Source: a virus
Taxonomy: Duplodnaviria > Caudoviricetes
IMG/VR virus record: IMGVR_UViG_3300028563_000021
Location: 873-64,872 of that record
DNA length: 64,000 nucleotides
Direction: 5' to 3' (one strand)
Shown here: piece after piece, positions 1-64,000 of the stretch
Numbering within the stretch: the first letter of the stretch is position 1
How the letters are laid out: each line of letters opens with the position of its first letter
The notes under the pieces: generated by a model
The model's database searches: none
Seen by the model: only the letters and a program-made list of their open reading frames with translations
What the model was told of the DNA's origin: nothing
Program-made: the position numbers and the translations under genes

Positions 1-1319
1 GCAAGCTCTCCATGAACCATATAATGGAACCCTGACATCTTCAAGTAGGTGACGAAGCCGACACTCTCAAATAGCGCCGGGGTTTCGAACTTGCTTTTAG
101 GGTCTGTGGTGATAACCGCAGGATATTTGTTTTTGTTCTGTGCGATGACTTCGCGCACCATTTGCGCGTACAGCTCCTTTGTATATTTGATCGGCTCAAT
201 AACCGATTGCAACAAGCAAAATTCACGCGCCACGTCATTGTTCTGGAATGTAAAAAAGCCGCTGAATTCGTCATTAATTTTTAGTATGATAGCCGAATGA
301 ATTTGCATGTTTTTCCGCGCCGCACGCTTGGCAATTCCGTCTTCAATAGCGAGTCTCGATACATCCTCTTCGTATCCAGACCCGATGACAGTCGGCACAT
401 AAACCCATTCCACCTCTTCATGAAACAGTGCGGTTTGATCCTGATATGTTGCAATATTCATGTTTTCTTCTTTCGTTAGTTTTAGCCGATTATCGGCACC
501 ACATTGATCCGGGCATGCGTTGCATGTTCCGAGATATACATTACGGTTGTGCAATGATACTAATTTTCCGCCTCCTATTGCTTCGTCCATTCTTGTTAAA
601 ATAATGTCGCCGCTGATGACGCGCGGATTTGATTTCGTTGCTCGCAATGGATTGTCAATAATCGGCGTCAAGGTCAACAAATAATCCTGTCGATTCTTCG
701 CTTGTTGCGCCCATTCCGAATCGCCATACTGACAGGTAACAACGCGAGCAACACTTTTTATTCCAGCCTCTCTAATTCGTTCAATCTGTCGAACTCTGAA
801 CTTCGTTTGAGCGTCTGTATCAAGCCCACTAACAGAGGTATTTATCACAGCGGAAAGATTCTTTAATCGGATCAATTGGTGGTTAGATAATGGTATCCAA
901 TGCTTGGTAATAATCACTGGAATTTTTCCTGTATCTTTCAACGCCTCAATAACTGATATTGTATTTTCCCAATCGTGACACGGATCGCCAGCGGTTCCAA
1001 TTCGATACCATCCAGCATAATAATCTTTCACTGCGAAGAAAATTGTTTTCACATCCCATGGCATGAGCTTTCGAGATACCGATGTTGCAAAATCAATGCC
1101 GTATCTGCTTGCTGTCTTTAGCGCATAGCATTCGCCGTAACAGCCGCCTTCAGGTCTGGCAAGTATGCCTAGCGTACAACCTTTGACAGTATCGACATCA
1201 AGAACACCCTTTTGATTCTCTGAAACCGTGAGCACCGGCTTGTATTTTCTTGCTCCGATAAATTCTTCCGCATCATCGAATAATGAATTCTGAATGCGCT
1301 TGAATATTACCGAAGTCAT
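1..1319 (-). CDS. Radical-SAM-like + GNAT-like fusion protein, truncated by the window edge (probable DNA modification enzyme)
   Basis: Absent from the ORF track because it runs off the edge. Manual translation from ATG 1319 (overlaps the cro stop) is open for 439 codons: MTSVIFKRIQ...DTVKGCTLGILARPEGGCYGECYA...RIGTAGDP...IITK...INTSVS...CNACPDQC, then a GNAT-like part (SGFFTFQNN...EFCLLQSVI...LFESVGFVTY). Confidence 0.7.
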   Translation of the reverse strand, partial: MTSVIFKRIQNSLFDDAEEFIGARKYKPVLTVSENQKGVLDVDTVKGCTLGILARPEGGCYGECYALKTASRYGIDFATSVSRKLMPWDVKTIFFAVKDYYAGWYRIGTAGDPCHDWENTISVIEALKDTGKIPVIITKHWIPLSNHQLIRLKNLSAVINTSVSGLDTDAQTKFRVRQIERIREAGIKSVARVVTCQYGDSEWAQQAKNRQDYLLTLTPIIDNPLRATKSNPRVISGDIILTRMDEAIGGGKLVSLHNRNVYLGTCNACPDQCGADNRLKLTKEENMNIATYQDQTALFHEEVEWVYVPTVIGSGYEEDVSRLAIEDGIAKRAARKNMQIHSAIILKINDEFSGFFTFQNNDVAREFCLLQSVIEPIKYTKELYAQMVREVIAQNKNKYPAVITTDPKSKFETPALFESVGFVTYLKMSGFHYMVHGEL

Positions 1320-1489
1320 TTTGAATCCGCCTTAAGTCGATTTTCGGTGATCGTTTGGATCGCCAATTGCGACCAATGCGGGATATGCTTTGCAGCAAGC
1401 CACTGCCGAATACAAGGTACGGTTTTCCCGAGCGCGTGTGCGGCTTCCTTGTCGCTTCCGAAATGCTTTATTAAATCTTTTGGCGTCAT
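1316..1489 (-). CDS. Cro-like HTH regulator
   Basis: MTPKDLIKHFGSDKEAAHALGKTVPCIRQW...IP...QLAIQTITENRLKAD; typical Cro/YdaS-like pattern; AGGAGG RBS upstream. Confidence 0.8.
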   Translation of the reverse strand: MTPKDLIKHFGSDKEAAHALGKTVPCIRQWLAAKHIPHWSQLAIQTITENRLKADSK

Positions 1490-1574
1490 ATTGCCCTCCT
1501 GTTGGTTTCCGGTATTATTGCACAAGGCAGAGTAAATGCAAATAAATTTCGTTTAAATTTTGTTTAGAATGTTC

Positions 1575-1603
1575 TTGACATCGCATAATTCATAACCGAG
1601 AAT
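1575..1603 (+). promoter_or_regulatory. sigma70 promoter (pL-like), divergent from cro
   Basis: TTGACA-17 bp-GAGAAT upstream of ORF 1633, preceded by an AT-rich tract. Confidence 0.6.
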
Positions 1604-1632
1604 GACGTATCAGCAAACAACCGGAGCGCTAG

Positions 1633-1815
1633 ATGGCAACTCAACCAATCGACCGTAAGTCATTCAAGCATCAGATCAAGACTCTGCGCGTTGCTCCGCA
1701 GTTGGTAAATCGCACCAACAAACAAACACTGGTGGAGCTTTCGCCGCTGCACGTTGTTCTGTATCGTTTTCCTTGCCATTGGCTTCATAACAAGCGCGAA
1801 TACGGAGCGTGGTGA
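1633..1815 (+). CDS. hypothetical protein
   Basis: GGAG RBS, ATG, first gene after the promoter. Confidence 0.45.
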   Translation: MATQPIDRKSFKHQIKTLRVAPQLVNRTNKQTLVELSPLHVVLYRFPCHWLHNKREYGAW

Positions 1816-1819
1816 AATA

Positions 1820-1957
1820 ATGGAACCGATCCTAATCCTAGCCCCGTTCGTCGTCGTGCCGATCCTCACTTTTATCGGATTCATTGCGAGCGGCATCATC
1901 AAGACGAGTATCGCATTGCGCCGTGATCGTGCATTGCTTGCGCGGCGGGAGTTTTAA
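1820..1957 (+). CDS. small single-pass membrane protein
   Basis: MEPILILAPFVVVPILTFIGFIASGII followed by a basic tail. Confidence 0.5.
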   Translation: MEPILILAPFVVVPILTFIGFIASGIIKTSIALRRDRALLARREF

Positions 1958-2166
1958 TTGGCCATCACCCAGCCACAATTAGATCAAGCGCAATGTGTCT
2001 CTGACGTGCCCTCGAACGTGGCTGGCCTGATGCAGTATTACAAAAAGACCGCGAGAAGGATTGGTACATTCCTACGCCGCCATGCCCCCCCCGGGAATTG
2101 ATCATATTTCGTGGGACGAGGATTGCTATCAAGCGCGCAAACAACTCAATCGATAGGAGAGATAAA

Positions 2167-2820
2167 ATGAAAATTGAAATTAAAAATAGGTTTAATAATT
2201 CTGTGCTTTTCTCGCATGACTGCGAAGAAAATACTTTGAAAATAACTTTATTGATGGCTCTCAAAGCTTCGGCCGACCTGCGTAGGGCCGACCTGCGCGA
2301 GGCCAATCTGGGCGGGGTCGACCTGGGCGGGGCCGATCTGGGCGGGGCCAATCTGCGCGGGGCCAATCTGGGCGGGGCCGACCTGGGCGGGGCCGACCTG
2401 GGCGGGGCCGACCTGCGTAGGGCCGACCTGCGCGAGGCCAATCTGGGCGGGGCCGACCTGGGCGGGGCCAATCTGCGCGGGGCCAATCTGCGCGGGGCCG
2501 ACCTGGGCGGGGCCAATCTGGGCGGGGCCGACCTGCGCGGGGCCAATCTGGGCGGGGCCGATCTGGGCGATTTAAAGCTTGTTGGTGGCCGCCCCTTCAT
2601 GCAAATCGGGCCAATCGGGTCTCGCAATGATTATTTGACCGCATTCATCACCGATAAGGGCGTTCATGTCCAAGCCGGTTGTTTTTTTGGCTCACGCGAT
2701 CAATTTGAATTGAAAGTTGCTGAATCTCACGGCAGCAATGAGCATGGGAAAGAATACCGCGCCGCCCTCGTATTGATCGACGCTCACGCTGAAATTTGGA
2801 CGCCGAAAGAGCCTGCGTGA
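2167..2820 (+). CDS. pentapeptide repeat protein
   Basis: [10 protein letters not shown]-terminus, about 20 A(D/N)L(G/R)x repeats, C-terminal IGPIGSR...AGCFFG domain; AGGAG RBS. Confidence 0.9.
2272..2568 (+). repeat. 15-bp coding tandem repeat (gcc(g/a)a(c/t)ctg(g/c)gcggg)
   Basis: Directly visible tandem units encoding the pentapeptides. Confidence 0.9.
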
Positions 2821-3188
2821 TTTCCGCAAACACAACGATGCGCCATTCATCCGGCGATTGGATAGCGTGGTTTGAAAAACCAAAGGAGTCGAAAAATGTC
2901 GATATTCGAAGCGCAAAAAACATGGGCAGCGAATCGGTATTTAAGGCTCATGTATCGAGAGGAGTTTCACAGTTACATGGCGCATGTGCGAACGTTGAAA
3001 AGTTGGATTAACTAGTGAAATTTAAGTGGCGTAACGCACACGACCCTATGAATGAATGTGCGGATAACTTAGTGAGGCGATCATGCACTGAAACGGCTTT
3101 TCTTGGGCCTGCACAGGAACCTGCTGAAATGCAGCGAGAAAATCATAGAGGAATTTTGTATAGAATTTAGAAAAGTGTTGGTAGTACC

Positions 3189-3380
3189 GCCCCTTGCCGA
3201 TGGTGAGGGGCAACAAAGCAAGGGCGGCGCGGAGAATCGGAGACGCGCAAAGTGGGTTGCCGAGCCACAGAAAAAACACGGTATTTGGTAGGTATGTAGC
3301 CAGGTAGATAACCGAGAGCCTAGAAATAGGCCGGACTGCGGATACATCGTTGGGGTAACGTCCAGCCCCTTGCTTTGTTG
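3189..3380 (+). ncRNA. putative structured non-coding RNA
   Basis: Perfect 14-bp inverted repeat 3211-3224/3367-3380 preceded by hairpin 3189-3211, in a region of about 460 bp lacking a convincing ORF. Confidence 0.5.
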
Positions 3381-3480
3381 GCAGCAATCGCGGGTTAGCT
3401 CCACGACAAAACGTTACTAATCGTATCGACAAGCCAAGACGCTTTAGTCAGTGCTGCCGACAACTATTTGGAGGATGAAA

Positions 3481-3765
3481 ATGAAAATCAAAGTATTTTT
3501 CCACGCAATTCTGAGCAAGTACGAAAAGAGCGGCATCGACATCAAAATCTCAAACCACGATATGACCTCGTTCGATTGGGGTCCGGTCTTCATGGTCAAG
3601 GAAATGGATATCGAGATTCCGTCACGCGAAGACTTGATTAACAATACTGTCACGATTCTTCGCAAAAAGCAGGCCGACAAGCGTGCCGAATGCGAGCGCG
3701 ACGTTATTCGGCTTGAGCATGATATTCAAAGCTTGCTGTGCATCGAAAATTCGGCGGCATCGTGA
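3481..3765 (+). CDS. hypothetical phage protein (coiled-coil C-terminus)
   Basis: GGAGG RBS; ends IQSLLCIEN, a common phage small-protein ending. Confidence 0.7.
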   Translation: MKIKVFFHAILSKYEKSGIDIKISNHDMTSFDWGPVFMVKEMDIEIPSREDLINNTVTILRKKQADKRAECERDVIRLEHDIQSLLCIENSAAS

Positions 3766-3961
3766 AACTCCCAACCAACTCCACCAAGCGCGCAAAACAG
3801 CAACAGGCCGCGCCGCTCCTGAAATACGAGCGCCACTCAACGGCACCGAGCGCAAAGCCAGTGCGGAAGCTCGTGGTCATTCTGGCGCTGCTTTTCTTCG
3901 CCCTCGTTCTTGCTGTCGAGGTTTTCGAAGTTGGGCAAACTTTTGAATGTCGAAGGGATTG

Positions 3962-4117
3962 ATGATGAAATTTATTCCGCCAGACAAGCTGCATCTTGAA
4001 CTGTTGGCAGCGCAAGCGATGCAAAAGGCATTAAAAGCGATCCAGCGCGAGGTCAACGGGAAGATGCGCCGCAGCAAAATTGAGAACATGGCGAAACACT
4101 GGCGTCAGTTCCTTTAG
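3962..4117 (+). CDS. small hypothetical protein
   Basis: Manual ORF MMKFIPPDKLHLELL...HWRQFL ending just before the IS target site. Confidence 0.45.
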   Translation: MMKFIPPDKLHLELLAAQAMQKALKAIQREVNGKMRRSKIENMAKHWRQFL

Positions 4118-4152
4118 ATCGTTTTGTTATGGGAATTATATCTTTAATTCCC

Positions 4153-4181
4153 TTGACATTAGGTAGGGAGTCATCTACAAT
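4153..4181 (+). promoter_or_regulatory. sigma70 promoter inside the left end of IS element A
   Basis: TTGACA-17 bp-TACAAT. Confidence 0.8.
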
Positions 4182-4218
4182 GAAGTCATTGGAAGTGCAA
4201 ACCTAACCGGGGAATAAA

Positions 4219-4419
4219 ATGATCGCTACACTCTACACAGATAAAACCACTGGCAAGCAGTACAGGGTGACGAACAGTGCAAGCGCCCGTGTTCAACAAT
4301 ATCCATGCGGTGCTGTAGTCCACTTCGACGGATCGTCCGATAAACAATCTTTTGTAACGAATATGAAAACCCGCTCTGCGCTCAATTCCTGGCTGAAGAT
4401 GATGGGGTTCAAGAAATGA
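4219..4419 (+). CDS. IS passenger gene A1, hypothetical
   Basis: GGGGA RBS, ATG, ATGA-coupled to the next gene. Confidence 0.7.
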   Translation: MIATLYTDKTTGKQYRVTNSASARVQQYPCGAVVHFDGSSDKQSFVTNMKTRSALNSWLKMMGFKK

Positions 4420-4613
4420 GCGAATTCATAATAGAAGAACGCTCCGCACGTCAGGCGTGGGCGAAGTCTGCCGCTAAGCATCATAGTTGGCCCGATGACT
4501 CACTCCCCGAACAAAATGACAGTGGGCGCTTTTCTTGTGGCTGGCATGAGTCAGAGTTTCAAATTTTTTACGCTGGCGTGAAATATGCTCTAAGCAAAGT
4601 GAAAACGTCATGA
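4416..4613 (+). CDS. IS passenger gene A2, hypothetical
   Basis: ATGA overlaps with both neighbours. Confidence 0.7.
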   Translation: MSEFIIEERSARQAWAKSAAKHHSWPDDSLPEQNDSGRFSCGWHESEFQIFYAGVKYALSKVKTS

Positions 4614-5551
4614 ACGACAAACTCACAATCAGCACTTTTGAGTTATTCAAGATGTTCCCGGATCAAGAATCGGCGCGGTTATATCTCGAAAAACGCCTTT
4701 GGCCTGAAGGTTGCCGTTGCCCAGTCTGCGGCATTGGCGACCGAGTGACGGCGCGCAAAAACGGTTTCTATCGCTGCAACCAGTGTAAGGAAGATTTCAC
4801 GGTGCGCACTGGCACGATCTTTGAGCGGTCACATGTTCCTCTGCACAAATGGCTGTATGCCATGTACATGCTAGTAACGGCGCGCAAGGGCATTTCCTCA
4901 TTGCAGTTAAGCAAGGAAATCGACGTTACGCAAAAATCTGCGTGGTTCATGTTGCAAAGGCTCCGCGAAGCCTGCGGCAATGATCCTACGATTTTGAGCG
5001 GCGTTGTCGAGGTCGATGAAACGTATATCGGCGGCAAAGAATCAGCCAAGCACGAATCGAAAAAGCTCAATGCTGGGCGTGGGGCGGTCGGCAAGACTGC
5101 CGTTATGGGCATGCGTGAGCGCGGCGGTAGAGTCAATGCCGTTGTCCTGAATGGCACAACTTCAACCGAAATGCTAGGCCACATCTTCACCAATGTGCAG
5201 GCCGGCTCAACTGTTTGCACCGACGAACATTCGTCATATCAAGCATTGCCGCCGCTTGGCCTGCCGCTTGATATTCCCGCTTACGACCATCAAACGGTCA
5301 ATCACAGTGCGAAAGAGTACGTCAACGGAATGGCGCACACCAACGGCATTGAGAGCGTGTGGGCCGTTCTGAAGCGCGGTCTGCACGGTGTTTATCATCA
5401 CGCCAGCCCGAAGCACATCGGACGCTATGTCAATGAATTTGCGTTCAGGCTGAATGACGGCAACGTGAAGCGGTTGACGCTCGCTCGGATGGATAGTTTC
5501 ATCAAAGCATGTTCCGGTTGCCGCATTACATACAAGGAGTTGATAGCATGA
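4610..5551 (+). CDS. IS1595-family DDE transposase
   Basis: Zn ribbon CPVC...CNQC, FTVRTGTIFE, HTH GISSLQL, catalytic VEVDETYIGG, TDE, VNHS, HTNGIESVW, YVNEFAFR. Confidence 0.97.
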   Translation: MNDKLTISTFELFKMFPDQESARLYLEKRLWPEGCRCPVCGIGDRVTARKNGFYRCNQCKEDFTVRTGTIFERSHVPLHKWLYAMYMLVTARKGISSLQLSKEIDVTQKSAWFMLQRLREACGNDPTILSGVVEVDETYIGGKESAKHESKKLNAGRGAVGKTAVMGMRERGGRVNAVVLNGTTSTEMLGHIFTNVQAGSTVCTDEHSSYQALPPLGLPLDIPAYDHQTVNHSAKEYVNGMAHTNGIESVWAVLKRGLHGVYHHASPKHIGRYVNEFAFRLNDGNVKRLTLARMDSFIKACSGCRITYKELIA

Positions 5552-5685
5552 AAGAACCAAAAGCTCCGCCAGCACTTGACCTGATTGCAGATAAGGTGCT
5601 GGCATTTCGTCCCAAACCAAAGAGCGAACCAGCCAAAAAACGTGCAAAAGCGCGTAAGAAATTGGATAGGGAATCAAAGATATAA
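5548..5685 (+). CDS. small basic 45-aa protein downstream of the transposase
   Basis: Manual ORF MKEPKAPPALDLIADKVLAFRPKPKSEPAKKRAKARKKLDRESKI; ATGA-coupled; stop lies in the right TIR; C-terminus conserved in element B. Confidence 0.7.
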   Translation: MKEPKAPPALDLIADKVLAFRPKPKSEPAKKRAKARKKLDRESKI

Positions 5686-5766
5686 TTCCCTTTGTTATTG
5701 AAATTCATTTCTTTACGTTGTCGCGCGCAAGCTGGCGGCGTTGCTCTCTAGATGTCTGGATGGTCA

Positions 5767-6291
5767 TTATTGCCTCTCAAATTGAGCCAAAATACTTTCC
5801 ATTGACGCCTGCGCCACAATGGGAGAAGCCGCTGGCCAGAGGTACTTTTGCGCGTGCGGTGTCCGCAGAAATTCGAGAACGCCGTCGCGGTAAATGCTGA
5901 AATCGCCTTCGTCGCACTTGGCAAAGCTGATGCTTTTTGGTACCGGGAAGACACCGCCCTTTGGCCCTTGCGCCCAGAATATCCAGCCTGATCCCACCTT
6001 AAGCCACAAGCGGAAGGCTTCTCGATCCTTGATGCGCTCTTGATTCTTGAAGATTTCGCCTTCAAGCTTCATTTGCTTTTTGTGAATCGGCAGATAGCGC
6101 GGGATCAGCGTGGCGATCGAAAAGAATTCGCCGCTTCCCATGCGCCAGATCGTGTTCCAGAATCTACGCCAGGCTTTTTTATCTTCCTCTGCTTGGCCGT
6201 CGATCAATCCGAACAGGCAATCGCGTAGCACTTCGCGCTGATGCTCGGTAAGTTCTATATCTGACTGCTTGCATAGAAGCATTTCGCTCAT
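5767..6291 (-). CDS. DUF1367-like phage protein
   Basis: EAFRLWLKVGSG...PKSISFAKCDEGDF motif. Confidence 0.65.
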   Translation of the reverse strand: MSEMLLCKQSDIELTEHQREVLRDCLFGLIDGQAEEDKKAWRRFWNTIWRMGSGEFFSIATLIPRYLPIHKKQMKLEGEIFKNQERIKDREAFRLWLKVGSGWIFWAQGPKGGVFPVPKSISFAKCDEGDFSIYRDGVLEFLRTPHAQKYLWPAASPIVAQASMESILAQFERQ

Positions 6292-6704
6292 TCGTTCAGC
6301 CCCCGCGTAGGTATGGCCGACGAAGCCACTTTAAGATTGATATCGCGCGTCCCATGCGCGCGCATCGTTGCCATGTGTTCGGCAAGTTTGCCAGCGCCAA
6401 AGCTTCGTGTGTCGCGCGGCGCGGAAACTTCAACTGCAACCTTCGCCGATTTGATCTTTGACTCGATTTCGATCATGTCGGCAATTCCGGCTTTCATTTC
6501 GTCGGGCAACGATAGAACAGAATCGGTATCGATTAACTGACCATCGCGGATCATGCTTTGAATAGTTTTCAGATCGTTGTATTTGTGACGCTCGCCAGCT
6601 TTATGTGTTTTCTGCACAAGAGCTTTTGCGGTCATCGGTCCGTGTTCGTAAATTGTTTTTGATACACGGCGACGACCTGTTTGTTGGGGTGGTGGAAATT
6701 TCAT
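6288..6704 (-). CDS. hypothetical protein, possible winged helix
   Basis: HGPMTAKAL...MIRDGQLI; ATGA-coupled operon. Confidence 0.6.
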   Translation of the reverse strand: MKFPPPQQTGRRRVSKTIYEHGPMTAKALVQKTHKAGERHKYNDLKTIQSMIRDGQLIDTDSVLSLPDEMKAGIADMIEIESKIKSAKVAVEVSAPRDTRSFGAGKLAEHMATMRAHGTRDINLKVASSAIPTRGLNE

Positions 6705-6894
6705 GATTCCGCCTTCAATGACTGAAACTCGGCAACCGCTGCGGCCATGTCATTGACTGAAAATTGCCGATGCGATTCAATGCGCGCTAGCTCAGCATTG
6801 CGGGCGTGTTCGATGAAAGGCAATTTGGTAGTGATGGCGCGAATGTCGCGGAGCTTGTGTCCGCGTGCGCGCGCTTGCTCGTTAGGAGTTGGAC

Positions 6895-7182
6895 TCATGC
6901 GGTCACCGATTCGTCGATAGGTTGCTCGGTGTCGATGAACTCTGGATCGGATAGGCCGGATACGGGACGAAGTGCGAAGTCGGGACAACAAAGTGTTCGT
7001 CCGATAGTTCCGCGAATGCCTTTTTGTGGATTTTTGAATTGGATAATCCACGCCGGAAGCGTGCCGAATGTGGGATAAAACACGTTTCCTGCATATTTTT
7101 GAACTTCAACGATTTTCCCAATTGCGTCAGGAACCTGCGATTTCACAATAATCGCCAGACAAGGCGTTTTGGTAATGTTCAT
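6895..7182 (-). CDS. hypothetical phage protein
   Basis: CLAIIV...GKIVEV...W...PDFALRPV pattern common in small phage proteins. Confidence 0.65.
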   Translation of the reverse strand: MNITKTPCLAIIVKSQVPDAIGKIVEVQKYAGNVFYPTFGTLPAWIIQFKNPQKGIRGTIGRTLCCPDFALRPVSGLSDPEFIDTEQPIDESVTA

Positions 7183-7489
7183 GCTGGAACCTTATCGTCA
7201 TTAATTTTCAGATCGCGACGCAGTTCTTTCGCCATCTCGATAACCGCCCGCACTTTTTTGATACCTTTGCTATCAAGGTATTCGACGGACCACAACACTT
7301 TTTCGAGGCCATCGCATGTCGGCGGAACTTGGGAAACTGAAAATCCAGTTTCGATGTGCGATGTGAGATATTCTCCGTCGCCATTTTGTGGATCGCCCAT
7401 TCGTGCCCCATGTGCGAAAATTTCCAGCAATCTGTTAGCACGAGACCTTTTGGGAACGCCGCGAGGAATTCTGATTGTTCGAGTTTCAT
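7179..7489 (-). pseudogene. hypothetical gene split by a 1-nt frameshift
   Basis: Adding one A to the A4 run at 7384-7387 joins MKLEQ...WAIHK to NGDGEYLTSHIETGFSV...KVPA, giving one ORF ATGA-coupled at both ends. Confidence 0.55.
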
Positions 7490-7869
7490 GCCTCACCCAA
7501 TTGCGCAACAATCGCGCTAAACGGCGACGAGTGGCGCGGTAGATTGAAATCGGATGGCTGTGCGGCGCGATGCTTTCGAACAATCGGCGCATCGTCTGGC
7601 ATGTCGTATTTGCGCTGCTTCGGCAATGCAGAATCGCCGACAGTGAAATATTGAAACCGGCAACGCGAGCCGATTTGATCGATAAGTCCATCATCACGCA
7701 TGCACTTGAGTATATAGCCGAGTTCCTTGCCGGTCTTGTTTGTAGCTTGCGAGATTTCAACGCGATTCAAGCCAGGATGTTGCGTCAGCAGATCAACAAT
7801 CGCGTTGCGCAATTCTTTGGTTTTGGTTTGTTGGAAGTTCACGCAGAAATCCTTTCTGTCAATAAACAA
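7486..7869 (-). CDS. winged-helix DNA-binding protein
   Basis: AIVDLLTQHPGLNRVEISQAT...LKCMRDDGLI. Confidence 0.65.
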   Translation of the reverse strand: MFIDRKDFCVNFQQTKTKELRNAIVDLLTQHPGLNRVEISQATNKTGKELGYILKCMRDDGLIDQIGSRCRFQYFTVGDSALPKQRKYDMPDDAPIVRKHRAAQPSDFNLPRHSSPFSAIVAQLGEA

Positions 7870-7882
7870 TAATAGACGCGCA

Positions 7883-8086
7883 TCATTTCCTAACTTTTGG
7901 CTTTTTGCAAATCTTTTTATGCAGCTTAAGCAGGCGATTGCCTAATTTCATTGTCGGGCGTTCGCCACGGTCGCCTCGAACAAATTTGCTTATAGTAGCT
8001 TGGTTGCACGGTACCTTATCAGCAAGTTCCTGCTGAGTTAATCCGGTAGCCAGCATTTCCGCGACAATTTGATTTATATTTTCCAT
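7883..8086 (-). CDS. Cro/XRE-like HTH regulator
   Basis: MENINQIVAEMLATGLTQQELADKVPCNQATISKFVRG...P...LGNRLLKLH. Confidence 0.85.
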   Translation of the reverse strand: MENINQIVAEMLATGLTQQELADKVPCNQATISKFVRGDRGERPTMKLGNRLLKLHKKICKKPKVRK

Positions 8087-8104
8087 GTGCGAATAATTGC
8101 ACAT
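8085..8104. promoter_or_regulatory. imperfect palindrome, candidate operator over the cro start
   Basis: ATGTGCgaataattGCACAT. Confidence 0.45.
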
Positions 8105-8175
8105 AAAAAAAGACTTTTCAAGTATTATTTACGCCACATGTCTTATAAATATTTTCAAAATTAATTAAAAAGTGC

Positions 8176-8203
8176 TTGCAAAGTTCAAACCATACGGCAT
8201 AAT
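8176..8203 (+). promoter_or_regulatory. sigma70 promoter (pL-like)
   Basis: TTGCAA-16 bp-CATAAT with an AT-rich upstream element. Confidence 0.6.
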
Positions 8204-8209
8204 ACACTC

Positions 8210-8764
8210 ACATTGCAGCACAAACGAAGCACTGCCGCCATTCGCAAGAGTGGTAACAAAGCAAGTGCGTCCAAGCTAAGCCGTTTGGGCCTCGAATGAG
8301 AGGTGAGAAGTTGAACGAATCTGGATGTCGCGACCAGACACTTGCTTTGTTTATGATCCACGGCCATGTCGTACCGAGAGCGTAGGCCACGCTTGCCGCC
8401 GAGACTCGCTGAGGAAAGAGACAACACGTTAGAAATGACCTCCGCACGATAGACGGAGGGCCAACAGGAAAGAGGGGGCAATGAAAAAAGGTCTTCCTGA
8501 ATTGCGCGCAGTACCGAACGACCGAGAGGGCGCAAATTGAAAAGGGTGAAATCCTCTTTTTCCTGTTGGCGGTCGCATGACTGGATTTGCAAGGATAGTA
8601 TCCGCGCCGTTAAAAGTTCGTTTCATGGCTGTATGCCTACTATAAACGTTCAGTACGTAGCAATGAAGGTAGCCCGGCCATCAACACGCGGGGAATGTCG
8701 ATGATAGTTCCGCGTAAAGACACAGATCGACCGCTAATACCGGCCCGCGCAGATGGCCGGACCA
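8210..8764 (+). ncRNA. long multi-domain structured non-coding RNA or leader
   Basis: No + strand ORF in the track; long-range stems 8255-8267/8339-8351, 8460-8471/8559-8570 and 8674-8682/8752-8760, plus local hairpins including a GCAA tetraloop. Confidence 0.6.
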
Positions 8765-8792
8765 ATTTAAGGGAATTATATACTTAAGTCCC

Positions 8793-8821
8793 TTGACATC
8801 CATTAGGGAGTCATCTACTAT
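8793..8821 (+). promoter_or_regulatory. sigma70 promoter inside the left end of IS element B
   Basis: TTGACA-17 bp-TACTAT; spacer shares TAGGGAGTCATC with the element A promoter. Confidence 0.8.
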
Positions 8822-8858
8822 GGATATATAGGTAGTGCAACCTTAATAGGATAACTAA

Positions 8859-9140
8859 ATGAAACTTAAAGACTTGATTGCTAGCTTTGACCAGCGAGCC
8901 AACGGCACGCCGCATGGGGAGTTTTATTTGACTGAACGGCAAAGTAATTTTGCTCGCGTACTCGCTGACAAAGAACAGGTTTCACTAGAGGCAGTCGCTG
9001 CGGAGCACGGCGTTTCGTTCCGCGACTGGTCAATCGGAAAGAATATGCGGTTTTATGGCACCAAGCATTTTGCACAGGAAGTCACACGAGCCAATGCATC
9101 GAACCAGCGCGGGATAGACCGTGTGATAGCAAATCATTAG
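8859..9140 (+). CDS. IS passenger gene B1, hypothetical
   Basis: AGGA RBS, ATG, 93 aa. Confidence 0.7.
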   Translation: MKLKDLIASFDQRANGTPHGEFYLTERQSNFARVLADKEQVSLEAVAAEHGVSFRDWSIGKNMRFYGTKHFAQEVTRANASNQRGIDRVIANH

Positions 9141-9160
9141 TCTGCACAAGGATACTCGCT

Positions 9161-9400
9161 ATGGCAACTGTTGTGCAAATAATAACCATTGATAATAATA
9201 ATCGACACTTTGAAAGTCACCTTGTGGACGGTACGTGGCACGCCATTATTTCCTATGGCGATGCGATCAGAACGGTCTGTGGAGTGCAATTGGAAGGGGA
9301 TGACGGTTACGGACCTGGACCAGAAAAACAAGGAGCAGTTACTTGCCAAGGCTGTCGCGCAATCATTGGCGAAATTCAGAAAATAAAAGGGTGGAAATAA
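9161..9400 (+). CDS. IS passenger gene B2, possible Zn-binding protein
   Basis: WH...RTVCG...VTCQGC motif; AAGGA RBS. Confidence 0.7.
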   Translation: MATVVQIITIDNNNRHFESHLVDGTWHAIISYGDAIRTVCGVQLEGDDGYGPGPEKQGAVTCQGCRAIIGEIQKIKGWK

Positions 9401-9402
9401 TC

Positions 9403-9501
9403 ATGAACGATAAGCTCACCATCAGCACTTTCGAGCTATTCAAGATGTTTCCAGACCAGCAATCAGCGCGTAAGAAATTGGCTAGGGAATCAAAGATATA
9501 A
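9403..9501 (+). pseudogene. transposase remnant fused in frame to the tail of the small downstream ORF
   Basis: MNDKLTISTFELFKMFPDQQSAR|KKLARESKI: N-terminus matches 4610 onward, C-terminus matches the end of ORF 5548-5685. Confidence 0.9.
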
Positions 9502-9525
9502 TTCCCCAATTTAAAGGGATCGCAC

Positions 9526-9747
9526 ATGAACGAAATCACATCACTACTTGCTCTCGCCGCACTGGTGCTGTTTTGCAATTGGCTGATTGCGCCGGACGTC
9601 CCTGATTTGGTGGACGCGCACAAGAAGGAAGTTGCGGCGGCGAAGGTTGAGGCACATCAAAAGGCACAACAGTTGCGCGACGCTCAATTGCTGGATGACG
9701 CCAATCGAATGATGTGGCCGATTGCGCAGGCGCACGCGCCGCAATGA
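9526..9747 (+). CDS. small membrane-anchored hypothetical protein
   Basis: Hydrophobic N-terminus; AGGGA RBS directly after the IS duplication. Confidence 0.6.
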   Translation: MNEITSLLALAALVLFCNWLIAPDVPDLVDAHKKEVAAAKVEAHQKAQQLRDAQLLDDANRMMWPIAQAHAPQ

Positions 9748-9876
9748 AAGCGCTCGCAAGTATAAAGGAATTCGCGCAGCAGTTCGCGTGGGGCTATCAA
9801 CACTTTCGCGGCAAGGAACACGGCATAGCAGGATCAATTCGGCGCTCGTTTCGGACGCTTCGTAAGATTTAAATAA

Positions 9877-10686
9877 ATGGAGAATCAAATGGGCAATGAA
9901 TTATCAACTTTTACCCTTGAGCCGCGCAGTTTGGCCGAGGCAATGGAATACGCCAAAATCATCGCGTCCAGCGACATGGTGCCGAAGGATTATATCAACA
10001 AGCCCGGTAACGTTCTCGTTGCTGTGCAGACTGGCGCAGAGCTTGGACTGAAGCCTATGCAGTCTCTTCAGGGTATCGCGGTAATCAATGGCCGTCCGAC
10101 GATCTGGGGCGATGCCCAATGGGCACTCGTGGCCGGTCATCCTGACTTCGAATATTCGAAAGATGACTTGACCGACACAAAGGCGACGGTATGGCTCAAA
10201 CGTCGCAACCAGCCAGAAATAATGCGTTCGTTTTCAATTGATGACGCGAAAAAGGCCGGGCTTGCAGGAAAGTCTGGGCCGTGGTCAACAAATCCAAAAC
10301 GCATGATGCACATGCGCGCTCGTGCGTTCGCTTCGCGTGACCTGTTCCCTGATGCACTCAAAGGCATTAAGTCAGTCGAGGAAGTTCGCGACTACGGGCC
10401 AGAATGTCAAACCGAAATCGATATCACGCCAAAGTCCGAAACAAAAGCGGAAATCAAAGGCCCGGAATTTCTGACCAGCGAAAAATTTGAAGCCAACAAA
10501 GAAGCATGGCGCAAGTTGATCGACACGAAGAAAAAAACGGTCGATACGCTGATTGCGTTCCTTGATTCGAAAGCGCCGCTGACTGAGTCGCAGAAATCTG
10601 AAATCAAATCATGGGAAGTAATGCCAGTGCAGACAGAGGTCGTTGATGACTTCAATGCCGGCCTTGATTCCTACGTTCCAGAATAG
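9877..10686 (+). CDS. recT: RecT-family single-strand annealing protein
   Basis: SDMVPKDY..KPGNVLVA...GAELGLKPMQSLQGIAVINGRPTIWGDA...GPW...PKRM...RDLFPDALKG. Confidence 0.85.
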   Translation: MENQMGNELSTFTLEPRSLAEAMEYAKIIASSDMVPKDYINKPGNVLVAVQTGAELGLKPMQSLQGIAVINGRPTIWGDAQWALVAGHPDFEYSKDDLTDTKATVWLKRRNQPEIMRSFSIDDAKKAGLAGKSGPWSTNPKRMMHMRARAFASRDLFPDALKGIKSVEEVRDYGPECQTEIDITPKSETKAEIKGPEFLTSEKFEANKEAWRKLIDTKKKTVDTLIAFLDSKAPLTESQKSEIKSWEVMPVQTEVVDDFNAGLDSYVPE

Positions 10687-10699
10687 GGAGGAAAATATC

Positions 10700-12505
10700 A
10701 TGCAAGTTATACCAGTATCGCAGGGATCAAGCGAGTGGCTAGCTGTTCGCGCAACGCATCTGTGTGCCAGTGAAGCGGCGGCAATGCTCGGTTTCGACAA
10801 GGCGACGACGCGGACGCAATTGCTTCAATTGAAGCACACCGGACTCGGCAAAGAGTTCTCCGAGTGGGTTCAAACCAATCTGCTTGATAAGGGCCACGAA
10901 ATAGAAGCGGCAACGCGCCCAATCGGAGAGGAAATAATAGGGGAAGAGCTTTACCCGTGCATCGGAACTATTGAGGTTGACGGCCTTCGTTTGCTCGCCA
11001 GCTTCGACGGCATGACGATGTGCGAAGACGTTGTTTGGGAATGCAAAAGCCGCAATGCTTCGTTGATAGCGGCAATGGCGGACGGCGATTTGCCGGATAC
11101 GCATTGGCCGCAGGTCGAGCAGCAATTAATGATTAGCAACGCGGATAAAGCGCTCTTCACTTGCGGCGATGGCACAGCGGAGCACACTGATCACCTATGG
11201 TATCAGTCGCGTCCAGAGCGTCGCGCAAAGATCGTCGCAGGGTGGCATCAATTTGCCAAGGATTTGGCAAATTACAAGCAGGTCGAAATCGTTGAAAAGC
11301 CAAAGGCTGAAGCGATCATGCAACTGCCTGCGGTGGTAATCAATGTGCACGGTGAACTCGCGCTTTGCAACCTTGGAGACGTCACGCCAAAATTTGACGC
11401 TTTTTTGTCCGGCGCAAATATTGATCTGAAGACTGACGACGATTTTGCAAACGGCGAAGCAACGGCAAGATTCAGTCGCTCCACTGCGAAGACGCTCAAG
11501 CTCAAGGCTAAAGAGGTAATTGGTCAAATCGCAACCGTAAGCGAGGCCGTCTGTACCTTGGAACTGTATGCGGATAAGTTTGATGCGCTCGGCCTGAAGC
11601 TCGAAAAAGCTGTGACGGGCCAGAAAGAGACCATCAAGACCAACATATTGAACGCGGCAAAATTGGCATTCACTGAACACGTCGCGAGCCTGGAAGCGGA
11701 AATCAAACCAATCCGTTTAGTGCACGCTCAACCGGATTTCGTTGGCGCGATGAAAAACAAGCGCACGCTGGCCAGCCTGCACGATGCCGTCGATACTGAG
11801 CTGGCCAATGCCAAGATCAACACCGACGCTATCGCTAAGGGCGTTAGAACGCGGATGGGCTGGTGTAAGACGAATGCCGAAGGCTTTGGCTTCTTGTTTG
11901 CCGATCTGCAAAGCATCATCTACAAGGCCGATGACGACTTCCATCTGATTGTGACGACTCGCGTCGATGCGCACAAAAAGGCGGAAACCGACAAGATCGA
12001 GGCAGAGCGCGCGAAGATTCGGGCCGACGAGGAAGCCAAGGCGACCGCCAAAGCTGCAGAGGACACCCGCCGTCAAGTGGCCGAAGCGCAGGCCAAGGCG
12101 GAGGCAGAAGCAAAGGAAAAGGCTGACGCTGATGCGAAGGTTTTGCGGGAAGCGGAGCAAGCGCACGCAGCCGCACCAGTCCAGGCACCAGCGCAAGAAA
12201 GTATTGCTCCTGCAATAGCTGCCACGCCTCCGCCTGTCCGCGCTCCGGAATCGTATCAGTTCCCGGCGCGGTCAACGGAATCTAGCCACACATCAGCCGA
12301 ATCTTCGGTATTGGTCAACCTCGGCAGCATCAACGCCGCCCTTGGCTTCACGGTGACGGCTGACTTTCTTGGGCGTCTTGGCTTTGACGCCGTACAACAA
12401 AAGAACGCGAAATTGTATCGCGACTCTGATTTTCAACGAATCTGTGCCGCGATCGTGCGTCACGTTCAAATCGCTGCAGCTACGCCATTGAAGTCCGCAG
12501 CTTAA
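10700..12505 (+). CDS. YqaJ-like (lambda exonuclease family) recombinase nuclease with long coiled coil
   Basis: QGSSEWLAVR..HLCASEAAAMLG...GHEIE...LLASFDG...WECK...QVEQQL; adjacent to recT. Confidence 0.9.
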   Translation: MQVIPVSQGSSEWLAVRATHLCASEAAAMLGFDKATTRTQLLQLKHTGLGKEFSEWVQTNLLDKGHEIEAATRPIGEEIIGEELYPCIGTIEVDGLRLLASFDGMTMCEDVVWECKSRNASLIAAMADGDLPDTHWPQVEQQLMISNADKALFTCGDGTAEHTDHLWYQSRPERRAKIVAGWHQFAKDLANYKQVEIVEKPKAEAIMQLPAVVINVHGELALCNLGDVTPKFDAFLSGANIDLKTDDDFANGEATARFSRSTAKTLKLKAKEVIGQIATVSEAVCTLELYADKFDALGLKLEKAVTGQKETIKTNILNAAKLAFTEHVASLEAEIKPIRLVHAQPDFVGAMKNKRTLASLHDAVDTELANAKINTDAIAKGVRTRMGWCKTNAEGFGFLFADLQSIIYKADDDFHLIVTTRVDAHKKAETDKIEAERAKIRADEEAKATAKAAEDTRRQVAEAQAKAEAEAKEKADADAKVLREAEQAHAAAPVQAPAQESIAPAIAATPPPVRAPESYQFPARSTESSHTSAESSVLVNLGSINAALGFTVTADFLGRLGFDAVQQKNAKLYRDSDFQRICAAIVRHVQIAAATPLKSAA

Positions 12506-12532
12506 CCATCACCAAAACCACAGGAGATTCAC

Positions 12533-12802
12533 ATGGACCACGAAATCAAAGAACGCCAGACTATCGCAATGGATGCCGTAGTCAGCAGTCAAATCCATAG
12601 CATCGGCCACGACCCCAAAACCAATACCCTGGCGATACAATTCCCCGAACGCAAGGATGGCAGCCAGGGATCGCTTTATCACTATGCGAATTTCTCGGTC
12701 GAGGAGTTCGACAAGTTCAAAAGCGCGGAATCGACCGGATCGCATTTCATCCACCACATCAAGAAATTTCCCGATCGTTTCCCCTACACGAAGATCGGCT
12801 AA
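12533..12802 (+). CDS. KTSC domain protein
   Basis: VVSSQIHSIGHD....LAIQF...LYHY...F..AESTGSHF..HIK. Confidence 0.9.
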   Translation: MDHEIKERQTIAMDAVVSSQIHSIGHDPKTNTLAIQFPERKDGSQGSLYHYANFSVEEFDKFKSAESTGSHFIHHIKKFPDRFPYTKIG

Positions 12803-12843
12803 TCGGCCGTATTGAATAACCCCGCAACAACATAGGAGCAGTC

Positions 12844-13185
12844 ATGGGAATACGATTATTTACAGACGTCATGCGCGATTTGCGATTTGGCGAAACGCTC
12901 GACGAAATCAGCTTGGAATTTAACAAACTGGTGACCGCAGTCGAGAGCACCGGCAAAGCTGGCGAAATGACGTTCAAGGTCAAGGTCAAGCCGTCCGCTG
13001 CTGGCGCAATTGAAGTCATTGACGAAATCAAGACCAAGTTGCCACAACTCGCGAAAGGAACATCACTGTTTTTCGCAACACCGGAAGGCAATCTGGTCCG
13101 CAATAACCCACGGCAGGATGAATTGCCGGGCCTGAAAGAAGTAGCAGCAAACACCAAGCCACTAAAGGAAATCAAGAATGGATAA
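12844..13185 (+). CDS. hypothetical phage protein, usual partner of DUF2303
   Basis: AVESTGKAG...FFATPEGNLVRNNPRQ pattern directly upstream of DUF2303. Confidence 0.75.
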   Translation: MGIRLFTDVMRDLRFGETLDEISLEFNKLVTAVESTGKAGEMTFKVKVKPSAAGAIEVIDEIKTKLPQLAKGTSLFFATPEGNLVRNNPRQDELPGLKEVAANTKPLKEIKNG

Positions 13186-13990
13186 CCACAATGCCGACAC
13201 GGTGCGCGATCTTGCGGCCTGTTTAGCTCAAATCCGTAGCGTAGGCGTCGATGATAGTCCGTTCATCGTTTTGCCGGAAGGATATCAAGTCCACGACCTC
13301 GAAAAGACGCTCGAAATGCCGATCCGCAAGCGCGGCACGGTGACAATGAATGATGCAATAAGCTTCGTTGATTACTTCAAGCTACACCAAGCCGCTAGCC
13401 GGATTTACGGCCAAGTCGAACCACCGAAATTCATTGCGGTATTAAACGACAACCGCAAGGACGAGGCTGGCTGGCGCGATCATCGTGTCGTCTACAACTG
13501 CCCGTTTTCCAAAGAATGGGTTACATGGAAGCAGTTTGCGGGACAGCCTCGCGACCAAATCGCCTTTTCCGAGTTCATGGAATCGAACACGCCGGACATT
13601 ATCAGCAGCGCCGCCGACGAACCAAGCGGCGCGGTAATGCTGGAAGTCGCGACCAGTTTCAAGGCACAAAAGAAGGTCAACTTCGCCAGCGGACAACGCC
13701 TCGATAACGGACAGGTCGATTTTACTTTTCAGGAAGAAATTCAGGGCAGTGCTGGCGCGAAAGGTCATATCAAAGTGCCGGAACGGTTCTGGATCGGAAT
13801 TCCGGTATTCGAAGGCGGCGCTCCATACCGCATCGAGTGCAAGCTACGCTATCGGCTCAAGGATGGCGGTCTGTCGATGTGGTTCGATCTGGTACGTGAT
13901 CACAAAGTGCTGGAGGCGGCTTTCATGGACATCTGGAAAGAAATCACTGACGGTACGCAGACAACCATCTGGCGCGGCACGCCAGCGTAA
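13178..13990 (+). CDS. DUF2303 (YfdQ-like) protein
   Basis: SFVDY, GWRDHR, SKEW..W, Q..FSEFME, IPVFEGG, LRYR motifs. Confidence 0.85.
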   Translation: MDNHNADTVRDLAACLAQIRSVGVDDSPFIVLPEGYQVHDLEKTLEMPIRKRGTVTMNDAISFVDYFKLHQAASRIYGQVEPPKFIAVLNDNRKDEAGWRDHRVVYNCPFSKEWVTWKQFAGQPRDQIAFSEFMESNTPDIISSAADEPSGAVMLEVATSFKAQKKVNFASGQRLDNGQVDFTFQEEIQGSAGAKGHIKVPERFWIGIPVFEGGAPYRIECKLRYRLKDGGLSMWFDLVRDHKVLEAAFMDIWKEITDGTQTTIWRGTPA

Positions 13991-14256
13991 CGATCAACGG
14001 AGCCGCTGCGCCAAGTAGCTCGGGTCGCGGCTTTAGCCGTGGCCCCTTCGAATAACAACAGCAAGAGATAAAAATGTCTTCAGCAGAAACTCCAACATCC
14101 GACGAATTGACAAATGCTGAATTCTCCACTGTGAATATCGCGACGACGCTGAAATGACCTGCACGCACTGCACGCACTGCAAGCAAAATACCGTGGCGCT
14201 GCACCGATCCGGCGTGCTGCCAATGAACCGAAAGTTACTTTGGATTGGAAGACGAA

Positions 14257-14520
14257 ATGAAAATTGAAATTGAGGTTACTGCGGATGAAATTAAGGCAGC
14301 AATTGAAAAAAAGGTACGTGCGGCTATTTTCGATCAAACTACTGGATTCGTATTTGATGCCTACGTGAAAGATGCCGTAAAAGCTGCGTTGATTCCAGTG
14401 GTTAAGTCAATGATTGAGGAGCGCATCGCCGATGCTCCAAGCATTGAGAAAAAAATCACGGAAGAGATTGAGAGAAAAATTAAGGCGCAAATTAACGCTC
14501 TGATGAGGGCGAAACCATGA
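14257..14520 (+). CDS. hypothetical helical protein
   Basis: ORF in a coupled operon. Confidence 0.6.
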   Translation: MKIEIEVTADEIKAAIEKKVRAAIFDQTTGFVFDAYVKDAVKAALIPVVKSMIEERIADAPSIEKKITEEIERKIKAQINALMRAKP

Positions 14521-15248
14521 ACGAAGAAGACGCAATGAATCAAAAACCGCTGCAAGCCATCGCAGATCAGGCGCAGGTTCCTGCCGGATTCAATTTTGCC
14601 GATCACTTGCAGCGCCAGCGCGACTTTTCAGAAAAGACATTCGGCCCCGGCGCTCGTACTGCTGGCGTGGTTGACCATATCAGAAAGGAACTGAAGGAAA
14701 TCGAAGCGGCACCAGACGATATAACCGAATGGATCGACGTTGTAATTTTGGCGCTTGATGGCGCGTGGCGATCCGGCGCAAGTCCGCAACAGATCATTGA
14801 TGCGATGGTTTCCAAACAAACGAAAAACGAAGGTCGCATCTGGCCTGATTGGAGAACTGCTCCGACCGATAGAGCAATCGAACATGATCGAACTGGCGAG
14901 CTATCCGCCGCGCCGCAGCAAACCAAAGAGCCGGTAGAGCAAGAGGCTGTCGGTCTTTCGGAAAAAGTTCGGCAAGCAATACACCGCGCATGGAACTTAG
15001 GTATTGAAGCTGGCATGCATTTCAACAGTACGGCAGAATTAGACATAAAGAAAGCCGATGCAGCGGCTAGAAAAGTAGGTGAATTGCAGAAGGGAATAAA
15101 GCTACTGATTGAACTGCCATCGCGCCAAATTTATGAACAAGCGGAGTTGAAAGCGTTTGGCGAGTTAGTTCGCCAGCAGGGGCTTGATGTCGACGAGCTT
15201 GTTGCTGAACTGCAAGCACCCGCCGTCCAACTCACGCCAAAGGAATGA
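14517..15248 (+). CDS. DUF550 (MazG-like dATP/dGTP pyrophosphohydrolase) domain protein
   Basis: FSEKTFGPG...VVDHIRKELKEIE...EWIDVVILALDGAWR...KQTKNEGRIWPDW...AIEHDR. Confidence 0.85.
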   Translation: MNEEDAMNQKPLQAIADQAQVPAGFNFADHLQRQRDFSEKTFGPGARTAGVVDHIRKELKEIEAAPDDITEWIDVVILALDGAWRSGASPQQIIDAMVSKQTKNEGRIWPDWRTAPTDRAIEHDRTGELSAAPQQTKEPVEQEAVGLSEKVRQAIHRAWNLGIEAGMHFNSTAELDIKKADAAARKVGELQKGIKLLIELPSRQIYEQAELKAFGELVRQQGLDVDELVAELQAPAVQLTPKE

Positions 15249-15249
15249 T

Positions 15250-15423
15250 ATGACCGACGACGAGAAAATTAATCTGGAAGAATTGCGCAAGACAGCGCAA
15301 GCTACAAAGGCTGCTGCCGAAAAAGCGTGGTATGCCTTCGCCGGGGCGCTTGATGTTGGACCGGAAAGAACGTATGCGTTTGACGTGTACGAACAAATTC
15401 GCACTGCCACAAGGAGACTGTGA
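15250..15423 (+). CDS. hypothetical protein
   Basis: AAGGA RBS, 57 aa. Confidence 0.55.
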   Translation: MTDDEKINLEELRKTAQATKAAAEKAWYAFAGALDVGPERTYAFDVYEQIRTATRRL

Positions 15424-15424
15424 A

Positions 15425-15757
15425 GTGACCGAAGCTATCAAGAGGTACGACTGCGAACCGGATTACGACTGCTCGCAAGTAGATGCGATGATAGAGTTTG
15501 TAACCGGCGACTACGTGAAATATGAAGACCACGTTGCCGCCATCGACGACCTCAAAGCCGAGCGTGAGGCGGATAAGTTGGATGCGGAGCGTTGGCGAAA
15601 AGCAAAGCATTTAATTGGCGCTGAATCAAATTACGGAAGCGTTCCTGTTTTCAGGTTTGCTATGTTGAAACCATTAAATAATCCGTTACAAGGTAGTGTG
15701 GCACAGCACTTCGAAGAAGCCATCGACGCGGCAATAGCACAAAAGAAAGGCGGTTGA
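15425..15757 (+). CDS. hypothetical phage protein
   Basis: GDYVKYED...DAERW...AIDAAIA motifs common in phage accessory genes. Confidence 0.7.
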   Translation: MTEAIKRYDCEPDYDCSQVDAMIEFVTGDYVKYEDHVAAIDDLKAEREADKLDAERWRKAKHLIGAESNYGSVPVFRFAMLKPLNNPLQGSVAQHFEEAIDAAIAQKKGG

Positions 15758-15758
15758 A

Positions 15759-15929
15759 ATGAGAACGAATTTAACTCAAGATCAAGTAACTGCGATCATT
15801 CACGATTTCTTTGCGAGCCAAGACGGGTCTGTAAATTTCCTGTATTACGATGTTGGAGATGACGGATCATTCAACGGCTGTTTGGTCGATCACGATTATT
15901 CTGTCGAACTTCTTGATACGGTAGAGTGA
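15759..15929 (+). CDS. small acidic hypothetical protein
   Basis: Manual ORF MRTNLTQDQV...LDTVE fills the gap exactly. Confidence 0.5.
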   Translation: MRTNLTQDQVTAIIHDFFASQDGSVNFLYYDVGDDGSFNGCLVDHDYSVELLDTVE

Positions 15930-15930
15930 C

Positions 15931-16215
15931 ATGAACAAAAAAGAAGCGAAAGCAAAGAGCCTATCCGAGACACTCACATTCGGGAACTTGCGTCACATCA
16001 TTGATCGCGGAAAGTTTTTGAAGAAAAAAAGCAAGGTTAATCCAGATATTCCGATTGAAAAAATTATCGAGATATACGAAGCGGCCATTGCCGGAAGACC
16101 TGAAAATGAAATCGTCAAAGGATATTCCTACAAGCCAAGCCTTGGAGCCGATAGACCATCCCGCGATAGCTTGGTTGCGTTCAATATTTTGCGCGATTTT
16201 GGAGAACTGAAATGA
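15931..16215 (+). CDS. hypothetical protein
   Basis: ORF in a coupled operon. Confidence 0.6.
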   Translation: MNKKEAKAKSLSETLTFGNLRHIIDRGKFLKKKSKVNPDIPIEKIIEIYEAAIAGRPENEIVKGYSYKPSLGADRPSRDSLVAFNILRDFGELK

Positions 16216-16589
16216 GCGAGTTGAAACCAGTGGCATGGGAATGTTCTTTTCCGCACGGCGGTAGTTGCATAACCGAGAAAGAGGATTTCAAGGACGCTTA
16301 TATTAAAGGTGGGTGCGTTGTAAAAAATCTCTATTCACAGGATCAAGTCGCACAGTTGCAGGCTGATGTGAAGATGTTGCGCGATGCACTCGAAAGAATT
16401 GCGCAGCCAGTTGATGCCGGTTGCGGGTGTAGTTTTCCGTGCAGATGCGATACACCTGAAGCTGAAGCAATCAATGCTGAGGAAATGCGGGAAAACGCTA
16501 GTCAAGCATTGGCCGCTACTGCGCCGGGGGAATCACCCAAACATGGCGCGGATAGCGAAGCCGGGGAACCAAAAAAGCAAGAAAAATAG
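16212..16589 (+). CDS. hypothetical phage protein
   Basis: MSELKPVAW...LRDALERIA; last gene before the convergent late operon. Confidence 0.65.
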   Translation: MSELKPVAWECSFPHGGSCITEKEDFKDAYIKGGCVVKNLYSQDQVAQLQADVKMLRDALERIAQPVDAGCGCSFPCRCDTPEAEAINAEEMRENASQALAATAPGESPKHGADSEAGEPKKQEK

Positions 16590-16596
16590 GATCATT

Positions 16597-17391
16597 TCAG
16601 CCTCCAATGGCAATATTTACGGCAGCGTAGCCACGGTTAAACAACTCAAGGCGATCAGTGAAGTGCATTCTGGTATTTAGCATCCCGAAACCAGTAACAT
16701 TGACCCGCGCAATCTTGGCATGCTCCAACAGGCCGATGCGCTCCTGTGCGGCCTCGCTGGCGTTCAGTGTTACCTCAATGATACGGGATGCTATGGACAA
16801 CGCTGATCGCGTCTTGATCGGCCATGATTCCATGGTGCGAGTCAGTTCGATGCCAAGTTTCAGGTCGCAATCTTCCGGCAAATCATCCATGTCGATATTC
16901 GAACTTGTCCCGCCGTCACTTGCAAAAATGCCATCGTATTGAACCGGCGCGTAAATGAACGGAATGGCAGCGCTGGCGCGCGCGCCGAGAGCAAGCGTCA
17001 TGTTGGGCGTCGTATGGCGGTTCAGTAGCTTCTTGCTGCCGCTAACGCTATCTGTGACAACCATACTGATATCTTGCTCGACATCTGCGAAGGTCTTGCT
17101 GCCGGTCATCTTTGTCAGCCACTTCAGCAGGTTATTGCCATTGCAGTAGGACGCCTGAGTGATCGGCGACAACCACGAAAAATTGAGGAACGACGAGAAA
17201 TCGTCGTTAAGCGCCATCTGCCGCATGTCGTCAATGTGCATGCCGGAAGCGTAGATAGCTGACACGACGCTGCCGCCGCTGGTGCTGTCAATCGGGCCAA
17301 TCGTATGCCCCGCGTCAAGGAGCGCCGACAAGCCGCCGACATGCACGGCGGCTAGATAGCCCGATCCTGACATCGCGACGGCGATTTTCAT
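16597..17391 (-). CDS. patatin-like phospholipase
   Basis: AMSGSG....HVG oxyanion motif, STSGGS nucleophile elbow, ASAAIP, DGG catalytic Asp. Confidence 0.9.
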   Translation of the reverse strand: MKIAVAMSGSGYLAAVHVGGLSALLDAGHTIGPIDSTSGGSVVSAIYASGMHIDDMRQMALNDDFSSFLNFSWLSPITQASYCNGNNLLKWLTKMTGSKTFADVEQDISMVVTDSVSGSKKLLNRHTTPNMTLALGARASAAIPFIYAPVQYDGIFASDGGTSSNIDMDDLPEDCDLKLGIELTRTMESWPIKTRSALSIASRIIEVTLNASEAAQERIGLLEHAKIARVNVTGFGMLNTRMHFTDRLELFNRGYAAVNIAIGG

Positions 17392-17393
17392 GG

Positions 17394-17681
17394 CTATGCT
17401 GCCGGTGCTGGCGTTGGCGATGGAACTATGGCCGGTGTCGGCAACGTGCCAGCAGATCGGTACGCGGTGACAATGCCCGTAACAGCAGTCGCCAGCATTT
17501 GCTCGGTGCCCACCAGTAGGGGTTCAGCGGCGACCATCGTATTGATGACAAATCCGGCCTTGGTTAAGCCAGTTGCATTGGGCGCGATCACTTCAGCGAC
17601 TTGGATGAGTTGGCCGAGCGAAGGAAGCACAGCGATAAGTTGTGCCATTTTTTTTTCAAATGCTGCGAAGTCGAAAGACAT
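17394..17681 (-). CDS. hypothetical protein in the lysis cassette
   Basis: ATG 17681; amphipathic helices and a Pro-rich tail. Confidence 0.6.
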   Translation of the reverse strand: MSFDFAAFEKKMAQLIAVLPSLGQLIQVAEVIAPNATGLTKAGFVINTMVAAEPLLVGTEQMLATAVTGIVTAYRSAGTLPTPAIVPSPTPAPAA

Positions 17682-17682
17682 A

Positions 17683-17883
17683 TTATTTCCAATCGTCATA
17701 GTTACAAGTGATGAAGCTAATTGACTCGATGTAATCAAGTCGCTGTCGGACGGTGAATTGTCCGTTTTCGGTGCTTGGCATTCCGTCTGGAGGTTGCCAG
17801 GTGTTGATAACAAGTTCTGGCTTGCAGGACACGTTTGCACAGCCCACGATATAAAGGCAGGCGATGAGACTAAAGAGTCGCAT
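17683..17883 (-). CDS. small lipoprotein, spanin-like candidate
   Basis: MRLFSLIACLYIVG-C lipobox; C-terminal beta strands; lysis context. Confidence 0.6.
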   Translation of the reverse strand: MRLFSLIACLYIVGCANVSCKPELVINTWQPPDGMPSTENGQFTVRQRLDYIESISFITCNYDDWK

Positions 17884-18088
17884 CGCCGCTGGCGTTTTTT
17901 ACATTGCGTGCATTCATCGCATTGCAGGCAAGGTGCCCGACTGTGACGACACCAGCGGCCAGCGCAACGACAACCTGCGGCGGTGCGTCCCAGTGCAATA
18001 GGGTATTGACCGCCCAATCAATGACAGCCGCGATTGCCGCCGCCGCTCCTGTAACCGCCCCGGTTACTGCGCTTGATGTTGGATTCAT
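17870..18088 (-). CDS. holin-like two-TM protein
   Basis: Two hydrophobic helices separated by PPQV; directly downstream of the endolysin. Confidence 0.7.
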   Translation of the reverse strand: MNPTSSAVTGAVTGAAAAIAAVIDWAVNTLLHWDAPPQVVVALAAGVVTVGHLACNAMNARNVKNASGDATL

Positions 18089-18098
18089 GATTTCCATT

Positions 18099-18584
18099 TC
18101 AGGTTGTTGGTGTGTCGTACTGCGTGAGATTGCGGGCATGGATTTCTCCGCAAAGCTGCTGCCCGTATTGCGGATTTGTGCTGTAACCTGCGGCGGCAAT
18201 CGCCATCGCCTGAGATGGGCCGTCCGTGCATTTCAGAGCGGCGGCATAGCGGCCAGGCTTGCCATTATTAGCAAGGAATGCCGCATGATCCGCGATACTG
18301 GCCGCTTCGTCTGGATAGCTGCGAAATGAGGCAGTGATCGTGTATTGCGAGTCGTCCGGACGATCTTCCTTTGTCGGCATATCGATTGTTGCGCCAGCCC
18401 ATCCTTGGCTTGACTTTATGCCGAAAAAGTTTTTCGCCTTCTGTGCCAGCCCACTGGACCCCCATGTGGACTCGAAAATAGCTTGTGCAATCGAAACACT
18501 CGCAAATACGCCCCACTTCTTTTGTGCGGCCTGCGCGCCGGGAACCAACCCGGCGATAAAATCAGTCTGTTGTTGCGGTGTCAT
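18099..18584 (-). CDS. endolysin, GH73 glucosaminidase (FlgJ-like)
   Basis: SVSIAQAIFESTWG...NFFGIK...FRSY...SIADH...GYSTNPQY. Confidence 0.92.
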   Translation of the reverse strand: MTPQQQTDFIAGLVPGAQAAQKKWGVFASVSIAQAIFESTWGSSGLAQKAKNFFGIKSSQGWAGATIDMPTKEDRPDDSQYTITASFRSYPDEAASIADHAAFLANNGKPGRYAAALKCTDGPSQAMAIAAAGYSTNPQYGQQLCGEIHARNLTQYDTPTT

Positions 18585-18585
18585 A

Positions 18586-18984
18586 TCAAACCTCTACTAA
18601 AAATGAATATCTCCACTCGCGCGGATTTCCCGCAAGCCCCGTTCTATCGGGGTGCGGATCGTGGACAATTTTTCCATTGCAACCAACAACGGCGTGCCAC
18701 ACTCCATTGCCGCGCGGAGACGGACCGGCAATTTCGTGATAAACGTCGACGCCGTCTTTCGTGTGATATATCGGGTTGACATGCCATAGCATTTCGAGGC
18801 CGCGCGCTTCCAGAAAATCGCCAATCTGGCCGTAAAACGGTTGCCCGGTATCATTCGCAATTTGCGCAAAATGTGGAACATCGGAAATCGGCAGATCAAG
18901 AGGCGATGCAATCACAGCACGCGCGCAATCTCCGCGCTGCCCGATTTCAGATTTCAATAAAAACTCTTGATCTTGTGGTGTCAT
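18586..18984 (-). CDS. papain/C39-like peptidase-fold phage protein
   Basis: Q...GDCARAVIAS...HAVVG....VHDPHP. Confidence 0.6.
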   Translation of the reverse strand: MTPQDQEFLLKSEIGQRGDCARAVIASPLDLPISDVPHFAQIANDTGQPFYGQIGDFLEARGLEMLWHVNPIYHTKDGVDVYHEIAGPSPRGNGVWHAVVGCNGKIVHDPHPDRTGLAGNPREWRYSFLVEV

Positions 18985-19430
18985 TTTGCGATTGCCTCCA
19001 ATATGTCTTCCCAGCGAAGCACCTCGCCGTGCCAGATAGCCGTTAAAATTGCCCCGACTATCAAAATCGGCGTCAGTAGTTTTGATACCTTGCTTGCGCC
19101 GCGCGTGCCGGTCGTGACGACATCAGCGGTCGCCTCGCCGAACTTTGCGAGCCTGACCAATCCAGCGGTATCGTCGGCGGTTTTCTGAGCAAGTTCGGCG
19201 GTCTTTTTGGTCATGTCCGTATTTTCCGCAAGTGCGGTGGTCAGTGTTTCGATGTGCGCGGCCAGGGTCGAAACGTTGCCAGTCAGAACGGCTACATCAC
19301 ATTTTATTTCTGTGAACTGCCTTTTGCCCTCCTCCAAGCTCTGCATCGTGAAATCCTTGAATTGATCGGCTGTCATGTTCGATCGCTGATTTATCCGGCG
19401 CTCTACGCGCGGCTGCACTTGGGAATTCAT
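18981..19430 (-). CDS. coiled-coil protein with C-terminal TM (holin/antiholin-like)
   Basis: ERR N-terminus, heptad repeats, TM LLTPILIVGAILTAIW. Confidence 0.6.
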   Translation of the reverse strand: MNSQVQPRVERRINQRSNMTADQFKDFTMQSLEEGKRQFTEIKCDVAVLTGNVSTLAAHIETLTTALAENTDMTKKTAELAQKTADDTAGLVRLAKFGEATADVVTTGTRGASKVSKLLTPILIVGAILTAIWHGEVLRWEDILEAIAK

Positions 19431-20026
19431 ACGATCGCCTCATCTGGCATCAAAATGAATCCGGCCTTTTTTGGGAAAATCTGCAAGACCCACTCAGGGA
19501 ACGTGGACAGGTGAATACCATGATTTTTTCGAATGTGGAATTTCTCGTTTAGTGGGAGCATGTTGTATTTGCTATCTACGAACTCGACCGGGTTCGCCGG
19601 GTCGAATGTAGTCCAATCCATACCCCAGCACACCTCAAGCCATTTACAGAACTTGAACAGCAAAGACTCTTCCGCAGAAAAGAATTCACCTGGCACAGGT
19701 TGATCCGTCCCCAAATCCAAAACCGGCATTTGCGTGATAGTTCCCGTCGCTATTCCCTTGACCTGTATCCAATCAATCTCGTCACGCGCTGCATATTCGC
19801 ACATTACATGATGATATTGCGGGTGTGGTTGTCCAGAAATTGCACAGACTGCCCCGCGATTATCCTCCCCCCGCTTCATCCTCTCAAAATAGATAGAAGG
19901 TTTGCGCGGTTCCGGCTCGTCGATGTAGAACAAATCAACATGCATCGTCGCGCTGATTTCGTGTTCACCTTTTGGTGCGAGCGTGTCTCTCTGTTCGTGG
20001 TCTTGCGTGACGGGAGTTTGCGACAT
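19427..20026 (-). CDS. HNH-like nuclease-fold protein
   Basis: CAISG...YHHVMCEY...NMLPLNEKFH....GIH; GGAG RBS before ATG 20026. Confidence 0.55.
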   Translation of the reverse strand: MSQTPVTQDHEQRDTLAPKGEHEISATMHVDLFYIDEPEPRKPSIYFERMKRGEDNRGAVCAISGQPHPQYHHVMCEYAARDEIDWIQVKGIATGTITQMPVLDLGTDQPVPGEFFSAEESLLFKFCKWLEVCWGMDWTTFDPANPVEFVDSKYNMLPLNEKFHIRKNHGIHLSTFPEWVLQIFPKKAGFILMPDEAIV

Positions 20027-20040
20027 TGTTTTTCCTCCGT

Positions 20041-20739
20041 TTAAAATGTGTATTCGATGCCGATGAATGGCGAGACACCGGCGGCACTTGATGCAACGGG
20101 GCGATACCACGTCTGCTGTCTTGATACCGGGTCAAATTGGGAATTGGTCGCGTGCGTTGGAATGATCTTGCCGACCAATGCAAAGCGTTCGCTGAATTGA
20201 TAGCCGACCGTCGCGCCGATGCTCAATGTGTTCGCCACCTGATGGTCAACGTGCGAAACAATTGGCCCGACACGATAATTCGGCGGCGGCCCATACCAAT
20301 CGAAATTGGTGTTTTCGTAGCTCATGCGGGTAACGTAGAGATCGCCTTCGACAAACCAGTTGTCGATTTTCTTGCGGACGCCAATATATGCAAACGGTTC
20401 ATCGCCTTGACCCTGCATGTGCGACAACGGGCCGCAATTCGTCACGCAATTGTCGATGTTGTAAATCATCGCATCGGAAGTGAAACGACCGGCATTTCCT
20501 AAACCGCCGCCGATTTGCCATCCATCCGCGAACGGGTCGGTATAAACACCAATGGAGCCGGACAACGACTTCAAGCGAAGCGTGTAAGGCGTCGTCGTCG
20601 TGCATTGAAACCAGTTCCCGCACGGCGCGCGCAGATAATCCGTCATGCCGATGTCGACCTTGATTTCAAGGGCATTCGCGTAACCACATAAAGCGATCGC
20701 GCATAAAAAAAGCGCCAAAAGGCTCTGCATATTGAGCAT
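20041..20739 (-). CDS. outer-membrane beta-barrel protein
   Basis: Signal peptide ending YANA, amphipathic strands, C-terminal GIEYTF BAM signal. Confidence 0.75.
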   Translation of the reverse strand: MLNMQSLLALFLCAIALCGYANALEIKVDIGMTDYLRAPCGNWFQCTTTTPYTLRLKSLSGSIGVYTDPFADGWQIGGGLGNAGRFTSDAMIYNIDNCVTNCGPLSHMQGQGDEPFAYIGVRKKIDNWFVEGDLYVTRMSYENTNFDWYGPPPNYRVGPIVSHVDHQVANTLSIGATVGYQFSERFALVGKIIPTHATNSQFDPVSRQQTWYRPVASSAAGVSPFIGIEYTF

Positions 20740-20759
20740 GATTTTTCCTATGAGGTGAA

Positions 20760-23744
20760 TTATTTCCTGCGGCGACGTATCTTTGCTGGCCGAACGCAAA
20801 TACCTTTGACGTATCGTATTGAGCACAATGCTGTACGCAGTTCTCGAATCTCTATCTGCTGCTTTTCAATTTCCTTTTGTTCTTCTTGAATCGCCTTTGT
20901 TAGAACTGCTGCCATTTGCATATACCTGACACCGCGCGTCTGACCGTCGTCTTGAAATGAAACAAGTCGCTTATCAACTTCGGCCACATCTTCAGCAATG
21001 AACCCCACTTGACGACCTAAGTGTTCCGGGTCAAATTCCGGCTTCAGTTCATATTCAACAGGCCGCAAAGCGAGTGCTTCCGCCAAGCTGTCGCCGAGCG
21101 GAATTATGTTTTGTTTATACCGTCCGGCAGAGGCCAAGCAGGAGAGCGTAGTATCAACAGTTACGTTTCCGGTAGAGGTTGTCCAGCAAAGTGTTCCGGT
21201 GGTCGCCGAACTGGAAGAGGCCAGTCCAGGTAGCGTTACTGCGCCTGAGACTGCAAGTGTACCTGTTACTTCAACTTGATGAGTTGGGGCTGTAGTAGAG
21301 CCGAATGCCGTATTTCCTTTTAAAAAATTGTTAGCTGTGCCGTCAAGATATAAGCAGCCTTTAGCCGATCCTGACGAGATAAGACACCTAATTCCCATAT
21401 TCAGCGACGTACCGTGTGTCAGGTCAGGGATATAAACGCCATACTGCTGCGTGATCGCCGATCCTGAGCCAAGCACCGCGTCAGCAACAGTTAAACCAGC
21501 GCGCGATCCCATCGTATATGAGCCTGCCGCCAAAATACCGCCAGCGTATAAGTCGCTACCCGAACTCGTCGCCGCTGCCGTGTAAGTGGGAACAGAGGAG
21601 ATACCAATTTGCGCGGTTCCGGCGAACGTCCCCGACCCGCTTGCTGTTATCAAATTGTTTGCACTTGTTGCCCCTGCTGCCAAAATCGGGGCAGTTGCGC
21701 TTGTCGAAAAAGTTCCGGCCATCCCGTAAATAGTTGACCACCTGTACGACGCCGACCCCAGCGTGGTTGTGTTGTCAACGTATGGTGTGAAGTACGACGT
21801 GCTGACTTGGGTAAAACCGCTTGTCGTGCCACTGAAAAAATTGGTCAGAGCGCCAGACGCATCGCCAAGGTATAAATAGCCATGCACGTAATCCATTTCG
21901 ATACGCGGGTAAGTATCCCCTTTGCGCTTGCCGTACATGAATTGCGCACTATTAGAATAAGACCAATCGTTGGCCCCGGCCAACTCAGGCAAAGTACCAG
22001 CTTCGTAAAAAAGGTTAATTGGGCTTGAACTTGACGCACCGTTCTGAATTCCGATAGCGCCATCTGTACTCCGGTAATCGCCATTGTAGCCGCGCATGGA
22101 GTTTTTCAAGCCGCCACCGCCAGCCGTCGAATAGGTAAATTGAATTGCGTCAACGTTGTACCCTGCGTCAATTATATTTCCCGATGCCTCTGTTGTGTTG
22201 TCAGGGGCATAGTATTCGACTTTGGGGGGAGCCGATTCCCATCTGGCTTGCAATAATGTATTGTTAGCACCGGAGTTGACAACATGATACTGCGGGGTGT
22301 TACCCTCAATAGATGGTTTGATAAACAGATTGTTGTTGACTGCGTGTGTAGCGGATGGGCTTAGCAAGATGTGGTAGACGCCGGTAACGTTCGTGCCTTC
22401 AGCCGAGTTTTGACTAAACCGACCGCCATAAAAATTATTCTCATTGACCCACGATGACGAGTCGCCGGGGTTCAATTGTAAATTCACTTGACCGTTTTCC
22501 ATCCACCCCATGAAATAGTCATTGTAGACATTGCCATATCCGCCGTATGAAGTAATAAGCGCACTTGTTGCAAAGTTGTTAGTGGTGCCAAAGTACACTC
22601 TGCTAGAGTAGGCATTAACCACGCGGACGCCAATGCCTTGGCCTGCCCACCCCGTACCAGGCTTCGTCATGTTGTTAATAGCAGGAAGCCAAACATTGTG
22701 AGAAATAAATGGCGTCGTCGGATTCGTGGCGTTGCCAGTTGACACTTCTACCGCGATCGTTGGTGTACCGTAGACATTAAATATCGCGTTCGAAAAATCC
22801 GCGTCGCAAGTGATAGTTACCTGTGAACTTGTTTTAAAAGTTCCAACTGCAACGACCTTGCCTCCAATTGATGTTGCATAATTGATCGCATTTTGGACAG
22901 CTGTAGTTGAGTAATTTGTACCAGTGGGGTCGGCACCATAATCTACAACCGGGTCGACGATATGGACGCCGATATTTCCTCGTGCTATTGGTGCGCTAGC
23001 GACATCAGAAAAATTATTCGGCCCAAGCATGGCGGTGCCTGTATTAGCCTCAGCACGCCAAGCTGTATTCGCTGAGTCATATGTCCACCACATATCCCGG
23101 CCATGCCCAATAACAAACGTCGATCCGCTTCCGATTGTTGTTCCTGCGCCAGCAGTCACGGTATCGGACGCGGTAGCGTCAATATTAACAAGGTGTATTT
23201 GCGTGCCGTTTATCAAGCCGGTTGCCGTTGATGCTGGCAATGTATCTGTCATCGCGGTTCCGCTATTCGACCGGCGCGTTTTTTTGAAGAAATCGGCGGT
23301 CGCAAATACATGGCTAGCGCCGGTAATTGTCTGCGGTGGCAGTAACCCCTCAATCGTTCCGGTTCCTGGATTTGCAACAGAAACTCCAAATCCGAGCCAC
23401 GACGGAGCGCCAGCATTTTCCTGAAATAAACCAGTTCCTTGCGATATAAATGATGTCGTGTTTGCGCCGGTTTGATATGGTATTGAATTGGCTGCGCCGC
23501 CCGCTAGATTTTTCGCTGGCGCTGGAGGAAGGCTAAGCCAATTTGTACCGTTTGACGTGAATACATTGCCGGTCGTAGACGGATTGATATAATCCTGTTT
23601 CGCGCCAAAATAGCTATTCCACTGCCCCGGAGTTGGGACTTGTCCGTATGCGAAACCTGGATTGGATTGCGAAAATACATCGGCCGAAAAAAACAAAGCA
23701 AGCGCGCATAAAAAAAGCGCCCGCAGGCGCTGAAATTTGATCAT
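20760..23744 (-). CDS. tailspike/depolymerase-like beta-helix protein with C-terminal S74 chaperone and N-terminal signal-like peptide
   Basis: VDYGADPTG...TAVQNAI beta-helix cap, Asn-rich coils, S..RYKQNI...LRPVEY...GFIAEDV...Y..MAAVLTKAIQE. Confidence 0.85.
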   Translation of the reverse strand: MIKFQRLRALFLCALALFFSADVFSQSNPGFAYGQVPTPGQWNSYFGAKQDYINPSTTGNVFTSNGTNWLSLPPAPAKNLAGGAANSIPYQTGANTTSFISQGTGLFQENAGAPSWLGFGVSVANPGTGTIEGLLPPQTITGASHVFATADFFKKTRRSNSGTAMTDTLPASTATGLINGTQIHLVNIDATASDTVTAGAGTTIGSGSTFVIGHGRDMWWTYDSANTAWRAEANTGTAMLGPNNFSDVASAPIARGNIGVHIVDPVVDYGADPTGTNYSTTAVQNAINYATSIGGKVVAVGTFKTSSQVTITCDADFSNAIFNVYGTPTIAVEVSTGNATNPTTPFISHNVWLPAINNMTKPGTGWAGQGIGVRVVNAYSSRVYFGTTNNFATSALITSYGGYGNVYNDYFMGWMENGQVNLQLNPGDSSSWVNENNFYGGRFSQNSAEGTNVTGVYHILLSPSATHAVNNNLFIKPSIEGNTPQYHVVNSGANNTLLQARWESAPPKVEYYAPDNTTEASGNIIDAGYNVDAIQFTYSTAGGGGLKNSMRGYNGDYRSTDGAIGIQNGASSSSPINLFYEAGTLPELAGANDWSYSNSAQFMYGKRKGDTYPRIEMDYVHGYLYLGDASGALTNFFSGTTSGFTQVSTSYFTPYVDNTTTLGSASYRWSTIYGMAGTFSTSATAPILAAGATSANNLITASGSGTFAGTAQIGISSVPTYTAAATSSGSDLYAGGILAAGSYTMGSRAGLTVADAVLGSGSAITQQYGVYIPDLTHGTSLNMGIRCLISSGSAKGCLYLDGTANNFLKGNTAFGSTTAPTHQVEVTGTLAVSGAVTLPGLASSSSATTGTLCWTTSTGNVTVDTTLSCLASAGRYKQNIIPLGDSLAEALALRPVEYELKPEFDPEHLGRQVGFIAEDVAEVDKRLVSFQDDGQTRGVRYMQMAAVLTKAIQEEQKEIEKQQIEIRELRTALCSIRYVKGICVRPAKIRRRRK

Positions 23745-23769
23745 GATGTTTTCCTGTTTCTATTATCAG

Positions 23770-24714
23770 TTATGGCATACCGATTGATGTTGCGAGGCCT
23801 TGCAACCATCCATCAAAAGACGGCCTGTTATACATGCGTGGGCCGACTGCAAAGCCGCCGGTGTAGACGGCAAAACAAACTTTATTTGCACCCCACGGAT
23901 AAAGCAACGACACAAGAGCGCCATCGGTACCGATTCCGGTCGGATCGCTAATTATGTTTAATCCGATGCCGCCTGCGCCAGAATTATCGAAAACCGCCTG
24001 CCCCGTAGTGCCATTCCGAAACAAGACCACTGACGACTGATTGATTGCACCGAACCCTGTTGATCCGTTTGAAGTTATGCGAGCAAAAAGAGTTTTATCA
24101 GCAGTCGAATACCATTGCTGCTCGGTAGACGCTGCTATCCCGTTGCCGTTCAACAGCAACTGATTTTCAGCCGTTGTAACCAATCCAGTGGTAGTGGAAA
24201 TTGTGAAATTGTAGGTACCGTTCCATACCTGAATGCCGGTCAATGTACTACCCGAGTAGATGCCCTCAAGTTGCAGCGTCGGTGTATTTAGAACGCCCAT
24301 TGTATTAGTTGGCCCGGTAAATCCTGACCCTATCCCAACAAATCCACCGCCGCCAACATAATCGTATTTCCCAAGCCATCCATGCCCCGGAGTAGTGATA
24401 TCTCCGACGAGAAGCCATATATATCCATTTGGCACATCAAGCCAAATCCCGGCGAAATACGAATTTGACCCTGCTGTGCTTATATAGCCAGCGTTATAGG
24501 ATGCCAATATCGCATTTGAATTTGAATATGTGTAAAAATTAAGAAACTGCGATGTCGTCCCTCCCTGGATTCCTATCGATTTACCATCGTTTGCCGGATG
24601 TGCCCAGACGAATTCATAGCTCACAGGATTATGATTGCACGAAATTCCGCCGATCGACTGCGGAAATGGTGTAGCAATGTTGGCGTTCCCGCCGCCTAAG
24701 AGTTGAGTGGTCAT
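23770..24714 (-). CDS. tail fibre / receptor-binding-associated protein
   Basis: Gly/Thr/Asn-rich beta protein between the fibre and tailspike genes. Confidence 0.55.
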   Translation of the reverse strand: MTTQLLGGGNANIATPFPQSIGGISCNHNPVSYEFVWAHPANDGKSIGIQGGTTSQFLNFYTYSNSNAILASYNAGYISTAGSNSYFAGIWLDVPNGYIWLLVGDITTPGHGWLGKYDYVGGGGFVGIGSGFTGPTNTMGVLNTPTLQLEGIYSGSTLTGIQVWNGTYNFTISTTTGLVTTAENQLLLNGNGIAASTEQQWYSTADKTLFARITSNGSTGFGAINQSSVVLFRNGTTGQAVFDNSGAGGIGLNIISDPTGIGTDGALVSLLYPWGANKVCFAVYTGGFAVGPRMYNRPSFDGWLQGLATSIGMP

Positions 24715-25577
24715 TGCTGCATCCTTATGTTGATAATTTGAAGGTTCCCACTATTTGTATCCAGAACATTATTTGATAGCCGCGTCAGAACGCAATTCAC
24801 CGTTCCCGGATAACTCAGTGCCGCCGACGGAATGATCATTGTTGCAGTGGCGTAATTGACCTCGTTGTTTGCTGTCGATGGCGCGGTCAAAGTTTCGTTC
24901 GTGCTGGTGTAGCTCAACGCCAAGCCTGACGACGTAATATTCTGGTATTGAAACTGCATGTAAAAATTGTTGTTCGCAACGTTGCTCGTGAACGATATTT
25001 GCATCTTCACCGGCAAAGTCAGATCGATATTGCTCGTTACATCAACGCCCCAGAAAGCAGCCTGATTGAACGATTTTTGGAACTGAGTGGCCGGTGTGTC
25101 GAATACGGTTACCGCGCGCGCGGGATATGGGCCGTACGGATTTAAGATTGGGACATTGTATTGATAGGCGGTAGACAGAATGAAGCTTTGCCATCCTGCG
25201 CCGCCGGTATCCGGGTCTGACGTGTTGTTTTCGACAGTGCTAAGCCAAAGTCCATTCAACGTCGCTTTTGCCAATACAGCGCCCTTTGGGTATCCACCGA
25301 TCGCCGCGCTGAATGTTGAGTTGTAGACGTAAAATCCGCCCGCCTGCTGCCATTGCACCGGGCCTGCGAGCATGTTGCCGAGGCCGTTCATGTCACGGCC
25401 ATCTGGCAAGACGCCGCCCGATGCCAGCGCTACGAACGTTTCTGGTGGAAATCCGAGCGTCAACGATGCCGCCGCAGGATCAGAAGTCGTAGTCGGGATC
25501 GTGCGGATATAAGTCCCGCTTACCGCGTCGACAGCAAAGACGACTGGCAATTGTGCTGGGGCGTTGCTCGATTGCAT
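24711..25577 (-). CDS. tail fibre (baseplate-attached) protein
   Basis: AS...GFPP.T......GG..PDGRDMNG...IGGYPKGAVL...W.STVENNT.DP conserved fibre N-terminus. Confidence 0.85.
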   Translation of the reverse strand: MQSSNAPAQLPVVFAVDAVSGTYIRTIPTTTSDPAAASLTLGFPPETFVALASGGVLPDGRDMNGLGNMLAGPVQWQQAGGFYVYNSTFSAAIGGYPKGAVLAKATLNGLWLSTVENNTSDPDTGGAGWQSFILSTAYQYNVPILNPYGPYPARAVTVFDTPATQFQKSFNQAAFWGVDVTSNIDLTLPVKMQISFTSNVANNNFYMQFQYQNITSSGLALSYTSTNETLTAPSTANNEVNYATATMIIPSAALSYPGTVNCVLTRLSNNVLDTNSGNLQIINIRMQQ

Positions 25578-25585
25578 GCCTACCT

Positions 25586-26209
25586 CTAAAGTTGAACGAC
25601 GCTAGCAGCTACGCCGCAAGGGCGCGGCAGCACGCCGGAATTGAAAACGATGGACGACTGAACGGGCGACAATTGGAATGCGAATGTGTAGGTCATGGTC
25701 ATATCCAGACCGTCGGTAACATAGCAGACTTGGTCGGGGAATATCATCCGTAAAATCGCATTGAGACCAAGTATCGAACCATCCCAAATATTGGCCGCCG
25801 CCTTCGCGAAAAGAAGTTGCCTGAATGCGTCGTCAGTAAGCGAGTAATTGGAATTCAACGCCTCGCCGGAATACCATGTGTACCAAGCCGTTGGATTGCT
25901 GTCGCCGCCGGAATTCGCAAAGGAAAAATAAGGAGTTTCCGACACGCTCAAAACTCTGCTGACGCCAAGGATACGGCCCCATACATCAAGCCCGTATCCA
26001 ACTGCTGTTTCAATGTTCCAAAGTTGGTCATACCACGCATCGATATTCGCATTGGCATCGATCCACTGCGAGAAATAATCCAACCACGCCATGATTACCG
26101 GGCTGTTATAGTATTGCGAATAGACGGTATTCGGCCAGTAGAATGGCTGATCGCCAATCGCCGATTCCCCAATGATGAAATCGCCTATGCCGTTTGGTAT
26201 TTGCGGCAT
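25586..26209 (-). CDS. DUF2612 baseplate wedge protein
   Basis: SQYYNSP...TAVGYGLDVWGRILGVSR...LTDDAFR...LPRPCGV. Confidence 0.9.
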   Translation of the reverse strand: MPQIPNGIGDFIIGESAIGDQPFYWPNTVYSQYYNSPVIMAWLDYFSQWIDANANIDAWYDQLWNIETAVGYGLDVWGRILGVSRVLSVSETPYFSFANSGGDSNPTAWYTWYSGEALNSNYSLTDDAFRQLLFAKAAANIWDGSILGLNAILRMIFPDQVCYVTDGLDMTMTYTFAFQLSPVQSSIVFNSGVLPRPCGVAASVVQL

Positions 26210-26213
26210 ATTG

Positions 26214-27857
26214 CTAAACCGAAACGTTGATATTCAATGCCGCTGTAACTGGCATTTGGTTGATAAGCATTTGCAGCGAGGTCGCAGTCATTGCGATGAT
26301 GTTCATCGATTCACTGCCGACGGCTTGTGCATTGGAAATTTTGTAAGTGCCAGTCGATCCGGTCGGTCCTGAAATTTGAGAAACGATTGCCGTACCCGGC
26401 ACAACGCCTGCGCCTGCTATAACTTGCCCCGCAGCGATTGCGCCGCCGGTTGCCGTTACCGTTAATGTCGTGCCGGACGATGAAGCCGTAATGGCAAATG
26501 CTGGCGATGCCGATGATCCCATAGTCAGCGATTCGAGCATTGCCCACGATCCTAGAGTATAAATCCCAGGATAAAATCTACTCGCAAGCATGAGCGTGTC
26601 CATCTGCATGCGCAGGCCGCCATCGTTTCCGGTGAACGCATTGATGATCGAGTTCTGTATTTGCGTGGCGGCATTTGCTGGGACTGACGCGCTATCGAGT
26701 ATCACCACATTGAAATAAATTTCGACGTCGGACGGTGTTTCGTATGAGATCGGGTAGGCAATGCCTGGCGGAGCATATGGATAACTCGAATCATAAACGG
26801 TGACGGTCGTATTCCCGTTCAACCCGCAGCCAGGTGGTTTTTTGTTGAAAATTTGCTGAGCAACGGCGGTCGAAGTGCCGCCTGCCACGCTAACATAGAG
26901 CGAGTTGGGGAGAATTTGCACGCCGCCAAGCTGCAAGGTATTCGTGGCTACCGTCTGGGAAATGCTGACCGTGTAAGGCGAACTCGATCCGGCTGTGATC
27001 GTCGTGCCCGATGTTACGCCTGGTCCGCTGATGATTTGCCCGATGGCGACAGTCCCGGATATCACGGACGAAACCGTGAGCGATGTACCCGAAATTGACC
27101 CGGAAATCACCGCGCTCGGATTCGTTGCGATTGGGTATGCGTTCGGATTGTCTTGCACATATGCGCCGATGACGTTCGGGACGGCGAGTACTTGACCCAA
27201 AACCGCCTGCGATGTGTTCAACGCATTGGCCGCCACGGATTGCCGACGGCGATTTTCGAACTGCGCGCGCGATTCGACGTTGTTGCCCTCTGCGCCGTCG
27301 CTCGCATTATTGATCGAGTCCCATCCATTGATCGTTTGGTAGATCGTCGTCAGGGTGTTGGCTGGGCATGGTATCGGACCCTGCAGATTGTTCGCGAATG
27401 GCAAAACGATGCTGCCGCTCGGCGGGATAGTTCCGGATTGCGTGCACGAGTACAGATTGCCGGATATGTCAACGGCCAACGCGCCGATCGGTATGACGAC
27501 GCCAGGATAGCCGGAGCATGTGCATTGCGCAACCGTGGAAGCTGCCGGGATGCGTGTCAGGAAATAAATGCGCCCGATGGCGTCTTGCATACGTCCAGCG
27601 GCATAAGCCGGATCAACGCCATTGAACAGCGCCAGCAGCAAGTCGTTTGTGTTGCCGATGATTGCCGTTTCAGTGGTCGCCAATTGCATTTGCGGAGGTG
27701 CGACTGTTCCGGTCGATGGCGCACCGGCAGGAAAATTCAACCCACCGCCGAATGCGGTATTGATGTCGGCGATAACTCCCGCTAGGACCGCTGATTGTGC
27801 GGGCGCAATCCAGCCTACCTCCGTTTGAGATATCGACGGTACTGAAGATGTGGTCAT
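26214..27857 (-). CDS. baseplate J-like protein
   Basis: DPAYAAGRMQDAIGRIYFLTR...GWDSINN...ESRAQFENRR. Confidence 0.9.
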   Translation of the reverse strand: MTTSSVPSISQTEVGWIAPAQSAVLAGVIADINTAFGGGLNFPAGAPSTGTVAPPQMQLATTETAIIGNTNDLLLALFNGVDPAYAAGRMQDAIGRIYFLTRIPAASTVAQCTCSGYPGVVIPIGALAVDISGNLYSCTQSGTIPPSGSIVLPFANNLQGPIPCPANTLTTIYQTINGWDSINNASDGAEGNNVESRAQFENRRRQSVAANALNTSQAVLGQVLAVPNVIGAYVQDNPNAYPIATNPSAVISGSISGTSLTVSSVISGTVAIGQIISGPGVTSGTTITAGSSSPYTVSISQTVATNTLQLGGVQILPNSLYVSVAGGTSTAVAQQIFNKKPPGCGLNGNTTVTVYDSSYPYAPPGIAYPISYETPSDVEIYFNVVILDSASVPANAATQIQNSIINAFTGNDGGLRMQMDTLMLASRFYPGIYTLGSWAMLESLTMGSSASPAFAITASSSGTTLTVTATGGAIAAGQVIAGAGVVPGTAIVSQISGPTGSTGTYKISNAQAVGSESMNIIAMTATSLQMLINQMPVTAALNINVSV

Positions 27858-28207
27858 CAGAAATTCGCTATTGAAATATTGCCGGATGAATCGGTTAATT
27901 GCACTTGGCCGCTGACTTGCCCGCTTTTAATCGATGTTAGATAGACGCTCGCACTTTGCACGCCGGGAACGGTCTTTGCTGCATCAATAATGAGCGTTTT
28001 AAGCAAATTCACAGGCGGATTTTTGCCGAGAACTTGCTCGAAATACGGTATTCCGATAGTTGTATCGAACCAATATTCGCCGAGGAACAGGCGGATTGCG
28101 CTTGCGGCATCCTGCGCCAACGAATACGGCGCTTTCGCCATCGCAATATTGCCAGATGCATCGATACACAAATCCCAATTCGTGCGATCAAGTAAAAGGG
28201 TATTCAT
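27857..28207 (-). CDS. baseplate W/gp46-like protein
   Basis: WDL...GNIA...AIRLFLGEYWFDTTIGIPY. Confidence 0.85.
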   Translation of the reverse strand: MNTLLLDRTNWDLCIDASGNIAMAKAPYSLAQDAASAIRLFLGEYWFDTTIGIPYFEQVLGKNPPVNLLKTLIIDAAKTVPGVQSASVYLTSIKSGQVSGQVQLTDSSGNISIANF

Positions 28208-28839
28208 CAGATCGGCACTCCGGTATCGCTGCCGCCCGGCGTAACTCCGCCATGGACATGGCTATCAAGACTGATGCCATTTCCGACAACATCACCTGTC
28301 GCCGTGATCCCGCAATTGACTATCATGCTCGATGCATTCACGGTAAAAGACCCAGGAGTGGTTAATGCGATTCCGGCGCCATCATTCAAAAACTCGAAAA
28401 TTTGCGTCGGCAATCCATTCAAGAATCCGCCAAAATACAATCCATCCGATACGTCAAATTCTCGGCCACTGCCCGGGCTCGATTGCGCTTTTGTCGTGAC
28501 GACATTCGAAATGTCGCTGTCGGCAAATATCGCAATCCCGATGTCGCCAACTTGCGGATCAAGGATGATTGCATTCGCGCCGCCCTGAAGTCTGAAGTAC
28601 GGAATATGGTAGATCGCGCCTTGCGCCATCGCCACGCCAGCGCCAGTGACTTGATTGACGAGCGGCTGAAGATCGACGAAACCAACGGGAGATACGCCGC
28701 CCGCATTCGTCACGCTCGTCACCTTGCACAATGTCGCTGTGCGGATTTTCGAAAGAATTGACAGGATGATGAACCGCAGGGAATTGTATTCCGATCCGAA
28801 CGATGAAAGCGGCTGAGAGCCTGAAGTTGGTTGCGTCAT
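28207..28839 (-). CDS. baseplate spike (gp138/gpV-like)
   Basis: VDLQPLV...PYFRLQGG...P.VGDIG...DIS; C-terminal HVHGGV iron-binding tip. Confidence 0.9.
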   Translation of the reverse strand: MTQPTSGSQPLSSFGSEYNSLRFIILSILSKIRTATLCKVTSVTNAGGVSPVGFVDLQPLVNQVTGAGVAMAQGAIYHIPYFRLQGGANAIILDPQVGDIGIAIFADSDISNVVTTKAQSSPGSGREFDVSDGLYFGGFLNGLPTQIFEFLNDGAGIALTTPGSFTVNASSMIVNCGITATGDVVGNGISLDSHVHGGVTPGGSDTGVPI

Positions 28840-29723
28840 TGCGATCCCAATCCGACAAAATTTTGCGCTTGAATTTCAGTGTCCCATCGGCCCTCTGGAA
28901 GCTCGCTCTCCAAAGTGTGGGCGAGCCCGAATACGGTCCACATACCATTCAAATTCGTTACCTTCAAGCTGCTTTTCACTTGTATTTGCGCGCCCCATTT
29001 AATGTTCGGATTGTAAAGCGTCTTCAGCCCGATCCCGATATTCGAATAGCTTGGGTATCCAATCATTGCCGGGTCTTGGTCGTCTGATACCGTCACAACT
29101 TTTTGGCTTGATCTATTCCCATTTTTCGGAAAAATCACTACAGAATTGTCGTCAATAATCAAGTTGATGTTGGCCGCCTTCGCTAGCGCAATCGCCTGGT
29201 CGCGCGCGGTGCCGTTGAATGTTGATCTGCCTAGCGTCTGCTGCACGCCATTCGGCTCGAAATCAAGATTCATCAGGTTAGCAAGGCTTCCCATAGCCGT
29301 CGCAACGTCGAAGGTGTTGGGATATTCCGTTGATTTAACTGGCGTCAATGCCTGCAAGAGCGCGGTCTGTGCGATGACATTCATCACCGAGTCAGGCTGG
29401 CTATTCAAATCGATCTGAGCGATCGTGATCTGCCCGACGAAAACTATCGGATTAGGTCCGGTCGCCGAATCCCCGGCCATCACTTTTACGGTGTTCTGCT
29501 GGATGTAATTCGTGACCGGATAAATCGATGTCAATTTGTTGTAAATGTCCGGCGTCAACCCCCATATCCTGAGCTGGCATTCGTTCATCGCGGCGCTTGC
29601 CGTCTTCACGATCTTGCAAGATACGCGCAAGCCTTTCACGGTCACTTGATTCGATGATCCGCTGAAAGTATTCGATCCGCCCAGCGTGAAAACCAGATCG
29701 ATCCGCTTTTTCGTGAATGCCAT
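28836..29723 (-). CDS. baseplate hub protein
   Basis: LRIWGL...AGD....FVGQI...MIGYP...LYNPNI...W pattern and synteny. Confidence 0.85.
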   Translation of the reverse strand: MAFTKKRIDLVFTLGGSNTFSGSSNQVTVKGLRVSCKIVKTASAAMNECQLRIWGLTPDIYNKLTSIYPVTNYIQQNTVKVMAGDSATGPNPIVFVGQITIAQIDLNSQPDSVMNVIAQTALLQALTPVKSTEYPNTFDVATAMGSLANLMNLDFEPNGVQQTLGRSTFNGTARDQAIALAKAANINLIIDDNSVVIFPKNGNRSSQKVVTVSDDQDPAMIGYPSYSNIGIGLKTLYNPNIKWGAQIQVKSSLKVTNLNGMWTVFGLAHTLESELPEGRWDTEIQAQNFVGLGSQ

Positions 29724-30037
29724 CAACCAACCCCTATCGGCAAATCAAACGTGTCGAGATAGCAAAATACATAGCGAGTTCCAAGTCCTGGCGACATCGG
29801 GTCGCCCAATCCTTGCGTATCGACAAACGATAGGTCGCCGATGAAACCAAGATACAGGTCGCGCACGATGCGGTTCCTGTCCTGGCAAATTACCCCAGCG
29901 ACGATTAGCGTATTCGATATCAACAAATCACAAAATAGCCCCTGCGAATTTTCGTATAGATTGATCGCGCATTGCTGCCCAGCGAGCGTTACTTGAATCT
30001 GTTGATTCGGCACGTCTTGAATTGGGATGATCTGCAT
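29723..30037 (-). CDS. small baseplate/tail-tip protein
   Basis: IPIQDVPNQ...LAGQQC...GDLSFVDTQG..DP...GLGTRY. Confidence 0.8.
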   Translation of the reverse strand: MQIIPIQDVPNQQIQVTLAGQQCAINLYENSQGLFCDLLISNTLIVAGVICQDRNRIVRDLYLGFIGDLSFVDTQGLGDPMSPGLGTRYVFCYLDTFDLPIGVG

Positions 30038-30039
30038 GA

Positions 30040-31107
30040 TTATTGGAAATAATTTGATGGAACAACTTCGATCAAATCACCCTGTCTACTGTATTTGTTC
30101 AATGTGCCATCTGCGTTTTTAACGTAGACCGGCCCTTTTGTCGGTATCGGATTGCCATTGCCTTGCGTTCCCTCAATTTCCACCGGATTCCCATCGGCAT
30201 CGCGTGGAGTGTTGTCGAATTGTGGCGAGGTACTTTTTACGGCCGGTGTTTCTGTTGCCGTCACGGCAGCGGCCTGCGTTGGCGTTACTTGATCCGGCGG
30301 CGCGACGGACGCTTGCGGAGCCGCCGCGCCAGATTCAAATTGTGCCGAGCTTGTCGGCTGGCCGCCAGTTGTATTTGGAGTATCGGTAACGGGGACGGCC
30401 TGAACTGTTCCGCCATTCACTTGCGCCGCTGCCGCCGTGGTGGCGGTATTCGTCATTGTCGACGCTGGAGCTTCGCGGATTTCAAGCAATGACATTTCTA
30501 CGGTCAACAAAGTTACGCCATTGGTTGACGTCCTTTTGTAATCGTAATGCTCGATTGACATGTCCCGGTATGTAATGTCCGGCGTCACCACGATGTACAA
30601 ATTCGTGCTATTCGCCGCTATCTCAATGTCAGCTAAAAAATTCTGCCTATCCTCGGTCGTGCCTCCCTTGGTCATGCTGATCCGAATATTGAATGGCGTC
30701 TGGACCTTGTTATAGGATTGGAATGCGCCTTGCTCCATCGGATAATTCGGTAACCTCCACGACTGCTGATATTCAAGCGACTTGATCGAATCAGGGGAAA
30801 TTGCTTTATTGAAATCCTGTTGAAAAATTCCCCATTGACCAGGCTGAACAGCCGCATTTTGTACGCCCGACGAATCGCCGGTTAATGCCGTAGGAAGTTC
30901 GCCAAACGCTCCATTTACAAGGTTTGACCCAATCTGCTGGGCGTTGCTGATAATCCCGCTGACGGCCTGTTGCGCGGCCCCAATTGCAATATTCGGCAAA
31001 CTGTTTGCGATACTTCCGACTGACGCCAATTTCTGACGCAGCACAGACGGCACCCCGGCGGCGATCGGCACGTCCGGGAACGATGGAACATTGAACGGAA
31101 GGCTCAT
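30040..31107 (-). CDS. distal tail / tube initiator protein with low-complexity extension
   Basis: YPMEQGAFQSYNKVQTPF...VVTPDITY...LLEIR; follows the tape measure. Confidence 0.8.
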   Translation of the reverse strand: MSLPFNVPSFPDVPIAAGVPSVLRQKLASVGSIANSLPNIAIGAAQQAVSGIISNAQQIGSNLVNGAFGELPTALTGDSSGVQNAAVQPGQWGIFQQDFNKAISPDSIKSLEYQQSWRLPNYPMEQGAFQSYNKVQTPFNIRISMTKGGTTEDRQNFLADIEIAANSTNLYIVVTPDITYRDMSIEHYDYKRTSTNGVTLLTVEMSLLEIREAPASTMTNTATTAAAAQVNGGTVQAVPVTDTPNTTGGQPTSSAQFESGAAAPQASVAPPDQVTPTQAAAVTATETPAVKSTSPQFDNTPRDADGNPVEIEGTQGNGNPIPTKGPVYVKNADGTLNKYSRQGDLIEVVPSNYFQ

Positions 31108-33389
31108 GGGTTCAATCCATTATTTGCATTGGATGCAAGAACATAGGTTTGCATGCTCTGCAAATTAGCACCAAGACCTTGTGCAACGCCCTTGGCATCG
31201 GTCGCCTGGGTGTAGATATTGATCGGCCCGTTGACATTGGTTTCCGCTTGCACGGAGCTATTCGAACTGTGGTTATTCGTCGTCTGGTTCGTCGTGACCG
31301 CCGCCGTCGCTCCGGTGTTCAATCCTCTGTCGATCGGCGGACCAGGGCGCAGCGCGGCGGCGATACCACTTGTGCCGATCGTCGTTGCACCGCCTTGCTC
31401 CGCGATAATCGTCTTTAATTTGCTTCCGTAGTTCGCGTCGGTAGCGTACTTGCCTGTCAGCGCATCAGCGAACGCATTGGGGTCGTCTTTGTGCTTGCGC
31501 GCTTCCGAGTATGCCGACCCGGTCGCAAGCAACTTGGCATGCGCTTCAAATGCGTCTGCGAGCGAATCGAACTTCTTGAATTTTTGCTTGATGCGGACAT
31601 CGACACCGTTCAAATGCTCGGTCGTCATCCCCTCGACATACTGGCCTTTTTCTATTTCCGCTCGCGTGGCCTTGATGCCGAACGGGTTATTGCTCCCCGC
31701 TGGCGTCTTTTTACCGTTATTGCTTTCGAGTTTGTATTGCGCGAGCGTGACGGCGGCCGGGATGCCGTATTTCGCTTCGGCTGCTTTGGCGGCCTCTTGT
31801 GGATCAAGCGATGCCGCCTGAGCCGGTGCATTGGTTGCCTGACTTCCTGCGGCAACGTCGCGATACGAGATGCCATGGGCCGAGCCGCCTTGCGCTGTTG
31901 GGACTTCAGCACTCTTCGGCGCAACGGCTGCCACTTCGCGCGCGGCCTCGGCCTTCAATGCCGATTTATCGATCTTCTCCAGATTGATATTTGACTTGAC
32001 TCGCTTGGCCGCTTCAACTTCTTTCCCTGCTGCTGGCGATTCTGCGCTCTTTTCCTCGCCGCCGATCTTCTTGCCGTTCTTGTCGTAATATTTCAGGCCA
32101 AACGTCTTATCCAGCCATTCTGAAAGCGCATATCCGCCCTTGAACCCGGCAACAAGCGATAACCCGCCAAGCAAAGCTGTGATGCCAGCCGTGGCCGCCG
32201 CGATCGCAGTTCCAACGACGCCAATTCCCGTCGAAAGCCCCAGAAACGAAACGGCTCCGGCCGCCGTCAACGCAGCAGTCAACCCACCGACCGCGATTTC
32301 CGTCTGTTTTATGTGATCGTGCGAATATGCCAGGGTCTTGGTCATGCCCTTTTCAATGCCATCGATTGCCGGAGCCAAGTCGACAAGCATCGAGTCGCCG
32401 ACGCCTTTGACCTGGTTTTTTATTTCATTCCAGGCTTTCGCGAGTTTCAGCGACGATTCAGATGCTTTTGCGGCATCTTTATCGATGTCGCGCGCATGCT
32501 GCAATTCGATGGCAAGTTCGACGTTCCCGGCGTGAAGCGCGCGCGCGATGTTTTCGCCGATGCCGAGCTTAGCCAGCCACAACGCCGAATCCTTCTCGGT
32601 CAATTGTGCGGCAGTTTTCGACAATTCCAGCAAACGCTCTTCCGACGAAATGCGCTGGTCAGCCAATCTCGACCAATCGGCGGAAATGTGCGATCCCGTG
32701 CGGGAATTGATGGCCGCCAATTCGATGGCAAGATCGTTCAGCTTCTGCGTTGCTTCCGGTGCGCCCTTCGACAATGCATCTTGGAACTGATTCATCGACC
32801 GGAAAGCGTCTTCGACTTCGGCGGCGCTGGCCCCGAAATTGGACGCGGTCGTCGTCCATGCATTCAGAGCTTCGGCTGATAGTCCAACAGCGCCAGCGGT
32901 GCGCGCCGCATGTGCGCCGAGTCCAATCAGGCTTTCGCCGAATCCCTTTAGTGCCGACAACCCGACAAATGCGCCGATCAGGCCAAGAACTTCATTTCTG
33001 ACTTTCGAAATGCCTTCGGCGGCTTTCTTGCCTTGATCTTCCTTTTCTTTCGCCGCCTTGGACTCCTGATCGCGCGTCTTCTTCGCGACATCAAGTTTTG
33101 CCGACTGATCTTTCTTGAAGTTGAAGAGTTGGTCTTGCTGCTGACGCTTGAACAGATCGGATTCTGATTTTGCGGCTTGTTGCGATAGCTTGCCGGAAGC
33201 GACCTGCGATTTTACGCGCTTCTCAAAAGCAACCTTAGCATCCTCCTGCCCGCGTTTGAATGCATCGGCCGCGTCCTCGGAATCCTTCTTGATCTTATCG
33301 AATGAATCGGACGCATCTTTCGCGCCTTTCTTCATGCCTGATGCGTCCAGACCGAGCGACACCAACAGGGAATCGATAATAGTTGCCAA
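31104..33389 (-). CDS. tape measure protein with C-terminal GH73 glucosaminidase domain
   Basis: IIDSLLVSLGLD N-terminus, Ala-rich helices, TM segment, AQYKLES...NNPFGIKA...YATDANY. Confidence 0.9.
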   Translation of the reverse strand: MATIIDSLLVSLGLDASGMKKGAKDASDSFDKIKKDSEDAADAFKRGQEDAKVAFEKRVKSQVASGKLSQQAAKSESDLFKRQQQDQLFNFKKDQSAKLDVAKKTRDQESKAAKEKEDQGKKAAEGISKVRNEVLGLIGAFVGLSALKGFGESLIGLGAHAARTAGAVGLSAEALNAWTTTASNFGASAAEVEDAFRSMNQFQDALSKGAPEATQKLNDLAIELAAINSRTGSHISADWSRLADQRISSEERLLELSKTAAQLTEKDSALWLAKLGIGENIARALHAGNVELAIELQHARDIDKDAAKASESSLKLAKAWNEIKNQVKGVGDSMLVDLAPAIDGIEKGMTKTLAYSHDHIKQTEIAVGGLTAALTAAGAVSFLGLSTGIGVVGTAIAAATAGITALLGGLSLVAGFKGGYALSEWLDKTFGLKYYDKNGKKIGGEEKSAESPAAGKEVEAAKRVKSNINLEKIDKSALKAEAAREVAAVAPKSAEVPTAQGGSAHGISYRDVAAGSQATNAPAQAASLDPQEAAKAAEAKYGIPAAVTLAQYKLESNNGKKTPAGSNNPFGIKATRAEIEKGQYVEGMTTEHLNGVDVRIKQKFKKFDSLADAFEAHAKLLATGSAYSEARKHKDDPNAFADALTGKYATDANYGSKLKTIIAEQGGATTIGTSGIAAALRPGPPIDRGLNTGATAAVTTNQTTNNHSSNSSVQAETNVNGPINIYTQATDAKGVAQGLGANLQSMQTYVLASNANNGLNP

Positions 33390-33391
33390 TT

Positions 33392-33640
33392 TCAGTCCTT
33401 GGATTTTTTCGCGGCGTCAGCAGCGAGTTTGCGATTGTGGTTGTCGATGCTGATCACTTCGAGCATGAAATAAACATCTTCAAGCGAGTAGTACGTTTCC
33501 AATTCTTTCAACGTCGCTTTTCCGTGCGACAAAACAGCGCCTATCGACCTCGGAATGTTTGGGTATTCCGCGTATTCTGGTGATTCTTGCCAGCCGCTGT
33601 CGGAGTCGATGTCGAGCGGGCGTCTGGCGTAGAGAAATTT
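33392..33640 (-). CDS. tail assembly chaperone -1 frameshift extension (gpGT-like)
   Basis: Slippery A AAT TTC at 33640-33634; -1 frame open to TGA 33392 encoding ...GKATLKELETYYSLEDVYFMLEV... Confidence 0.75.
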   Translation of the reverse strand, partial: KFLYARRPLDIDSDSGWQESPEYAEYPNIPRSIGAVLSHGKATLKELETYYSLEDVYFMLEVISIDNHNRKLAADAAKKSKD

Positions 33641-34017
33641 ATGTGAAGTTTGAATACGTCGATGCGCAATTTGATAAGCGTTGCCACTTCTTCGATATCG
33701 TTGTCAACAAGGTTGCGCTTGAAATTAGGACTGGATGCATCTGGGATGCATTCGACGCACAAAAGCATTTCATGCAAGAGAGGTTCCGCATCATCGTAAT
33801 TAAGACCGGCGAACGCCTTCATGCCGAGCGCAGCGACACCGGCTAAACCTGAACTTGCAATTTCATCCGCTATCTTGTCACCGGATCGAGCAAGCGCAAG
33901 AAACGCCTTGGTTGCCCAGCGTTCAGCCTGCATGGCTGGCATTTCGGTGATGTGGAAAAGCTTATTTTGATCCCGCCCTTCAGCGGTAATTTTGACGGTC
34001 GCCTCACGGAGTGCCAT
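33541..34017 (-). CDS. tail assembly chaperone (gpG-like)
   Basis: GRDQNKLFHITEMPA.QAE.WA...DIEEVATLIKLR; between tube and tape measure. Confidence 0.85.
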   Translation of the reverse strand: MALREATVKITAEGRDQNKLFHITEMPAMQAERWATKAFLALARSGDKIADEIASSGLAGVAALGMKAFAGLNYDDAEPLLHEMLLCVECIPDASSPNFKRNLVDNDIEEVATLIKLRIDVFKLHINFSTPDARSTSTPTAAGKNHQNTRNTQTFRGR

Positions 34018-34020
34018 TTG

Positions 34021-34106
34021 ATTCCCCTTGAAATTCCCCTTAGTTAATGCATGCGACTTGCATCAAGGGGATTGAACTGCAATGACATTTAAGTCAGTCG
34101 CATGCA
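34021..34106 (-). promoter_or_regulatory. hairpin with anti-Shine-Dalgarno loop upstream of the chaperone gene
   Basis: 11-bp perfect stem 34048-34058/34096-34106; loop TCCCCTTGA complementary to the RBS TCAAGGGGA. Confidence 0.6.
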
Positions 34107-34111
34107 ACCAT

Positions 34112-34543
34112 TTACAGCGGAGCGGTAGTTACCGACTCCCAAACGATCGTGAATTTTCTCGGCTGTACGAGTTTCTTCAAGCTCGGTGCCGGTGATTTCT
34201 TTTTTAGAATGCCGTTGGTATAAACCCACTTGTAGCCAAGTCCCGGCAACTGAATATTCATGCTTGCGGTAGTGATATCATTTTTCTGATCCTCGAATGC
34301 CGACCAGCTATCGAATACCTGGCATGATGGTGAATTCGCCGCCAAAGTAACCGACCAAGGCACTTCCACATAAATCTTCCCGCCGGACAATTTGCCGTCA
34401 ACGCCCATTACGGTCTCTGCCGAATCAATATCTTCCAAGTCAAACACATCGTCTGCGGAAAACTGTTGCAGCTTTTGAGGATTGGAAAATACGCCATTGA
34501 CCGCGAGCATGATCACGGAATTTGCTGCTGTTAAAGTTGCCAT
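34112..34543 (-). CDS. tail tube protein (DUF3277-like)
   Basis: TLTAANS...LQQFSADD...MGVDGKLSGG...L.ANSPS; follows the sheath. Confidence 0.88.
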   Translation of the reverse strand: MATLTAANSVIMLAVNGVFSNPQKLQQFSADDVFDLEDIDSAETVMGVDGKLSGGKIYVEVPWSVTLAANSPSCQVFDSWSAFEDQKNDITTASMNIQLPGLGYKWVYTNGILKKKSPAPSLKKLVQPRKFTIVWESVTTAPL

Positions 34544-34555
34544 GATTTCCTCGTA

Positions 34556-36313
34556 TTAAATGACGTCGATGGACGCGAGATTGATCTGAAGGACGCTGCC
34601 GCCATCTGTGTAGAAAAACTGGATGACCGGCGACCCGCCGCCGCCGCGCACGATCGCGCCAGGGTCAAGCACTTGGAGGTACCAGCCAACCGATTGTAGT
34701 GTCCCGGCGATATTTGCGCCCGCCTGATAGTTGACTTCCGCGATCTGAGCTGGCGACAGGGTGATGCCGGACTGAATCATGCCGAAGGTGATGGCGTTAT
34801 TAATGTCTGTCTGCATCGCCGCTTCAATAAGTGCGTAGCCATCTTGCGCATACGGCACAGCCTTGACGGTCGTCAACAAATCCATCAGAGAAATTTGGAA
34901 ACTACGATTCAGCCAGATTTGATTGAAGTAACGTTCCATCGAGAGAAATTGGCCGCTGATCGATCCAGGATACAAGAACGCCCATTGACTCTCGCCAGAT
35001 GCCGACGTGCAATAGAAGTTGTAGCCATTCGCTTGAAGATTGGCTTTCTGTGTTTCGTTCGTGATCGATGGGCTGAGGCCGCCTTGATATTTGAAGGCAA
35101 AGCTGGTATTGCCGTTTGGCTCAGTGAAATTGATCGACGCCGCAATGCCGCAAGTGAACGATGCGAGATGCAAATCGGACGGCTCGTAAATCGGCGCGGT
35201 GCCGGAATATTGCCCGGCAATCAGGATTTGACCAAGACTCGCTGCCGCATTAGTAGATTGGGTCGGCGTAATATCCGTATCCCATGCGATGTATGCATAT
35301 TGATTATTTTGCAGCGTCGTCCATTCCGCAAATGCGACTTTGTTCGCATTGCCGGACGCATCTGGATTGAACAGCGTCATGAACGATGCAAAATTTGTCG
35401 TGACCGACGTAATGGCATTCATGGCCGCTGCCGGTGTCGCCGCCGCCGCACCTTGAGACAAAATTGATCCAGTTGCTTGCGTCAGTGCCAGCGCGGTAAC
35501 GAATGCGCCAGTCGGGCCGAATGAATCAATTGCGCTTGATGCGAGATTGCCTGGGCTGCCCGCCACGCTGATTGTGTAGGTTCCGGCACCGCCAGTCGTC
35601 CCGGTCAACTGATTGAGAATCGTGCAACCTGACGGCAGGCTGTTTGTGCTATCGGTGCCGGTGACGTAATCGCCGACGTTATAAACGCCGGTGACCGTAC
35701 CGGAAACCGTCAAAACAGTGCCTGACGTAGTGCTTGTGGTCGACGTGCCGGTGCCGCTGACGGCGTAGGAGATTGTCTCGCTGCCGCCGGTTGCAGTTGT
35801 CGTGAAAAGCAAGCCGCCAGATACGCTGTCGTATGTCACGGTGCCTGCGAACGATCCGAATGCCGAATGGATGGCGGCGGCCACGAGCGATGGCGTGCCG
35901 GAAGTGGTCAGGCTGATGTTGCTCGAAGTTTCAATTACGCCGTTGACAGATACCATCAATACGCCGGACAGCGCTTCGAGTTGGGCGGTCGTCAGCGACG
36001 AGATGTTGCCACCGCGCAGATACGCCGGTACCGCAGCCTGATTGTATTGCGCGAACAACAGTGCACCAGGCTTGGCACTTGAGTTGACGTTACCGGCAAA
36101 ATAAATACCGGCCTCGGTAGTTTCTTTTGCGGATGGCCCGAAATAGGACGATACCGCCTTGGCCGATGGAAACGACAGGACGCTTCCAATCGGAACGCGG
36201 CTACCGTTACTGAGGAAAAGACCATTAAGCGCCACAGCGGCCCCGCCAGCGCCGATAGTCTGCGGATTGACATTGACGAATGCGCTTGCGGGTATCGTCG
36301 TGGAAATAGACAT
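34556..36313 (-). CDS. tail sheath protein (DUF3383)
   Basis: IPAS.FVNVNP...V..YFG..A.E...A..YF...GYNFY...VPY...GY..I...FFYTDGGSV. Confidence 0.92.
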   Translation of the reverse strand: MSISTTIPASAFVNVNPQTIGAGGAAVALNGLFLSNGSRVPIGSVLSFPSAKAVSSYFGPSAKETTEAGIYFAGNVNSSAKPGALLFAQYNQAAVPAYLRGGNISSLTTAQLEALSGVLMVSVNGVIETSSNISLTTSGTPSLVAAAIHSAFGSFAGTVTYDSVSGGLLFTTTATGGSETISYAVSGTGTSTTSTTSGTVLTVSGTVTGVYNVGDYVTGTDSTNSLPSGCTILNQLTGTTGGAGTYTISVAGSPGNLASSAIDSFGPTGAFVTALALTQATGSILSQGAAAATPAAAMNAITSVTTNFASFMTLFNPDASGNANKVAFAEWTTLQNNQYAYIAWDTDITPTQSTNAAASLGQILIAGQYSGTAPIYEPSDLHLASFTCGIAASINFTEPNGNTSFAFKYQGGLSPSITNETQKANLQANGYNFYCTSASGESQWAFLYPGSISGQFLSMERYFNQIWLNRSFQISLMDLLTTVKAVPYAQDGYALIEAAMQTDINNAITFGMIQSGITLSPAQIAEVNYQAGANIAGTLQSVGWYLQVLDPGAIVRGGGGSPVIQFFYTDGGSVLQINLASIDVI

Positions 36314-36327
36314 TGTATTGCTCCAAT

Positions 36328-36352
36328 AAAAAAGCCTCCGCATGGAAGGCTT
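36328..36352 (-). terminator. intrinsic terminator-like hairpin before the sheath gene
   Basis: AAGCCTTC-catgc-GGAGGCTT followed by a T run on the minus strand. Confidence 0.5.
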
Positions 36353-36389
36353 ATGGGAAATATCCGCATTACTGCGGCATTCTGTGAAA

Positions 36390-37145
36390 CTAAATTACGT
36401 CAATAATTTCTACTGGCCCGAGTACCGTTGCAAATGCTTGCGGCACGGTGACAATCGGATTAACCTGCATGACCGCGTCAATTATCCATCGCTCTTCGAT
36501 CTGCTGCTCACCGTTGATGAATGGCATCTGGCGCGGATCGCTTGTATATAGCGGCACGATCTCCGCGCCGCCGATGGTCATCATGCCGATTTCAGCGATG
36601 CCGATGCCGCTATTAAACTGGAATGCCTGGACGCCATAGTCATCGCGAAATAGCGTCGTGATAATCTGCGCGTTGTCGGCGCTGATCGGGCCATGCACGT
36701 CCAATTGGACTGTCAATTGCGTTGATTGCTCTACCGTTTTCGATCCAGCCTGCATTGGGTAGCTGCCGATCGTTTGCGAGCTGTTCAGCGTGTATGTGCC
36801 GACGCCACCAGTGCCGGTGCCGAGCGCCGTAACGTAGGTGCCGTATGCAACGCCCGGTCCGTAAATCGTTGAATTGACCGAGATGCCGCCGCTGCCGATG
36901 GACGCCACCGTCAAAGTCGTGCCAGATATCGATCCGACAAACAAGCAAGTTACATAGTCATCCAAGTTCGTCGCTAGCCGCTCTTGAAAAATCGGCGTCA
37001 TGACAACAAAATTCGTATTTGATGGTTCCGGTACCCGATTTACCAATCCGCGAACAACTACCGTATTCGCAGGCAAGATGCCGACCAAAAATGATCGCAG
37101 TGTCGTGAGCGCTTGCGTTTCCGTCGCGTTTAATGAAACTGGCAT
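36390..37145 (-). CDS. tail terminator / neck protein with inserted Gly/Thr module
   Basis: NRVPEP...RLATN...[12 protein letters not shown]...TLFRD...PLYTSDP...EERW. Confidence 0.85.
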
Positions 37146-37146
37146 G

Positions 37147-37530
37147 TCAAGCGCCGTTCTGAAGGGTAGCGCAAATCTTCGTCCAGCCGGAAGACATCGA
37201 CCAATTTTCAAGGACCATCGCGCATAGCCACACCTGACCGTCCGGCGTCGTGATCAGATCACCGCCCTTTGATTCAGACCGCACAAGGCCATTCCAGTCG
37301 CCGACGATGTACATCGCCTGACGCTTGCCCTGAATATTCATACCGCTGATTTGCATCAGGTCGTTATATGTCAAGGCCTGGCACTGCACTTCGATTGCGA
37401 CCGGATCGGCATATCCAGGCACTTGCGAACCATCCGGCAAAATTGTGTATCCATTCGACGCCTGCAAAGAGCAAAGCAGGAACGGATTTACTGATGCGAC
37501 GTATGGAGCAACTATGCCGTGCAAATTCAT
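37147..37530 (-). CDS. head closure / head-tail joining protein
   Basis: MNLHGIV...VNP...GGDLI...WL...VLENW...GWTK. Confidence 0.85.
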
Positions 37531-38018
37531 TCTTTCACCTCAAATGCGGCTGCGCGCTTCATGTCGCCGGTATCCAAAAGCGTCGTATCGAAACCCTTTT
37601 TCTGAACTGTCGATTTTGCCAGCGGCTGATAAACCTGATCCGTGATCGATTGCACCAATTCGCCTGTCATGCTTTCGCCCATCAGACTAAGCGCCACCGA
37701 GCTATCGTAGTCTGCATGCAACAGGGCTTTCCCGAGGTCGTCGCCCCAATGCTTCTCGCCGTCCTTAATCATGCCACGGAAAAATGGGCGTGGCGGCGTT
37801 CGATATTCTTTGTCTTCTTTCGGCTCTCCGCTCTCATTCGGAATTTCTACACCAAACTCATTGCAATAGGCAACCATCGGCGTCGATACTCCAGATGCAC
37901 TTTCCGTCGATCCTTCGAAAAACCCAACATCGACAATCGACGACTTACTGACTTTTTTTGACAGCTCAGCGAGCCGCGCCTTCAGCTTGTCGCCGCCCTT
38001 GAATGTGTAAGTTGCCAT
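37527..38018 (-). CDS. neck / tail completion protein
   Basis: VGF.EG...VA..NEFG...PPRPFFR...PLAKSTV.KKG....LLDTG.M. Confidence 0.85.
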   Translation of the reverse strand: MATYTFKGGDKLKARLAELSKKVSKSSIVDVGFFEGSTESASGVSTPMVAYCNEFGVEIPNESGEPKEDKEYRTPPRPFFRGMIKDGEKHWGDDLGKALLHADYDSSVALSLMGESMTGELVQSITDQVYQPLAKSTVQKKGFDTTLLDTGDMKRAAAFEVKE

Positions 38019-38473
38019 TACAGTCTGACGATATTCAGCCCATAGGGATTGAAATTCGGCCGCGGCCCTGGCACATAGCGCATCGTGCGGAATGAGGAGC
38101 TAGCCTGCCAGTATGCGATTCCGTATTTCGATTGCGCGTACCATTGTGGTGATCCTGCCGGGTAATCCAACTGCGTTTGCACTGACACACTTCCCTCGGT
38201 CGCGCTATTGATGCGCCCGACCAGCGGGCTAGATGGTTGCCCATTGATGACGGCATTCAACATCGTGATATGCGCCGTCAGCATGTTGAGGAATTGCGCG
38301 CGCTGAAACACTGGCGCGCAATTTGGAACCAATCCAACGGGCGAGTTATCGCAATACAATTGCGCCTCGTTGAAATATGCCTGAACGGTGTTCTGTGGAA
38401 CAGAATTGAATTCAGGATATCGCGCCGCCCACGAAGGGTAATCGAAAACGACAACGTTGGATTGGTTCGACAT
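38018..38473 (-). CDS. DUF4054 head-tail adaptor
   Basis: RYPEF...LNMLTAH...VGRINSATEGSVSV...WY.QS.YG..YW. Confidence 0.9.
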   Translation of the reverse strand: MSNQSNVVVFDYPSWAARYPEFNSVPQNTVQAYFNEAQLYCDNSPVGLVPNCAPVFQRAQFLNMLTAHITMLNAVINGQPSSPLVGRINSATEGSVSVQTQLDYPAGSPQWYAQSKYGIAYWQASSSFRTMRYVPGPRPNFNPYGLNIVRL

Positions 38474-38475
38474 GA

Positions 38476-38991
38476 TTATTTCTTGGCGTTGGGCGAATTG
38501 TCGGATGTTTCGACGGTGACCTTCCCCATTTTCGGCAATGCCGCTGGGTTAAGCCGCTCCATGCCGGACTTTTCGGCTTCGAATTCGCGAGTCATCGACG
38601 TGACGCTGGCAGATTCTTTGTGCGCAAAAATCATGTTGTTTTTCACGGCATCATGCGATTCAAATTGGGCGAGCCATTCCTCCCAAAACTCTTTCGGGAT
38701 GTTGTTGGTGATTGCAAAGCCAGCGGAAATGATGCCCCCCGCGTCGCCGGGCTTCTTGAGGTATGCGTTGCCCGCGATGATGTACGATGTCGGCCGGTCT
38801 TTTGTGCCGACGATCGGCTCAAATACTTCTTCTGTAATAGTGCCGCCATGCGCCTGGATTGTGCGCCTTACTTTTTTGTGCAACTGAAGCACGAACGGCA
38901 TCGGCATTTTGCTTGCCACGCTCACGGTTTCGTTGCTCCAAGTCTGTCCGGTTTGTTTCTTCAGTGTTAATGTGGTTTCGGCGTTTGCCAT
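38476..38991 (-). CDS. conserved post-capsid virion protein
   Basis: VASKMP...GFAIT.NIPK.FWEEW...AVKN.MIFA...KSGMERL.P. Confidence 0.8.
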   Translation of the reverse strand: MANAETTLTLKKQTGQTWSNETVSVASKMPMPFVLQLHKKVRRTIQAHGGTITEEVFEPIVGTKDRPTSYIIAGNAYLKKPGDAGGIISAGFAITNNIPKEFWEEWLAQFESHDAVKNNMIFAHKESASVTSMTREFEAEKSGMERLNPAALPKMGKVTVETSDNSPNAKK

Positions 38992-39013
38992 TTAGTTCCC
39001 CTTGTGAATTCGG

Positions 39014-39043
39014 AAAAGAAAACGCCCGAACTTATCGGGCGTT
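39014..39043 (-). terminator. intrinsic terminator after the major capsid gene
   Basis: AACGCCCGA-taagt-TCGGGCGTT followed by TTCTTTT. Confidence 0.75.
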
Positions 39044-39084
39044 CTGCACTACAGTTAATGCTATTTCTTGGCGTTATACGCCTA

Positions 39085-40185
39085 TCAAACCCCCACGAGC
39101 GTACCTAACGCAAACGGCTGGCGAAGGATGAAGCCAGACACACCCTGCGCCAATTTTTGCTTGTAGCTGGACAGGTCTGGAATAACAGGACCGGCGAACA
39201 ATTTCGTATTGAAACTGCAAAAGCCGGAATCCTGACCTTCCGCATCTGGGCACCACAATTGAACGGTTTCGCCGACGGCGTTGCCCTGTGGGTTCTGCGC
39301 AGTCACTGCGCCGTATTGGATGGCCGAACCGATCTTCAGGTTCTTGTAGTTGTTTTTCAACAGCGCCATCACGTTCACGTTGAATGTGTTTGTCGCTGTC
39401 AAAGCGCCCTGGCTATGCGGCGACATGGCAAGAATGAAGTTCGAATCGACATCGATCATACCGGACGATTGGTTGATCAACTGATTCACCAACTGCTGAA
39501 TGTCAGCGAAGATTTCGTTTGCCGTTGCATTCGGCGCAGTGCCGTTCAGCCAAGCCACGCCGCCATTTGCTTTCGGAATTGGCGCGATCGCTGGATACAG
39601 ATTCGGGTCGGTAAGCAGGCCGTAGTTTTGCAGACCTTGAATGCCCTTGAAGTAGGCCAAATTGCCGAACTTATTCAAACCGTTGACGGCAGCGGCCTTT
39701 TGTTCGGCGACGAAACCAATTTTCGCCAGGCCAGCGCGCGCGATTTCCAAATTCCCATACTCGACAACCGTCTGATACAAATACGGTTGACGTTCCGGGA
39801 AGACCATATTGATACCGGCGCGGCCATTGTTGTTGAAATCTCCGTAGCTGGAGACTTCATATGTTTGCTCTACTACCGGGAAGATCAACGTCGAATCGGT
39901 CCAAGTGCCTTTTTGCTTTTCACCGAAGAGTTCAGCGGCTTTGTTCGGAGCCTGCAAGACGCGCAGGATATCCGGGTCGGTGAAAAACGTCAGATACGCG
40001 GGGATACCGGAATTGGCGACGGTCACCAATTGCGGCTGCGCATCCATCGCCAAGTCCATGTTTTTCTTCCACTCAGGGCGCGTGAAAATGTTCGCGCCGT
40101 TGAGATGTATACCCCATTCCTGCTCGCAGAAATTGATATACGCCTGTTGGTCGCTCGGCGACATGTCGTAAGCTAATTTAGCCAT
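39085..40185 (-). CDS. major capsid protein (DUF2184)
   Basis: AMDAQP.L.T..NSGIPAYLT...E.QKG.W...YGDF...N...F.GI.GLQNYGLL.DP.L. Confidence 0.93.
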   Translation of the reverse strand: MAKLAYDMSPSDQQAYINFCEQEWGIHLNGANIFTRPEWKKNMDLAMDAQPQLVTVANSGIPAYLTFFTDPDILRVLQAPNKAAELFGEKQKGTWTDSTLIFPVVEQTYEVSSYGDFNNNGRAGINMVFPERQPYLYQTVVEYGNLEIARAGLAKIGFVAEQKAAAVNGLNKFGNLAYFKGIQGLQNYGLLTDPNLYPAIAPIPKANGGVAWLNGTAPNATANEIFADIQQLVNQLINQSSGMIDVDSNFILAMSPHSQGALTATNTFNVNVMALLKNNYKNLKIGSAIQYGAVTAQNPQGNAVGETVQLWCPDAEGQDSGFCSFNTKLFAGPVIPDLSSYKQKLAQGVSGFILRQPFALGTLVGV

Positions 40186-40223
40186 GATTCAAAAGTTCCT
40201 TTAGTTTGAGTTAATGGCTAGGA

Positions 40224-41423
40224 TTAGCCTAACAGCCAAGTAGAAATCTTTACGAGTTCGCCAGGCGCACCAATCGAGGCCGCCACCCATTTTGTTTCTG
40301 TGCCCACGTTGACGGTAAATGTTTGCGCACCGATCGCGGTTTGATACTGATTGGTCCGATACGTGCCCGCGCCGCCAGTGCCGGTCAGGTTTGCGTTTTG
40401 CGCAGCCGTTGCGGTGATGTAGCAAGGCACTGTCAGGCCGGAGCTATTGAGCGAGTCATTCAGTTGCCAGACGCCGGTCGAGCTGGAGTCAACAGTGAAG
40501 AACATCGCATTTGTCGCTGTGATCGTGCCAGCGGCAACCGCAGTAGCAGCCGGTGCGCTCAGCAGGTAGGTGCCAGCGGCCCCGCCAGTTGCCGACACGA
40601 TGCCGGTGATGTAAGTGCCAGCGGTCAGCGATCCTGACGATGCGACGGCCAGGATATCGCCGACCGAGAAAACGCCAGTAGTGTTCCCGCCGGTCAGCGT
40701 CATGCAGCCGCCCGATGCGGTGATTGTGGTCGATGCCACAGTCTGCGAGATGCTGACGGTATAGACACCGACGCCGCCATTGGTGCCGCTGACGAAGCCG
40801 GTCACGGTCGTGTTCGCATCGACATAGCCGACCGTCGAAGAGCCGCCGGAAAGAACTTGTCCGACGCCGATGACCGTACCCGCAGCGATTGCGCTGACGG
40901 TCATGGTGGTGCCGCTGATGGCCGCCGTGCAGGACGGTGCAGTCGCAGGGATCGCCGCGCCGGTACTGGCCGATACGATCTTTGCCAGCGTGCCGCCAGT
41001 GCAAGAGCCGGAAGTCGGCGGCGTGCCGGTGACATTGAACGTCACTTGACCGGTTGCGTTGTTGGCATAAGCCTTATTGCCAATGGCCGAAGTCGTCGTC
41101 CCGGTATTGAGCGCCCAGAATCCGCCCTCGTTGAATAGCGTAACCGGCGAGCCTGGATACATCATCAGCGTGTCATCAGCCAAATATGTGGTGATGATAC
41201 CCTGTTGATCGCGATGGACAAAACCGGTCGGCGCACCTTGGCCGGTATTGCTGACGGTGATATTCTGCGCATCGGCCCATGCGAACGCGCCAACGGCAAC
41301 GCCATTTGGACCAGCGATGAACGCGCCTGCGCTGGCATTGACCGTAGCGCGCGGATTCGAATCGGCGAAATCACCGAGTACGGCAGGTGCCGCAACAACA
41401 TTTACTTGACGGGGAAAGCCCAT
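40224..41423 (-). CDS. capsid cement / decoration protein with Gly/Thr repeat insertions
   Basis: GF..QVN...APAV.GDFA..NPR...G.FW...ETKW...GELVKIS; between protease and capsid genes. Confidence 0.8.
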   Translation of the reverse strand: MGFPRQVNVVAAPAVLGDFADSNPRATVNASAGAFIAGPNGVAVGAFAWADAQNITVSNTGQGAPTGFVHRDQQGIITTYLADDTLMMYPGSPVTLFNEGGFWALNTGTTTSAIGNKAYANNATGQVTFNVTGTPPTSGSCTGGTLAKIVSASTGAAIPATAPSCTAAISGTTMTVSAIAAGTVIGVGQVLSGGSSTVGYVDANTTVTGFVSGTNGGVGVYTVSISQTVASTTITASGGCMTLTGGNTTGVFSVGDILAVASSGSLTAGTYITGIVSATGGAAGTYLLSAPAATAVAAGTITATNAMFFTVDSSSTGVWQLNDSLNSSGLTVPCYITATAAQNANLTGTGGAGTYRTNQYQTAIGAQTFTVNVGTETKWVAASIGAPGELVKISTWLLG

Positions 41424-41457
41424 TTTATTGCTCCTTGAATTTTGGTGTGGTGGTGAA

Positions 41458-43308
41458 TTAACGGCTCAAGCGGTTCGAGTCAGGGAAGCACTCGGTTACA
41501 TCGCCGGATAACGCCGCATCGTTCGCCACTACTTGCAAAGTGGCTTTCTGTGGCTTGGGTAAGTTGGTGAGAATTGATTTATAGGCATCGGAATGCATGC
41601 CCTTGGTATCGATGCCCTTGATCGTCAAGGCGGCTTTATAGACCGCTTCTGCGCTGTCGCAAGCGATGGCAATTTCACCGACAATCGGCTTGACGAATTT
41701 CAGCGCATCGGCGATGCCGTTCATGCGATCGATTGTCTTTTGCTCGGCTTCTTTGGCGGCTTTGTCGCACGCCAATTTGATTGCCTTGTCCATTGCGGCC
41801 TTGTCCATTTTTTCCTCGTCGTCGTCAGCCGCAGCGGGCTTTTTGTTTTCCTGATTATTGGGGTTCGCATTCGCGGCGTTAGCGGTTTGCGCTGGCTCGT
41901 CGGCGGCGGTCGGTACGGCCACTGGTTTTGCCTTCAGCATGGCCTCGATTTCTGCGAGGTCTTCATCGCTAATCTTGCCGCGCAACTTGTCCATGATTCC
42001 AGCCATCTTTGGGTCAGGCTCGTCCTGAGCGACGTTGTCATCGTCTGGCTCGGCGCTGTCCAACTTGTCCAGCAATTTAACGATGTCGGCGAGATCGGTA
42101 TCTTTCGCCAACAACGGCTTGATGGCCGCTACGATGCCGGGCTTCTTTTCAAGCCAGTTCTTGCGCTTGACGCCAGCGAGAATGGTATCGAGATTCGGCA
42201 TTTGCGAATCCGTTGCCATCATTGGCTTCAGGACAGCCAACAAGGCTCCCTTGGCCATCACTGCTTTTTTGCTTAGGGATTTACCCATGTTGATTGCTCC
42301 ATTGAGGTTGATTGAAACTACCTTTACATTCGGCCCGGCCGAATCTCCTACTATAACGTCTGCTCCGCATCTCCCTTTTTCTACCAATGCGACGTGATTC
42401 GCCCGGATATTTCGCATGATTCCGTCGTATTGAACGCCTTCATAGGTTCCCGGCGTCATGTCAGCGTTGTAGTAATAGGCGCATGAAATCTCTTGTTGCG
42501 CGCCGGTCTCAACGCCTTTGATTGCGTCCTGCGTCCAAATGACCAGGGAATTTTTCAGGTACGGGTGTTCGAAAACTGCGTCCGTCCCGGTTGCGCCGAC
42601 GGTCGCCTTCGGCTGATGCGATTGCGCATTGACCGGGATGTGCTCATTGAGCAATTGCACGTTGTTCCATGTCGGCACGGATTTCGCCAGCTCATCAGGA
42701 TCGCGCAGTAGCATGTAAATGCGTTTCGGATCAAGTCCAAGCGCCTGCGCCTCAGGGATTTCCTCACCATAGTACGGGCAGACCATAGCTTTACTAATTG
42801 GCGTCAATTCCACGCGCATCCGGCCATCTTGATCGACGCTGCGCACTGATTGCCTGTCGAATGCCAGCGCATCCTTTGCTATCTGGCAGTCCTGCGCTGG
42901 CTTCTTGCCAAGCATCGTATCGACTACTTGGCGCACGCCTGGGTGCAGCGGCTCCGGCGGATTCTCAAGCGTCGCCCACTTGAACGCCGTATGCTCGGAT
43001 TTATCCAACTTCGGCGTGAACTTGTGCATGATTCGCATCTTGAACGTCAGGAAATCGACTTCTTTGCCGCTGTCGTCTTTGCTGGATGTGTCGGCTATTT
43101 TTTCGAGTTGGCCGTATGGAAGAGCGCCGATTTCCTCGCGAGTCTCGCGCTTGGCCGTTTGCTCTGGAGTTTCGCCATCGTCGGCGCGGCCTCCTGGCAA
43201 ATCCCATTCTCCTGGATGATTGGACGATGGCGAACGCAGCAGAAACAGGCACTCATCTTGCGGCGTGATCAATGCAATGCCAGCGCCCTTAATCTTTTCG
43301 TCTGCCAC
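41458..43308 (-). CDS. Nudix hydrolase fused to DUF2213 prohead protease/scaffold
   Basis: Nudix box [24 protein letters not shown], then PISKA.VCPY.G.EIP...EISCAY...[12 protein letters not shown], acidic scaffold tail. Confidence 0.92.
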
Positions 43309-43333
43309 GATGAATTCATTTCTCCGTTAAAAA

Positions 43334-44197
43334 TTATGCTTCTGATTTTAAAAATGAAAGAATGGAACGAGACATGCATCTGCAATTTATTTCTGAACCG
43401 GGAAATACAAATTTCTGATCCACTTCAGACCACATGCCCTCATCAATTTTATATGTCTTCCCGTTCCATGCTAAGTGCTCTGGACGTGGTTCTTTACCGC
43501 CTCCAGAGTGCATCCACTTTGCCTCTGTGATGCCAAGTTCGCGCTGCCGCACTATCGTCAGATTTGCGGTCAACTTGTTATTCTGATCCCCGGAAATTAG
43601 TGCCGCACGTCGCCGCGTAATGCCATACCGCTTTTGCAGTTCCGCAGTTAATGTGCCGAGATCGCGCCCGGCGGAGACAGACCGCATAACAAGCCCCTGC
43701 ACATCCGATAGATGCTCGCTCGCGATGTTTTTTATTAGCCCGACGTTCTCGCCAATCGTCGCTTGAAGCACGTCATTCATTTTCGCGGTCATCTTGAACT
43801 CGACCGTCATGCCTGATTTTTTCAGCGCCGCGCGCAACCCGGCGTCCGTGCGCTGGGCCGCCGTTTTTGCGAAGTGCTTCGCCATTTCTTCGGCACCATC
43901 GTCAAAGCGCTTCTGCCAAATCTTCGACAGCTTACGCATGACGTTTTGCATCACGCGCGCCGGGCTTCCGGTTTGCTGGATCGCCGCCGCTATTTCCTCG
44001 GATACCGTTTTTGATGCCTCGTCGCCGATATCAGTGTCGTGCGCCATTTCTGGATTGTTAGCCCGATATGCCGCCTTCACCCACCATGAAACAGATCGAT
44101 TCATCGCATCGATCATCGCATCCAGTTTCTTTTGATACGCGACCTCAATCCCGGCATTCGGATGAACCGGCCGGATAGTCTTCGCCTTGGCCTTCAT
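43334..44197 (-). CDS. MuF / SPP1 gp7-like minor head protein
   Basis: RAALI..DQNNK...W.HSGG...PRPEH...PG.EINCRC. Confidence 0.9.
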   Translation of the reverse strand: MKAKAKTIRPVHPNAGIEVAYQKKLDAMIDAMNRSVSWWVKAAYRANNPEMAHDTDIGDEASKTVSEEIAAAIQQTGSPARVMQNVMRKLSKIWQKRFDDGAEEMAKHFAKTAAQRTDAGLRAALKKSGMTVEFKMTAKMNDVLQATIGENVGLIKNIASEHLSDVQGLVMRSVSAGRDLGTLTAELQKRYGITRRRAALISGDQNNKLTANLTIVRQRELGITEAKWMHSGGGKEPRPEHLAWNGKTYKIDEGMWSEVDQKFVFPGSEINCRCMSRSILSFLKSEA

Positions 44198-44200
44198 TAT

Positions 44201-45688
44201 TTACGACGGCAGGCTTCCGTCCAATTGCATATTCGATTGGAACGACGTGAGCGCCGATGTGTTGTGCATCGAGACATTCACGTAGGAATATGCAAGGCCG
44301 TCATTTACCGACAAGCTGCCAGCAACAGCGGTACCAGATGCCGTAACGGATACGGTTGCATTGGTGCCGACCGGCTGCGCGCCGAGCGGGTCGCTGAATC
44401 GCTGAATGCCGACCGTGCAATTCTGCGTGACAGCAAACGCTAAAATGAGATTCGACAGGTCTTTGATGTAAAAGATTCCGCTGTTCCACGTTTTCCCGGC
44501 GATCAGCGCATTTGGGAACCCGGTCGGAGTTTGAATTCGCACCGGATTGTTGACCGGCGAATAAACTGGCAGCGTGAATGGCGATGTCACAGGCTGATTC
44601 AGCGCTGCCATTTGCGCCGCGCTGACAGCGGCGGCCTGGTCGGTCGTCAATGCATACAGTTGCGCTTGCGACATAACCGCGAAAGCTGGTGCCGGAATGC
44701 TTGCGACTTGCGCGGTCGTCAATGATGCGACTTGTCCAGTTGTCAGTGCCTGAAACTGCGCCGATGTCACGCCCTGAATTTGCGACGTGGTGACCGCCTG
44801 CAATTGCGCGGTAGTGATCGCCGCAATGGTCGCTGGCGTGTGACCCTGGGCAATCTGCGCAGACGTGAACGCTTGAATCTGGCTTGTCGTCAGCGCGGCG
44901 ATGTCGGCGGTATTGATGGCCGAAATTTGCAATGGTTGCAGCGCGGCGATTTGCGATGTCGTCAGCGATACAGCCTGCGCAGTCGTTAATGCCTGCACTG
45001 CGGCCGCGCTCAATCCGAGTGCCGTTTGCTTTGTCGTTAGCGTCGATAGTTGCGACGTGGACAGCGCTACAATCTCAGCGGTTTGCAGCGCCAGCAATGC
45101 GGCAATCGGCAGCGCCACGGTTTGCGAGGTGCTAAGCGCAGCGACCTGTGCCGTCGTCAATCCTGCGGTGTTGTTGCCAAGCTGCGCGACCTGTGACGTG
45201 GTGAGTGCCGCCGTATCGGCCGTTGTGAGTGCGCCGACCTGGGCGGCGGTCAGCCATGTCATGTTCGCCGCCGGAATCGCAACGGTTTGCGCGGTCGTCA
45301 ACAGCGCCAGATTTGCGGTTGTGATCGAGTGCATCTCGTCCGACGTCAATCCGCCAACTTGGCCGGTTGTCATTGCGCTGAATTGCGCGGTTGTGATCGC
45401 GGCCACGCCAGGCGGCGCGAATGCGCCAATTTGCGAAGATGTGAGATGCGAAAACTGGCTTGTGGTCAACGCAGCAACCTGCGCACTCGATAGTTGATAG
45501 ACGTCGACCGTTGGCATCACTGCAAGCGTGGCCGTTGCGAATGCCGACATTTGCGCCGTCGTCAATCCACTGACCTGATTTGTCGCCAGCCCGAGGATAT
45601 CGGCAGTTGTGGCCGCCGCAATCTGCGCAGTGGTCAATGCGCCCACTTGGGCGGTTGTTAGCGGCGGCGGTCCGGCGAAGAGCGTCAT
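44201..45688 (-). CDS. repeat protein with (AL)TTAQ 8-residue repeats and a C-terminal beta domain
   Basis: About 350 aa of LTT(A/S)Q(I/V)xA repeats; AGGA RBS; sits between portal and MuF genes. Confidence 0.85.
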   Translation of the reverse strand: MTLFAGPPPLTTAQVGALTTAQIAAATTADILGLATNQVSGLTTAQMSAFATATLAVMPTVDVYQLSSAQVAALTTSQFSHLTSSQIGAFAPPGVAAITTAQFSAMTTGQVGGLTSDEMHSITTANLALLTTAQTVAIPAANMTWLTAAQVGALTTADTAALTTSQVAQLGNNTAGLTTAQVAALSTSQTVALPIAALLALQTAEIVALSTSQLSTLTTKQTALGLSAAAVQALTTAQAVSLTTSQIAALQPLQISAINTADIAALTTSQIQAFTSAQIAQGHTPATIAAITTAQLQAVTTSQIQGVTSAQFQALTTGQVASLTTAQVASIPAPAFAVMSQAQLYALTTDQAAAVSAAQMAALNQPVTSPFTLPVYSPVNNPVRIQTPTGFPNALIAGKTWNSGIFYIKDLSNLILAFAVTQNCTVGIQRFSDPLGAQPVGTNATVSVTASGTAVAGSLSVNDGLAYSYVNVSMHNTSALTSFQSNMQLDGSLPS

Positions 45689-45702
45689 GTCAATTTGTCC
45701 TG

Positions 45703-47250
45703 TTATTCACTGCCAATATTTTCACTAAAATCATTCATCCCCGGCTCTTTGCCAGGCGCTTCCGGCGGATCAATGACCGCGTTCAGATCGATCCCAGAAT
45801 AAGGCGATTCTTCCTCGTTGGCGAGCTTCTTGCGCACCTCTTCTTGCGACAAAATTCCGGCGTCAAGGTGCGCGATATCAGTCTCAGCCTCGGTTTTGCG
45901 GATATCAGCCAATTCTTTCTGCGTTACGACCTTCAACTGATTCCATGTAAATCCGATATCCGGGTCAATTTCGCCGAATAGCGACAACTGGACGATGTTC
46001 AGAATCTTCGATAGTGCGGGCGTGTAAATCTCCTGGTTCGCCGAGATGGTGTCCTGGAACACTTCGATTTCACCTTGCGATGACGGATTGAGTCCGGCTG
46101 GGGTGATCCCGGTCAGATATACCACTGGCAAGCCGCTGGGCGAACACATTTGTTCTTGTGCTTGCGCCTGAAGCTTATCAAGTCCGGCAATGTTCGCTGA
46201 GACGTTGGAGAAATCTTCTTTTTCCTTTTCAATCATGTTCAGGCCATGATTGTCGCGCGCCGCGTTGAATAGCGCCGCGCGATTGTATAGTTGCTCTGCG
46301 CCGCCCGCATTCAGCAGCGATCCGAAATCAGTCGCCAACACCCATACGGTAAAGGAATGCACCAAATCCGAAACGCTCTGCCGAGTGCGTAGCCAGTTAT
46401 CGACATACGGCTTCATCATCTGCAAAAGCGACAGCCCGGCGAATGCGTATGCTGGCTTCAATATGTCAGGCAATGGCCGCGTGATGATGGTTATCAAGCG
46501 CGAGCTATGAATCTCCTTGCCCATTACAAACCACGAAGTCGGCTTGTAAAATGTCTTGTCTAACGGATCGTCGGCATTGTACCGATTCGGGTAGCTCCAG
46601 ATCGGCTCGATATTCGCCAAGCGCTTGAGCGCCCCTTTGCCGATCTTTTCAGGCTCCTCTACTAAATCTGTCCTCAGCTCTTCCGGGTCGATGTCATCCG
46701 ATTCTAGGCCAACGTCGATGAAAATCTGACTGCGCCCAAAAAATCCATCTTGCTCGATCGCCTTGCGAAAAACGGCTTGCACATTCAGGCGCTTGAATTC
46801 CGCGTCGATTGCCTTGATCTTCTCGGACTTGTCGCTGTCGCCAACTGCCTGGAATTTGATCCACTTGCGCGTCATCTCGCGCGCGAATATTTCCGCAGGA
46901 CGGCGGAACTCTGGAATCTGCGACCAATTCGCTAAAACCGTGAAACCGGGGAATGCATAGCCTTCGTTGAATGCGCTGTTGATATTCGCGAGCAGCCCAT
47001 TATTGAACGCTGCGCCACTATCGAACCCAGCATCCATTGCAATCCGCTTGCCGGTCAATTTTCCTGGCAAAACGCCTTTGGGCGGCTCGTAGGCGGCAAA
47101 GTAGTCGCTCGACATTTTCCTTGCATGGCGCGTCGATGGCCGGTTGCGCATCGTCGAAACCGCTTCATTCGATATGTGCATCGCGCTCTTCGGTGTCTCC
47201 GCAGGCTTGGACGCTGCCATCTTCGCCATTTTCTTCTGTTTGCGGTTCAC
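45703..47250 (-). CDS. portal protein (DUF1073)
   Basis: FPGF..LA...Q.PEFR...EMTRKWI...IEP.W.YP..Y...DPL...IHSSRL...LKPAY.F.GLSL. Confidence 0.92.
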   Translation of the reverse strand: MNRKQKKMAKMAASKPAETPKSAMHISNEAVSTMRNRPSTRHARKMSSDYFAAYEPPKGVLPGKLTGKRIAMDAGFDSGAAFNNGLLANINSAFNEGYAFPGFTVLANWSQIPEFRRPAEIFAREMTRKWIKFQAVGDSDKSEKIKAIDAEFKRLNVQAVFRKAIEQDGFFGRSQIFIDVGLESDDIDPEELRTDLVEEPEKIGKGALKRLANIEPIWSYPNRYNADDPLDKTFYKPTSWFVMGKEIHSSRLITIITRPLPDILKPAYAFAGLSLLQMMKPYVDNWLRTRQSVSDLVHSFTVWVLATDFGSLLNAGGAEQLYNRAALFNAARDNHGLNMIEKEKEDFSNVSANIAGLDKLQAQAQEQMCSPSGLPVVYLTGITPAGLNPSSQGEIEVFQDTISANQEIYTPALSKILNIVQLSLFGEIDPDIGFTWNQLKVVTQKELADIRKTEAETDIAHLDAGILSQEEVRKKLANEEESPYSGIDLNAVIDPPEAPGKEPGMNDFSENIGSE

Positions 47251-48674
47251 CGTGTTCTGCCCATTCTCGTAAATTCGTTAAGTGCGTCCTGGTTGATCTT
47301 CATCGGTGCGACGCCTGGTGCGAACGCCATGATAAAAGCATCGGCTAAATTTGGCGACGGCACATCGCGCTTAGCCAAATCCTTTTTTGCCTCAACTTTT
47401 ACCTTGCCGTTGCTGTCGAAATCGCGCTTGGGCGTCGATAGCTCGTCGATCAAATCATTCAAGTGCGGCAAATTGCCGTCAATGCTGATTAATTCGTCGT
47501 CGTCAAACTGTTCGCCGTTATGTACAGCGTTGTATGTGTTGCGGAATCGATCAGCAACCAGCCACCAGGCCTGCGCCTTGATGTTCAGGAAATGGTCTTT
47601 GTTCTTGATCTTCGGCAGGTAATCGCTTTCGGGCCGGAATACCGCGCCGCCCGCGTTGAACTTTTGATGCTGAATGCGTCCGTCGATAATCGTTTCGTTC
47701 AACTCGGTGAACTTCGCCCCGGCGCTGGCTCCGACTCCAATCGAATCGTATGTGACTGCCGCGCCAACCTCGCGCGCCGCTTTCCATACTCGCGTGCAGG
47801 ACTTCAACAACTCGTCTTCCTGGCCTTTCCAGAGATCAGCCCCGCGCGCCGCCCAGCCATGCACATAGACCATAGCGCACTTGTCCGCGCCGGAATCGGC
47901 AATGTCAAATCCGATCCGCTTGCTGCCGGACACCTCGCGCTTCAACTTCTTGTCTGCGTCGACCGCCGCCAAAATCCACGAACGCTTGATGATCGCGCTG
48001 TCGTCATTGGTTTTCGGCTCGCCCTCGTAGACGTGCAGGTATTCGTCGTAATCCTTGATTTTCGCGGCATCGATGAGTTGCCGCATCGTGTCCGACAAAA
48101 ACTGATTTTCGTCATAATTGATCTTGCGAATCAACGTATTGGGCGGCGGATTTTTGACAAACTGCCGATAAACGAAATCAGTCACCAGTCGCGGATTGAA
48201 GATGATCCAAACCTGCGAGCCTTCTTTGCGAATGGTCGGCTCCAGCACCTTCCATTGCTCTTCGGTGAGGTTGTGAGCCTCTTCGATCCAAAGGATATCG
48301 ATCCCCTCCAACGACTTGATTTCGTCGATGGACCGCCACAGCCCGTAAAACAAGAATTCGCTTTCGGTGTTGCGCTCGATGATCTTGTTGTCCAAAATGC
48401 GAAAGCGATCGCCTAGCTTGTACCGCTCAATTTGCAACTTCAGCAGCGTATAGACCGATTCTTCAATCTTATTCTGAAACTGCCGCACGCACAGGATGCG
48501 CAATTTGCGTTTGCTGGAAAGATGAACCGCCCTACCTGCTGCATCCCAGGACTTGCTTGATGACCGCCCGCCGTATGGCACGCGGTTGCGAATCTTCTCG
48601 CCATCTGGGGTGCGCCACGTGGTCCAGAACTCCTTAAGCGCTGGATTCGGAGACGGCTTGTCAGTCGTCCCCAT
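47247..48674 (-). CDS. terL: terminase large subunit (PBSX-like)
   Basis: YGGRSSSKS Walker A, RQFQNKIEES, WIEEA Walker B, FNP, GFDIADSGAD, SPNLADA. Confidence 0.95.
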   Translation of the reverse strand: MGTTDKPSPNPALKEFWTTWRTPDGEKIRNRVPYGGRSSSKSWDAAGRAVHLSSKRKLRILCVRQFQNKIEESVYTLLKLQIERYKLGDRFRILDNKIIERNTESEFLFYGLWRSIDEIKSLEGIDILWIEEAHNLTEEQWKVLEPTIRKEGSQVWIIFNPRLVTDFVYRQFVKNPPPNTLIRKINYDENQFLSDTMRQLIDAAKIKDYDEYLHVYEGEPKTNDDSAIIKRSWILAAVDADKKLKREVSGSKRIGFDIADSGADKCAMVYVHGWAARGADLWKGQEDELLKSCTRVWKAAREVGAAVTYDSIGVGASAGAKFTELNETIIDGRIQHQKFNAGGAVFRPESDYLPKIKNKDHFLNIKAQAWWLVADRFRNTYNAVHNGEQFDDDELISIDGNLPHLNDLIDELSTPKRDFDSNGKVKVEAKKDLAKRDVPSPNLADAFIMAFAPGVAPMKINQDALNEFTRMGRTR

Positions 48675-49179
48675 AGAATGAATCTAGGCCGGATTCGACA
48701 AGACCCTTTTCCGGTTTTGCCATGTCCTTGTTGGCGTTCAGCAGGTTTAGACCGATTTTCGAGCTTTCGTTTGCCACTTGCGAGAGCGCCATCACAGTCT
48801 TCATGTAGCCTGCTGTGGACTCTGGGTCGGCATCATCAATCTTTTGGACTTGTTCATTTGCGATCGCCTGGCATCGATGCGCCGTCATCAATCCTAACTT
48901 CCCGGCGCTTGCGGCATGTATTGACATAGCGCGCAATTCATCAACAAGACTTGTTGCGATTACCTGTTGCGCAACAGGGAGAGATTTAAGCGCCGATTCG
49001 GCTGCAAGTATTTGATTAGCAACATTTTTTACTGTTGCGATTTGTTGCGAAAACTTGCGAGTAATGGCCGCGCGGTTAATGCCGTACTTTCGAGCAAGGT
49101 CAGCGGCTTTTTCACCCGCAATGAGTCTCGCCCCGATATCTTCCCACTGCTTATCGGTTAATGATGACTTGCGGCCCAT
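48661..49179 (-). CDS. terS: terminase small subunit
   Basis: MGRKSSLTDKQW HTH N-terminus; directly upstream of terL. Confidence 0.8.
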   Translation of the reverse strand: MGRKSSLTDKQWEDIGARLIAGEKAADLARKYGINRAAITRKFSQQIATVKNVANQILAAESALKSLPVAQQVIATSLVDELRAMSIHAASAGKLGLMTAHRCQAIANEQVQKIDDADPESTAGYMKTVMALSQVANESSKIGLNLLNANKDMAKPEKGLVESGLDSFYGDD

Positions 49180-49253
49180 TTACTTCTTCGTGGGGAGCCA
49201 TTGCCCCCAAATGATCATCCACATTGAAAGTGCTGACATGGCGTACCTCAAAT

Positions 49254-49282
49254 AAAAAGCCCGCGACCGTAACAGTGCGGGC
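49254..49282 (-). terminator. terminator-like hairpin downstream of the tRNA
   Basis: GCCCGC...GCGGGC followed by TTTTT on the minus strand. Confidence 0.5.
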
Positions 49283-49323
49283 GAAGCGCCAGATTTGCGG
49301 TCTGACGCGGAGACTCTTGAAAA

Positions 49324-49396
49324 TGGAGCGGGCATTGAGAATCGAACTCAATCAGCGAAGTTTGGAAAACTTGCGGCGCACCTTGCGCTTGCCTGC
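49324..49396 (-). tRNA. tRNA-Gly(TCC), atypical or degenerate
   Basis: Acceptor GCAGGCA/TGCCCGC (one mismatch), loop TT-TCC-AA, T arm TTGAG-TTCGATT-CTCAA, encoded TCCA end; D arm short. Confidence 0.65.
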
Positions 49397-49450
49397 GTTA
49401 TTCGGTTTCCATCAGCGGGACTATTGCAGCCTCACGGCGCTTGGGTGATT

Positions 49451-49657
49451 CTACTTGCTGCGCTCAAACTCTAGCCGCGCATTAATGACTTGCAAATTCA
49501 GCAATGTGATCGCCTTGTCTGTTTTCTCTTGGAACGCGCACAATTCAGCGACCGCATCGCGCATTACCGCTGCATGCGTGCGAAGTTTTGCAAGTTGCAA
49601 CTCGGCGTTTTCGATGTCAGCGAGCGTGGTCACTTGTAAATCTCTTTCGGGCTGCAC
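49451..49657 (-). CDS. small coiled-coil protein
   Basis: Heptad pattern; late-leader gene. Confidence 0.5.
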   Translation of the reverse strand: MQPERDLQVTTLADIENAELQLAKLRTHAAVMRDAVAELCAFQEKTDKAITLLNLQVINARLEFERSK

Positions 49658-49966
49658 GGGACCATGTGAAATTTACCGGTCCCCTGTTGCTCATAAGTCG
49701 TCATGCCGTATATCGACTGCACCGGTACACTTTCCATGATCTCGACACGCTTCGTCGCCGTGGCCGGGCCAAGGTAGAAATCTTTGTCCTTGTCGGCCAA
49801 GGTGTAATTTCGCGCCGTTCGCATTAGCTTACCATGCGCTTGTAGAAAGCCGCTAGCCACGCGGGTTCTGGCCTCGGTGCGACACGTTGGCGCTCGTCGT
49901 GCAGTCGGATCAATGTCGGGCGTTCGTTCAGCTTCAGGAATCGGATAGCGACTTGCATAGACCCTC

Positions 49967-50230
49967 CTACATTTGCTTTTCAGGCTTGCCAGTCGGCAAC
50001 AGCTTCCCGTACTTTTCGTTTTCGCTGAGATTTTTTAGCTTCTCCGGCGAAATCCATTGTTCCAGACAATCCGCTTGGTCGACGAACTCTGCGCGCTTGC
50101 TCGCGTCCATCTTGTTTGCGATATAAGCGATCCCCGCACGGCAGGAATCCATGTCTTTGAAGCCGATGGTGAATTGATATGTCGGGTAAGGCTGGGAGGT
50201 CAAAAGAATTGCCAGGATAAAGGCATGCAT
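49967..50230 (-). CDS. small exported hypothetical protein
   Basis: GGAGG RBS, hydrophobic N-terminus, F.DMDSC...C motif. Confidence 0.6.
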   Translation of the reverse strand: MHAFILAILLTSQPYPTYQFTIGFKDMDSCRAGIAYIANKMDASKRAEFVDQADCLEQWISPEKLKNLSENEKYGKLLPTGKPEKQM

Positions 50231-50480
50231 TTCGATCCCTCCAAAATCAATTGAACGATGGCTAATCCGCACTCCCCGCCTCACAGGCTACCGGGAGTAT
50301 CGCGGCGGCGACCAGGCATTGCCAGCGATGCCGCAGACTGCTGCGACCCGATTTTGTTCGGTTCTGGTTGCGTAGATCGGCTGTCAAACCATCGCGGCTG
50401 GATACTGAAAAGCATGGATTTCAGGTCCATGCATCGGCAGTGTCACAATCCCCATGCGTGATGATTCGGCCCTGAAATAC

Positions 50481-50502
50481 AAAAAGCCGCAATTAAGCGG
50501 CT
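50481..50502 (-). terminator. tR'-like terminator
   Basis: AGCCGC-ttaatt-GCGGCT-TTTT about 140 nt downstream of the late promoter. Confidence 0.7.
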
Positions 50503-50641
50503 ATAGGGAATTCCAAGTCTATCTGAAAAGTGAATTCGTCAAATTTTATCGGCGCGGGTGCAATCATCGTAGCTTTCTTGCGCCGACCTTTGCGTGTTGC
50601 GAATTTCTCGACTTAGACGACGCATCGGTGAATTTTCCGTG

Positions 50642-50671
50642 ATTCTATCAATTAATATTCGTTTGTGTCAA
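50642..50671 (-). promoter_or_regulatory. late promoter (pR'-like)
   Basis: TTGACA-18 bp-TAGAAT with extended TGn; points into the terminase operon, downstream of the Q-like gene. Confidence 0.7.
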
Positions 50672-50700
50672 GTGATTATTTCACGGCGAGGAAAGTATGC

Positions 50701-50726
50701 TAGTGGGGTAGTGGGGTAGTGGGGTA
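50701..50726. repeat. (TAGTGGGG)x3 tandem repeat
   Basis: Directly visible, between divergent promoters; CCCCAC complement at 50733-50738. Confidence 0.85.
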
Positions 50727-50771
50727 TTTTCACCCCACATCAAAATATTTTCGTTTCCGTGCAAATAGTTC

Positions 50772-50800
50772 TTGATTATGTGTACTATGTTGACTATACT
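50772..50800 (+). promoter_or_regulatory. sigma70 promoter of the + strand moron operon
   Basis: TTGATT-17 bp-TATACT. Confidence 0.65.
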
Positions 50801-50838
50801 GAATTCATACCAGCAGCACAAACCCAACGGAGAAAATC

Positions 50839-51012
50839 ATGCTATTCACACCAAACAATCTCAAAGATGCAACACTCGAAGATTTGGATCAAATTCTCGA
50901 GGACACTTGCTACACCGAGAACTGTGTACCGGCAACCGAAGAAGCTGAATTGGATGTAAAAATGCGCAAAGCTGCATACATCGAATATCAACGACGCGGC
51001 ATCGGCTATTAA
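50839..51012 (+). CDS. small acidic hypothetical protein (57 aa)
   Basis: Manual ORF MLFTPNNLKDATLEDLDQILED...RRGIGY with GGAG RBS; below the track cutoff. Confidence 0.65.
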   Translation: MLFTPNNLKDATLEDLDQILEDTCYTENCVPATEEAELDVKMRKAAYIEYQRRGIGY

Positions 51013-51060
51013 ACCCAATCGGCCCGCAAGGGCCATTCTAAAACCCTACAGGAGATCGAA

Positions 51061-51672
51061 ATGAAACTCACGACAACATTTAATAAATTAAAAATCAAAG
51101 GCGCATGCGGTCAGGCTGTCGGGTGCAATAAAGGCTATGACAGACTATCACAATTCCTTGGTGGCTCAGATCAATACGGCAAAACCACGCCAATTAACAT
51201 TTTAACCATCCTTGAATCAAACGGATTCGATGATGCTGTTTGGTGCCTTCGCGCCACGCTTGAATCGGCGGATTCGGTTAAACGACTCATTGCTGCCGAT
51301 TTCGCTGAATCTGTTTTGCACATCTTTGAATCTAAACACCCTGGCGATTTGCGCCCACGCATAGCAATTCAAGCGGCTCGCGATTTTGCAAATGGATCGA
51401 TAACCTCCGATCAAATGACGGCGACTCACCGCGCTGCTGATGCTGCTTATGCTGATGCTTATGCTGCTTATGCCGCTGCTGATGCTGCTTATGCTGATGC
51501 TGCTTATGCTGCTGCTTATGCTGCTTATGCCGCTACTGATGCTGCTTATGCTGATGCTGCTTATGCTGCTGCTTATGCTGCTGCTTATGCTGATGCTGCT
51601 GCTGCTTATGCTGCTCGCAAAAAACATAAAGACGAAATTCTTTCCGCTATCCTCATCAAGCACTTATCGTAA
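51061..51672 (+). CDS. phage protein with Imm5-like helical domain and Ala/Tyr/Asp repeat
   Basis: GAC...GY..L...LG...ILESNG.DDA.W.LR...AADFAE.VL.IFE...P.D.RPR.AI.AAR, then (DAAYAAAY)n. Confidence 0.8.
   Translation: MKLTTTFNKLKIKGACGQAVGCNKGYDRLSQFLGGSDQYGKTTPINILTILESNGFDDAVWCLRATLESADSVKRLIAADFAESVLHIFESKHPGDLRPRIAIQAARDFANGSITSDQMTATHRAADAAYADAYAAYAAADAAYADAAYAAAYAAYAATDAAYADAAYAAAYAAAYADAAAAYAARKKHKDEILSAILIKHLS
51433..51616 (+). repeat. GCT/GAT/TAT codon low-complexity repeat
   Basis: Visible run of gctgcttat/gctgat units. Confidence 0.9.
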
Positions 51673-51779
51673 AGTGCGATCATGTCCAAAGCATCCATTC
51701 AAGTCCGAGTAAAAAGCCAGCCACGTGGCATTTGCCGCAGAACTGGCGCACATTTACATACCTACCCGAGGAGAAAATA

Positions 51780-51959
51780 ATGGCCGCTCGCAAATATCCA
51801 TCAAAGCGCACTCTGGCCGTCGGCCTGGTACGCGCCGGAGCATCGGTAAATGATGCTGCCGCCCGCCTTGGCATTACGCCAAATAATATCTATCGTTGCC
51901 CGGCGTATAAGGAGCTGCTGGCCGAGCGCCAAAAAATAATCGACGAATCTTTGAAATAG
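51780..51959 (+). CDS. small HTH protein
   Basis: GAGGAG RBS; LVRAGASVNDAAARLGITPNNIYR. Confidence 0.75.
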   Translation: MAARKYPSKRTLAVGLVRAGASVNDAAARLGITPNNIYRCPAYKELLAERQKIIDESLK

Positions 51960-51989
51960 TCATCCGGCACTTAACGCGACAACGCGCGG

Positions 51990-52577
51990 CTATACGCGGA
52001 TTTGCCGCGCATTGGCCGCCACATCGCTCAAATCCTGCTCACGCATCGCATATACCGCCCGCGTCGAATGTGAATCAACGATCTCTTGCAAATCAGATAC
52101 CAAATCGAGCGCAATTCCCTTGTCCGGCTCTTTCATCAACAATTCGGCTTTGCCGGTCCCTTTGCAGTGAATACATGTGCGCCGGTCGGAATCGACGCCA
52201 GCGCCTTCGCAGACCCCGCAGCGGTCATCCAAAAAATAGGCTAGTGCAGACTGCCCAACGCGCACATAAAGCGCCTCTGCGCTCGCTGCGTCGCGTCTTG
52301 GAGTGCTTCCGCCTTTGTGCCACTTACGATGTTCGCCTTTGTTGCGCACCATCGGCAACCATATCCGCAGCGCCTCGGAAAAGTTGCGGCACCCTGATTC
52401 GAAAAGCATCTTACTGTTGCCGTCCGCCCAGAGGATGCGGAGAAGAATTGCGCCAAGGCCGGAAATATCCCGACTTGCCCAGCCTGACGCCGCCAGCGGT
52501 TCGCACGAATAATGCCGCTCGCTGTCTTGGAGATTTGAGGAATTAACTGAACGCGCATATGCTTTTTTGAAATTCAA
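51990..52577 (-). CDS. antitermination protein Q-like
   Basis: YARSVNSSNL N-terminus, CGVCEGAG...CIHCKGTG zinc finger, position upstream of the late promoter and terminator. Confidence 0.7.
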   Translation of the reverse strand: MNFKKAYARSVNSSNLQDSERHYSCEPLAASGWASRDISGLGAILLRILWADGNSKMLFESGCRNFSEALRIWLPMVRNKGEHRKWHKGGSTPRRDAASAEALYVRVGQSALAYFLDDRCGVCEGAGVDSDRRTCIHCKGTGKAELLMKEPDKGIALDLVSDLQEIVDSHSTRAVYAMREQDLSDVAANARQIRV

Positions 52578-52607
52578 TTTGCCGTCTCCCGTGCGTTATT
52601 CGGCGCG

Positions 52608-52636
52608 ATAATACCATGCATTGTCAAGTAAATCAA
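52608..52636 (-). promoter_or_regulatory. candidate promoter for the Q-like gene
   Basis: TTGATT-17 bp-TATTAT. Confidence 0.45.
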
Positions 52637-52824
52637 TCGTTAAAACGGCAGTAGAAACCGCAGGCAATAGCCGCTATGCAGCCAGTCGTTGCGCTTGTGG
52701 CGACGCTTCATGCGGACTGTATGCGGAGCCTTCAGGCAGAAATTTTCATCAATGTGTTCGATGATGGTCCCGCGAGTTCTCCCAGCGTACCATCCCTCGC
52801 GCTTGTTCCGGCTGATCGATGGTT

Positions 52825-53112
52825 TCATGTCGGCGCTTTCTGCACAGGATTACGGCTCAATAGTTCTTGAACCTTCTTGTTCGATAACGGAAATTCCAAC
52901 CCATGCCGCACCCGGAAGTTCTGAGGGCTTTCTGTTAATGACTTTTCCCACTCTTCGACCAGAATATCGAGATAGCGCTGACATAAATCCATGACGACCG
53001 GATCGTGCGCCATCCATCGTTGATCATCTTGAATAATCACGCGCAGATATTCCAACTGATTGGCAATCGGCCATTTCCGGCGGCGTTGCCATTTTCTGAA
53101 CCATGCAAACAT
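52825..53112 (-). CDS. hypothetical protein
   Basis: AGGAGG RBS, coupled operon. Confidence 0.6.
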   Translation of the reverse strand: MFAWFRKWQRRRKWPIANQLEYLRVIIQDDQRWMAHDPVVMDLCQRYLDILVEEWEKSLTESPQNFRVRHGLEFPLSNKKVQELLSRNPVQKAPT

Positions 53113-53542
53113 TACTTGCCTCCTTTCAGCATCACATCAATAATTGCAATCGGGATTTCGAATCGGATCACTTCGGTTAGCGCTGCTGTTTGGCGCTCAA
53201 TCCATTCAAGTGCGTGCGGAACACATTGATCGCCATGCGCACCGCACCCAGGAATCGCGGCCAATACCATGTTTCGATCCGCTAGCAATTTGTCGGAAAT
53301 TGCAATTTCCTCTTCCGCCAGTTCCACTCGCTCGATAAGTTCAATAATTGCTTGCGGATTGGCGGTGGAAATAAACTCGGCATCTTGTCCAGTCCCGTGC
53401 TCGCATTGACGATGGAATGCATCGGATAGCTTTGCAACTGGATGATATTGGTTGCTCGTGACTGTTTGCCGTCTTTGGAAATTCTCCAAGGGCCGGGCGT
53501 TGCCATCTCTGCCAGCCGCTTGAGTTCTTTAAGGTCGGTCAT
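53112..53542 (-). pseudogene. Ead/Ea22-like gene split by a 1-nt frameshift
   Basis: LKRLAEMATPGPW in one frame and DAEFISTANPQAIIELI in another; one extra A at 53465-53467 gives ...DGKTVTSNQ... and one ORF. Confidence 0.7.
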
Positions 53543-53736
53543 TTTGCACTCCTATGAATAGCAACAAGTTCATTTAAATGTAATAGATTTGCCATGACCG
53601 CAAGTGATCCTTTAGCGACAGCATTTGCATCTCGGTCTTTCGGCTTATCGAGTGCGCATTGAAAATCTTTAATACAATCGGCCAAAACTTCTTGCTCGAC
53701 GCTGTTTATGGATATTGGCGGACGGATAGCTTTCAT
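53539..53736 (-). CDS. hypothetical protein
   Basis: ATGA-coupled ORF. Confidence 0.55.
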   Translation of the reverse strand: MKAIRPPISINSVEQEVLADCIKDFQCALDKPKDRDANAVAKGSLAVMANLLHLNELVAIHRSAK

Positions 53737-54074
53737 TCTTCAACCTCAATCATAGTTTTATCATCCAATCCAATGACGGTCACTGATCCAATAGGAAGAT
53801 ACCGCGCCGCCTCTAATTGCGCATCATGTATATATTGTAAAAACTGATCAGTGTGGCGTATTGCTCCATCTTGAAACTTTAAAAGCCATTTGTACATTTT
53901 AACTTTTTTAGCCCGAATAATTGCGATATCAAAATCTAGTACATCGCCAGCAACGCATCCTCCTATTTCTTTTGAGGATAAAATAAATGTCGATGAATCG
54001 TCTAGAAACAGAAATCTTGAGCCGTCACTTTGAAGGGTTACCTGCAAAATTTTCTTTTTCATTTTATTTCTCAC
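53733..54074 (-). CDS. hypothetical protein (AT-rich)
   Basis: ORF coupled to the downstream gene. Confidence 0.55.
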   Translation of the reverse strand: MRNKMKKKILQVTLQSDGSRFLFLDDSSTFILSSKEIGGCVAGDVLDFDIAIIRAKKVKMYKWLLKFQDGAIRHTDQFLQYIHDAQLEAARYLPIGSVTVIGLDDKTMIEVEE

Positions 54075-54327
54075 AGAAAGAAAGTTTTAAATGCGTATGC
54101 GAGCGACATAATTAATCCGCTTCCAATCATTTTATTCATCCCGCCACATCCTCCTTTGGTTGACTTGAAATCGCCGTATCTCAGCGGCTTCGAACTCCGT
54201 GCATTCCAACGGATCGCGCCATTTCCGTTGCTCCAAAACCTTCGTCAGCGGCTTTCCCTTGCGAATCTCTTTCAATCGCTTGAGTTCCACAAGGGAGATT
54301 GGATCGTCGGCCATGTTATGCGCTGGG

Positions 54328-54531
54328 TTAGCAATAACCGAGAATCGCGCCCAGCGGAGCGACAAACACGCCGATGATGCGAAGGACTAGAAGTCCGGTG
54401 ATGTCGTTGAAATTGGCGTGCGCGATTGCGATGATGTTCAGAACCCATCCGGTGCCTGCGCCGATCGCCATAGCCAAGATAATCAAAATTCCGATCAGTG
54501 AAATGATTGCGTTGCCTTTTTGCTTTTTCAT
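54328..54531 (-). CDS. small two-TM membrane protein
   Basis: GWVLNI...LRIIGVFVAPLGAILGY; AGGAG RBS. Confidence 0.75.
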   Translation of the reverse strand: MKKQKGNAIISLIGILIILAMAIGAGTGWVLNIIAIAHANFNDITGLLVLRIIGVFVAPLGAILGYC

Positions 54532-54565
54532 TATGAATCTCCTTGTGTTTTACTGCATTGGACTA

Positions 54566-55063
54566 CTAAACCCTCAATACACCAGTTCTATCGAACTCAC
54601 GCAAAGCCGCCCGCGCCGCCCGGTCAATCTGAATATTCGTCACCGTCTGTAAATATGCCATCGTCTTGCCGGTTCCAAGTTGCAGTAAATGCAGTTCGTC
54701 GCCAGTGACAGCAAGCTTCCCGATGCGCTGGGTGCGCTCTTGTATCGCGGCGCATGCCTCTACCATACCTTGAGCGTATGGAAGCACTGAATGGCCGTTT
54801 GGCGCGATCCTGCGCACTATGTCGGCGTTGCTCAGTAAGTCATAGACATGTTGCTCGCAAAAATGAGGTTGACCGAGCGCGAGACTTGCTTGATAGCCCG
54901 GTATCTCCATTTTCACGGCATCACGAATGCCAAGCGGTAAAACGCATGGTTTCGCTCGATACGCCTTACGCGGTTTGGATGACTTCCCCATTTCAGCCGC
55001 CAGCGCCTTCTTCGCATGGAACTTTGCACTTGCCGCAACATCCTTGCCTATGTGTCGGGTCAA
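54566..55063 (-). CDS. hypothetical phage protein
   Basis: SSKPRKAYRAKP N-terminus...R.G....GDEL pattern. Confidence 0.65.
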   Translation of the reverse strand: MTRHIGKDVAASAKFHAKKALAAEMGKSSKPRKAYRAKPCVLPLGIRDAVKMEIPGYQASLALGQPHFCEQHVYDLLSNADIVRRIAPNGHSVLPYAQGMVEACAAIQERTQRIGKLAVTGDELHLLQLGTGKTMAYLQTVTNIQIDRAARAALREFDRTGVLRV

Positions 55064-55457
55064 TCTCTTGCATGACTGGCGGAGCGTGGATTACGTCGGC
55101 ATAGGCGTTGCCAATCGCCGTCATCAATATATCCGTGTGCGCGCCAACCTCTTCCGGCGTGCTCGGGCTCGGTGCGTCCGGAATGGTTTCGAGTATTGCG
55201 TCTAGCTGGCGCTCTGGCATGATCGCGAAAGCTCTGATTACCCGATACCGCGCCGCATCGATCGCGTTTTGTGCGTGAAGTGCTTGAAGTTCTGCGTTCA
55301 ATTTATTCTCCTCTTGGTAAATCGTTGTAAAAACCCCACGAGCGCGCGGCGAATGTCTGCCAGGATGCAATGCCAACGAGTTCGCCGCATTGCCATTGCT
55401 CTCGCTTGCCCGTTTTGATGTTGTCGAATGTGCCGTGTGGCTTCAATTTAGGCTCCT

Positions 55458-55772
55458 TTAAAGTTTGTCTACTTCGTTGTCATTCAAAGATTCCGGCTCG
55501 CCGAGCAAGCAGGACAAGTGCTGTAGCAGCTTGGAGCGGTACGCAGCCGTTACCAAGGGCGCGGAGTTGGGCCGAGCGATTGTCGAAGTCCAATGTATCG
55601 GCAAGCCCATGAGATTCTGCACAAAGTATGGATTGGGTCTCATCGCTGATTGCCGGAGCGAGCCAGGGGAATCGATCGATGATTCCGAACCATCTGGTGT
55701 CGGCTGGGCCAGGGGCGAATAAAGGATGAATGCCGGTAAGCTCGGCCCCGACGGTCGATTGAAATGCTCCAT
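55458..55772 (-). CDS. C5 MTase beta-chain C-terminal part (motif IX), out of frame at the G9 tract
   Basis: RPNPYFVQNLMGLPIHWT resembles motif IX (E...LMGFP). Confidence 0.7.
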   Translation of the reverse strand: MEHFNRPSGPSLPAFILYSPLAQPTPDGSESSIDSPGSLRQSAMRPNPYFVQNLMGLPIHWTSTIARPNSAPLVTAAYRSKLLQHLSCLLGEPESLNDNEVDKL

Positions 55773-56838
55773 CGTTTTTACCCCCCCCCACCTCTGATCT
55801 GTAGTCCCGTGCCGCTGGTGTCGACCATTGGTACACAGTTTGTCGCAGCGACGGTGTATTGCGATTCATCTCTGAAGCACACACCCCGCGATTCATTTCC
55901 GATGCTTTTGGCGTAGGCCAATTCTCCACATCCAGAATCAATGCCCTGTTGCGCTCGCCCTGTCCGCTGCGCTCCAATGCCGTCGGCATTATCCAGTGTG
56001 TCACCTGTTTCGCAAACTCGCCGCCCGCGCCAGCCTTCCCGGTTTCCGCTTCCATCCCCGACATTCCGTGCGGTGTCAGCCAGGTATTCGCTTGTGCCTT
56101 CAGCTTCGGCTCGCCGCGTGAGTTCCGCCCGCTGCCGCTCGCTTCCTCGTCCTTCGGCGTCTGCCAAAGCATTGCTTTCGCTTGATTTCCAAGTCCAGCT
56201 ACTTGGCTTTTCCGATTGCTTCCTGTGTTCGGCGCTTCCGGCATCGAATCCGGCGTATCCCATTTTCCATGCGAGACAAAACCATCTTGCGCGACCATGC
56301 GAGGCACCCACGTCGGACGCAGAAATAACGATCCATTCCGAATTCCACCCGAGGTCGGCCAATTCTCCCATGACTCTGGCGGCCGCGCGCTCGTCAAGTT
56401 CGCCTTCGGCTTCGCCCACAACGGAGGCGGTGGCAGTAGCGATGCCAGCGACGTTCTCCAAAAGGATGAATCGCGCACCGCTATCGGTTGCGATTTGAAT
56501 GGCGTCGAAAACGAGTCCGCTTCGCTTGCCGTCAAGTCCTTCTCTGCGACCGGCAATAGATAGGTCCTGACATGGTGTTCCGGCAATGACGCAATCCACC
56601 ATTCCGCGAAATTGCTTGGCTGGCAGTTCTCTAAAATCGCCGAACCAGATAGGCGCCGCATCCAGGCTTCCCTCTTCCATGCGCGCAGCCAAGACGCTGA
56701 CAGGGTAAGCTTCCCGTTCAGCGTAGAGGATCGTTCGGCTTCGGATGCCCATGAACTCAAGTCCGGCAGAAGCTCCGCAATCGAACATTCCGACGCCTGC
56801 GCATAGGCTGATAATATTGAAGGTGAAACTATCCACAT
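55480..56838 (-). CDS. C5 MTase alternative-frame chain: WxTP repeats joined to a motif X tail as sequenced
   Basis: Open for about 450 codons overlapping the catalytic frame; six W-x-(T/M)-P repeats; ends QLRALGNGCVP (motif X). Confidence 0.75.
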   Translation of the reverse strand: MWIVSPSILSAYAQASECSIAELLPDLSSWASEAERSSTLNGKLTLSASWLRAWKREAWMRRLSGSAILENCQPSNFAEWWIASLPEHHVRTYLLPVAEKDLTASEADSFSTPFKSQPIAVRDSSFWRTSLASLLPPPPLWAKPKANLTSARPPESWENWPTSGGIRNGSLFLRPTWVPRMVAQDGFVSHGKWDTPDSMPEAPNTGSNRKSQVAGLGNQAKAMLWQTPKDEEASGSGRNSRGEPKLKAQANTWLTPHGMSGMEAETGKAGAGGEFAKQVTHWIMPTALERSGQGERNRALILDVENWPTPKASEMNRGVCASEMNRNTPSLRQTVYQWSTPAARDYRSEVGGGKNDGAFQSTVGAELTGIHPLFAPGPADTRWFGIIDRFPWLAPAISDETQSILCAESHGLADTLDFDNRSAQLRALGNGCVPLQAATALVLLARRAGIFE

Positions 56839-56866
56839 TTTCAAGTTCCTTGAACTTATTTTTCAT
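55778..56866 (-). CDS. DNA cytosine-5 methyltransferase catalytic chain (motifs I-VIII), stops right after the G9 tract
   Basis: SLCAGVG (I), AGTPCQDLS.AG (IV), LENV (VI), GASHGRARWF (VIII); ATG 56866 overlaps the upstream stop. Confidence 0.92.
   Translation of the reverse strand: MKNKFKELENVDSFTFNIISLCAGVGMFDCGASAGLEFMGIRSRTILYAEREAYPVSVLAARMEEGSLDAAPIWFGDFRELPAKQFRGMVDCVIAGTPCQDLSIAGRREGLDGKRSGLVFDAIQIATDSGARFILLENVAGIATATASVVGEAEGELDERAAARVMGELADLGWNSEWIVISASDVGASHGRARWFCLAWKMGYAGFDAGSAEHRKQSEKPSSWTWKSSESNALADAEGRGSERQRAELTRRAEAEGTSEYLADTARNVGDGSGNREGWRGRRVCETGDTLDNADGIGAQRTGRAQQGIDSGCGELAYAKSIGNESRGVCFRDESQYTVAATNCVPMVDTSGTGLQIRGGGG
55781..55789 (-). repeat. G9 homopolymer tract
   Basis: Nine C on the + strand at the frame junction of the MTase ORFs. 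Confidence 0.9.
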
Positions 56867-57195
56867 TTGGTAATCAAAACATCTATGCCCAGCACAGTTT
56901 TCATCAAATGTTGCTTGATGCGAAACGCCTGCGTCATCACACCCTTGCAGTCCTCGACGATCCGTGCGCCCGACTTGGAATCCTGATAAACGAAGTCGGC
57001 ACGATAAATCAATGCTCGCTTCGCCTTGCCGCCGACGATTGCGCCGGGCGCGAGAATGAATGAAGCTTGACGCGACAAATCCGTGATGTGACCGGCGCGC
57101 GCCAAAATCTGCAATTCCTGATACCGGCGGCATTCGGCTTTCGAATCGAATGTCATGCCGTCAAGGGTGACTTTCTTGTTGCGGTACTTGGTCAT
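56863..57195 (-). CDS. DUF1064 PD-(D/E)XK endonuclease
   Basis: KYRNKK...DG.TFDSKAE..RY...YRADFVY...VEDCKG. Confidence 0.92.
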   Translation of the reverse strand: MTKYRNKKVTLDGMTFDSKAECRRYQELQILARAGHITDLSRQASFILAPGAIVGGKAKRALIYRADFVYQDSKSGARIVEDCKGVMTQAFRIKQHLMKTVLGIDVLITK

Positions 57196-57283
57196 TTATC
57201 CATCCAATCCGCATACCAGACGGCCAATGCCGACAAGACGCCGATAGCGGTGATTAGCGCGCAGCCGATTAATTCTGTGTTTG

Positions 57284-57442
57284 TCATTTCGAAACTCCCG
57301 GTAAAGTTGCAATATTAAGAACCGCAGCGGCAATCCAGTAGGCGACCTGCGCCCAATTACCAGCACAGGCCCAACGGATCGCGGCGGCCAGGAACATGGC
57401 GATAATCGCGAAGTTAAATATCCGAGGGTCGCTAATCATCAT
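57284..57442 (-). CDS. small two-TM membrane protein
   Basis: FNFAIIAMFLAAAIRW...YWIAAAVLN. Confidence 0.6.
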   Translation of the reverse strand: MMISDPRIFNFAIIAMFLAAAIRWACAGNWAQVAYWIAAAVLNIATLPGVSK

Positions 57443-58793
57443 TGAATCCACGTGATTTAGGAGCCTGCTTTTTTGGCGGAGCTGGGTGCCATTGATGCGC
57501 CATGCTCTCAAAGCGAACTTGCTCTCCGATATATGCGAGCGCAACAATTCCCGGAGCGCCCTGGCGATTCAACGCGATATTGACTTCACAGACGCCTTTA
57601 TCCTGTGTGTCTGGGTTGTAGACCTCATCTCGGTACAGGAATATCGCAATATCGCAATCCTGCTCAATTGATCCTGAATCTCGAAGATCAGACGGCATTG
57701 GACGTTTATTGGGACGCTCTTCCAATTTTCGATTGAGTTGCGACAACAATAGAATCGCGATGTCCAACTCTTTTGCGAGCGCCTTCAGTCCGCGTGTGAT
57801 GCCCTCGATCTGCGCGTTCCTGTTTGTTCCCTCGCCGGACATGAGCTGCAGGTAATCGATTACCAACACGTCAAGACCGGCCTTGCGCTTGATGATCTTA
57901 GCCTTGGATCGCACGTCAAGCAGAGTAAGTGCCGGTTGATCATCGATGTAGAGACGCATTTTCGAGATTTTCTGCACGGCATACGTAACCCCAGGCCAAT
58001 CCTCATCGGAAAGTTGGCGCGGGTCGATTAGATGGTCGAGATGAATTTTCCCAATACTGGACAAATTTCTATCGTGAAGCTCGCTACGCCCCATTTCCAT
58101 TGAGAACACAGCGGAAATTCCATCGACGGCCACATGATTTGCAATGTTCACCGCAAGGCCTGTCTTCCCCATCTTCGGCCGACCAGCAACCACAATCAAA
58201 TTCCCGCGCCGCAAGCCGCCATTCAGCCGTTTGTCAATATCTGGATATCCGGTCGATATTGCAGCTATTTCCGCGCCACGATACCGCTCATCAATCGAAG
58301 TGATATGCGCAAGCATGTCATCCGCAGCCAGCACCGGTTCATTTCGAACGTGTGCGCGCGCCAACTCTTCCAACTTGGAGGAAAGACGGTCAACCAATGC
58401 GGGAGCGTCCTCAATCGATTTTTCAATCGACTCCTCAGTTTCCCGGCAGAGAGAAATAATACCGCGCTTGATTGCCCGGTCCCTGACGATGCCAGAATAC
58501 TGCCGGATGTTGACCGAGCTGGCAGTGTTCTGTTGCAGGTCCGTCAGGTAGGACAGATCGGCTGCGCTTGATCCTGCCGCTTGAAGCGCATCAAAAACCG
58601 TTATGACGTCCGCACCCTTTCCTGCCGTGACGATCTTGACAATCGTTTCGAATATCTTGCGATGATCGGCATTGAAAAAATGCTCACCCCGCAAATCGCC
58701 GATGCCGTCAATTGCATCGTTGTTCATCAACAGCGCACCAATCACGAACTGCTCTTGCTCGCGCGCCACCAGACGACTTTCCTTTGCGCTCAT
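57432..58793 (-). CDS. dnaB: DnaB-like replicative helicase
   Basis: AGRPKMGKT, FSMEM, IDYLQL, LSQLNR, DLRDSGSIEQD. Confidence 0.97.
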   Translation of the reverse strand: MSAKESRLVAREQEQFVIGALLMNNDAIDGIGDLRGEHFFNADHRKIFETIVKIVTAGKGADVITVFDALQAAGSSAADLSYLTDLQQNTASSVNIRQYSGIVRDRAIKRGIISLCRETEESIEKSIEDAPALVDRLSSKLEELARAHVRNEPVLAADDMLAHITSIDERYRGAEIAAISTGYPDIDKRLNGGLRRGNLIVVAGRPKMGKTGLAVNIANHVAVDGISAVFSMEMGRSELHDRNLSSIGKIHLDHLIDPRQLSDEDWPGVTYAVQKISKMRLYIDDQPALTLLDVRSKAKIIKRKAGLDVLVIDYLQLMSGEGTNRNAQIEGITRGLKALAKELDIAILLLSQLNRKLEERPNKRPMPSDLRDSGSIEQDCDIAIFLYRDEVYNPDTQDKGVCEVNIALNRQGAPGIVALAYIGEQVRFESMAHQWHPAPPKKQAPKSRGFNDD

Positions 58794-59578
58794 GGCGTCC
58801 CTTTATGATATTTTCCTTCGACAACTTTCGCAAAGTTTTGCGGGTTCACAAGCCAATCCAAGCTCACGACAAACGGGTCACGACCTGGCGACGCTGCCGC
58901 CCGGCCGGTCAGAAACTCGGATTCTGCTACGTAGACAAAAAACTTCCGCCACCAATCAACCGACTGTCGCTTTGCACTCTCCCTCCATCTGGCTTGCAAA
59001 TGCTTGGCGCGCGCGCCGTTCCATACTCGGACGCGAGTACCGACCGGAATCGATTCGTGGTATGTGGCGATTATTTCCTGATGCGGACAAGCGACGTTGG
59101 CAACCTCGTTGCCGACAACTACCTCGTCAGAGGTAGTAGGTTTTAAGTCTTTTCTTATCTCATCTAATCTCTTCTCTTCTAGCGTTCGGTTGCGTTCGGT
59201 TGCGTTCGGTTGCGTTTGATCTCGTTCTTTTTCTGCCTTTTGAGCCTCACGCCATGCCTTTGCACGCTCTGCGGCACCATCTTCCTTGATTGGCTGGCGC
59301 TTTCCCCATCCAAGCAGATAATCACCATCCAACACGCGGCCTTGCATAGCGTTGCGAATCGCTTCAACCTGGCTTGTTTCGATATCCAGTGCGGTCGCTA
59401 CATCTTCGTCGTTCCACCCTTCCGTTCGTCCGCGTTCGGTTGCGTTCGATGCTGCTGTGAGCATGTGGATATAGGTCGCGACGACATCGCCAATTTTTTG
59501 GCCGGATGCGCGTGCAATAGTTCGCCATTTCGGGTCGTTGATCATGTCAGACCAAAGGCGGAACCACGGATTTGACAT
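58790..59578 (-). CDS. replication initiator (O-like)
   Basis: PWFRLW.DM..DPK N-terminus, internal iterons, C-terminal LDWLV.P.NF.KV.EGKY; upstream of dnaB. Confidence 0.88.
   Translation of the reverse strand: MSNPWFRLWSDMINDPKWRTIARASGQKIGDVVATYIHMLTAASNATERGRTEGWNDEDVATALDIETSQVEAIRNAMQGRVLDGDYLLGWGKRQPIKEDGAAERAKAWREAQKAEKERDQTQPNATERNRTLEEKRLDEIRKDLKPTTSDEVVVGNEVANVACPHQEIIATYHESIPVGTRVRVWNGARAKHLQARWRESAKRQSVDWWRKFFVYVAESEFLTGRAAASPGRDPFVVSLDWLVNPQNFAKVVEGKYHKGTP
59181..59220. repeat. origin iterons (TGCGTTCGGT)x4
   Basis: 10-bp tandem units beside an AT/purine-skewed tract inside the initiator gene; further copies at 59431-59450. Confidence 0.75.
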
Positions 59579-59880
59579 TACGCAACCTTTCCAATGCCGT
59601 ATAATTCGCCAAACTTTTCAACATCGGCGAACAATATGCACTCTCCAGCGCGATTAGTTATCGGATTCGCCCATGATTGTTTTGGCGCTACCGGGGCAAG
59701 CTTTCGCGTGCATCGATCACATGATGGAATCTCTGCGCCGTCGCACTTGGCAAGGTCGGCGCGGTATCCAAGGTTGATGTGCTCGCTGGCGCACAGACCG
59801 CCGCCTTGTAACGCGGTATCGTTGCCCACGGGCGTTTGACTTGTTGGTTTTTTTGGAGGAAAAATTTTCATTTTAATCAA
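59578..59880 (-). CDS. Cys-rich hypothetical protein
   Basis: DLAKC.G....CDRC.R...C pattern. Confidence 0.55.
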   Translation of the reverse strand: MIKMKIFPPKKPTSQTPVGNDTALQGGGLCASEHINLGYRADLAKCDGAEIPSCDRCTRKLAPVAPKQSWANPITNRAGECILFADVEKFGELYGIGKVA

Positions 59881-59885
59881 AATCC

Positions 59886-60302
59886 TTAATATGCCAATTC
59901 CACGCGATTGTCGTCAAGAATAGCCTGCATTTCCAACTTGAAATCGAATCCATCGACCATTGGAACCGGAATTTTCTTCAACCTCAAAGCCGCCATCATG
60001 CATGCAGGGCAATTATTTGCAGCTTGTCGAAATGATGGAAGACAGTCTTTCATCGCTTGGGAAAAGCGCGTATATTCATTGTCGCTGCCAGAGAATAAAT
60101 TAGCATTAAGGAATTCAGTTGGGTCTGGTAGCATGGCAACCAATGCCGCAAGATCGGTGCCTTCCTGAAGAATTTCGCACACTCTGCACTCGCGTTTAGG
60201 ATTCAATGTGCAATGCAATTCGTGTTTAACCATTGCACGAGATTGCAATCCTGCCTTGTTGCAGAAATCACACCAGTATCGAGTTACTTTTTTCGATCTC
60301 AC
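59886..60302 (-). CDS. Zn-binding hypothetical protein
   Basis: YWCDFC...HELHCTLNP.REC.VC...CPAC. Confidence 0.7.
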   Translation of the reverse strand: MRSKKVTRYWCDFCNKAGLQSRAMVKHELHCTLNPKRECRVCEILQEGTDLAALVAMLPDPTEFLNANLFSGSDNEYTRFSQAMKDCLPSFRQAANNCPACMMAALRLKKIPVPMVDGFDFKLEMQAILDDNRVELAY

Positions 60303-60556
60303 CAAAGCACTTTCAGGAAGAATCCGGCGATAAACCCGGAAAGAAAAACGCCCGAACTCTGGCACAGACGCTTGTCTATGTCGCTTCCTGAAAATACTCT
60401 GATGATATTCATTTTTGGCCTAGAGTTTTGGAGTATCGGATTATCATCCCGATATCAAAAGTATTTCACAAATCCGCACGCCGCGCAACGACTATGTACG
60501 TTGGCGTACAGACTTTTATTTATTTTTCGAATCTTTCCGACAAGATGGTGAATGCT

Positions 60557-60585
60557 GAGCCTATCCCCGCTCGCGCGGGGGAATC
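60557..60585 (-). CRISPR. solitary type I-E-like CRISPR repeat (no array, no cas genes)
   Basis: GATTCCCCCGCGCGAGCGGGGATAGGCTC: 29 nt, 21/29 identical by manual alignment to the E. coli I-E repeat; CCCCGC/GCGGGG stem and 8-nt 3' tail. Confidence 0.6.
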
Positions 60586-60614
60586 GTTTTTTAGGCTTGC
60601 GGGGAATCATACTT

Positions 60615-61061
60615 CTACTTTTCGCCTTCAATCAATAGCATTGCGGCGTGGAACCCATCGCGGAATGCGCAAGATTCACGGTGCGGAGTATTTTCGGTTC
60701 CCCACATCGCTTCAGCTTTATTCATTTCCGAAAGATGATCTTCAGTGCAATCGAAATTAGTTTTTCTGCGCAGGTTTATTCCATGCAAATATGCATGCAT
60801 TACCGCCGCTGATGTGTTGTATCCCCACTTCGATTGGATCGCATGTAGTTGCCTCAGTTCTTCGCCGGTAAGAAGTGGCGTCTCCGTTCCCTCTAAAGAT
60901 CGAGTGATCGCAGAAAACATCCTATCTTCAACTTTTGAATATTCTACATACAATCTCGCCTCTTCAACAATTTCATTATCAGACATGCGCACCTTGTATC
61001 TACAACCAGTTTCTTTGGTGCGGCCACAATCGCCGCCACAGGATTTGCATTGTTTGGTCAT
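60615..61061 (-). CDS. hypothetical protein
   Basis: CKSCGG.C....GC.Y N-terminus; coupled operon. Confidence 0.6.
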   Translation of the reverse strand: MTKQCKSCGGDCGRTKETGCRYKVRMSDNEIVEEARLYVEYSKVEDRMFSAITRSLEGTETPLLTGEELRQLHAIQSKWGYNTSAAVMHAYLHGINLRRKTNFDCTEDHLSEMNKAEAMWGTENTPHRESCAFRDGFHAAMLLIEGEK

Positions 61062-61263
61062 TTCAATCCTTTAAGTTTTATCTTCGGCTTAACATCGACT
61101 TGCACGAGACATTGATAATTAAGAGTTCCTTCGGTGCGATTGTCGCATTTGACAACGATGCGCATCCTGTTCTTATCGAAATCCCTGCGAACCAATTTAA
61201 ACCATTCGCCAGTGCGTAGTAATTTAAAACGAGCGCCATCGGCGACTAGTCGTAGTTCGCAGA

Positions 61264-61734
61264 TCATTTCAAATATTCCCCATCGCGTTCCGTCCAATCT
61301 GGGCCATGATTATCTGATTTATCACTTAATTTAAGTCGCGCAATCTCGTCAGATAAACAGCGATTCTCTTTTGTGAGAATATTGATCTCATTGGTTTTTT
61401 GTCGATCAGAGTCAATGTATCTTTGCATTTCAAGTGTCATCCTCTCGATTTCTTCTATAATCGGGCCAGCGCCCTCCGCATCTTCTGGAAGAAGTCCGAT
61501 TGATTCATGTACGCTAGCAATGTCTTTCACTGCTTGAAGGAATAAAGATTCATAATCTGGCTTGTCAAATTCTTCAATCCTTTCAAGCGCCAACAAAACA
61601 AGCTCAACGCCTTCCATTGACGGAAAGAAGTCGGACGATTCAGCAGAAAAGAAATCCTGAATCCGACGTAGGAATTTTGGATCAATCTGCCATCCGTTCT
61701 TTACGGAATTATGGTCACGCGGGAACTTAAACAT
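61264..61734 (-). CDS. hypothetical coiled-coil protein
   Basis: AAGGA RBS; coupled operon. Confidence 0.6.
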   Translation of the reverse strand: MFKFPRDHNSVKNGWQIDPKFLRRIQDFFSAESSDFFPSMEGVELVLLALERIEEFDKPDYESLFLQAVKDIASVHESIGLLPEDAEGAGPIIEEIERMTLEMQRYIDSDRQKTNEINILTKENRCLSDEIARLKLSDKSDNHGPDWTERDGEYLK

Positions 61735-61935
61735 ATCAATCCTTCCATGCTACAGAAAGTCTAATTTCAGTTTCGAGTGCATCGTCAAGCAAATGCAAAT
61801 CGTCCATGTATCTCAAAGCTATTTTATTGTCGTTCAAGTTTGATGCGACTAATGCCGCTGCTTGGATAAATCGCATGTCGCCGACAAGTTTTTTTAATGC
61901 TAACAGTTCTGGTAGATTCATGTCATTCCATCCAA

Positions 61936-62178
61936 TTAGCGCAGCAACGCGCATGGAATCATGGACTGGCCGCGCCGCTCAACCTCCGTGCGTACTGTTA
62001 GCTCGCCGGGCTTGATATGTGTGCCGCGCCCATGCGCCGGACGCACGTTGTATTGGGTGCAAGGCATTCGCAAGAAAATTCCCTGTTCTTTCCCGAACGC
62101 GTCTTCATAATTCACTCCGGCGTCGCAACATTTATTAGTAAACGCGCCGTTCAGGTTAATGCATCTTCCTTCGTTCAT
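61936..62178 (-). CDS. Cys-rich hypothetical protein
   Basis: C.N.NG....CC.AGVNY....PC. Confidence 0.55.
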   Translation of the reverse strand: MNEGRCINLNGAFTNKCCDAGVNYEDAFGKEQGIFLRMPCTQYNVRPAHGRGTHIKPGELTVRTEVERRGQSMIPCALLR

Positions 62179-62309
62179 TTGAGTAACCCCATCATTTCCA
62201 ATATTGACCGGCTCCGCACCCTAGCGACGTTGAACTGCGCGCGCACCGTTTCACGATCGATGCCCATGTTTGCGTAGCCGCCATCGTAGTAAGCATGGCA
62301 TGCACTCAT
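62175..62309 (-). pseudogene. orphaned 3' end of the DUF1364 gene
   Basis: MSACHAYYDG...SILEMMGLLK parallels CSACHDVLDG...SIVEMMGLLK of 63016-63411. Confidence 0.8.
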
Positions 62310-63019
62310 AGTAGAAATCCTCTCGATTGCATGTATTCAATGGGGTCTTTGGCAGATTTTCGAACGTTGCACGTCGGACAAAGTAATTGAATATTATTTG
62401 GTTCGTGCTTACCGCCGCGCGCGAGCGCGGTTATGTGATCGACGTGATACTTATCGACAACCGAGCATTTGCATATCGCGCACTTTTTCCGCTGCAACTC
62501 AAAAAGCTTTGCCACAAATCCGCGTGGGAGACGACCTGTTTTTCTGCCATGTCTTTTTTTGGAGAATTCGCGCACCTTGTGAGGATTTGATTTTCGATAG
62601 GCACGAAGTTTTTCAGCCATAAAAGGCTTTGCCCTAGCAAGTGACGCTTCCGGTCCGCCAGTCCAATCGGGATGGTCCGGGCCACTTTTGCGATGAACTC
62701 GCCCCTCGGTATGCGCTTGAAGCATTCCAGAAACACGCTTTGCTACATTTTCAGACGAATTTAAAATGTCGTGGTTGAACTTAATGCCGCAACCTTTTGA
62801 GCAAAATTTTCCCTGACCGACATCAATTTGCGTTTGTCGCGCAACGAATGAAGTTGAGCATTGCAAGCAAATTCTCGTTCTGCGCGCAATACTTTTCTCT
62901 TTTTCAGTGGCGGCGTGTGCCTTTTTGCATGCCGATGAACAACAATGCTCGCGCCAATCCCTGCATTGCGGAATATGGAAATCCTTCTGGCAGTTACGGC
63001 ATTGCTTAATTATTCTCAT
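62306..63019 (-). CDS. HNH (homing) endonuclease with Zn-finger repeats
   Basis: CAIC...HVDHITALARGGKH...NIQLLCPTCNVRKS; N-terminal C..C...F...CS..C repeats. Confidence 0.92.
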   Translation of the reverse strand: MRIIKQCRNCQKDFHIPQCRDWREHCCSSACKKAHAATEKEKSIARRTRICLQCSTSFVARQTQIDVGQGKFCSKGCGIKFNHDILNSSENVAKRVSGMLQAHTEGRVHRKSGPDHPDWTGGPEASLARAKPFMAEKLRAYRKSNPHKVREFSKKRHGRKTGRLPRGFVAKLFELQRKKCAICKCSVVDKYHVDHITALARGGKHEPNNIQLLCPTCNVRKSAKDPIEYMQSRGFLL

Positions 63020-63411
63020 TTCAATAGCCCCATCATTTCAACAATCGATTGCGTGACGCGAATGCCATTCAGAAAGCACGCATCAACCTGCTCAATGGTC
63101 AAGCATTCTGGTCGCGGCGCGCGCCCATCTAGCACGTCATGGCATGCACTGCAACCAAATGCAGCGCGAGTGTCTGGAGCCTTGATGCCCAGTCCTTTGC
63201 CGTCGGCAAGCTTGTTTGAGTGGCAAAGCACCGTCGTTTCTGGATTGAAGTTGCAGACCATTGGCAATCTGATCGTGCAATCCTGCCCCTTGGCCGCACG
63301 GCGGATCGGCGTCATCTTCAGTCCTTTAGACTTCATGCGCTTCGACCGCTTTAGGAAGCTTGTCGGCTTGAGCAAGTCCTTTTCCTTTTGCTTGAACCCG
63401 GAGCGTTTCAT
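63016..63411 (-). CDS. DUF1364 (YbcO-like) nuclease-fold protein
   Basis: AAKGQDCTIRLPMVCNFNPETTVLCH...G.GIK..D..AAFGCSACHD.LDGR. Confidence 0.9.
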   Translation of the reverse strand: MKRSGFKQKEKDLLKPTSFLKRSKRMKSKGLKMTPIRRAAKGQDCTIRLPMVCNFNPETTVLCHSNKLADGKGLGIKAPDTRAAFGCSACHDVLDGRAPRPECLTIEQVDACFLNGIRVTQSIVEMMGLLK

Positions 63412-63635
63412 TTTTCCACCTTATTGCATGTCGGGCACGGAATTCCGCGCTTTGCTTCGCTGACATTGCGGAAACTTAGCCAGTCAGTCTCCGCCCCGCA
63501 CTTCACGCACTTCATAACGCAAAGTTCTGGTCGGACTGGGTCTTCATCGCAAAAATCTGCATCGCAGACGTGCATCAATACCCTTGGCTTTGCGCGTGGC
63601 GGCTTCAGATCGGGGAACATGTCGGGAGTTCTCAT
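63408..63635 (-). CDS. Zn-ribbon hypothetical protein
   Basis: PRVLMHV.DA...CVKCG..TDW...CPTCN. Confidence 0.65.
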   Translation of the reverse strand: MRTPDMFPDLKPPRAKPRVLMHVCDADFCDEDPVRPELCVMKCVKCGAETDWLSFRNVSEAKRGIPCPTCNKVEK

Positions 63636-63798
63636 ATTACTCTCGCAGTGTATTGGGAATATCCAAGCAGACAATCCCTTATCGTTGATACAGGTATGCC
63701 GGTCTGCTTGGATATGGTTTCGTAACCGATTTTTCCTGGTTTGTGCATCGAGCGGATTAGCTTGATCTTGTCGGGAGTTAGGGATCGGCGGCGGGTCA

Positions 63799-64000
63799 TC
63801 ACAGTCTCCCAACCGGTGCAAACAAATCCTTAATCAGCGACATATCACCCTTGAATGCGACGATGATCTTTTGCTCGCGCTTTGGAAATTTTCGCGTGTT
63901 CAAAGTCTTTTTTGCTTGTGCTAACCGAGTGAATTCACATTCAAGGTAAATGATCTTGTTGTACACGGACAAGCCATTTTCCTTGAAAAATAATTCATTC
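63799..64000 (-). CDS. C-terminal end of a probable DNA methyltransferase-like domain (5' part outside the window)
   Basis: Manual translation NELFFKENGLSVYNKIIYLECEFTRLAQAKKTLNTRKFPKREQKIIVAFKGD...GRL-stop; resembles the G...YN.II...RK..K..Q...V.KGD tail of phage amino-MTases. Confidence 0.55.
   Translation of the reverse strand, partial: NELFFKENGLSVYNKIIYLECEFTRLAQAKKTLNTRKFPKREQKIIVAFKGDMSLIKDLFAPVGRL

What the first reader, a model, noticed from the sequence alone, without database searches (positions are those of the whole stretch)
60490..60610. Solitary type I-E CRISPR repeat: candidate RNA anti-CRISPR
Seen: a 29-nt unit with the I-E hairpin CCCCGC-GCGA-GCGGGG and 8-nt tail ATAGGCTC, oriented with early transcription in a gene-poor gap. 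A half copy GATTCCCCGC lies just upstream and a TGTACG/CGTACA hairpin about 45 nt downstream; no cas genes or second full repeat. Known: Cas6e cuts at the stem base leaving an 8-nt 5' handle, and phage solitary repeat units can act as Racrs. Inference: a Cascade decoy, or a mini-guide using the following ~32 nt; it would also point to a host with type I-E CRISPR.
Basis: partly seen in the sequence, partly recalled or inferred. Interest (0 to 1): 0.72.

Follow-up and report, generated by a model that had tools for sequence, protein, structure and literature searches.

The report
Lone CRISPR repeat in a phage
A soil phage carries one copy of a bacterial type I-E CRISPR repeat between two early genes, most likely a decoy RNA that ties up the host's CRISPR proteins, a trick already known from other phages.

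Summary
On the minus strand at 60585-60557 lies a 29-nt unit, GATTC-CCCCGC-GCGA-GCGGGG-ATAGGCTC. It matches the repeat of real 61-nt-period CRISPR arrays of Comamonadaceae-type Burkholderiales at 27 of 29 positions, with an exact 25-nt core. One such array sits directly behind a type I-E cas operon. No shuffle of the window gives such a match (0 of 100). The unit matches only in the transcribed orientation (22-27 of 29, against 15-18 reversed).

It is solitary and intergenic, and it points the same way as the flanking early genes. A sigma-70-like site lies just upstream. The record holds no Cas6e or Cas7e. The overlapping 51-aa ORF has no homologue and no coding signal.

At least 11 other viral contigs, in three separate gene contexts, carry lone units of the same repeat family.

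Best reading (about 0.55): a solitary repeat unit acting as a type I-E RNA anti-CRISPR (Racr), a decoy for Cas6e and Cascade. This kind is known (Camara-Wilpert 2023). Expression, Cas6e cleavage and inhibition were not testable, and the host is unidentified.

The mini-guide idea found no target. The unit is a new member of a known kind, of moderate interest.

The parts
60557..60585 (-). Solitary type I-E CRISPR repeat unit (SRU): GATTC / CCCCGC-GCGA-GCGGGG / ATAGGCTC. The Cas6e cut is predicted between 60565 and 60564, by analogy with type I-E processing (recalled).
   Evidence: Sequence. It is 27 of 29 identical to the array repeat of L042, L023 and L080. The exact 25-nt core scores 50.1 bits. 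None of 100 shuffles matches.
60606..60635 (-). Sigma-70-like promoter site: TTGATT, 18-nt spacer, TATGAT. The predicted start is near 60599, about 14 nt before the unit.
   Evidence: 9 of 12 consensus matches. Such sites are no more frequent here than in shuffles (3 found, 2.2 +/- 2.0 expected), so this is only consistent with a promoter.
60600..60609 (-). A 10-nt copy of the repeat's 5' part (GATTCCCCGC, one C short). It overlaps the -10 hexamer and has no 3' arm, so it forms no hairpin.
   Evidence: It covers only 10 of 29 nt of the unit. The local alignment of the unit to the upstream 100 nt scores 0.52. Its origin is unexplained.
60592..60597 (-). Leader segment AGCCUA, complementary to the handle segment UAGGCU (60563-60558). 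It is predicted to clamp the base of the repeat hairpin.
   Evidence: minimum free energy structure and centroid. The z-score is only -1.89 for the 121-nt fold (8 of 200 shuffles fold as well). Function unknown.
60525..60556 (-). The 32 nt that follow the handle, tested as a possible guide or pseudo-spacer.
   Evidence: No second copy in the window at up to 3 mismatches. No match in viral contigs or genome contigs with every sixth base left free. Best match in the 1.42 Mb of fetched loci: 16 nt with one mismatch, E = 3.4.
60495..60510 (.). Perfect palindrome TGTACG-CCAA-CGTACA. It begins 69 nt after the predicted cut and its stem is unrelated to the repeat. It is probably an operator or a plus-strand terminator, not a second repeat.
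   Evidence: Unique in the window (1 match, 0.06 expected). It scores as a plus-strand terminator-like site.
60440..60469 (-). Second promoter-like site (GTGAAA, 18-nt spacer, GATAAT), ahead of the 37-aa ORF and the zinc-finger gene.
   Evidence: 9 of 12 consensus matches.
60455..60610 (-). The 51-aa ORF that overlaps the unit. Judged non-coding.
   Evidence: No homologue in the 5.8-billion-cluster search, within its word-based sensitivity. No Pfam or PHROG family. Codon score -0.374, not the best of its six frames; the off-frame mean is -0.354.
60615..61061 (-). Upstream gene of 148 aa, function unknown. It sets the left border of the gap.
   Evidence: Best of its six frames by codon score. 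No Pfam, PHROG or PDB match. The Atlas lists only viral hypothetical clusters, below its lead threshold of 0.9.
59886..60412 (-). Downstream genes. A 37-aa ORF (60412-60299) has a stop that overlaps the likely GTG start (about 60305) of a CxxC zinc-finger-like protein (to 59886). The replication module follows: RepO-like 58790-59578 and DnaB 57432-58793.
   Evidence: relatives in L188 and L189 start at the matching position. for the replication genes.

Best explanation
The unit is a real type I-E CRISPR repeat captured by a phage and kept as a solitary repeat unit. It most likely acts as an RNA anti-CRISPR (Racr).

Shown:
- its sequence identity to natural repeats;
- its sense orientation;
- that it is solitary and intergenic;
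- that the record has no cas genes;
- that the same repeat family recurs as lone units in other viruses.

Inferred:
- It is transcribed early, either from the promoter-like site at 60635-60606 or by read-through from the upstream early genes.
- The RNA folds into the same 6-bp stem with GCGA loop as the host repeat.
- Host Cas6e binds it and cuts 3' of the stem, between 60565 and 60564.
- Cas6e stays on the upstream product. That product lacks a 5' handle, so it cannot recruit Cas5e and Cas8e.
- Cas6e, and probably Cas7e, are thereby withdrawn from crRNA maturation and Cascade assembly, and interference against the phage weakens.
- The downstream product starts with a handle changed at an otherwise invariant base (C28 to T). 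This suggests the handle is not under selection to work.
For: 1. Identity. The unit is 27 of 29 identical to the repeat GGTTCCCCCGCGCGAGCGGGGATAGGCCC of a Comamonadaceae array (L042, 10 copies). The same repeat occurs in L023 and L080. Five further arrays match at 26 of 29: L012, L025, L052, L091 and L112. The 16-nt stem-loop is identical.

2. Subtype. The L052 array follows genes for Cse2, Cas7e (PF09344), Cas5, Cas6e (PF08798), Cas1 and the I-E-type Cas2.

3. Not chance, and not just a GC hairpin. None of 100 shuffles matches. Across 25 arrays, sense-strand identity is 22-27 of 29 and reverse-strand identity is 15-18.

4. Strand. The sense strand of the unit is the coding strand of all neighbouring genes.

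5. Position. A promoter-like site ends 20 nt upstream of the unit. [quoted passage not shown]

6. Recurrence. Of 64 viral stretches found by the loose pattern, 11 carry a lone unit at 26 or more of 29 to the consensus. They fall into three unrelated contexts: L132/L163; L137/138/153/156/170/175/181; and L159/L177.

7. Precedent. Two type I-E Racrs inhibited a Pseudomonas aeruginosa type I-E system. In RacrIF1 the stem-loop is essential and the handle is dispensable.

8. Pattern of change. The stem-loop is intact, while handle base 28 is T. That base is C in 670 of 672 array copies.
Against: - No expression data exist. None of the 24 listed runs that hold the DNA is on record as RNA.
- The promoter-like site is a minimal 9 of 12 match, and such sites are as common in shuffles.
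- A transcript from that site would leave only about 35 nt upstream of the cut. RacrIF1 leaves 70-76 nt to carry a Cas7 filament.
- No terminator follows the unit on the minus strand, so a discrete small RNA is not evident.
- No known acr gene was recognised nearby, although Racr candidates tend to cluster with acr genes.
- The host is unknown. The phage is 51% G+C, while the loci with the closest repeats are about 60-68%.
- All population copies in four metagenome runs are identical across the unit, so selection cannot be judged.
- By SRUFinder's rule, the best repeat found here covers 86% of the query, below the 90% required for a 'full match'.
Confidence: 0.55

Rival explanations
1. Neutral scar or recombination patch. 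The repeat was picked up by recombination with a host CRISPR array. It persists without function, or serves only as a short homology patch for exchange with host arrays.
For: The 10-nt half copy 24 nt upstream looks like a rearrangement scar. The T at base 28 otherwise occurs only in one terminal array repeat (L186, 1 of 672 copies) and in a degenerate mini-array repeat (L003). This fits a decaying copy. No sequence variation is available to show constraint. The promoter evidence is weak. The Racr paper notes an earlier suggestion that SRUs may enable integration into arrays.
Against: The hairpin is perfect and the 25-nt core is exact. The unit is in sense orientation, in a non-coding gap. The same family recurs as lone units in three other unrelated viral contexts, which is hard to explain by repeated neutral accidents. 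No tyrosine integrase was found in the record.
Confidence: 0.22
2. One-repeat guide (mini-CRISPR or crlRNA-like). After the Cas6e cut, the handle plus the following 32-40 nt load into host Cascade. They direct it to a rival phage, or partly match a host promoter and repress it.
For: The handle matches the array consensus at 7 of 8 positions. The exact 24-mer, including T28, is the second repeat of a real two-repeat, one-spacer mini-array next to a Cas8e-position gene in L003. [quoted passage not shown]
Against: There is no second repeat at the 61-nt period. The only downstream hairpin begins 69 nt after the cut, with an unrelated stem. The 32-mer has no match in the window, in viral contigs or in genome contigs, and only chance-level matches in 1.42 Mb of fetched cas and array loci. 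Base 28, changed here, is invariant in working repeats.
Confidence: 0.1
3. Host Cas6e is used as an RNA-processing factor. The unit lies inside the long early transcript, and the Cas6e cut separates the upstream accessory genes from the replication genes, changing their stability or translation.
For: No minus-strand terminator lies between the 148-aa gene and the downstream genes. Read-through RNA would therefore contain the unit in sense orientation.
Against: This is speculative and I know of no precedent. A second promoter-like site (60469-60440) already lies ahead of the downstream genes.
Confidence: 0.05
4. An ordinary hairpin, either a plus-strand intrinsic terminator or a structural element, that resembles a repeat by chance. 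Alternatively, part of a real 51-aa gene.
For: On the plus strand, both this hairpin and the TGTACG hairpin score as terminator-like (4 sites against 1.1 +/- 0.9 expected). An ORF of 51 aa spans the unit.
Against: The match extends into the unpaired flanks and exists only in sense orientation (27 against 15-18 of 29). None of 100 shuffles matches. The T-run starts 5 nt after the stem. No plus-strand gene lies nearby. The ORF has no homologue and no coding signal. A side role as an antisense terminator is not excluded.
Confidence: 0.04

Closest known systems
RacrIE1 and RacrIE2, and SRUs in general (Camara-Wilpert et al., Nature 2023, PMC10651486; passages and sections 9 and 30 read)
   Same: A single CRISPR repeat of a type I-E system in a viral genome. 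It is intergenic, lies behind a predicted promoter and has no cas genes nearby. The stem-loop is identical to natural repeats.
   Different: Those two were shown to inhibit the P. aeruginosa type I-E system; this one is untested. Its repeat belongs to a different I-E subfamily (handle ATAGGCCC, Burkholderiales/Rhodocyclales arrays). It has a half copy upstream and a changed handle base. I could not see their sequences or lists because supplements are closed. They scanned IMG/VR3, so this unit may or may not already be in their Supplementary Data 2.
RacrIF1 (type I-F; same paper)
   Same: The proposed mechanism: Cas6 binds and cuts the repeat mimic, and the upstream product forms a dead-end subcomplex. 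The stem-loop is essential and the handle is dispensable.
   Different: It belongs to a different subtype and a different Cas6. RacrIF1 leaves 70-76 nt upstream of the cut to carry 8-9 Cas7f. Here, only about 35 nt would lie upstream if transcription starts at the nearby promoter-like site.
Viral CRISPR mini-arrays (reviewed in PMC11656645; passages read)
   Same: A host-type repeat carried by a virus that has no cas genes.
   Different: Mini-arrays have two or more repeats around a spacer that targets related viruses. Here there is one full repeat, and the following 32 nt have no detectable target.
Chromosomal regulatory mini-arrays (crlRNA or CreA type; bioRxiv 10.1101/2024.12.27.630466, abstract and one passage seen). 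Candidate example here: L003 4031-4116
   Same: The second repeat of the L003 mini-array shares the exact 24-mer (stem-loop plus ATAGGCTC) with the phage unit.
   Different: L003 has two repeats and a 32-nt spacer. It lies beside a Cas8e-position gene and HTH/HipA-like genes on a bacterial contig. That it is regulatory is my inference and was not tested.

Membership tests
Type I-E CRISPR repeat (subfamily with handle ATAGGCCC) | About 29 nt: 5-nt 5' flank, 6-bp GC stem, 4-nt loop, 8-nt 3' tail | tested here: met
   The layout is the same as in 25 arrays.
Type I-E CRISPR repeat (subfamily with handle ATAGGCCC) | Close identity to repeats of arrays that adjoin type I-E cas genes | tested here: met
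   27 of 29 to L042, 26 of 29 to L052. L052 carries cse2, cas7e, cas5, cas6e, cas1 and cas2 next to its array. The cas genes were checked in this one locus only, plus a Cas8e-position homologue in L003.
CRISPR array or viral mini-array | Two or more repeats at a period of about 61 nt around a spacer | tested here: not met
   Only one full repeat in the record. The flanks align at 0.52 and 0.48. The half copy covers 10 of 29 nt.
CRISPR array or viral mini-array | The spacer matches a related virus or another target | tested here: not met
   No match for the following 32 nt. Only exact matches outside every sixth base were sought in the public collections.
Solitary repeat unit as defined by SRUFinder | blastn-short identity of at least 90% and bit score of at least 41.1 to a known repeat | tested here: met
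   100% over 25 nt, 50.1 bits.
Solitary repeat unit as defined by SRUFinder | Coverage of at least 90% of the repeat | tested here: inconclusive
   86% with the closest repeat I found. A search of one genome per species for an array repeat closer to the unit found none. SRUFinder's own database of 17,823 repeats was not available.
Solitary repeat unit as defined by SRUFinder | Intergenic, with no partial repeat above 70% in the flanking 100 nt, and no cas genes | tested here: met
   The gap runs from 60413 to 60614 between supported genes. The 51-aa ORF was rejected as coding. Flank alignments. No Cas6e or Cas7e.
Racr (functional RNA anti-CRISPR) | A promoter within 250 bp upstream, and expression as a small RNA | tested here: inconclusive
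   A site lies at 60635-60606, but such sites are no more frequent than chance. No RNA run is on record.
Racr (functional RNA anti-CRISPR) | Bound and processed by the cognate Cas6 | not testable with these tools
   Only the identity of the 16-nt stem-loop to natural repeats is shown.
Racr (functional RNA anti-CRISPR) | Inhibits CRISPR interference | not testable with these tools
   This needs a phage or plasmid challenge assay.
Racr (functional RNA anti-CRISPR) | The host carries the matching CRISPR-Cas subtype | tested here: inconclusive
   The host was not identified. None of 635 spacers matches. No prophage relatives were found.
Intrinsic terminator | A GC hairpin followed directly by a U-tract on the transcribed strand | tested here: not met
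   There is no U-tract on the minus (gene) strand. On the plus strand, a T-run starts 5 nt after the stem.

The most novel reading that the evidence does not exclude
The unit is more than a Cas6e sponge: it is a one-repeat, 'handle-first' guide gene. The Cas6e cut frees an RNA that begins with a near-cognate 5' handle followed by phage-chosen sequence. Host Cascade assembles on this RNA without a 3' hairpin. The complex binds a partly matching site in the host or in a rival element, as a crlRNA does, so the phage reprograms the host's CRISPR effector rather than merely blocking it. Two features would belong to this design: the shared rare T28 with the L003 mini-array beside cas8e and hipBA, and the pairing of the leader with the handle.
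Probability: 0.07. Interest if true: 0.7.

Novelty: new member of a known kind. Interest (0 to 1): 0.4.

Why it matters
If it works as proposed, it adds a type I-E Racr aimed at the Burkholderiales/Rhodocyclales repeat subfamily, a group of common soil, rhizosphere and wastewater bacteria. It gives a host clue for an uncultured 65-kb phage. It also offers a natural test case for which repeat bases a decoy must keep: the stem-loop is intact, while an invariant handle base is changed. The kind of element, and its mechanism in type I-F, are already published. The gain is therefore incremental, not conceptual.

Tried and rejected
- Rfam: no family reached its gathering score over the whole window. 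A permissive scan of 60450-60650 gave only sub-threshold hits to unrelated CRISPR-DR families on the other strand.
- Phage GenBank collection: no DNA match for 59800-61300.
- Relatives of the flanking genes:
  - The 148-aa protein has none in IMG/VR. In JGI metagenomes it has one 100% identical copy, on a contig that ends before the unit.
  - The zinc-finger protein has two relatives (L188, L189; 53% and 48% identity) whose upstream regions hold no repeat unit.
  - So there is no comparative test of conservation.
- Population variation: contigs of four metagenome runs are identical across the unit.
- RNA evidence: no RNA holder listed.
- Host link:
  - 635 spacers from 29 fetched loci give a best ungapped match of 24 of 32 and a longest exact match of 18 nt.
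  - The tail protein has no relative in genome contigs.
  - The zinc-finger protein was found in none of 5 array-bearing genomes.
  - It was also found in none of 400 scored genomes of the same class, with one further genome not scored.
- The exact 24-mer with T28 occurs once in genome contigs (L003), and not at all in viral contigs or metagenome contigs. The window's own record may be excluded from these collections.
- An array with the GATT variant of this repeat: none found.
- Known Acr or Aca neighbours: no Pfam, PHROG or PDB sequence match for the flanking ORFs. The Atlas was uninformative. No Acr-specific library was available.
- TGTACG hairpin as a degenerate second repeat: rejected because the stem is unrelated and the spacing is 69 nt.
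- Supplementary tables of PMC10651486, which may already list this unit, could not be opened.

Full report
**What the window is.** The window is bases 873-64872 of a 64,872-nt IMG/VR virus record, rated 100% complete by CheckV. The finding lies in a run of minus-strand genes:
- two HNH endonucleases (62306-63019 and 63016-63411);
- several unknown ORFs, including one of 148 aa (60615-61061);
- a gap;
- a 37-aa ORF and a CxxC zinc-finger-like gene;
- a RepO-like initiator (58790-59578), DnaB (57432-58793) and a C5 methylase (55778-57133).

Terminase and structural genes follow further down the same strand. The record has no tyrosine integrase. No tRNA and no Rfam family at gathering score was found.

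**The observation.** Read on the minus strand, 60585-60557 is GATTC CCCCGC GCGA GCGGGG ATAGGCTC.

**Is it a CRISPR repeat?**
- Many of these are arrays with a 61-nt period, in Ottowia, Comamonas, Hydrogenophaga, Methylibium, Variovorax, Xylophilus, Thauera, Accumulibacter, Sulfuricella and others.
- The Comamonadaceae MAG locus L042 has 10 copies of GGTTCCCCCGCGCGAGCGGGGATAGGCCC. The phage unit differs at two positions, base 2 (G to A) and base 28 (C to T).
- The same repeat stands at a contig end in a Rhodoferax MAG (L023) and twice in L080.
- By blastn-short, the shared core is 25 nt at 100% identity and scores 50.1 bits.
- In the Comamonas locus L052, the array follows genes with Pfam domains of Cse2, Cas7e, Cas5, Cas6e, Cas1 and the I-E-type Cas2. 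The family is therefore type I-E. I checked cas genes in this one locus only.
- Array orientation is fixed by A/T-rich leaders on one side and decayed terminal repeats on the other.
- In that orientation the unit matches 25 arrays at 22-27 of 29. Reverse-complemented, it matches at only 15-18. The unpaired flanks therefore carry the match, not just the palindromic hairpin.
- The consensus hits the window once at up to 3 mismatches, and hits none of 100 shuffles.

**Solitary and non-coding.**
- The whole record holds no other copy of the hairpin at up to 2 mismatches, apart from an unrelated palindrome.
- The unit aligns to its 100-nt flanks at 0.52 and 0.48 of its length, below SRUFinder's 0.70 limit.
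- Cas6e and Cas7e profiles find nothing in the record.
- The 51-aa ORF has no homologue. Its codon score is -0.374. The mean for 51-codon windows of long phage genes is -0.354 off frame and +0.333 in frame.
- The flanking 148-aa, 139-aa, 100-aa and 156-aa ORFs are each the best of their six frames, all on the minus strand.

**Signals around it.**
- A sigma-70-like site (TTGATT, 18-nt spacer, TATGAT; 60635-60606) would start RNA about 14 nt before the unit. A second site lies at 60469-60440.
- Such sites are not enriched over shuffles: 3 found against 2.2 +/- 2.0 expected.
- No minus-strand terminator follows the unit. On the plus strand, both hairpins score as terminator-like.
- The fold pairs the leader AGCCUA (60597-60592) with the handle UAGGCU (60563-60558), but the z-score is only -1.89.

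**Which bases changed.**
- In 672 repeat copies of 25 arrays, base 2 varies: G 567, T 73, A 32.
- Base 28 is C in 670 copies.
- The only array copy with T at base 28 is the last repeat of L186.
- The loci were found with a pattern that fixed most of the tail, so this conservation is partly by construction across arrays. Within arrays, all copies were counted.
- The exact 24-mer with T28 occurs once in genome contigs, in a Burkholderiales MAG (L003).
- There it is the second repeat of a two-repeat, one-spacer mini-array behind a TTGACA promoter.
- That mini-array is divergent from a 539-aa ORF that is 64% identical to the Cas8e-position protein of L052. HTH and HipA-like genes lie beside it.

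**Other viruses.** Of 64 viral stretches found by the loose pattern, 11 carry a lone unit at 26 or more of 29 to the consensus. They fall into three contexts:
- L132/L163, at 29 of 29;
- seven contigs of the L137 group, at 27 of 29;
- L159/L177, at 26 of 29.

L177 is about 50% G+C, like this phage. Its unit sits directly upstream of a NinB-like gene that is 45% identical to window 5767-6291. The family is therefore captured repeatedly, at different places.

**Mechanism.**
- The literature defines SRUs as lone repeats in viral genomes, often just downstream of a promoter and without cas genes. It reports 2,103 viral SRUs, including from IMG/VR3.
- RacrIF1 is bound and cut by Cas6f. Its upstream product carries Cas6f and a Cas7f filament but no Cas5f or Cas8f.
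- Stem-loop mutations abolish RacrIF1 inhibition. Handle mutations do not.
- Two type I-E Racrs worked in P. aeruginosa.
- The phage unit fits this pattern: perfect stem-loop, altered handle, sense orientation. I rate the Racr reading at about 0.55.

**Weak points.**
- There is no expression evidence and no sequence variation.
- The promoter call is weak.
- The upstream RNA piece would be short.
- No acr gene was recognised nearby.
- The host is unknown.
- The phage's G+C is 10 points or more below that of the loci with the closest repeats.
- SRUFinder's coverage rule is met only at 86% with the repeats I could find, and no closer array repeat turned up.

**Rivals.**
- A neutral scar or homology patch: about 0.22.
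- A one-repeat guide: about 0.10. No target was found.
- Use of Cas6e to process the early mRNA: about 0.05.
- A chance hairpin, terminator or small gene: about 0.04.

**Verdict.** This is a new member of a known kind. It may even be listed already in supplements I could not open.

Noticed in passing
L003 4031-4116 (Burkholderiales MAG contig): A two-repeat, one-spacer mini-array lies behind a TTGACA/TAGTAT promoter. It is divergent from a Cas8e-position gene (64% identical to that of L052) and is followed by HTH and HipA_C genes. It looks like a CRISPR-guided regulatory (crlRNA or CreA-type) module with a toxin-antitoxin pair. Its second repeat shares the rare T28 with the phage unit.
   Followed up: partly
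L132/L163; L137, L138, L153, L156, L170, L175, L181; L159/L177; L166: Other IMG/VR contigs carry lone units of the same type I-E repeat family, in at least three unrelated gene contexts. In L177 the unit abuts a NinB-like gene related to window 5767-6291. In L137 it lies between a zeta-toxin/AAA gene and an Ead/Ea22-like gene.
   Followed up: partly
L162 (14,564 nt): A repeat plus a degenerate second repeat (a mini-array) appears twice, at positions 5536-5559 and 9006-9029. The outer coordinates sum to the contig length plus one, so the contig is a perfect palindrome. This is probably an assembly artefact holding one real mini-array.
   Followed up: no
L186 (8,726-nt 'viral' contig, 67.6% G+C): It carries a 26-repeat type I-E array. 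This is either a host fragment called viral or a virus-borne array. Its last repeat is the only array copy with T at base 28.
   Followed up: no
window 60495-60510: A perfect 6-bp/4-nt palindrome, TGTACG-CCAA-CGTACA, is unique in the window. It lies 26 nt upstream of the -35 of the second promoter-like site and may be an operator.
   Followed up: partly
window 59886-60412 (minus strand): The mechanical 159-aa ORF probably starts at the GTG near 60305 (MRSKKVTRYW), as in the relatives L188 and L189. It overlaps the stop of a 37-aa ORF with a hydrophobic tail (60412-60299), an arrangement typical of translational coupling.
   Followed up: partly
window 52191-52208 and 54998-55013: One Hydrogenophaga spacer (L025) shares exact 18-nt and 16-nt stretches with two places in the window, around a common GAAGGCGCTGGCG motif. 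Full-length identity is only 21 of 32, so it is not a protospacer. The motif is repeated in the phage.
   Followed up: no
window 62415-62430: A 16-nt GC palindrome, CCGCGCGCGAGCGCGG, lies inside the HNH endonuclease gene. It is unrelated to the repeat family.
   Followed up: no
window 9877-12505 and 5767-6291: A RecT/RecE-like recombination pair lies on the plus strand and a NinB-like gene on the minus strand. A weak HTH match lies near 7967-8050. No tyrosine integrase was found.
   Followed up: no
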